DNA of 3,595 bases, taken from Escherichia coli. GTDB taxonomy: Bacteria; Pseudomonadota; Gammaproteobacteria; Enterobacterales; Enterobacteriaceae. How positions within the stretch are numbered: the first letter of the stretch is position 1; each line of letters begins with the position of its first letter. Below are positions 1 to 3,595 of this stretch, piece by piece. Under the pieces are notes generated by a model, which made no database searches, was not told where the DNA came from, and was given only the letters and a program-made list of their open reading frames with translations. The position numbers were made by a program, and so were the translations under genes. The stretch lies in NCBI RefSeq assembly GCF_003334305.1, contig NZ_QOWS01000052.1; one strand, 5' to 3'.

Positions 1-135
1 TTACATAAGATCATTGATACTCAACGTATCGACATGATCATTGTTGATGAAGGCATTCCTGCGGATAGTCTGGAAGGCTTGCGAAAGGCTGGGGTTGAAG
101 TGATTCTGGTCGGGGAGCTCGCGTCTTCGCTGTGA
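1..135 (+). CDS. agaR: 3' end (last 44 codons plus TGA) of a DeoR-family sugar-responsive transcriptional repressor, AgaR-like; 5' part lies upstream of the window
   Basis: Frame 1 is open from base 1 to TGA at 133-135 and reads [44 protein letters not shown], a typical C-terminal end of a DeoR-type effector domain. The symbol rests on memory of E. coli AgaR and on convergent synteny with a garD-like gene; not verified by search. Confidence 0.55.
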
Positions 136-140
136 TTCAC

Positions 141-171
141 TATGCCCGATAAACAAGCGTTATCGGGCATA
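141..171. terminator. Perfect 12-bp inverted repeat (TATGCCCGATAA / TTATCGGGCATA, 7-nt loop) between convergent genes; probable bidirectional terminator
   Basis: 141-152 pairs exactly with 160-171. It lies between the + strand stop at 133-135 and the - strand stop at 198-200. There is no long T tract on either side, so the assignment rests on position and stem length. Confidence 0.5.
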
Positions 172-197
172 ATACAACTTAATGTATGAAGAGAATA

Positions 198-1354
198 TCA
201 GGCCACCGGTGCCGGGTTAAACACTGCCAGCTGGTTATGCAATCCCCATTGATCCGAGATGGTTTTCTTCTTCCCGCTGGCGACGTCGAGAATAAAGTGG
301 AACAACTTCCAGCCCACCTCTTCAATGGTCTCTTCGCCGGTAGCGATAGTGCCTGCGTTAATATCCATTAAATCAAACCAGTGGTTCGCCAGCCCGGTGC
401 GGGTCGCCATTTTAATGACGGGTACCTCCATCAGGCCGTACGGCGTACCACGGCCGGTCGTAAACACTTGCACGGTGATACCCGAAGCCACCTGTTGCGT
501 GCCACAGACAAAATCGCTGGCTGGCGTCGCGGCGTAAATTAATCCGCGTTTAGTCGGGTGTTGACCGGGCGACAGCACTTCAACAAGTGCGGTTTTACCC
601 GATTTAGCAATGGAGCCGAGTGCTTTCTTTACCACGTTGGCGAGGCCGCCCTTTTTGTTGCCCGGCGAAGGGTTGGCGCTGCGGTCGGTTTTGCCCATAT
701 CGGGATAGTTATCGTATCAGGCCATCTCTTCGAGCAGACGCCTGCCCACTTCTTCATTGATGGCGCGTGGCGTTAACAGATGAATGGCGTCGCGTACTTC
801 AGTGACTTCGGAGAACATCACCGTTGCGCCGCAGCGCACCAGCAGGTCAGAGTCGTAGCCGACAGCGCGGGGTTAGTGGTAACGCCGGAGAACGCGTCGC
901 TGCCACCGCACTGCATGCCCACCACCATCACTTCGCCACCGAAGTTTGGGTTCAGCGCAATATTATGGATGGTGCGAATTGGCACCACGGCGGCCGGTAC
1001 ATTAATCGCTACGCCACAGCCGTAGAGGTGGTTCAAGTCGACCACGCCGTCGATGCTCAGGTATTTCGGCAGCAGGTCGCGTTCGATAATTTTAACCACG
1101 TAGTCCTCAACGTCTGCCATGCAGTGCACGCTGGTGGTAATACCCAACAGGTTTTTGGTGCCCACGCTGCCGTCGGCGTTGCGGTAACCTTCAAAGGTGT
1201 AATCTTCCTGCGGCGGCTGCGGCTCCGGCACTTTGGTCGCCCGAGGCAGGGTGTTAAGCGGCGGCGCTTTCGGTAGCGTGACCGTGGATTCGTCGATCCA
1301 GCTGCCTTTGGCGACATCGCGTACCGTGTAACCGATAGCGAATGATTTCACCAT
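198..1354 (-). pseudogene. garD: Galactarate/altronate dehydratase family (GarD/UxaA-like) gene remnant, disrupted by an in-frame stop and a frameshift and apparently lacking N-terminal and internal segments
   Basis: ORFs 198-698 and 818-1450 on the - strand are in different frames. Both carry family motifs ([20 protein letters not shown]-terminal FNPAPVA; SWIDES, GYRNADGSVGTKN, HLYGCGV, MQCGGSDAFSG). Re-reading the gap in the downstream frame gives continuous protein-like sequence ([24 protein letters not shown]...LLEEMA) ending at an in-frame TGA (717-719 on +), six codons before MGKTD. The frame switch lies within 858-876. Sequence upstream of about 1355 has no family resemblance. Confidence 0.7.
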
Positions 1355-1516
1355 TATGAGGAAGGTTGTTATCCCTTTTCTGGCGTATTCGTCATTCCAT
1401 TCGTATCCCCGGTACCGGATGTTTATATCGTACAGTGCCGGTGCTGGCATGCTTTCCTGCAGGTCTGCACCGGTTTAACAAACAAAACTTAACAGAGTCT
1501 GAAGGAGTAGTATTCC

Positions 1517-1654
1517 GTGCAAATAACCGAAGCGTTACTTTCAGAGCCGGGAGATATCTGGCGTTTTGTTCAGCAGGCGGTGGACCACTGGCCGCGTCTG
1601 CTGGCAGTCCACTTCACGCGTCATTCGACCAGAGTAAATATTGATGATTACTAG
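1517..1654 (+). CDS. Candidate small ORF (45 aa, GTG start) with a strong Shine-Dalgarno; hypothetical
   Basis: GAAGGAG at 1501-1507 lies 9 nt before GTG at 1517. The ORF reads MQITEALLSEPGDIWRFVQQAVDHWPRLLAVHFTRHSTRVNIDDY with stop TAG at 1652-1654. It is below the length cutoff of the ORF track. No family recognised; it could be the N-terminal stump of a destroyed gene. Confidence 0.3.
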   Translation: MQITEALLSEPGDIWRFVQQAVDHWPRLLAVHFTRHSTRVNIDDY

Positions 1655-2127
1655 ATTCGTGTATTTTATCAGGCATTTTACTTGCGAATAAATCCCCTTG
1701 CTATCCAGCGAAACCACTCAGGTAGCTATTACCATATGTGGTAATACACTAGTTACAGGAAAAATATGCAAGTTCCGCAATACGTTGTGTGTTGCTCCTT
1801 AGCCAGGATCTTTTCTTCCATGCGAGATATGACAACAATTTTGAGGAAGGATGTTCGTAACTGGTAGAGTTACTACAACAAGCATGGGAGGCTCTGACTC
1901 TGACAGACATTGTACTGTGGAATGTTGTTACAGGTTGGGGCGGCAACCGTGCCAGGAGACCATGAGCCGTTCACGGCATTAAAGGCCACACTTCAGTCGT
2001 TTACATTCCCTATGGTGGCAGGCATCTTCCATTAAGGCGTCAGAGCGTTACCAACGTTATGTTGTCATGGCTCATCTTTCATAGTCGATGCTTATCTGGT
2101 GGCTGAAACTAGCCGCAGATAAAGAGT

Positions 2128-2560
2128 GTGAAGTTGATACCATGGAGTGGAGTGACGTGCAGGCAGGAGATTCGCTCTATGCAGGGTTGTGAGATGAATT
2201 CAAACCGGCTGGCAGCGCCAGTGATATTCGAAGATTCGTCCGGTTGTTACCCAGTATGCATTAAAAACCCAGACATTATGGACAATATAACGGCTTCTAC
2301 AACAAGGAAGTGCCTGTTTACCATCCGGGTGTAATGACTCACCTTTGTGGGCTTTTGCCCGTCGCGCTCTTAACGTTGAAGACATTCTCTGCCTGCTGAT
2401 TCAGGACTGCGACAAAAGCCATATCTGGCTACTGGTCAAGGATGACCAGCGTCTGGAGTAGGTGATAAGCCAAATAGATAAGCTGGAATATGTGGTGAAA
2501 GTGCAACGTAATCAGTCCAATCCGACGATGTTTAACAAGATTGTGGTGTTTTTTCAGTAA
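2128..2560 (+). other. Possible decayed + strand coding remnant convergent with the DeoR regulator gene; identity unknown
   Basis: An ORF at 2179-2334 (51 aa) has AGGAG 9 nt upstream of its ATG. A second frame is open 2291-2457 (…[31 protein letters not shown]), hits an in-frame TAG at 2458-2460, then continues [32 protein letters not shown] to TAA at 2558-2560, one base from the regulator stop at 2562-2564. Open-frame lengths are only weakly above chance. Confidence 0.2.
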
Positions 2561-2561
2561 G

Positions 2562-3344
2562 TCATTCGTCTTCTGAATCAGGTGTAATGATCTTTACAGA
2601 ACCATTCTGGCAGTGCGTAACATAATCTGCCGGTAACGGACGATCGCTAATCAGAACGTCAAATGCAGAGATCGGTGCGAGGCTGGCAGAGGCCACTTCA
2701 TCGAACAACGCGTGGCGGGCGAGCAAAATTTTCCGTAGTCCACGGTTCATCGCTTTACGCTTAGTGGCAAGATCTTCAGGGTTAAACCAGCTGACGCCAA
2801 AGTGATTATGCACACCGCTGGCGGAAATAAATATTTTTCGCGGATTGAGAGAGTCTAATGGCGAAGAGTTACTGGCATCGTAAAAAGCATCACTTCTGGC
2901 ACGATACGTACCACCACAAAGTATTGCTGTTACATTAGGCTTTTCATTCAACGCAACAAAGACGCGATGTGAGTAACAGATGCCGGTGAAGGTGATTGCA
3001 TCCGGGATCATGCTTATAACGAGTGGTATCTCCTGGCCATTATCAAAGAAGATCAGATCATTTTCATTAACCATTCCGGCAGCCAGAATTGCAATAGGTA
3101 AGTCATCACGATGATTTTTTGGAACGTCATGGATTACTGGCATGGATGGCGCGGGTTTATTCACCATTACAATATAGCCACCCAGTAGGGTCAGTGGCAG
3201 AGGTTCATCTTCCTGATGGAGATCGCGACGAATAGTCATTACAGAAACTTCCAGCATTCGCGCTGCGTCTTTCAAATGGATTCTGTCGGTTTTCTTAAGC
3301 AGTTCCATCAAACGTCGGATACGCTCTTTTTGCTTCGTTTCCAT
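2562..3344 (-). CDS. ygbI: DeoR-family transcriptional regulator, 260 aa (N-terminal HTH plus DeoR C-terminal effector domain); YgbI-like
   Basis: Intact 261-codon ORF in the track; the likely true start is the ATG at 3344-3342, with GGAG 9 nt upstream on the - strand. HTH signature IHLKDAARMLEVSVMTIRRDL near the N-terminus and DeoR C-domain features (DLIFFDNG, AILCGGTY, KIFISASGVH, FDVLISD). The symbol is from memory of the E. coli YgbI N-terminus (METKQKERIRRL…) and is less certain than the family. Confidence 0.85.
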   Translation of the reverse strand: METKQKERIRRLMELLKKTDRIHLKDAARMLEVSVMTIRRDLHQEDEPLPLTLLGGYIVMVNKPAPSMPVIHDVPKNHRDDLPIAILAAGMVNENDLIFFDNGQEIPLVISMIPDAITFTGICYSHRVFVALNEKPNVTAILCGGTYRARSDAFYDASNSSPLDSLNPRKIFISASGVHNHFGVSWFNPEDLATKRKAMNRGLRKILLARHALFDEVASASLAPISAFDVLISDRPLPADYVTHCQNGSVKIITPDSEDE

Positions 3345-3362
3345 CAACTCTCTCTCCGTAAG

Positions 3363-3382
3363 AATGTTATAAAAATAACATT
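3363..3382. promoter_or_regulatory. Perfect 8-4-8 inverted repeat AATGTTAT-AAAA-ATAACATT in the regulator's 5' region; candidate operator
   Basis: 3363-3370 is the exact reverse complement of 3375-3382, lying 19-38 bp upstream of the ATG at 3344. A further AACATT hexamer and a 5-1-5 palindrome AAACA-T-TGTTT occur at 3394-3404. A single IR of this size is near chance expectation for a window this long, so support comes mainly from its position. Confidence 0.3.
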
Positions 3383-3595
3383 TTGGCGTTAGTAAACATT
3401 GTTTTCATTACCATACTATACGACCGCCCCTTTGAAATGAAAAGGGTATAGGCTGCTGAGTTTTGGGCACTAATCTTGTTAGGTTGCTTATGATTAGATA
3501 GTGTTGGCCTGAGTGATGAGACTGGAAGTCTATTAAATAAACATCGGGTTGATGTGCTAATCGCGATCTCAGTCACAAATGATGCAAAAGTAACA

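Follow-up and report, generated by a model that had tools for sequence, protein, structure and literature searches.

The 3,595-nt stretch of Escherichia coli DNA analysed here (the window) represents, with a probability of about 90%, part of the integrase-proximal backbone of an E. coli island inserted at serX, a member of the PAI-serX/SRL-PAI family, and it carries a second, decaying copy of agaR and garD. The captured piece of core chromosome is ~2.4 kb long and runs from a stub of kbaZ (its initial ~70 nt) through the kbaZ-agaR intergenic region and agaR to a spacer free of the toxin-antitoxin (TA) genes prlF and yhaV and a 5'-truncated garD (garD'). The agaR-garD' junction is an unremarkable remnant of the core genome, carried by a tRNA-associated island of a known class. 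A preliminary description of the sequence had left the choice between the ancestral TA-free arrangement and a paralogous locus, and it is the paralogous locus that was found.

A nucleotide search of 5,426 complete E. coli genomes located the window at 100% identity in several chromosomes and at least 80% of it at one place in 275 genomes. In UMB200201_11 it occupies positions 2,840,569-2,844,163 and is enclosed by an island of ~71 kb, the boundaries of which are given in Table 1. A tyrosine integrase adjoins the 19-nt repeat, with phoH beyond. The island has the features of a tRNA-associated element, i.e. a tRNA 3' end, a direct repeat, a tyrosine integrase and a mosaic cargo with IS elements and pseudogenes, and it contains IS1, IS3 and IS600 remnants, fec, Ag43 and cbtA/cbeA. 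The integrase was found at the serX-distal end, and the island may therefore be composite or internally rearranged. The first block of genes consists, in this order, of genes for an AAA protein, an enterotoxin and a MalY-like protein, a malX-like gene, aldolase remnants, the kbaZ stub, agaR and garD'. Past garD' follow the decayed pseudogenes of a hypothetical and an ACT-domain protein and then a gene for a DeoR-family regulator, which is divergent from ribokinase-, FucP- and aldose-epimerase-like genes. We take this regulator and its neighbours to be deoQKPX-like cargo (deoK operon). Further on, the island carries IS elements, hypT, a racemase gene, a C4-dicarboxylate transporter gene, amino-acid antiporter genes, fecIRABCDE, Ag43 and cbtA/cbeA. 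The ACT-domain pseudogene (2334-2560) contained five stops in the frame tried. A scan for AgaR with one genome per species provided 80 loci, and beside agaR/garD in these species-level loci there was no homologue of the island DNA lying beyond garD' or upstream of kbaZ'.

Table 1. Features of the window and boundaries of the surrounding island (window coordinates unless the UMB200201_11 record is named)
Feature	Position	Strand	Basis or remarks
agaR 3' end, last 44 codons, TGA stop at 133-135	1..135	+	translation, tblastn
Perfect 12-bp inverted repeat, 7-nt loop	141..171		141-152 TATGCCCGATAA pairs with 160-171 TTATCGGGCATA
garD pseudogene, 5'-truncated, GarD codons 59-523 minus lesions	198..1367	-	tblastn, DNA alignments
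E. coli-like part of garD'	198..690	-	92-98% to K-12, same-genome native and B2 garD; 80-87% to Kluyvera genomosp. 3
Kluyvera-like part of garD'	700..1367	-	~92% overall (86-95% per 100 nt) to garD of Kluyvera genomosp. 3 YDC799; 77-87% to E. coli garD
In-frame stop, TGG to TGA, GarD W351	717..719	-	common to sfa-type island copy
2-bp GC insertion, frameshift	865..868	-	window-type island copy only
Junction of 219-bp in-frame deletion (GarD residues ~213-285)	914..927 (break 916/917)	-	alignments
11-bp deletion in garD'	near 1335	-	alignments
Remnant of 170-aa hypothetical protein, internal stops and frameshift	1517..1990	+	intact WP_001167426.1 in sfa-type serX islands
tRNA-Ser(GGA) serX, island boundary next to ghrA	2,794,903-2,794,990 of UMB200201_11 record		
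19-nt direct repeat of serX 3' end, other island boundary	~2,866,160 of UMB200201_11 record		

The insertion site is the same as that of PAI-serX of ExPEC strains (CFT073, UTI89, RS218 and IHE3034; S fimbriae, salmochelin, Ag43). With PAI-serX and the Shigella SRL PAI, the island of the window shares the integrase-proximal backbone formed by the enterotoxin and malY-like genes, (malX), aldolase', kbaZ', agaR and garD'. The SRL PAI, also located at serX, was described as carrying fec and aspR-dcuA (PMC7545054), and fecIRABCDE together with the racemase and C4-dicarboxylate transporter genes (racemase/DcuA) make the window's island similar to that description. Within the published interval of PAI-IHE3034-serX (1,123,943-1,185,632; PMC7545054), the integrase, YfjI, Gp2-like, enterotoxin and MalY-like genes, malX', aldolase' and kbaZ' are followed by a frameshifted agaR, the garD' pseudogene, a hypothetical gene, sfa and iro. 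The island of W224N is arranged in the same way. The homology of the window-type and sfa-type islands stops near window position 1929; past this point the former carries the deoK-like genes (the DeoR regulator and the ribokinase-, fucP- and epimerase-like genes), whereas the latter carries sfa/iro. The 1517-1990 remnant is part of the backbone common to both island types. Since agaR-garD' is present in both versions, the fragment belongs to a conserved serX-island backbone that is older than their diversification. A literature search for agaR or garD in serX islands produced nothing specific, the matches being swamped by the word 'agar'.

The agaR copy of the island is of E. coli origin. Window positions 1-117 encode residues 231-269 of K-12 AgaR with 39/39 identical residues. 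The complete island gene (L001 11311-12132) is intact, and its 274-aa product (WP_000072197.1) differs from K-12 AgaR by the substitution I111L and the five-residue C-terminal extension LASSL. It scored 463.1 bits on NF040755 and 575.2 bits on NF007316, the NCBIfam equivalog models of AgaR with cut-offs of 260 and 351 bits, respectively. The DNA identity of island agaR, the upstream intergenic region and the kbaZ stub was 98.1-98.3% to the K-12-type sequence and 97.2% to B2 E. coli, which identifies the left part of the captured fragment as E. coli proper. Homology with AgaR predicts that the island protein is a repressor of the DeoR type acting on the aga regulon. The gene has kept its own promoter/operator region (98% identical), and no functional divergent kbaZ/aga operon is found beside it: ~70 nt of kbaZ, an inverted duplication and an aldolase remnant are all that is present, and the functional aga operon of UMB200201_11 is at the native locus. 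As the island kbaZ operon is cut to this stub, island AgaR can act solely in trans, where the extra copy would at most raise the repressor dosage on the native aga regulon.

It is conceivable, but unlikely as far as gene order and sequence allow us to judge, that island agaR and the kbaZ promoter/operator were retained as a regulatory cassette with read-through to the island's malX-like PTS gene, its malY-like gene and the 'enterotoxin' gene. All three follow directly downstream of the stub on the same strand as kbaZ, no terminator-like site was detected on this strand in L001 10500-11400, the kbaZ-agaR intergenic region is ~98% identical to that of K-12, and the state of agaR and malX is linked, as the window-type island has both genes intact and the sfa-type has both broken. 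However, read-through could be blocked by the perfect 23-bp inverted duplication found where kbaZ is truncated, malX is preceded by an upstream region of its own, sfa-type islands have intact malY-like and enterotoxin genes despite the broken agaR, and the joint decay of agaR and malX is deduced from only two island versions. The agaR frameshift in sfa-type islands also argues that the island copy is dispensable. The intactness of agaR in ~311 genomes could reflect selection instead of neutral hitch-hiking; in the ~195 genomes with sfa-type islands the gene is frameshifted. If the cassette does operate, the malX-like, malY-like and enterotoxin genes would be controlled by N-acetylgalactosamine/galactosamine (mucin sugars) and the repression of the native aga genes would be altered.

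The native locus of UMB200201_11 lies at 586-594 kb and reads kbaZ-agaR(269 aa)-yhaV-prlF-garD(intact)-garPLRK-rnpB, as in K-12; the gene order garD-prlF-yhaV-agaR, which the preliminary description had given for K-12, is also that of an island carrier. Both the full window and a TA-containing native junction were found in ECONIH1 as well. As the native TA-containing locus is situated elsewhere in the same genome, the window is a second, island-borne copy. Population counts were made in the 5,426 complete E. coli genomes, with a coverage of at least 80% for the K-12-type interval. The K-12-type garD-prlF-yhaV-agaR interval was present in 5,135 genomes and the native TA-free junction, with intact garD and a 274-aa AgaR, in 188 genomes of phylogroup B2 (e.g. 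ATCC 11775, E2348/69, APEC O1/IMT5155 and IHE3034, which has this native locus in addition to its serX island). The island-type junction was present in 504 genomes (~9%). Identity was at least 99% in 311 genomes with the island-type junction and 95-99% in 195; among the matches listed, agaR was annotated as intact in the copies of at least 99% identity and was frameshifted in those of ~98%. Two island-type places were on plasmid records. The native TA-free state in B2 agrees with the published rarity of YhaV in ST95 and ST12, where 2% of the isolates had it (PMC10790755).

The stop codons of agaR (133-135) and of the garD-type gene (198-200, minus strand) are convergent and are separated by the 62 bp of positions 136-197, in which the 141-171 hairpin is the only element, exactly as had been described. 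Homologues of PrlF and YhaV were absent from the whole window (tblastn, best E values 6.1 and 0.62), and blastn of the window against K-12 matched agaR and garD alone. The K-12 locus (b3128-b3131) is similar in being convergent and in having agaR and ~500 nt of the garD 3' part at 92-98% DNA identity to the window. It differs in that ~1 kb separates its agaR and garD stops, whereas the window has 62 unrelated bp without prlF-yhaV, an AgaR longer by five residues, a truncated chimeric garD pseudogene, and a position in the serX island instead of the native map position. In the comparison with TA-free spacers suggested in the preliminary description, the window spacer showed homology to the one at the native TA-free junction of B2 E. 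coli, from which it is separated by an 11-bp indel. The B2 allele also encodes a 274-aa AgaR ending in ...ASSL and has the same ATGCCCGATAA/TTATCGGGCAT stems, which are invariant between the island and B2-native alleles, whereas the loop differs at four positions. The B2 allele is distinguished by its native position, an intact garD of 1,572 nt, a spacer of 51 bp and the AgaR tail ...GDHASSL (...GELASSL in the window), and the two junctions are 87.7% identical over 211 nt. No donor of the spacer was detected by blastn among the 80 species-level agaR loci.

A simple deletion of the K-12 allele was considered as the origin of the TA-free spacer and rejected, since the shared elements are few and their order is non-colinear. 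They are ATGCCCG/CGGGCAT at the hairpin ends and the 9-mer TGATTCACT, the reverse complement of part of the prlF 5'-UTR; as ~0.6 such 9-mer matches are expected by chance according to our own estimate, the 9-mer was not taken as evidence. The 71-nt folded stretch had a minimum free energy of about -20 kcal/mol and z scores of -4.0 and -4.3 on the two strands. The 141-171 hairpin has the stem-loop of an intrinsic terminator but not the U-tract: neither strand has a T-run after the stem, and a terminator consensus scan made no call. The hairpin may be an old 3'-end structure shared by the two convergent transcripts, and because of the missing U-tract it would serve as a stabiliser or barrier, not as a canonical intrinsic terminator.

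It is very improbable that the window is itself a native garD-agaR locus which never gained, or cleanly lost, prlF-yhaV. Native TA-free loci do exist in the 188 genomes mentioned, their spacer being homologous to that of the window and their AgaR having the same longer C-terminus, and the low occurrence of YhaV in ST95 and ST12 isolates (2%; PMC10790755) points in the same direction. However, garD is truncated and chimeric in the window, the junction is only 87.7% identical to the native TA-free one with the 11-bp indel, and two further observations led us to reject the native position: island genes flank the window where a native locus would have garPLRK on one side and the aga operon on the other, and the prlF-yhaV-containing native locus of this genome lies elsewhere. 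According to the island-copy explanation, the captured fragment would derive from an E. coli lineage without native prlF-yhaV, like present ST95-type B2 strains.

The garD-type sequence on the minus strand is a pseudogene. According to tblastn, DNA alignments and a weak extension of the match, homology to GarD begins at codon 59 (window position 1367), and codons 1-58 are missing. In tblastn, GarD residues 73-215 matched window positions 1336-908 in frame -1 (83% identity to K-12) and residues 302-522 matched positions 866-204 in frame -3 (93% identity). The junction of the 219-bp deletion lies in ~14 nt of imperfect microhomology. Galactarate dehydratase is recognized by an intact ORF of ~523 aa scoring above 730.85 bits on TIGR03248; the two pieces of garD' reached 306 bits (profile positions 342-506) and 241 bits (59-200). 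On the strength of its sequence, garD' cannot encode galactarate dehydratase. TIGR03248 was nevertheless its sole NCBIfam match, which indicates that it is GarD-derived and does not come from another UxaA-family member. In RefSeq the stretch is labelled 'UxaA family hydrolase; frameshifted; internal stop; missing N-terminus'. The gene identities proposed at the outset are thus upheld by homology, with AgaR passing its equivalog models, but the garD-like gene is dead and chimeric. The delimitation of a gene at 198-1354 had to be given up in view of the internal stop, the 2-bp insertion, the 219-bp and 11-bp deletions and the extension of homology to 1367; the ATG at 1352-1354 is coincidental and is not a start codon.

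Split UxaA-family genes occur in other bacteria. It is hardly credible, all the same, that 198-1354 is a functional UxaA-family 'large subunit' paralogue read from this ATG, in a new sugar-acid locus with an AgaR-like regulator. The presence of the ATG and the in-frame length of the 219-bp deletion would fit such a gene. The in-frame TGA at 717-719, the 2-bp frameshift near 865, the longest ORFs of just 166 and 210 aa, the loss of residues ~213-285, the TIGR03248 scores of 306 and 241 bits against the cut-off of 730.85 and the pseudogene flag set by RefSeq in every genome listed all speak against it, and the stop, the frameshift and the deletions rule out an intact split UxaA-type gene.

The garD' pseudogene is a chimera, its 3' third being E. 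coli-like and the remainder towards the 5' end Kluyvera-like. Per 100 nt, positions 198-697 were 88-98% identical to E. coli garD vs 80-87% to that of Kluyvera genomosp. 3 YDC799, whereas for positions 698-1297 the values were 76-87% and 86-95%, respectively. Identities to Kluyvera genomosp. 3 by blastn were 92.2% for 700-916 and 92.4% for 917-1340. To the left of position 630, 63 informative sites were of the E. coli type and 7 of the Kluyvera type; to the right, the numbers were 17 and 106. This places the breakpoint at ~630-693 (Fisher p = 8e-27). The 219-bp segment kept in the sfa-type copy matched Kluyvera genomosp. 3 at 93.6% identity, compared with 74% for K-12. A crossover inside garD would join the E. 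coli chromosome to Kluyvera-like donor DNA; since the match to Kluyvera is just 92%, the true donor is not sampled among the 80 species loci. An assembly or scaffolding artefact joining agaR to a foreign garD fragment, for which the chimeric look of garD' alone might speak, can practically be dismissed because the contiguous arrangement (at least 80% of the window) recurs in 275 complete genomes and the junction in 504 genomes from many laboratories and platforms.

The garD' copies of W224N-type islands are 95-99% identical to that of the window and have the same 5' truncation point and the same TGA, but they keep the 219-bp and 11-bp segments and do not contain the 2-bp insertion. The chimeric structure, the stop codon and the point of truncation recur in the sfa/iro serX islands of B2 ExPEC and are therefore older than the divergence of the two island versions. 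The lesions of 219, 11 and 2 bp represent later decay in the window lineage. The agaR-garD' fragment would now be hitch-hiking on the island, with garD' non-functional. Two further readings, that agaR and the kbaZ region form a working cassette and that garD' is a datable scar of the inter-genus recombination that built the serX backbone, seem improbable to us.

The ancestral part of the original proposal was supported for the gene layout, and probably does not apply to the E. coli allele. Among the 80 loci, only those of E. coli, E. albertii and Escherichia sp. MOD1-EC7003 had yhaV-prlF in the agaR-garD interval. The two genes are directly convergent in ~45 non-Escherichia species of Enterobacteriaceae, with spacers of 36-250 bp, assorted hairpins and no TA genes; these species belong to genera including Klebsiella, Kluyvera, Citrobacter, Raoultella, Enterobacter, Lelliottia, Kosakonia, Trabulsiella, Pseudocitrobacter and Phytobacter, and Salmonella arizonae/diarizonae also has this layout. 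Direct convergence in so many other species indicates that it is the ancestral layout at the family level and that the TA pair is an insertion in the Escherichia lineage. These pairs resemble the window in their convergence, the short hairpin-containing spacer and the lack of TA genes, but their spacers and hairpins are not homologous to those of the window (no blastn match in the 80 loci). Pseudocitrobacter, Kosakonia and Phytobacter have in common with the TA-containing Escherichia allele a hairpin of the form AAAACATGGC..GCCATGTTTT. In TA-containing Escherichia, the hairpin AAAACATGGCACTAAGGCCATGTTTT directly precedes the garD stop. The same hairpin occupies the spacer of the agaR-garD pair in Pseudocitrobacter faecalis, and close variants of it occur in Kosakonia and Phytobacter. 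The TA allele therefore keeps the ancestral spacer, the TA cassette having been inserted between this spacer and agaR. The AAAACATGGCACTAAGGCCATGTTTT hairpin is missing from both TA-free alleles of E. coli (native B2 and island), and their sequence departs from the K-12 type precisely at the stop codon of agaR; the K-12-type AgaR ending (...LVGE*) occurs also in Buttiauxella. Since the ancestral garD-proximal hairpin is missing from the TA-free alleles, we consider it rather probable, from these sequence comparisons, that the E. coli TA-free allele is a derived replacement and not the untouched ancestral state. The TA-free and TA-containing alleles may also represent a long-standing polymorphism.

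The annotation of the stretch as a pseudogene in RefSeq and the absence of yhaV from some B2 lineages were already known, and the importance of the present finding beyond bookkeeping is small. As ~9% of complete E. coli genomes have the junction as an island duplicate, agaR and garD lying side by side without prlF-yhaV should not be taken to imply loss of the TA pair from the strain: the native locus of the island carriers is elsewhere and usually contains the TA pair. For the Escherichia lineage, the comparison means that the insertion of prlF-yhaV took place between agaR and a terminator-like hairpin of greater age that can still be recognised. The serX backbone preserves a fossil in which an E. 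coli allele without the TA pair is joined to Kluyvera-like garD sequence, and this fossil could mark the assembly history of these islands.

One of the hairpins around prlF-yhaV, the toxin-antitoxin (TA) pair lying between garD and agaR in K-12 and absent from the window, points to where this pair entered. The K-12 hairpin proximal to garD, AAAACATGGCACTAAGGCCATGTTTT, lies between garD and prlF (positions 8878-8900 of the K-12 locus L002). Comparison with agaR loci from our one-genome-per-species scan (L081, L044, L062 and L082) showed that it is nearly identical to the only hairpin in the agaR-garD spacer of Pseudocitrobacter faecalis and that the spacer hairpins of Kosakonia and Phytobacter also resemble it. 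These similarities place the insertion of prlF-yhaV on the agaR side of an ancestral shared hairpin, i.e. between this hairpin and agaR. The arms of the second K-12 hairpin, located between agaR and yhaV, ATGCCCGCTGG ... CGGCGGGCAT (L002 9820-9860), are similar in both orientations to the 5′ end of the prlF coding sequence, ATGCCCGCTAA (L002 9330-9345), as would be expected of a TA cassette flanked by short inverted repeats. The TA-free hairpin likewise begins with ATGCCCG and ends with CGGGCAT. This likeness may be due to chance.

The pair is also present in strain E69, a GTDB species representative. Its agaR region (L008) shares only 91-92% identity with those of K-12, native and B2 E. coli, a divergence almost as great as that of E. 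albertii (approximately 90% identity). The E69 record therefore probably represents a cryptic Escherichia lineage under an E. coli label.

Just upstream of the window, the kbaZ stub carries a perfect 23-bp inverted duplication, CAGCACAAAGCGGGCAAAACAAA ... TTTGTTTTGCCCGCTTTGTGCTG (10976-11040 in L001, the window surroundings in UMB200201_11). It coincides exactly with the truncation of kbaZ, where what is left of the 3′ part of a kbaY/gatY-like aldolase gene is fused to the stub, and is a rearrangement scar. Transcripts from the kbaZ promoter would be predicted to form a very strong hairpin at this duplication. The serX island of UMB200201_11 may be composite or inverted: around serX (L003 and L004), the integrase is found at the serX-distal island end, adjoining the direct repeat, which overlaps an annotated "RtT sRNA" feature, and it is the end with cbtA/cbeA that lies against the tRNA gene. 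In ATCC 43896, an insertion of ISEc52 (IS3 family) divides the window region into two pieces. The island-type agaR-garD' junction was also found on two records classed as plasmids, including NZ_CP148478.1 (37,854 bp); either mobilisation of part of the island or a contig that was left unplaced could account for this.

Features of the window beyond the agaR-garD' junction
Feature	Window position	Strand	Evidence
Remnant of 170-aa hypothetical protein WP_001167426.1	1517-1990	+	tblastn, two frames, internal stops
"Acetolactate synthase small subunit / ACT domain" pseudogene	2334-2560	+	RefSeq annotation
DeoR-family regulator, 261 aa, intact	2562-3347	-	230 bits on DeoR model NF007961, slightly below its cut-off of 244

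The DeoR-family regulator gene and a group of ribokinase-like, FucP-like and aldose-1-epimerase-like genes are transcribed divergently (L001 15650-18939), a layout that matches the deoQ/deoKPX deoxyribose-utilisation operon. The deoK-type genes reside here in the serX island, whereas the deoK operon of PAI II-AL862 is located at pheV (PMC7545054). The ACT-domain pseudogene, which contains five stops in the single frame translated, adjoins the stop codon of the regulator gene.

WP_001167426.1, labelled "UCP030791 family putative phage-derived protein" in some genomes, is intact in sfa-type serX islands, whereas the window copy is decayed (60% and 45% identity in the two frames) and RefSeq annotates only a 45-aa ORF (1517-1654) within it. 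When the deoK-type serX island is compared with the sfa/iro-type, identity falls from 95-99% over garD' to 77% over window positions 1340-1929, and no homology is found beyond. This loss of homology places the border between the common backbone and the variable cargo of the two island types near position 1929.

Follow-up and report, generated by a model that had tools for sequence, protein, structure and literature searches.

A partial, decayed and chimeric second garD on a mosaic genomic island of Escherichia coli

In the window analysed here, the whole stretch of 3,595 nucleotides of Escherichia coli DNA, a sequence resembling a dehydratase gene of the UxaA/GarD family runs along the minus strand and is broken at several points. 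We have asked whether this is a gene that has really been lost, whether it was the only gene of its kind in the strain or an additional copy, and whether anything keeps it in place. From the comparison of sequences we consider it very probable (about 0.95) that window 198–1372 on the minus strand is a non-functional, partial second garD (galactarate dehydratase) gene, carried on a mosaic island, decayed in a definite order and chimeric. It is ordinary gene debris hitch-hiking on a genomic island, already known as a pseudogene in RefSeq. The feature is the following:

198–1372, minus strand: garD-derived pseudogene (UxaA/GarD family remnant), corresponding to GarD codons ~59–523 minus 213–285, delimited by tblastn and by nucleotide alignment with K-12 garD

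The GarD of K-12 (523 aa, from the K-12 locus L003) was used as the query for tblastn. Its residues 302–522 matched window 866–204 on the minus strand with an E value of 2e-145 and 93% identity, and residues 73–215 matched window 1336–908, also on the minus strand, with an E value of 1e-80 and 82% identity, while in a third frame a short match at 1367–1335 covered residues 59–69 (NLPHNGEIIRY). Pfam places the SAF domain of K-12 GarD at 22–92, GD_AH_second at 122–270 and GD_AH_C at 279–520, and within these limits the tblastn matches amount to significant homology of the remnant to both GD_AH_second and GD_AH_C. As a functional member of the UxaA/GarD family the remnant falls short in two respects, the SAF domain, since there is no start codon and homology ends at GarD codon ~58–59, and the continuous reading frame, since codons 213–285 are gone, two base pairs have been added at 865–868 and a TGA stands at 717–719. 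Two mechanical ORFs can be drawn in it, one of 210 aa (818–1450) and another of 166 aa (198–698) that begins at the native Met358. Neither is kept across lineages, because the reading frames differ between the copies that resemble the window (window-type) and those that resemble the island copy of strain UTI89 (UTI89-type). A preliminary description of this DNA, made from the letters alone, had proposed a UxaA/GarD dehydratase gene killed by several independent lesions, and the two long tblastn matches together with the lesions resolved below bear this out. The pairwise alignment with GarD that it had put forward as a check was run, and found the N-terminal and internal segments absent and the stop and frameshift present.

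Nucleotide alignments, against K-12 garD and against the less degraded island copy of UTI89, resolved five lesions:

1370–1376, minus strand: 5' truncation point, where garD homology ends at about codon 58–59 (alignments and Pfam)
1335–1337, minus strand: junction left by the deletion of 11 bp (TATGGCGAAGT, flanked by TAT repeats); UTI89-type copies keep the 11 bp
918–927, minus strand: junction of a 219-bp in-frame deletion, where one of two 10-bp direct repeats (TGGTGGTGGG) is left
865–868, minus strand: insertion of 2 bp (GC tandem duplication, CCGC to CCGCGC), with a frameshift at GarD codon ~301
717–719, minus strand: nonsense mutation, Trp350 TGG to TGA (tblastn and alignments)

The ~58 codons missing at the 5' end include the start codon and the greater part of the SAF domain, and the promoter has gone with them; the UTI89-type copies have the same 5' breakpoint and the same upstream flank as the window. 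The preliminary description was right in that the 5' end is missing, but not in the extent, which it had put at ~65 codons with a limit at 1355; about 58 codons are lost and homology reaches ~1372, the portion past 1355 sitting in another frame because of the 11-bp deletion at 1335–1337. This deletion, which shifts the frame at GarD codons ~69–73, was absent from the earlier list of lesions. The 219-bp deletion removed 73 codons, GarD 213–285, the GLGCE segment included, and the UTI89 copy keeps both TGGTGGTGGG repeats and the intervening sequence, 218 bp apart (219 before its own 1-bp deletion). It had already been noticed that GGEVMVVG runs into MQCGGSD with the GLGCE segment skipped, only that the gap, estimated at ~60 residues, is of 73 by alignment. 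Of the two lesions visible directly in the letters, the frameshift located within 858–876 is the GC duplication at 865–868, and the in-frame TGA at 717–719 is the one that replaces the TGG of Trp350.

As for the surroundings, a megablast search of 5,426 complete E. coli genomes found the whole window at 100% identity in ATCC 43896, except for an ISEc52 insertion, and at 99.5% in 21AH004. In the RefSeq annotation of these two genomes, one flank carries alpha-galactosidase-like ('enterotoxin'), MalY/PatB-like and malX-like PTS IIBC genes and then, towards the remnant, fragments of a tagatose-bisphosphate aldolase gene and an intact agaR. The other flank holds a 45-aa ORF, an ACT-domain pseudogene, a DeoR-family regulator (window 2562–3347), a ribokinase, a FucP-like permease and an aldose epimerase. 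The remnant sits therefore on a mosaic vpe/deoK island, between the vpe sugar-PTS genes plus agaR and a deoxyribose (deoK-type) operon, both flanks being of these types by RefSeq annotation, with gene names that rest on the products. The regulator, ribokinase, permease and epimerase we take to be deoQ, deoK, deoP and deoX, from their gene products. The remnant itself is annotated by RefSeq/PGAP, at 198–1365/1367, as 'UxaA family hydrolase' with the qualifiers frameshifted, internal stop, incomplete and missing N-terminus, and PGAP labels the locus as a pseudogene in every genome fetched.

Decay extends beyond garD in this region. The 45-aa ORF (1517–1654, plus strand), a 'UCP030791 family putative phage-derived protein' for PGAP, preserves the beginning of a gene that has otherwise decayed: a hypothetical protein of 170 aa, intact in MS14384 and UTI89, aligns to 1517–1726 (66%) and 1732–1896 (44%), with stops and a frameshift. 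An NCBIfam search with this 170-aa protein returned no family. Further on, at ~2332–2558 on the plus strand, an ACT-domain/acetolactate synthase small-subunit pseudogene (PGAP; frameshifted, internal stop) abuts the DeoR-type regulator gene, so that two intact operons enclose a series of gene remnants that fills 198–2560. This stretch is also a repeated target of insertion sequences, with ISEc52 in ATCC 43896 (L002 10260–11429; window ~2250), IS1A in Z1323CEC0013 (L086 2435–3021) and IS66-family elements in MS14384 and SW07163 (L085 2758–3021).

We have examined the substitutions for traces of selection. The window and the UTI89 island copy differ by 26 nonsynonymous and 5 synonymous changes, which gives a dN/dS of 1.69 (Nei-Gojobori), and the ratio between island lineages is at least 1 in both parts of the remnant. 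Against K-12 garD the values were 0.06 for the divergent part and up to 0.2 for the 3' part (the two parts are delimited below). Such a difference between 1.69 among lineages and 0.06–0.2 against K-12 indicates neutral evolution after the split: there has been no protein-level constraint on the island copy since the two lineages separated, and there was a constrained past before. Selection has been relaxed since the inactivation, the numbers of substitutions being small and compatible with neutrality.

These values weigh against a selected role, be it as a truncated or chimeric protein from ORF 818–1450 or 198–698, or as DNA, for instance as a stretch of homology through which the resident garD-agaR locus could recombine. 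The existence of the mechanical ORFs, the recombination of the 3' 500 bp with resident garD and the persistence of the remnant in ~9% of complete genomes speak for such a role. Apart from the dN/dS, the ORF structure differs between lineages, a promoter and terminator scan of window 1–1700 found no signal beyond chance, an Rfam scan of the window found no family, and the flanking vpe and deoK operons, both under selection, account for the persistence by hitch-hiking. We consider a selected role very improbable, and a residual protein function of the remnant unlikely.

Slightly less probable still is that the remnant represents the only galactarate dehydratase gene of the strain and that its carriers have lost galactarate catabolism. 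Losses of this kind do occur, since the resident garD is disrupted and galactarate use lost in EAEC 042 (PMC2808357). Here, however, the remnant lies between island genes and not at the gar locus. UTI89 has its island pseudogene at 1.095 Mb, adjoining the sfa fimbrial genes, and besides a resident garD at 3.499 Mb that is intact (1,572 bp, 523 aa, no internal stop) and located beside garP/garL/garR; with this intact gene UTI89 has no need of its island copy. Over the 5,426 genomes, the 5' 844 bp of K-12 garD, a region that the island copy lacks or matches at only ~78%, were found in 5,400, and the chromosome of ATCC 43896, a strain with a copy 100% identical to the window, contains two garD-3' matches. 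The island copy is redundant for galactarate function in UTI89, the one carrier in which resident garD was inspected directly, and statistically so in the rest, for which the evidence is the population count of garD 5' sequence. Being an extra copy, it would be blind to the galactarate growth test once suggested for it, which would say nothing about the island locus, and the remnant should not be read as a loss of galactarate catabolism in its carriers.

We have then followed the lesions across genomes. The segment 900–1520 takes in the truncation point together with the junctions of the 11-bp and 219-bp deletions; it was matched in 504 of the 5,426 complete genomes (~9%), in 499 of them over at least 80% of the query length. 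About 314 genomes matched at 99% identity or more and have the 219-bp junction (window type). Another ~190 matched at ~95%, and in this group the match starts exactly at the deletion junction, as the 219 bp are kept (UTI89, Nissle 1917, clone D i14 type). Nine copies were scored with diagnostic junction strings, six of them window-type and three UTI89-type; they come from complete genomes assembled independently, with hosts and countries that differ. The 5' truncation and the TGA were present in 9/9 copies. The 11-bp and 219-bp deletions appeared in 6/6 window-type and 0/3 UTI89-type copies, and the additional 2 bp in three of the six window-type copies (the window, L002 of ATCC 43896 and L086 of Z1323CEC0013), the same strings detecting no such insertion in L001, L085, L087 or any UTI89-type copy. 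The UTI89/Nissle-type copies have a TAG (Glu to stop) and a 1-bp deletion of their own.

Because the lesions are nested across lineages, the order of decay is established: truncation and Trp350 stop, then the lineage-specific deletions, and the 2 bp last. The 5' end was lost and the Trp350 stop gained at the beginning, both being common to every lineage examined. In the window lineage, the 11 bp and the 219 bp went next, through slippage or illegitimate recombination at direct repeats of short length (TAT and TGGTGGTGGG respectively), and the GC duplication is the most recent gain, in a sub-lineage. The sister lineage, of UTI89/Nissle type, decayed independently by way of its TAG codon and 1-bp deletion. 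Nested in this way, the lesions might be used to mark lineages of the vpe/deoK island.

This distribution leaves hardly any room for the view that the gene is otherwise intact and its stop and frameshifts are artefacts of sequencing or assembly, an explanation excluded by the recurrence of the lesions across independent assemblies. The 2 bp, missing from some close copies, could by themselves resemble an indel error, and nothing else speaks positively for it. Yet they are found in three independent assemblies, the TGA and the truncation are in all nine copies, the truncation-spanning segment is matched in hundreds of genomes, and if the 2 bp were removed the copy would still lack its 5' end and 73 codons and carry the 11-bp frameshift. 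The lesions are thus reproducible in independent genomes, as is asked of a true pseudogene. A long-standing loss of function and not a sequencing error had been suggested from the start, and with recurrent and nested lesions, neutral-like substitutions and a concurring PGAP label we agree, with the correction that the +2 frameshift is polymorphic among strains. Expression by recoding, with the TGA read as selenocysteine or read through plus a programmed frameshift, has in its favour the coexistence of an in-frame TGA and a frameshift and can be considered negligible, because the start codon and 73 internal codons are gone, the TGA stands in place of a conserved Trp codon from which it differs by one G-to-A substitution, the frameshift is polymorphic among copies and the Rfam scan found no SECIS or frameshift element in the window.

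The remnant of this second garD is not homogeneous in origin. Two parts can be delimited:

701–1372, minus strand: divergent ('foreign-type') part, with 77–80% nucleotide identity to the resident garD of K-12 and UTI89
198–700, minus strand: E. coli-like 3' part, ~95% identical to resident garD and probably a recurrent target of gene conversion

In 90-nt windows against K-12 garD the identity was 73–87% up to nt ~1060 and 92–99% from ~1080 to the stop, and against the resident allele of UTI89 it was 77–79% in the divergent part and 94–95% in the 3' part. The remnant is, hence, chimeric, ~78% identical to E. coli garD upstream of window position ~700 and ~95% downstream. The copy of Z1323CEC0013 is particularly informative. 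Over L086 491–1061, equivalent to window ~198–700, it is identical to K-12 garD nt 1081–1572 at 492/492 positions, and in the divergent region it is identical to the window at 420/420 and 211/211 positions over the aligned segments, with all the window-type lesions present. The breakpoint of the tract, at K-12 nt 1069–1077 (window ~693–701), coincides with the older boundary. This is a fresh ectopic gene-conversion tract, from a resident garD into the island copy. We infer that the E. coli-like 3' part of all the copies has been kept or refreshed in the same way, by ectopic gene conversion from resident garD; alternatively, the hybrid could have arisen in an E. coli chromosome before its capture by the island.

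The divergent part would come from an unsampled enterobacterial lineage, its 'foreign origin' being deduced from the divergence. A donor search with the repaired UTI89-type protein gave, among the best 80 loci listed, maxima of 89% amino-acid and 81.5% nucleotide identity. Among the matches listed, the nearest relatives of this part were in Kluyvera, Phytobacter, Superficieibacter, Citrobacter and others, and the best 80 included no Salmonella locus, despite published suggestions that deoK came from Salmonella. The garD 3' region of two loci labelled Escherichia, L065 (GTDB 'Escherichia coli strain SCPM-O-B-8794') and L079, had 88.6% and 91.2% identity to the E. coli-like segment of the island, for 95% in K-12; both probably belong to cryptic clades of Escherichia and not to E. 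coli in the strict sense.

On the other side of the stop codon the remnant faces agaR across a short spacer:

1–135, plus strand: 3' end of agaR (intact island copy, 274-aa form; PGAP, with an NCBIfam AgaR/DeoR match), converging on the garD remnant
141–170, no strand assigned: hairpin with a 12-bp stem in the spacer between agaR and the garD remnant (fold -20.4 kcal/mol, z = -4.0)

The island agaR is 98.5% identical to that of K-12, and the aldolase fragment plus agaR are 97–98.7% identical to K-12. The spacer between agaR and garD, as well as the five-codon extension of AgaR, are homologous to the resident locus of UTI89, and by alignment so is the hairpin at 141–170, which is likely the remnant of a bidirectional terminator; the consensus terminator scan made no call there because there is no T-run. 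Spacer, AgaR extension and agaR identity indicate that the left patch is E. coli-type chromosome in a layout that has no toxin-antitoxin (TA) pair, and this left part is joined inside garD to the divergent garD.

Two layouts are found at resident loci. The K-12 type has the toxin-antitoxin pair prlF-yhaV between agaR and garD and an AgaR of 269 aa, while the resident locus of UTI89 (L091, NZ_CP062228.1 3499136–3501583) is devoid of prlF-yhaV and has a 51-bp spacer with the hairpin and an AgaR of 274 aa. From this difference, the TA insertion appears to have replaced the last agaR codons. Escherichia albertii (L048) has a gap of ~1 kb between agaR and garD as in K-12, and Kluyvera and Phytobacter have none; agaR directly convergent on garD was also found in Kluyvera, Phytobacter massiliensis and Pseudocitrobacter. 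We had considered that the TA-less junction was specific to the island and that its E. coli-like flanks were two conversion tracts halted by the prlF-yhaV heterology, on the basis that only 505 genomes matched window 90–270 contiguously. This was rejected, the UTI89 resident locus also being free of prlF-yhaV, and the count of 505 was misleading because megablast failed to bridge the diverged spacer. In the islands of UTI89/Nissle type (L004 4432–5002) agaR is frameshifted and the adjacent PTS IIBC gene truncated, and in the window type agaR is intact; the vpe-side module is therefore decaying in the UTI89/Nissle lineage.

A further possibility, doubtful although it keeps more credit than the selected role considered above, is that the remnant and the adjacent agaR together act as a partner for ongoing ectopic recombination with the resident agaR-garD locus. 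If exchange also ran in reverse or by crossovers, new alleles of resident garD/agaR could originate from the island patch, and, were the partnership real, inversions and deletions between the island and the gar/aga region could be driven by the patch. As it stands, the locus offers a modest natural case of ectopic conversion that involves a core gene and a pseudogene on an island. It also shows debris carried along inside a mosaic pathogenicity island, and in this respect has little weight beyond good annotation.

The same locus is annotated as a pseudogene in RefSeq under CS031_RS14075 (ATCC 43896), AC6I3E_RS08160 (21AH004) and IFE20_RS05195 (UTI89). The PGAP annotation does not break the decay down into single lesions or put these in order, and says nothing of chimerism or gene conversion, and in everything else there is no difference; what we add to the label is the exact list and order of the lesions, the coexisting intact garD in UTI89 and the evidence of ectopic conversion. 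At a larger scale, vpe and deoK operons are found side by side on E. coli pathogenicity islands (PMC6455142, ORFs 34–37 and 39–42; PMC5382810; PMC7545054). The PAI of AL862, the LAC PAI and ROD 40 of NCTC 86 have like gene content flanking on both sides. In these three papers the garD remnant goes unmentioned.

With respect to the genuine garD of E. coli (b3128; PDB 6U7L, N-terminal domain 3LAZ), the remnant is clearly derived, with the order GD_AH_second to GD_AH_C still recognisable, but differs in the lack of a start codon, the loss of most of SAF and of residues 213–285, two frameshifts and a nonsense codon, in its location on an island instead of adjoining garPLRK, and in its 5' two-thirds, which reach no more than 77–80% nucleotide identity to any E. 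coli garD. Another broken garD is that of EAEC 042, where the resident gene at the gar locus is split into two CDS and a loss of growth on galactarate has been measured (PMC2808357). In both cases a garD has been broken by mutation in pathogenic E. coli. In EAEC 042 it is the resident gene that is broken, whereas here it is the redundant island copy, and UTI89, the sole carrier inspected directly, has its resident gene intact.

Follow-up and report, generated by a model that had tools for sequence, protein, structure and literature searches.

Pseudogene remnants at a probable mosaic island junction beside the deoK operon of Escherichia coli

The deoK operon is found on pathogenicity islands of Escherichia coli and is regarded as horizontally acquired (PMC5382810, PMC7545054). 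The islands include PAI I/II AL862 and others (Bernier-Febreau et al. 2004, as cited in PMC5382810; PMC7545054), and the literature quoted in PMC5382810 assumes that the operon was transferred from Salmonella enterica. For the deoQKPX regulon itself, PMC2808357 refers to Christensen et al. 2003. A chromosomal counterpart exists in Salmonella, Citrobacter and related genera, where the genes are arranged in the order uhpA-deoXPK-deoQ-ilvN-ilvB. A third relevant group are the genes of the PF27752 family, which are abundant in E. coli islands.

Here, a 3,595-bp stretch of E. coli DNA (referred to as the window) was analyzed, the inner tract of which (positions 1355–2561) forms the left flank of a deoK module. 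The module agrees with the operon described on pathogenicity islands in gene set, gene order and patchy, island-borne spread. It comprises a DeoR-type regulator gene divergent from a kinase gene, a permease gene and a mutarotase gene, beside ilvN, and was identified as deoQKPX by this arrangement. According to ORF analysis and annotation, the regulator gene deoQ is intact and encodes a 261-aa DeoR-family protein on the minus strand (2562–3347). It is followed by the deoQ–deoK divergent intergenic region (3348–3595, 38% GC), and deoK, annotated as rbsK, starts about 55 bases beyond the right end of the window (11650 versus 11595 in the extract of NZ_CP049343.1). With the chromosomal arrangement of Salmonella and Citrobacter, the window shares convergent deoQ and ilvN genes with a 1-nt gap and colinearity over 2320–3595. 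In contrast, the window has no ilvB and an inactivated ilvN that starts only at codon ~17, and its segment is part of an island instead of lying between ilvBN and uhpABCT. We consider it very probable that the tract is a non-functional mosaic junction of pseudogene remnants in a genomic island, which was built stepwise.

Several complete E. coli chromosomes are 100% identical to the window over its full length. At least 80% of the window is present in one place in 275 of 5426 complete E. coli genomes, while the tract was found in 1022 and the inner segment, searched with window positions 1892–2325 as query, in 1611 of the 5426. In the 100%-identical genomes the region to the left of the window encodes, from the far end inward, an integrase, YfjI, Gp2-type and AAA genes, an enterotoxin, malY, malX, aldolase fragments and agaR. 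From agaR rightward follow a garD pseudogene, a 45-aa 'UCP030791' CDS, an ilvN/ACT pseudogene, the DeoR regulator, a ribokinase-family gene, a FucP-like permease, an aldose 1-epimerase, IS200 and hypT. The integrase is located about 25 kb left of the window. The region has the characteristics of a genomic island: it is patchily distributed among E. coli genomes, ends at an integrase on one side, departs from the core in composition, and carries mobile-element genes and pseudogenes. IS elements are present as well, and the flanks vary between strains. The sequence-only reading had regarded the tract as a gap between two loci; however, the garD remnant, the agaR copy, the tract and deoQ all lie within one mosaic island. 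Relatives do carry the tract, though as island DNA and not as an ordinary colinear intergenic region. In NZ_CP049343.1 the island (2.83–2.87 Mb) is bounded by phoH at the integrase side and by hypT at the other. In K-12, phoH maps at ~1.08 Mb and hypT at ~4.56 Mb; the combination of these two flanks implies that the lineage of the window either underwent a large rearrangement or carries a composite island.

The GC content of the tract is 0.464, compared to 0.573 in the garD remnant (198–1340), and each of its six frames contains 14–23 stops. The initial description of a tract of lower GC content with stops in all frames is thereby borne out (46% versus 57%). However, deoQ (2562–3347) has the same low GC content (0.459) as the tract, and hence the shift at ~1340 marks the boundary between two kinds of DNA and is not a trait of the non-coding tract alone. 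The longest stop-free stretch comprises 94 codons, as compared to 96 ± 22 in 2000 shuffles, and thus the tract resembles random sequence. The longest ORF starting with ATG, GTG or TTG encodes 92 aa (1366–1644), in agreement with the upper limit of about 90 codons reported before. The ORFs had also been described as low-complexity; rather, they are merely spurious, and searches of NCBIfam and PHROGs with every ORF of the tract gave no family matches. RefSeq/PGAP annotates two features in the tract, a 45-aa CDS (1517–1654) and the ilvN/ACT-domain pseudogene (2334–2560). The tract is therefore non-coding in function, yet partly annotated. The only CDS annotated as intact is a 45-codon stub of a gene of ~180 codons.

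This gene was recognized by tblastn and by a stitched translation as a full-length, decayed pseudogene on the plus strand (1517–2035), of a family seen solely as the precomputed family PF27752. Relatives of the family are labelled in RefSeq as YagK/YfjJ domain-containing, inovirus Gp2 family or UCP030791 putative phage-derived protein, and window positions 1366–1891 are ~70% identical to genes labelled 'YagK/YfjJ domain-containing'. BLASTP showed no similarity between the PF27752 protein and the canonical YagK/YfjJ-type (Gp2) proteins encoded nearby, and the YagK/YfjJ label is therefore not relied on here. In tblastn (E = 5e-31), an intact 182-aa homologue aligned to the window in two frames, over 1517–1726 in one and 1732–1899 in another, at 59% and 45% identity and with in-frame stops. 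The C-terminal third is recognizable in two further frames up to 2035, for example as GD..F.ALKAT.QS...P.V.GI.H. When the frames were stitched together, 99–100% of the length of the product matched PF27752 proteins of 170–182 aa (E ~1e-46). The best identity among 5.8 billion proteins was 53%, and hence no live version of this copy is found among them. Searches of NCBIfam and PHROGs with the stitched product gave no match, nor did searches of NCBIfam and Pfam-A with the intact 182-aa homologue. In-frame stops occur at no fewer than three sites (near 1652, 1752 and 1869), and the frame changes at three sites or more (near 1727, ~1900 and ~1950); only the 45-codon stub is still open. Thus, the copy resembles the PF27752 genes of E. 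coli islands in its full-length homology, in its upstream region with a conserved inverted repeat and in its integrase-bounded island setting, but differs from them by its stops and frame changes and by having no intact relative more than 53% identical.

The junction and 5′ flank of this gene (1337–1516, plus strand) are 94% identical to the corresponding junction of strain FDAARGOS_1258. From 1366 on, the flank is ~70% identical to the region upstream of an intact family member. It contains the inverted repeat GCCGGTG-N(17-25)-CACCGG at 1432–1473, followed by TTAACAAA, which is kept upstream of diverged PF27752 genes and may be a protein-binding site or hairpin. Comparison with other strains revealed that the pseudogene is a recombinant of two paralogues with a crossover at 1606–1618. 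Up to 1606, 41 discriminating sites match the FDAARGOS_1258 copy located beside garD′, with three stray sites of the ST131 type; from 1618 on, the copy is near-identical to the type found in the ST131 deoK module. Breakpoints were located at 1336/1337 (garD′ to island DNA), at the paralogue crossover (1606–1618) and inside ilvN at 2320.

Between the pseudogene and the ilvN remnant lies a segment of 284 bp (2036–2319) which, in the genome search with 1892–2325, always accompanied the deoK module. This query was found in deoK modules only, apart from a patch of 130 bp on plasmids, and among the matches listed it was unannotated save in one case with an overlapping ACT-domain pseudogene. The patch (window 2118–2246) is ~74% identical to an IncI1-type plasmid spacer between a DEAD/DEAH helicase gene and trbC (positions 4001–4130 of the extracted plasmid locus). 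The plasmid counterpart shows no Rfam family and no convincing ORF, and the segment itself gave no protein-family match in NCBIfam or PHROGs and no match in Rfam. In E. coli genomes and plasmids, the search for a source of the segment yielded only deoK modules and the weak match to the IncI1 spacer. Judged from sequence, it could be the remnant or a working copy of a hitherto undescribed small mobile-DNA-associated element, for instance an RNA or a protein-binding site, and may be kept next to deoQ.

Such considerations bear on the alternative that the tract, or a part of it such as 2036–2319 or the hairpin at 1432–1473, is an sRNA or other ncRNA locus maintained together with the deoK operon. 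The long ORF-less tract is carried at 95–100% identity in ~1,600 genomes, the inverted repeat is conserved among paralogues, the 130-bp patch is common to the tract and IncI1 plasmids, and PAI-encoded sRNAs are described, at other positions, in a deoK-carrying island (PMC3326304, PMC7545054). Moreover, one 120-nt piece of the plus strand (1377–1496) reached a fold z-score of −3.9 in a coarse scan of 56 such pieces with 60 shuffles. However, a fold of 155 nt covering this site (1366–1520, 200 shuffles) gave z = −1.7, and 2036–2319 gave about −1 on both strands. The stems of the hairpin are invariant among the paralogues and hence provide no covariation. Rfam 15, a check which had been proposed with the initial description, revealed no relevant match: in the window there was no hit at E ≤ 1 save a chance match to mir-194 (20.5 bits; gathering score, 52) at 2877–2942 and thus outside the tract; the tract and the plasmid counterpart were both negative. 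A scan of the window for tRNA and tmRNA genes found none, and a repeat search for IS ends or att-like repeats found only short repeats at chance level. Consensus promoter sites (0 versus 2.1 expected) and terminator-like sites (1 versus 1.2 expected) were not above shuffles. Between E. coli lineages the tract diverges by 4.6–8.3%, at least as much as deoQ (3.8%), which appears near-neutral, as expected of unconstrained DNA, and recognizable gene remnants account for most of the tract. Taken together, an sRNA or ncRNA locus is quite improbable, and the tract is presumably without function; parts of it may still be transcribed or regulatory, for example in read-through termination of deoQ. Of the origins offered for the tract in the sequence-only reading, a decayed island and a rearrangement scar agree with these data, and the sRNA locus is unsupported.

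The right end of the tract is formed by the 3′ remnant of ilvN (2320–2560, plus strand), which encodes the small subunit of acetolactate synthase I. It was recognized by homology, by synteny and as a PGAP pseudogene, and covers codons ~17–96. In tblastn, IlvN is matched over residues 29–96 with 85–87% identity. A 1-bp deletion and a CAG to TAG stop (2459–2461) were found, and the frame begins at codon ~17 instead of extending over the complete 96 codons; thus it is a pseudogene fragment and not a gene. Its stop codon and that of deoQ are convergent and separated by 1 nt. No ilvB homology was found left of 2320, neither in the window nor in the E. coli island loci.

A scan of species-representative genomes with DeoQ yielded 42 loci. 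The deoQ-position protein beside ilvN in Salmonella, Citrobacter and others is 74–86% identical to DeoQ at the amino acid level. In most of the 42 loci, from more than 30 species of Enterobacteriaceae, window positions 2320–2700 are colinear, and the homology always ends at 2320. The colinear loci include Pseudocitrobacter, Salmonella arizonae and diarizonae, several Citrobacter, Klebsiella indica, Leclercia, Silvania and Trabulsiella. In these loci, full-length ilvN and ilvB are convergent on deoQ, with ilvB present in all loci that have ilvN and uhpA located beyond deoX in many of them, and the gap of 1 nt between the deoQ and ilvN stops is the same as in the window. At the far end of the deoK module, ST131 and E166 retain the first ~21 codons of uhpA together with the uhpA–ilvN spacer (extracts 11424–11560 and 11513–11649). 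The lineage of the window itself (NZ_CP049343.1) has only ~24 bp of this spacer left. The synteny of ilvN and deoQ together with the uhpA stub thus identifies the module as a chromosomal segment ilvN′-deoQKPX-′uhpA, in which the ilvN piece is a hitchhiker.

The deo genes are 75–84% identical at the nucleotide level to those of every species recovered, including Salmonella and Citrobacter, and therefore no close donor is found among the 42 loci; on this question the uhpA stub is not informative. The ilvN remnant is 90.9% identical to K-12 ilvN (219/241 nt), as compared to 74–83% in the species that carry deoQ (Salmonella 77%, Citrobacter and Pseudocitrobacter 80–83%). Because the stub is nearer to the ilvN of Escherichia than to that of Salmonella, it suggests an unsampled Escherichia-like donor, in which the operon once lay between ilvN and uhpA, rather than Salmonella, the source named in the literature on the island-borne operon; this suggestion is drawn from 241 decayed bases. 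That both propositions hold together, namely that the orphan segment is a small mobile-DNA-associated element and that deoQKPX came from an Escherichia-like lineage and not from Salmonella, seems quite improbable.

The same identity values could be explained if the ilvN piece had been duplicated from, or gene-converted by, the own ilvN of E. coli, which is closer to it than the ilvN of any deoQ-carrying species recovered. Yet more than 30 species with intact ilvN share the convergent ilvN′/deoQ junction and its 1-nt spacer, and the opposite end of the module is marked by the uhpA stub and the uhpA–ilvN spacer. In addition, the 22 sites that differ from K-12 lie scattered and leave no long identical patch of the kind expected after a recent conversion, and the divergence of 9% far exceeds what is seen within a species. 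An origin from the resident ilvN is consequently very improbable, and the piece is better read as the decayed end of the transferred segment.

The left part of the window carries sequences of the aga/gar neighborhood. Positions 1–135 (plus strand) are the 3′ end of agaR, which encodes the DeoR-family repressor of the aga operon and is annotated as such in the 100%-identical genomes; it is an island-borne second copy. The full island copy is 98.4% identical to K-12 agaR at the nucleotide level, ending at the stop codon, and its C-terminus reads VGELASSL* in place of VGE*. The aga/gar fragment (window 1–197; agaR copy at 7311–8200 of the NZ_CP049343.1 extract) lacks the prlF-yhaV toxin-antitoxin pair, and is thus itself mosaic, with a joint at the agaR stop. 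Positions 198–1336 (minus strand) are the remnant of a foreign, divergent copy of garD (galactarate dehydratase), which was recognized by tblastn with K-12 GarD and is a pseudogene according to PGAP. Residues 73–215 and 282–522 of GarD are matched in different frames, with a stop at 717. Codons 1–72 are missing, and an internal deletion of 218 bp, a frameshift and an in-frame stop were found. The 218 bp were lost between 10-bp direct repeats CCCACCACCA (window 908–930), whereas FDAARGOS_1258 keeps the segment together with the repeats (9781–10008 of the extracted locus); the loss is a textbook microhomology deletion. The abrupt end of dehydratase homology had been placed near 1355; at the protein level the homology ends at 1336, and the ATG at 1355 is a spurious extension.

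In NZ_CP049343.1 the native kbaZ-agaR-yhaV-prlF-garD-garPLRK locus is intact at 585–594 kb, 2.25 Mb from the island, and therefore the agaR end and the dehydratase remnant, like the rest of the window, are extra DNA borne by the island. A deletion scar at the native garD-agaR locus, in which genes were lost and non-coding debris was left, would explain why garD cut at codon 73 abuts the tract and why prlF-yhaV is missing between agaR and garD′, but is hardly credible, being refuted by this intact native locus in the same genome and opposed by the identity of only 80–90% (nucleotide level) between garD′ and the K-12/native garD, by flanks made up of island genes that reach to the integrase beside phoH in one direction and to hypT in the opposite one, and by a tract content (PF27752 gene, ilvN′) unrelated to the gar/aga neighborhood. 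An unrelated strain, NZ_CP195498.1, has lost prlF-yhaV and the entire aga cluster through an IS1-mediated deletion whose breakpoints are the 3′ end of native garD and a site within the yra fimbrial usher gene. Such an absence of prlF-yhaV-agaR beside garD was set aside as an unrelated IS1 deletion.

From the homologies, breakpoints, synteny and distribution, all of which were observed directly, we infer the following order and direction of events for a stepwise origin of the junction. A piece of ~4.75 kb with deoQKPX would have been excised from an enterobacterial chromosome by breaks in ilvN (codon ~17) and uhpA (codon ~21), and would have landed in island DNA beside a PF27752-family gene. 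The ilvN stub (2320–2560) and the island gene (1517–2035) would then have decayed by point mutations and small indels, because they were under no selection. Subsequently, the unit consisting of the dead gene, the orphan DNA, ilvN′ and deoQKPX presumably spread among E. coli islands. Finally, homologous recombination between two diverged PF27752 copies (1606–1618) would have joined the unit to another island segment, which already bore the hitchhiking agaR-garD′ fragment. Either direction fits this last exchange, of which the window may be the derived or the ancestral form.

A decayed island junction is a known kind of feature, and RefSeq already annotates the present one partly as such; its importance beyond annotation is little. 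For genome scanning, the case illustrates that pseudogene remnants at the joints of island recombination can account for a long stretch of enterobacterial DNA free of ORFs, here with the exception of 2036–2319. For the biology of E. coli, it shows how the deoK operon, a metabolic operon which promotes competitiveness in the gut and outside the intestine, was excised from a chromosome along with stubs of the genes on both sides and then moved between E. coli islands, accompanied by a dead island gene. The stubs of ilvN and uhpA are markers by which the origin of the module can be traced.

Follow-up and report, generated by a model that had tools for sequence, protein, structure and literature searches.

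Does a short open reading frame (ORF) preceded by a near-consensus ribosome-binding site encode a small protein, or is it what remains of a larger gene? The question is raised by a 45-codon frame in a 3,595-nucleotide stretch of Escherichia coli DNA (RefSeq assembly GCF_003334305.1, contig NZ_QOWS01000052.1), which we refer to as the window and number from its first letter. A preliminary description, made from the sequence alone, had proposed that the frame is either a genuine small protein or the N-terminal stump of a gene lost in the event that also truncated the adjacent dehydratase gene. We conclude, with a probability of about 0.93, that it is a pseudogene stump, the non-functional first 45 codons of a gene for a 170–187-residue protein, left by recombination between paralogues.

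Genomic setting

The window is E. coli chromosomal DNA, of which 1356–2561 is 100% identical to several complete genomes; its features are collected in Table 1. Viewed over 45 kb, the surroundings of the ORF are a mosaic genomic island, in which numerous IS remnants accompany the fec operon and other cargo. The garD-like dehydratase pseudogene measures 1170 nt in the window versus 1397 nt in strains 18AR0366 and N39, and the window copy has therefore suffered an extra internal deletion of ~230 nt, additional to the shared N-terminal truncation, frameshifts and stop. On the other side, the ilvN-like pseudogene corresponds to residues 18–96 of K-12 IlvN (85% amino acid and 90% nucleotide identity), with the first 17 codons absent and a frameshift near 2354; its PGAP names vary between 'acetolactate synthase small subunit' and 'ACT domain-containing protein', and no ilvB remnant partnering it was found. 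The ~360 nt that separate it from the end of the pseudogene homology described below (1956–2319) likewise contain no ilvB remnant, show no similarity to the DNA downstream of intact family genes and hold ORFs without a match in NCBIfam, and this stretch is at least 99% conserved in over 1100 E. coli genomes.

Table 1. Coordinates of features in the window.
Feature	Position	Strand	Remarks
agaR 3' end	1–135	+	RefSeq annotation of two matching complete genomes
UxaA/garD-family dehydratase pseudogene	198–1367	-	N-terminus missing, frameshifted, internal stop; RefSeq annotation
Conserved upstream block, GTCTGCACCGG(Y)TT..AAC.AAA.T.AACAG	1463–1496	+	Invariant in all paralogous copies
Shine-Dalgarno sequence GAAGGAG	1501–1507	+	9 nt upstream of GTG; identical in ST70 and N39
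45-codon ORF, GTG start, TAG stop	1517–1654	+	N-terminal stump of pseudogene; RefSeq WP_001411495.1
Whole pseudogene	1517–1955	+	DNA alignment with three intact genes, tblastn
Recombination crossover interval	1607–1619	+	Only block common to both parents: 13-nt GTCCACTTCACGC
Premature stop	1652–1654	+	TAG versus CAG (Gln46) in intact homologues; in all ilvN-side copies examined
1-nt deletion	near 1725	+	Versus intact genes
TGG to TAG stop	1750–1752	+	Versus intact genes
CAA to TAA stop	1858–1860	+	Versus intact genes
1-nt deletion	near 1899	+	Versus intact genes
6-nt deletion	near 1945	+	Versus intact genes
ilvN-like pseudogene	2320–2560	+	RefSeq annotation; comparison with K-12 IlvN
DeoR-family regulator	2562–3344	-	RefSeq annotation; followed by rbsK and fucP

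Initiation signals and their chance expectation

Reading the window directly, we find GAAGGAG, the 9-nt spacer tagtattcc (1508–1516) and a GTG at 1517 that opens a frame of 45 sense codons closed by TAG, all as first described. The product, MQITEALLSEPGDIWRFVQQAVDHWPRLLAVHFTRHSTRVNIDDY, is hydrophilic, charged and non-repetitive, with no hydrophobic stretch and no low-complexity sequence. It therefore lacks the character of a type I toxin, a short hydrophobic membrane-spanning peptide paired with an overlapping antisense RNA, and no antisense or sRNA family of Rfam matches in the window. Public records already contain the ORF as an annotated product: PGAP calls it as a CDS, WP_001411495.1, in RefSeq genomes. 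The naming of this record is inconsistent: of two genomes, one lists it as 'hypothetical protein' and the other as 'UCP030791 family putative phage-derived protein'.

A ribosome-binding site followed by 45 open codons is, on its own, weak evidence for a gene. In 2000 dinucleotide-preserving shuffles of the window, the pattern AGGAG, 5–10 nt, start codon and 45 or more open codons is present in 16.7% of cases, with a mean of 0.19 per window. The window itself holds a second such combination (2165–2334), an AGGAG with a 9-nt spacer before an ATG at 2179 that opens a 51-codon frame within unassigned debris, whose enclosing ORF (2128–2334) matches no family; this case illustrates the chance occurrence of such patterns. 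The shuffle frequency of 17% speaks for a chance reading frame, unrelated to any gene, that happens to follow a Shine-Dalgarno-like sequence in the non-coding debris of the island, as does the absence of any Pfam, NCBIfam or PHROG match for the peptide taken alone; the evidence that decides against this reading comes from the homologues described below.

Upstream of the ribosome-binding site lies a conserved block, ~20–55 nt from the GTG, that is invariant in intact and decayed copies of the family despite diverged flanks. We presume it to be a putative promoter or operator of the family, and if an operator, it may perhaps serve the AlpA-type regulator that is sometimes encoded upstream. A scan of 1300–2600 for sigma-70 promoters returned no site.

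The same interval was scanned for terminators, and the one terminator-like site found, a hairpin at 1546–1562 followed by GTTTTGTT, falls inside the ORF and would suit a role of 1501–1654 at the RNA level (small RNA, leader or intrinsic terminator). A single such site is, however, the level seen in shuffled sequence (mean 1.1), the hairpin sequence is part of a coding region that intact homologues conserve, and Rfam searched over the whole window at E ≤ 1 yields only a spurious miRNA match outside the region, all of which makes an RNA-level role very improbable.

Homology continues through the stop codon

A search of 5.8 billion proteins with the 45-residue peptide gives 30 matches (phmmer E = 1e-23 to 1e-4), all carrying the precomputed Pfam label PF27752 and all short (24–78 residues), mostly E. 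coli entries described as 'partial' or 'hypothetical'. The peptide alone finds no family in NCBIfam, Pfam or PHROGs, does not match PF11726 even at E ≤ 10, and has no tblastn match among 50,697 phage records, so that the 'phage-derived' label lacks direct support from that collection. A tblastn search of plasmids identifies a full-length relative, a 187-residue 'inovirus-type Gp2 protein' on plasmid A of strain C5 (WP_057697845.1), which in turn retrieves 331 relatives, typically of 170–187 residues. The short entries are all fragments of the same pseudogene, and no stand-alone family of that length is among them.

Aligned back to the window by tblastn, the 187-residue protein matches two segments with a joint E of 1e-30. 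The first, 1517–1726, corresponds to residues 1–70 and runs in frame straight through the TAG; the second, 1738–1899, corresponds to residues 75–128 in a different frame and contains two further stops. The first 43–45 residues of the ORF are 77–81% identical to the full-length family members used other than the ST70 protein described below, aligned from residue 1, and the ORF shares both the similarity and the initiation codon expected of a family member. Three conserved blocks, QQAVDH(W/Y)PRL, PP.LLRWL.E and R.LLL..(N/Q)...HPR, stand out in a diverse alignment of the family, and the complete domain of 170–187 residues holds all three in one frame. The window copy does not: the ORF keeps only QQAVDH(W/Y)PRL, and blocks 2 and 3 are recognisable downstream of it in another frame, interrupted by the stops at 1750–1752 and 1858–1860. 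Since the ORF holds the first block alone, we class the window copy as a family pseudogene and not as a functional member.

The lesions listed in Table 1 were mapped by DNA alignment with three intact genes, read codon by codon. Homology ends after ~1955, which leaves the gene short of its last 100 nt or so. Because homology continues through the stop and the downstream DNA carries these lesions, the ORF is the N-terminal stump of a pseudogene spanning ~1517–1955, in agreement, as far as the stump is concerned, with the second of the two readings originally offered: homologues of 170–187 residues align through the stop into degraded DNA downstream.

Two paralogous copies and a recombination junction

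The family is repeated: among 5426 complete E. coli genomes, 3294 carry it at least once, the median being two copies and the maximum seven. Comparison of these paralogues clarifies how the gene was lost. One copy, on the ilvN side, adjoins the ilvN pseudogene, DeoR and rbsK, as in O104:H4. The TAG at codon 46 is present in all four ilvN-side copies examined, and the later lesions are also common to the three of them that retain downstream sequence; similarity in the fourth ends at ~1745 of the window, beside IS21-family genes. These common lesions mark the ilvN-side copy as an old pseudogene.

The other copy, on the garD side, adjoins the truncated dehydratase gene. It is near full length and frameshifted in strain 18AR0366, and in ST70 and N39 it is an intact 170-residue gene (WP_001167450.1 and WP_001167426.1, respectively) with the exact ribosome-binding site of the window, GAAGGAGTAGTATT(C/T)C GTG, and the same agaR/garD-pseudogene junction. 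Since that junction is identical in genomes whose family gene is intact, truncation of the dehydratase predates the loss of the gene and is independent of it, contrary to the proposal that one event destroyed both. The ST70 protein is identical to the first 34 residues of the window's ORF, including Trp15, a position at which the family nearly always has Arg. The name given to the N39 protein, 'peptidoglycan recognition protein family protein', is apparently a mis-annotation.

These intact genes also dispose of the chance reading frame. The N-terminal part of the ORF is too similar to full-length family proteins that share its start codon, and the same ribosome-binding site and start serve the intact gene of ST70 and N39; together with homology through the stop, this refutes the chance reading and leaves it, of all alternatives considered here, the one that is hardly credible.

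Difference counts and a four-way alignment show that the window equals ST70 over 1440–1619, with one mismatch, and equals the O104 pseudogene over 1607–1960, again with one mismatch. As the window follows ST70 to the left of 1607–1619 and the decayed O104 copy to the right, the ORF is a recombinant, and the ilvN-like pseudogene marks the source locus of the 3' part of the chimeric pseudogene. In the scenario that we propose, a garD-side copy of the intact type would have contributed the promoter region, the strong ribosome-binding site, the GTG and ~30–34 codons, and the decayed ilvN-side copy codons 35–45, the TAG at codon 46, two frameshifts, two further stops and the truncated 3' end. Homologous recombination within the 13-nt identical block would have joined the two in the lineage of the window, so that the gene was presumably lost by recombination with a paralogue that had already decayed and carried the CAG to TAG nonsense mutation. 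The exchange may have been a deletion between direct repeats, a gene conversion or an import of DNA; we infer both order and mechanism. Since the intact parent copy supplied the start signals, these are inherited from a working gene and did not evolve for a small protein.

As a test of a simple intrachromosomal deletion, ~100 kb of 18AR0366 were scanned on the downstream side of the garD-side copy, and no ilvN-pseudogene/DeoR/rbsK locus was found there; as far as a tRNA-Ser gene, the stretch holds genes for aryl-polyene, microcin H47/M, F1C fimbria and salmochelin. In that strain (NZ_CM132283.1, 2855001–2954700), the junction of the garD pseudogene and the family gene is the far end of an ~85 kb island at tRNA-Ser, the cargo of which comprises salmochelin (iro), F1C fimbria, microcin H47/M, a hemagglutinin pseudogene and an aryl-polyene cluster. 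This layout places copies of the family gene at island borders, and recombination between border copies could swap or delete whole blocks of cargo.

The 45-codon frame is not conserved across lineages

A functional small ORF would be expected to keep its frame and start signals at the orthologous locus across lineages, and this one does not. The ilvN-side locus of O104:H4 and of strain 203740 carries a 2-bp insertion, a stop at codon 23 and no ribosome-binding site, that of clone D i14 has a TGA at codon 25, and PGAP annotates nothing at any of these copies. A close variant, P0002 (73 residues, 44 contigs), has lost the TAG through a 9-nt deletion. The near-exact ORF with its ribosome-binding site is found in about 286–310 genomes and the downstream locus (1950–2345) in 1611, and an even-step sample of the ranking suggests that the disrupted O104-type allele is the commonest. 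In the roughly 300 genomes that have it, the ORF is intact and nearly invariant; these genomes are closely related at the locus, and little time has elapsed. The last 10 residues (RHSTRVNIDDY), which come from the decayed copy, deviate from the nearly invariant L35, E39, G44 and Q45 of the family.

As for the synonymous bias that the preliminary description had suggested looking for, dN/dS (Nei-Gojobori, first 38 codons) is 0.17–0.62, on small counts, in all pairs of copies, intact or decayed. This range does not separate the two readings, since the differences had built up when the copies were still parts of intact genes.

A genuine small protein under selection, translated from the strong ribosome-binding site into a 45-residue product with a function of its own, for example by mimicking the strand-helix-strand of its paralogues, has several points to commend it: the near-consensus site and its good spacing, the retention of the family's conserved upstream block, an ORF that is intact in about 300 genomes and called as a CDS by PGAP, and a median of two copies in family-carrying genomes, so that partners could exist. 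Set against these are a frame that, in other lineages, the orthologous locus has either broken or left without a ribosome-binding site, the very finding that had been named beforehand as refuting such a protein, the loss of the stop in a close variant, the departure of the last residues from the family consensus, and relatives of similar length that are all fragments of the same pseudogene, with no family of that size beyond them. The peptide, moreover, amounts to roughly one quarter of what is a single compact domain. We therefore hold a selected small protein to be improbable, and a translated stump that acts in trans on full-length paralogues, for example as a dominant negative on an island Rep-like or palm-fold protein, to be slightly less probable still; only a small residual probability attaches to a stump with a function of its own.

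The parent family and its predicted fold

PGAP names members of the parent family 'UCP030791 family putative phage-derived protein', 'inovirus-type Gp2 protein' or 'YagK/YfjJ domain-containing protein', and their precomputed Pfam label is PF27752. They are found in genomic islands of E. coli and other Enterobacteriaceae, sometimes just downstream of a gene for an AlpA-type regulator. Exhaustive phmmer searching of 1.84 billion cluster representatives gives only 54 related clusters, many of them fragments. The papers searched do not mention UCP030791, PIRSF030791 or PF27752, and in them 'inovirus Gp2 family protein' was found only as an annotation label in surveys of pheU/pheV/selC islands; the function of 'inovirus Gp2 family proteins' is stated as unknown (PMC6174562).

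Similarity to YagK/YfjJ is weak at the profile level and covers residues 23–127 of the parent. PF11726 matches the parent reference at E = 0.037 and, in a diverse alignment, 2 of 22 members at E ≤ 0.001 and 6 of 22 at E ≤ 0.1. In hhalign, a deeper family alignment gives a marginal match to K-12 YfjJ (E = 0.0025 at 12% probability), and a shallow one gives no similarity to K-12 YfjJ or to a neighbouring bona fide YagK/YfjJ protein. The parent family has no match among NCBIfam and PHROG models, a sequence search of the PDB returns only noise (Rab GTPases at E > 0.2), and Foldseek with the model of the parent finds nothing in the PDB at E ≤ 0.001.

Fold comparison of the parent model gives scores of 9.1 for the HCV NS5B polymerase palm, 8.3 for AbiA, 8.2 for SIRV1 ORF119, about 7 for GGDEF domains and 6.8 for the B19 NS1 nuclease domain. 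From this model, the family is confidently predicted to be palm/HUH-like, with a palm or ferredoxin-like fold, which would be compatible with, and no proof of, the descent from a Rep-like protein that the 'inovirus Gp2' label suggests. The model is a single compact alpha/beta domain of about six strands. Residues 1–45 comprise a strand (2–8), a helix (11–24), a second strand (27–36) and the first one or two turns of a helix that spans 44–66, and a stump with so little of the domain would probably not fold by itself. Transcription and translation of the stump may well occur; the resulting peptide, a strand-helix-strand followed by two helical turns, is likely to lack both stability and function, as we infer.

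Discussion

Full-length UCP030791/PF27752 proteins (WP_001167450.1, WP_001167426.1 and WP_057697845.1) have the start codon, ribosome-binding site and upstream block found in the window, and their genes share with the window copy an island context, with genes for AlpA-type regulators, IS elements and pathogenicity-island cargo close by; in contrast to them, the window copy stops at codon 46 and lacks PP.LLRWL.E and R.LLL..(N/Q)...HPR in frame. The YagK and YfjJ proteins of K-12 CP4-6 and CP4-57 (PF11726, formerly 'inovirus Gp2') occupy a niche like that of the family, yfjJ lying two genes downstream of alpA in CP4-57, and they carry the same PGAP names, yet the relationship is marginal. In a low-confidence alignment, the His-x-His of YfjJ (RHYHLIL) falls opposite T-I-R in the parent, and an HUH-type metal site is therefore not evident there. 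Likeness to palm/HUH alpha-beta domains (SIRV1 ORF119, the parvovirus NS1 nuclease, polymerase/reverse-transcriptase palms and GGDEF) is at the level of the fold, with 4–8% identity; no catalytic motifs were identified, and the stump holds only the first strand-helix-strand of the family's domain.

Pseudogenisation leaves short ORFs annotated as 'hypothetical proteins' in bacterial genomes. The stump resembles these in its retained parental initiation signals, premature stop, lineage-restricted distribution and inconsistent annotation between records, which ranges from 'hypothetical protein' or a family name to no call at all, and differs from them in being a recombinant of an intact and a decayed paralogue, and no simple local nonsense allele.

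WP_001411495.1 should accordingly be flagged as a pseudogene fragment. More generally, a short ORF may owe its strong ribosome-binding site simply to a dead gene, and homology read through the stop, combined with comparison of strains at the same locus, settles such ORFs quickly. Two details deserve mention: the parent family, with its predicted palm fold, and the repeated copies of this island gene, which are substrates for the recombination that reshuffles E. coli genomic islands, here with a crossover mapped to 13 nt.

Follow-up and report, generated by a model that had tools for sequence, protein, structure and literature searches.

In a 3,595-nt stretch of Escherichia coli DNA (hereafter the window, to which all positions refer), the segment at 2320–2560 is, judged by its sequence, a dead and 5'-truncated copy of ilvN, the gene for the small subunit of acetolactate synthase I. 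We regard it as very probable that this relic was excised together with a deo module from a native ilvBN–uhp site and decayed afterwards, which is the best explanation of the observations as a whole. The preliminary description of the window had suspected a decayed gene, convergent to a regulator and damaged by a frameshift and a nonsense codon. This was borne out by tblastn searches and alignments, and the gene turned out to be ilvN. The pseudogene status is already known from standard annotation, as PGAP flags 2334–2560 on the + strand as a pseudogene in several RefSeq genomes under the names 'acetolactate synthase small subunit' or 'ACT domain-containing protein; frameshifted; internal stop'.

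When E. coli IlvN was used as a tblastn query, residues 18–28 matched frame +3 (2322–2354) and residues 29–96 matched frame +2 (2354–2557), the latter with 58 identities in 68 positions, an E-value of 1e-35 and a stop at Gln64. The frames listed in the preliminary description do exist (frame +1 at 2128/2179–2334; frame +2 open over about 2291–2560 except for one TAG), but the order that it had assumed for the coding sequence, +1 followed by +2, has to be replaced by +3 followed by +2, and the TAG that it had placed at 2458–2460 lies one base further to the right. It had also called the statistical support weak, which is far from the case for the 3' part, where the E-value is well beyond chance, and which is correct for the open reading frame (ORF) at 2179–2334, where no family was matched. 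Likewise, the absence of a homologue in any frame, which it had held to speak against a gene, was seen for the 5' ORF and not for the 3' part.

In the DNA alignment, the homology to ilvN starts abruptly at 2320, within codon 17, and ends one base past the stop codon. Considering this abrupt start and the unrelated sequence upstream of it, the ilvN copy is 5'-truncated in addition to being frameshifted. The relic is 91.8% identical to the resident E. coli ilvN over 243 nt, and identities to other genera are 82.7% or lower. After the frameshift and the stop were repaired, its translation scored 132 bits against the NCBIfam model NF006036 (cut-off 128; profile positions 24–102 of 102) and 4.4e-22 against the Pfam domain ACT_AHAS_ss (PF22629; model positions 8–67 of 67). 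As it stands, the truncation, the 1-nt deletion and the TAG leave no complete and uninterrupted ORF across the ACT domain. There is also no ilvB immediately upstream with which an AHAS small-subunit gene would be co-transcribed; no similarity to IlvB was found in the window (best E=1.3, tblastn), and ilvB adjoins deoQ in none of 5,426 complete E. coli genomes.

Compared with E. coli ilvN (b3670, the regulatory small subunit of acetohydroxy-acid synthase I), the relic retains the same C-terminal end, ...VFFQ-TAA, whereas it is without codons 1–16, the promoter and the ilvB partner, and it has the frameshift, the nonsense codon, three shared missense changes and seven lineage-specific ones. Furthermore, it lies on a genomic island beside deoQ, whereas E. 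coli ilvN lies upstream of uhpA. As a dead and already annotated fragment, the relic is of little functional import. The positions of the features in and around it are collected in Table 1.

Table 1. Features of the window, with position, strand and the basis of each assignment.
Feature	Position	Strand	Basis
agaR, 3' end	1–135		RefSeq annotation
UxaA-family pseudogene, frameshifted	198–1367	-	RefSeq annotation
Hypothetical ORF, 45 codons	1517–1654		RefSeq annotation
Decayed inovirus-type Gp2 family gene	1517–2035	+	tblastn to ~1900; 1910–2035 by eye
Island DNA between two pseudogenes, holding ORF 2128/2179–2334	2036–2319		no similarity found
psi-ilvN, 5'-truncated (codons 17–96; 3' 241 nt), by sequence	2320–2560	+	blast, tblastn, NCBIfam, PGAP
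Mini-ORF, 21 codons, artefact	2334–2399	+	ilvN Met22 start, frameshifted remainder
Frameshift lesion, 1-nt deletion at codons 28–29 (T4 run against T5 in intact ilvN)	2353–2356	+	alignments
Nonsense lesion, CAG (Gln64) to TAG	2459–2461	+	tblastn, alignment
Single-nt spacer between the convergent stops of psi-ilvN and deoQ	2561		alignment of loci
DeoR-family regulator gene, intact (deoQ by name assignment; 2562–3344 in the RefSeq annotation)	2562–3347	-	PGAP, NCBIfam

Over 1400–2620 (1,221 nt tested), the window matches the chromosomal sequence of E. coli UMB200201_11 at 100% identity. In the Gp2 pseudogene to the left of the relic, two plasmid Gp2-type proteins gave tblastn E-values of 2e-30 and 2e-31 over residues 1–128, with internal stops and a frameshift, and the similarity extended to about 1900. 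The tail of this pseudogene up to 2035 was assigned from a comparison by eye of the frame 1910–2035 with the C-terminus of the plasmid proteins, without a tool score. This Gp2-type pseudogene was all that the plasmid matches yielded on the left side, and 1389–2319 had no match in the phage collection. When both strands of 1900–2700 were searched for promoter-like sites, intrinsic-terminator-like hairpins and direct or inverted repeats, none was found, and Rfam at a threshold of E<=1 returned nothing relevant for the region.

On the other side of the relic, the preliminary description had noted that the two stop codons nearly meet, and indeed the TAA at 2558–2560 is 1 nt away from the - strand regulator stop at 2562–2564. 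PGAP names the regulator 'DeoR family transcriptional regulator' (WP_001295538.1). Its score against the NCBIfam DeoR model is 230 bits, below the cut-off of 244, so that it is a DeoR paralogue. The genes beyond it are annotated as rbsK, fucP and aldose 1-epimerase, and we take the regulator and these rbsK-, fucP- and epimerase-type genes to be the deoQ-deoK-deoP-deoX deoxyribose regulon. The names deoQKPX follow PMC7924626, which in its treatment of the regulon cites Christensen et al. 2003, and PMC5382810. The arrangement agrees with such a module: the DeoR-family regulator is divergent from genes for a kinase, a permease and a mutarotase, and it is convergent to ilvN. With pN of 0.020 and pS of 0.099 between island lineages, deoQ is under purifying selection.

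The module in the window appears to be the same as the deoK operon known from pathogenicity islands of E. coli, PAI I-AL862 and its relatives, to which PMC5382810 and PMC7545054 refer, both citing Bernier-Febreau et al. 2004; in ABU 83972, for example, the regulator is followed by deoK-, deoP- and deoX-type genes. The same resident and island sequences are present in Nissle 1917 and CFT073-type genomes. Among the complete E. coli genomes, 1,596 of 5,426 (~29%) carry deoQ, and the junction between psi-ilvN and deoQ is likewise present in 1,596. In the literature searched, which covered sources later than the 2004 primary description, the passages on the island deoK operon make no mention of an ilvN remnant beside it, and PMC3326304, on small RNAs of PAI-I AL862, reports none near the deo genes or ilvN.

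To find the native setting of the module, relatives were scanned with the regulator protein as query and one genome per species, and 42 deoQ loci were obtained, which include Salmonella enterica subsp. arizonae and diarizonae, Citrobacter, Pseudocitrobacter, Klebsiella indica, Leclercia, Trabulsiella, Kosakonia and Phytobacter. An intact homologue in relatives, for which the preliminary description had suggested looking, was found in 28 of the 42 loci, where ilvN and ilvB are intact and immediately convergent to deoQ. They lie about 1.3 kb off in three more loci, and no ilvN match above the reporting filter was obtained for 11. On the far side of the deo genes, uhpA and uhpB were present in 14 of the 42. 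Of the 12 loci listed, 11 have the same junction of stop, single nucleotide and stop between ilvN and deoQ, among them those of Pseudocitrobacter, Salmonella, Citrobacter and Trabulsiella; the junction reads CAGTAA-G-TTATTC in Pseudocitrobacter and CAGTAA-G-TCATTC in the window. The Leclercia junction is not clearly of this form. The order uhpBA-deoXPK-deoQ><ilvN-ilvB is therefore native to Salmonella, Citrobacter and most other deoQ genera that were sampled.

E. coli K-12 has the corresponding empty site. Its ilvN–uhpA spacer of 75 nt (TAA followed by CCGCTCAAGGCTTGAACA...GCGCTTATCGTTAAGGTAAGCGC...) and the deoX–uhpA spacer of Salmonella are homologous, starting with the base that directly follows the stop, and the hairpin GCGCTTATCGCTAAGGTAAGCGC is kept just after deoX on the island. 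Because the gene order, the junction, the deoX hairpin and the homology of the K-12 spacer are all shared, the island module is an excerpt of the native locus that begins at ilvN codon 17 and ends with the deoX terminator. A remnant of uhpA was looked for on the right side of the island module and none was found, the deoX terminator hairpin being the only survivor there. Compared with the native ilvBN-deoQKPX-uhpABC locus of Salmonella enterica and Citrobacter, the island has the same gene order, orientation, 1-nt spacing of the stops and deoX hairpin. In contrast, the native locus has intact ilvN and ilvB and has uhpA after deoX, whereas the island holds only the last 241 nt of ilvN, has island DNA on both flanks and carries deo genes that are 70–84% identical to those of the native loci.

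From these comparisons, the probable history would be as follows. The deo module would have been cut out of a native ilvBN-deoQKPX-uhp site and placed onto E. coli genomic islands, with the left breakpoint inside ilvN codon 17 and the right breakpoint just past the deoX terminator hairpin. The ilvN piece would thereby have lost its promoter, its start codon, the first β-strand and its ilvB partner, and with these gone it could never have yielded a working subunit. The 1-nt deletion, the nonsense codon and many missense changes would have been gained afterwards, with neutral drift since. Its physical attachment to the end of deoQ presumably explains why the relic has persisted. The value of the relic is that of a provenance marker, as it places the left breakpoint of the deoQKPX module at ilvN codon 17 and points to the E. 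coli lineage, rather than Salmonella, as the source of a trait linked to competitiveness in the gut and urinary tract.

The alleles of the relic fall into two island lineages, of which lineage A includes the window and lineage B includes ABU 83972, UMNK88 and ETEC-2264. The breakpoint, the 1-nt deletion, the TAG and three missense changes are common to both lineages, so that the inactivation predates the split between A and B; the deletion in the T4 run was present in all seven island alleles examined. Since the split, the ilvN frame has gained seven nonsynonymous and no synonymous changes in A, and nine nonsynonymous and two synonymous changes in B, and the reading frame thus bears no sign of purifying selection. 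The two lineages differ at 20 of 241 positions of psi-ilvN (8.3%), which is close to the pS of 0.099 for deoQ. Considering this divergence together with the small number of synonymous changes, the relic drifts at the neutral rate. It is probably not expressed.

As for the donor, Bernier-Febreau et al. 2004 reportedly proposed that the deoK operon was transferred from Salmonella. We consider it rather likely instead that the piece came from an E. coli-lineage chromosome which once had deoQKPX at its own ilvN–uhpA site, and not directly from Salmonella. Out of 240 sites, the A/B ancestor, as reconstructed, is separated from three E. coli ilvN alleles by 11–14 differences and from other genera by 35–54, compared with 7–10 differences among the three alleles. 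Escherichia sp. E13S3, a non-coli Escherichia whose ilvB is ~7.7% different from the E. coli alleles, provides a closer outgroup. E. coli and E13S3 show fixed differences at 18 sites; the relic agrees with E. coli at 17 of them, and four of these shared states are derived in E. coli. For the deo genes of the island, identity to any genus sampled is 70–84%, not higher than the 77–86% of core ilvB and uhpA. An E. coli-type relic next to such distant deo genes argues that an ilvN of the E. coli type was once the neighbor of deoQKPX, and a recent import from Salmonella is unsupported. That the relic is of the E. coli type rather than the Salmonella type is only a mildly novel point.

A more specific version is that the deo operon of pathogenic and probiotic E. 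coli was rescued onto islands from the ilvN–uhpA locus of the E. coli lineage itself, rather than imported from Salmonella, and that a flush TAA-to-TAA deletion later emptied the core site. We advance this tentatively, as an idea that is slightly more apt to be wrong than right. E13S3 has the same empty ilvN–uhpA junction as K-12, and a native locus in the E. coli lineage therefore requires either repeated loss or a spread of the deletion allele by recombination. If the version is true, the competitiveness trait in the gut and urinary tract would be an ancestral trait that was lost and retained, not a foreign acquisition.

The same empty site in E13S3, which makes a late native locus in the E. 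coli lineage awkward, is one of the observations in favor of a different origin, namely that the ilvN fragment came with deoQKPX from a foreign, Salmonella-like donor and was later overwritten by gene conversion from the resident ilvN. The resident gene, ~92% identical and present in the same genomes, could have served as the conversion donor, and certain metagenome contigs that join the 5' part of resident ilvN to the 3' end of the relic may reflect exchange, if not mis-joining. Such an origin would also fit the view, expressed in the part of PMC5382810 concerned with the deoK operon, that this operon was acquired from Salmonella enterica. Nevertheless, we consider it unlikely. The island deo genes are 75–83% identical to two Salmonella loci and thus no closer to Salmonella than core genes are, which gives no sign of a recent donor in Salmonella. 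At polymorphic synonymous sites (GGT/GGC, CAC/CAT and CAG-ATA-GAC/CAA-ATT-GAT), the relic of ABU 83972 differs from the strain's own resident ilvN, so that conversion has not occurred recently. In addition, conversion would tend to mend lesions, yet the deletion, the TAG and the three missense changes are common to both lineages.

The metagenome contigs were obtained from a scan for an uninterrupted E. coli-type ilvN adjoining deoQ, which returned a contig of 25.8 kb, and from an exact-protein look-up, which returned 12 contigs in which ilvB-ilvN-deoQ-deoK seemed to be intact. On the left, these contigs share 99.9% identity with the resident yidL–ilvN region of ST73-type strains (Nissle, CFT073, ABU 83972), and on the right they are virtually identical to the island of the same strains. 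The switch between the two occurs inside a 21-nt stretch that ilvN and the relic have in common, and it is followed by the drifted AGTACG of the relic (I91S, A92T). The four contigs with SPAdes names have a k-mer coverage of only ~1.6–2.8x, and a join between resident ilvN and deoQ occurs in none of the 1,596 deoQ-positive complete genomes. We rejected the 12 contigs as an ancestral native Escherichia locus on the grounds of this joining of two regions of the strain, the low coverage and the absence from complete genomes. Assembly chimerism is the most likely explanation for them, and at best they would be rare secondary recombinants. In metagenome assemblies of low coverage, chimeric joins apparently arise at the 240-nt repeat that the relic and the resident ilvN form.

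Returning to the relic as a product of excision and decay, we considered whether its DNA might have been retained for a non-coding function, either to provide deoQ with a 3' UTR or termination region or to give rise to antisense RNA. Between the native convergent genes there is no intergenic spacer, and with the deoQ stop only 1 nt from the relic, any deoQ terminator must fall inside it; moreover, the relic and deoQ are found in equal numbers of complete genomes. This co-occurrence is accounted for by tight physical linkage alone, and neither the hairpin and inverted-repeat search of 1900–2700 on both strands nor Rfam provided a candidate element. The relic also diverges at about the synonymous rate of deoQ, with no conserved sub-block apparent. 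A retained non-coding role is thus improbable.

The DNA upstream of the relic contains the ORF at 2179–2334, which the preliminary description had taken as a possible N-terminal part of the broken gene. This does not hold, as the ilvN homology begins only at 2320 and the ORF merely runs 15 nt into psi-ilvN. No similarity was found between 2128–2319 and E. coli ilvB/ilvN or the 42 related loci by tblastn, MAFFT or blastn (word size 7 against 43 loci, the 42 related ones and one resident E. coli ilvBN locus). An ilvB remnant or the ilvN 5' end was accordingly rejected for this segment, the three methods giving nothing upstream of 2320. A resemblance between MDNITAST... and MQNTTHDN... was also discounted, as a count by eye with the two anchored at the right end gave ~29% identity, which is at the random level.

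Both this ORF and the mini-ORF at 2334–2399 are in all probability chance reading frames. In the 3.6-kb window, 66 ORFs reach a length of 20 codons or more, and many in plainly non-coding frames have 60–90 codons, so that the ORF at 2179–2334 does not exceed what chance provides. The 68-residue form of the ORF matched nothing in NCBIfam or PHROG, and a search of 5.8 billion proteins gave 14 matches (protein clusters), all of which are alleles of its own locus; those entries that bear source names are E. coli hypothetical proteins. These database alleles include differing frames, fusions into ilvN frames and truncations by IS elements (P0003, P0005–P0010, P0012). PGAP annotates no feature over the upstream block in any of the 30 records listed, out of 1,595 genomes that carry the block. 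Between lineages A and B, the ORF has eight nonsynonymous and four synonymous codon changes, spread 3/5/5 over the codon positions, which is not the pattern of purifying selection. The uniformly low A/B divergence of 1900–2250 was considered as a constraint on the ORF and rejected, the block covering a clear pseudogene tail and divergence being patchy across the module. Because the pseudogene tail is equally low in divergence, the block points to mosaic ancestry rather than selection.

The preliminary description was correct about the good ribosome-binding site, an AGGAG at 2165–2169 that stands 9 nt before the ATG at 2179, and about the presence of TAATG at 2332–2336 followed by the 21-codon ORF. 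Its reading of the latter as a translationally coupled hydrophobic ORF is not upheld. The sequence GTAATGAC corresponds to the ilvN codons Val21-Met22-Thr23, and TAATG (from GTA-ATG, Val21-Met22) is also present in intact ilvN. The mini-ORF starts with MTHLCGL, which is IlvN residues 22–28, and the remainder is the frame left by the 1-nt deletion. In a coupled pair, the downstream ORF would be conserved in start, length and stop, and the stop of the mini-ORF is not conserved. It is very doubtful, to the point of near dismissal, that the 51-codon ORF is a genuine island small-protein gene, possibly coupled through TAATG to the mini-ORF: the AGGAG at good spacing and the ATG are kept and the frame is open in 7/7 aligned alleles, and some pipelines call a hypothetical protein, but its homologues are confined to its own locus, nonsynonymous changes prevail, its database alleles are broken or fused, PGAP passes over it in the records listed, and no promoter-like site was found within 1900–2700. 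The case also serves as a warning that a pseudogene junction can yield, as by-products, both an ORF preceded by a good ribosome-binding site and a TAATG 'coupling' signal. The stop of the mini-ORF, the TGA at 2397–2399, results from a C>T change at 2397 that is private to the window allele, and the six other alleles examined read through it.

In K-12, the spacer between ilvN and uhpA (L051 3728-3802) was homologous to the deoX-uhpA spacer of Salmonella (L007 and L013, about 1310-1400), with the homology beginning at the first base past the ilvN stop codon. It appears that deoQKPX was deleted at the K-12 junction flush from one stop codon to the other, and a TAA microhomology may have taken part. 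On the island, the terminator hairpin after deoX was kept (L001 11541-11575), and both the 13 nt before the hairpin and the T-tract after it were lost. In the resident locus of ABU 83972 (L063 862-2330), an insert of ~1.4 kb carrying a DUF6708 gene was located between ilvN and uhpA and was flanked by a duplication of the 12 nt that end ilvN (TTTTTTCAGTAA); other genes occupied the same position in AGR6137. Insertion at the ilvN-uhpA junction appears to have occurred repeatedly.

In 12 ENA metagenome contigs (L052-L062, e.g., OMBO01000503.1), ST73-type resident ilvBN was fused to island deoQKP, and the join fell at a 21-nt stretch common to ilvN and its relic, the truncated ilvN pseudogene of the island. 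The IlvN encoded by these contigs ended in ...NKSTVFFQ. In the four of the 12 whose names state coverage, k-mer coverage was ~1.6-2.8x. The joined contigs are probably assembly chimeras, seeded by the 240-nt imperfect repeat formed by ilvN and the relic. When the resident E. coli ilvN alleles (L005, L051 and L063) were compared, at most 13 of 291 sites differed (the maximum being K-12 versus ABU 83972), and all differences were synonymous, leaving the proteins identical. For a core gene of 96 codons, so much silent polymorphism is unusual.

The part of the window that lies left of the deo module, the deoxyribose regulon, is pieced together from decayed genes, as listed below. The Gp2-type pseudogene shared 38-61% identity with residues 1-128 of plasmid homologues that are 170-187 residues long, in an alignment split over two frames and containing internal stops. 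The PGAP annotation covers no more than the first 45 codons of this pseudogene (1517-1654), which it calls a hypothetical protein.

Window features left of the deo module
Feature	Position	Strand	Remarks
agaR 3' end	1-135	+	UxaA-family pseudogene directly after
UxaA-family dehydratase pseudogene	198-1367	-	According to PGAP, lacks the N-terminus and has a frameshift and an internal stop
Decayed inovirus-type Gp2 family gene	1517-2035	+	Alignment to plasmid homologues extends to ~1900; tail (~1900 to 2035) assigned by eye comparison

Island lineages A and B, compared as the window and L003, diverged unevenly, by 19% in 1500-1599, ~1.7% in 1900-2199 (5 differences in 300 nt) and 8-13% in 2300-2499. 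Considering that the low-divergence block (1900-2250) covers both a pseudogene tail and unassigned DNA, mosaic recombination is the likeliest cause.

The start site of the regulator on the minus strand was slightly ambiguous (3344-3347): a mechanical ORF call placed it at a TTG at 3347, giving 261 codons, and PGAP used an ATG one codon later, giving 783 nt and 260 codons.

Follow-up and report, generated by a model that had tools for sequence, protein, structure and literature searches.

A conserved palindrome in the predicted deoQ leader of Escherichia coli is a probable operator for DeoQ

Introduction

The window, the whole 3595-nt stretch of DNA analysed here, is E. coli DNA and is 100% identical to several complete genomes. 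In strain UMB200201_11 it opens with the 3′ end of agaR, followed by a decayed UxaA-family gene, a short hypothetical ORF and a decayed gene of ACT-domain (ilvN-like) type; the last gene, on the minus strand, encodes a DeoR-family regulator. Ribokinase-like, FucP-like permease and aldose-1-epimerase-like genes follow just past the end of the window and are divergent from the regulator gene. Regulator and divergent genes together are the deoQ / deoK-deoP-deoX module for utilization of 2-deoxy-D-ribose, with a deoQ–deoK intergenic region of 305 bp in E. coli. Of the two decayed genes, that for the UxaA-family hydrolase (198–1367, minus strand), between agaR and deoQ, is frameshifted and has an internal stop; the ACT-domain gene (2334–2560, plus strand) is frameshifted, and 1 bp separates its end from the stop codon of deoQ. 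The presence of two such genes between agaR and deoQ suggests eroded island DNA.

The deoQ–deoK intergenic region is found, at 90–100% identity, in 1598 of 5426 complete E. coli genomes (∼30%), and the whole arrangement of the window beside agaR in 275 of the 5426. The difference between these counts indicates that deoQKPX resides in several genomic contexts. The module has been described from Salmonella, and E. coli Nissle and CFT073 carry it too (PMC7924626); a link between deoxyribose use and gut colonization is cited in the same paper. Deoxyribose use through deoQKPX is an accessory trait in E. coli, found in many pathogenic and commensal strains. Salmonella DeoQ is counted, in PMC2222622, among the DeoR-type regulators that recognise palindromes.

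We describe here the candidate regulatory sites of the deoQ–deoK region, centred on a palindrome just upstream of deoQ. Their positions in the E. coli allele should aid annotation of the locus, the design of reporters and the reading of natural variants.

Orthologous loci

Orthologues were collected from one genome per species, giving 52 loci with a DeoQ relative that is 53–86% identical. The genera or species represented are Salmonella arizonae/diarizonae, Citrobacter, Raoultella, Klebsiella, Enterobacter, Kosakonia, Phytobacter, Trabulsiella, Leclercia, Edwardsiella and others. Conservation is counted over 53 sequences. In 52 of 52, deoK is divergent from deoQ, and the intergenic length ranges from 185 to 353 bp; it is 324 bp in both Salmonella loci (L003 and L012).

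Results

The best NCBIfam match of the regulator is DeoR PRK10681, which it reaches with 230 bits where the cut-off is 244, and its matches to GlpR, SrlR and AgaR are weak. Identity to K-12 DeoR is 38% overall, with a much closer N-terminal DNA-binding part: both proteins have the segment VSxMTIRRDL, and the recognition helix is nearly identical. Because the score lies below the cut-off and overall identity is 38%, the regulator is a paralogue and not DeoR itself. It is DeoQ, and E. coli DeoR has no closer paralogue. Its identity to the proteins of Salmonella arizonae and diarizonae is 84%, and to its orthologues, all of them divergent from deoK, 62–86% (one outlier at 53%). As DeoQ regulon membership implies, the palindrome is thus next to a gene that encodes the DeoQ orthologue and is divergent from deoK-deoP-deoX. 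Between genera, DeoK varies much less (89–97% identical) than the regulator. By the annotation, the deoQ start codon is the ATG at 3344–3342 on the minus strand. Features of the gene and of the region upstream of it are listed in Table 1.

Table 1. Coordinates of deoQ and of the observed and predicted regulatory features of the deoQ–deoK region
Feature	Position	Strand	Basis or remark
deoQ, DeoR-family repressor gene, 260 aa, HTH_DeoR + DeoRC	2562..3344	-	Annotated CDS WP_001295538; Pfam PF08220 + PF00455
deoQ ribosome-binding site, GGAGAGA	3351..3357	-	Columns at 1.3–1.7 bits in the orthologue alignment
Site A, 8-4-8 palindrome AATGTTAT-aaaa-ATAACATT	3363..3382	.	Arms 3363–3370 and 3375–3382, 100% complementary
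Site A conserved core, ATGTT-N8-AACAT	3364–3381	.	Phylogenetic footprint
Third half-site AACAT, orphan	3395..3399	+	Mean conservation 1.5 bits; ∼+9 to +13 of the predicted deoQ transcript
Predicted -10 of deoQ, TATAGT	3415..3420	-	ACTATA in 47/53 sequences, 1.83 bits
Predicted -35 of deoQ, TTTTCA, 17-bp spacer	3438..3443	-	Inside the conserved GAAAnAAAAG block
CRP-like site, CGCGAtctcagTCACA	3562..3577	.	Nearly invariant in all orthologues; one perfect half
Site B, ATGATGCAAAAGTAACA(T), full ATGATGCAAAAGTAACAT	3579..3595 (full 3579–3596; L001 12579–12596)	.	Last base past the window end
Site C, ATGTTATTTAAATACCAT	L001 12601–12618 = window-equivalent 3601–3618	.	Dyad scan; 6–23 bp past the window end

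The preliminary description of this DNA had pointed to an 8-4-8 inverted repeat upstream of the regulator, and it is there with fully complementary arms; we term it site A. It lies 20 bp upstream of the deoQ ATG. A third copy of AACATT, likewise claimed, is present too: the hexamer occurs at 3363–3368 (minus strand), 3377–3382 (plus) and 3395–3400 (plus), and the only further copy in the window is at 1921, giving four observed where 2.76 are expected. These features span 19–60 bp upstream of the ATG, in agreement with the 60 bp that had been given. The small palindrome mentioned alongside them also exists (AAACATTGTTT, 3394–3404, arms 5-1-5), but we reject it as a conserved element: the completing TGTTT, at 3400–3404, has 0.21 bits. 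A search for inverted repeats near the palindrome additionally returns AAGAATGTT/AACATTGTT and TTATAA, and a second perfect 8-nt inverted repeat is found nearby at 3402–3409 / 3436–3443.

Taken on the window alone, the palindrome and the AACATT cluster are only weakly beyond chance. A perfect inverted repeat with 8-nt arms appears in 4.4% of dinucleotide shuffles of 3345–3595; for three copies of any single hexamer inside 40 nt, the figure is 1.9% of those shuffles and 19% when the whole window is shuffled. On a wider scale, the 21.6-kb locus holds four perfect ATAACATT octamers, three of them inside the 305-bp intergenic region, and ATGTT-N8-AACAT with at most one mismatch has three matches in these 21.6 kb, all in that region. 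The same dyad scan yields 1.16 matches per 21.6 kb in shuffles, so that ∼0.016 would be expected in 305 bp. We term these three dyads site A, beside deoQ, and sites B and C, towards deoK. Their clustering in 305 bp and their conservation across 52 orthologous regions mark the three sites as non-random.

Site A is found in every orthologous locus, with no mismatch to ATGTT-N8-AACAT in 43 of 53. Near deoQ, non-coding columns without any variation are confined to T3365, G3366 and T3367 and A3378, C3379, A3380 and T3381; T3368, T3376, A3377 and T3382 are nearly invariant in the 53-sequence alignment. Ten core positions average 1.84 bits, versus 0.61 for the other columns from the ribosome-binding site to the -10, and the centre of the intergenic region (the central 140 bp in E. 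coli) is essentially unalignable among loci. The check named beforehand was conservation of the half-sites in orthologous promoters, and it comes out clearly: across the 53 sequences TGT/ACAT is invariant and ATGTT/TAACATT nearly so. A palindrome conserved in orthologous deoQ–deoK regions is also what membership of the DeoQ regulon implies.

The inner bases of the arms behave differently. Most genera have ATGTTyC...GTAACAT, and ATGTTAT...ATAACAT is found in E. coli and Klebsiella indica. The conserved unit is thus a 5-8-5 dyad (ATGTT-N8-AACAT, plus T3376 and T3382), and since the inner arm bases vary, the perfect 8-4-8 palindrome is a local variant of E. coli and Klebsiella indica.

A consensus promoter scan of the region gave a single sigma-70-like match, on the deoQ strand, whose predicted -10 and -35 are given in Table 1. 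It would place the deoQ start at ∼3408 and site A at ∼+27 to +44 of the transcript, ahead of the ribosome-binding site. Spacing around this predicted promoter is well kept. The orphan AACAT is 19–20 bp from ACTATA in 42 of the 47 loci having ACTATA, and almost every locus has the right half of site A at 37–40 bp from this element. From site A to the third half-site the spacing is 18 bp in E. coli versus 20 bp in most genera. In six loci with a short intergenic region (L027, L030, L034, L045, L051 and L053; 185–217 bp) both the orphan half-site and TATAGT are missing, while the three dyads and the CRP-like site are retained, with the exception that the truncated L053 is without the dyad at -71. 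The promoter module proposed here thus does not extend to every locus, and in these six loci deoQ would be transcribed from another promoter.

We considered whether the third AACAT is half of a full fourth dyad. Many genera have a degenerate left half (ATGTG or TTGTG) that makes a dyad with one or two mismatches around it; this left half is barely conserved (0.05–0.45 bits) and absent in E. coli, and for this reason the fourth dyad is rejected and the third AACAT is treated as an orphan half-site. The predicted deoQ -10 and -35 are overlapped in E. coli by an imperfect inverted repeat at 3416–3451 (CTATAC...CCCTTT gaaatga AAAGGG TATAG), which is specific to E. coli and not kept in other genera; the GAAAnAAAAG block is kept. 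Further towards deoK, at 3477–3484, TGTTAGGT matches 6 of 8 positions of the DeoR half-site TGTTAGAA and has no right half; it is probably a chance match, since other genera have TTTCAG there.

Towards deoK, conservation takes in nearly all bases between 3559 and the ATG of that gene. Upstream of this ATG, at distances of 71 and 49 bp that are fixed in all loci examined, are sites B and C, which lie 215–237 bp from site A, at or past the window end. Site C is found in every orthologous locus and site B (-71) in all but the truncated L053. In these two dyads the complementarity of the arms is broken (ATGAT/AACAT in B, ATGTT/ATCAT in C). Just upstream of site B, the CRP-like site, read against the consensus TGTGA-N6-TCACA, would be a CRP site centred at -41.5 of a deoK promoter, and TGcTAATGT, in the conserved block between B and C, is likely the extended -10 of that promoter. 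The consensus promoter scan itself found no promoter on the deoK strand. With this assignment, the CRP site would be centred at -41.5, site B would cover ∼-32 to -15 and site C ∼-10 to +8, a predicted geometry that fits repression by exclusion of RNA polymerase.

The preliminary description had further proposed the half-sites as targets of the adjacent DeoR-type regulator, and the conserved cores and the recurrence of the dyad at deoK support this. Its suggestion of control over divergent promoters holds in part: dyads do exist on the deoK side, but site A falls in the predicted deoQ leader and not between the promoters.

Discussion

We consider it likely that the palindrome upstream of deoQ is the deoQ-proximal operator for DeoQ, situated in the deoQ leader and one of three such dyads in the intergenic region. 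From sequence comparison we infer DeoQ as the binder, the positions of the promoters and negative autoregulation. A DeoQ dimer would read ATGTT and AACAT, 8 bp apart, with its two helix-turn-helix domains. At deoK, sites B and C would bracket the extended -10 of a CRP-dependent promoter and exclude RNA polymerase; deoxyribose would release DeoQ and so free the deoK promoter. At deoQ, site A and the orphan AACAT may form a fixed-spacing module with the predicted deoQ promoter, and DeoQ bound at site A would most likely keep its own production down by hindering initiation, promoter clearance or elongation into deoQ. Counting against this reading, simple promoter occlusion would not usually be expected of a site in a leader.

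The nearest known system is that of Salmonella. There the deoQ–deoK region is said to be 324 bp long, with divergent promoters of which that of deoK is about ten times stronger. Repression reportedly involves both DeoQ and DeoR, with catabolite repression acting on deoKPX only, and purified DeoQ is said to bind three operators independently. The conserved dyads A, B and C would fit this three-operator description, the E. coli region likewise having three sites per intergenic region. Salmonella enterica deoQKPX and the E. coli locus are alike in having an orthologous regulator, a divergent layout, three dyads per intergenic region and a CRP-like site on the deoK side. They differ in the length of the region (324 bp in Salmonella versus 305 bp), in site A (ATGTTyC/GTAACAT in Salmonella versus the perfect 8-4-8, ATGTTAT/ATAACAT, in E. 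coli) and in the spacing of site A and the third half-site (20 bp versus 18 bp). Because the E. coli allele differs in its inner arms (AT/AT versus yC/GT) and in this spacing, affinities may differ as well. The probable deoQ leader operator belongs to a known kind of system, worked out in Salmonella in 2003, and since the regulatory logic has been set out for the Salmonella orthologue it opens no new question.

A more distant comparison is with the operators of DeoR. In the K-12 deoCABD control region, TGTTAGAATTCTAACA and TGTTAGAATACTAACA, 599 bp apart, are the classical DeoR O1 and O2. DeoR operators and the DeoQ dyads have in common a TGTT-N8-AACA frame, several operators per control region and paralogous regulators. 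The inner AGAA/TTCT of the DeoR operators is absent from the DeoQ dyads, which add a conserved outer A/T, and the DeoR operators are 599 bp apart versus 215–237 bp for the DeoQ dyads. The inducer of DeoR is deoxyribose-5-phosphate; that of DeoQ is presumably the free sugar. Likeness to the sugar-responsive DeoR-family members GlpR, AgaR and SrlR is at family level only: they too have HTH_DeoR + DeoRC, a regulator beside a catabolic operon and multiple sites at divergent promoters, with other half-site sequences and arrangements.

The relation to DeoR bears on two alternatives for site A. It is rather doubtful that site A serves mainly as a remote auxiliary operator, looping with B and C to tighten repression of deoK. 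DNA looping by DeoR among O1, O2 and OE at deoCABD is established, and DeoQ is the closest paralogue of this regulator, whose operators act over the 599 bp from O1 to O2. Retention of site A in the six loci lacking the predicted deoQ -10 speaks for looping as well, as does a weak clustering of the A-to-C distance classes in helical phase, at ∼0.5–0.95 turn. These distances nevertheless run from 103 to 273 bp in ∼12 classes, the preferred phase is not one of integral turns, and the phase signal is marginal over so few classes, its Rayleigh significance being inflated by relatedness among the loci. Moreover, what stays constant is the spacing of site A from the deoQ start codon and -10, not that from B or C, and DeoQ is said to bind the three Salmonella sites independently. 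The other alternative, that the palindrome is primarily an operator for chromosomal DeoR, responding to deoxyribose-5-phosphate, instead of for DeoQ, we regard as improbable. E. coli site A (TGTTATAAAAATAACA) does match TGTTAGAATTCTAACA at 12 of 16 positions, including TGTTA...TAACA, and DeoR reportedly represses deoKPX in Salmonella as well. Site A is nonetheless not the 16-bp palindrome TGTTAGAA-TTCTAACA of a DeoR operator, being without the inner GAA/TTC, and the cognate regulator beside it is not DeoR itself. Most genera have CC...GT as inner bases, and the orthologous (Salmonella-type) site A matches DeoR O1 at 9 of 16 positions, which makes DeoR unlikely as the main binder outside E. coli. 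The outer A/T (ATGTT...AACATT) and the lack of AGAA/TTCT are traits specific to this locus and common to A, B and C, and the sites accompany deoQ in every locus.

The two repressors need not be exclusive. Given the near-identical recognition helix and the 12/16 match, two paralogous repressors could read related sites, which agrees with the co-repression of deoKPX by DeoR that is said to occur in Salmonella. A further reading, which we think unlikely, is that the E. coli leader site would be an operator shared by DeoQ and DeoR and, together with the orphan half-site at ∼+9 to +13, a roadblock acting after initiation and not by promoter occlusion. Behind it stands a remodelling of site A in E. 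coli and Klebsiella indica, seen in the perfect 8-4-8 form, in its closer resemblance to the DeoR operator (12/16 versus 9/16) and in a spacing to the orphan half-site shortened from 20 to 18 bp. If it were true, DeoQ synthesis would answer both free deoxyribose and deoxyribose-5-phosphate.

Two explanations without a protein-binding dyad fare worse. That the repeat acts on stability or translation, as an RNA hairpin of the 5′ leader of deoQ, is very improbable. Transcription from ∼3408 would include the repeat, with an A/U-rich stem of 8 bp and a 4-nt loop, but the leader folds at -7.8 kcal/mol (z = -0.52), no better than shuffles, and an Rfam scan of the window gave no match. Three of the pairs are constant, 48 of 53 sequences break pair 7 and no pairing measure rises above shuffles; with neither a stable fold nor covariation preserving the pairing, a structured RNA element in the leader is rejected. 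At B and C the motif is kept with its complementarity broken, so it is sequence and not pairing that is conserved. That the palindrome is an accident of A+T-rich intergenic DNA is scarcely credible. The window-only statistics are weak, and there is the other perfect 8-nt inverted repeat nearby; yet the cores are invariant across genera in surroundings that cannot be aligned, and the motif occurs three times per locus. The phylogenetic footprint rules chance out.

Site A as the probable DeoQ operator can also be followed within the species. Diverged E. coli alleles retain it, save that of strain TW10598 (L054), which has a natural G-to-A change at the equivalent of window position 3366, in the left half of the site, invariant elsewhere (AATATTAT). 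The TW10598 allele is a ready-made natural operator variant.
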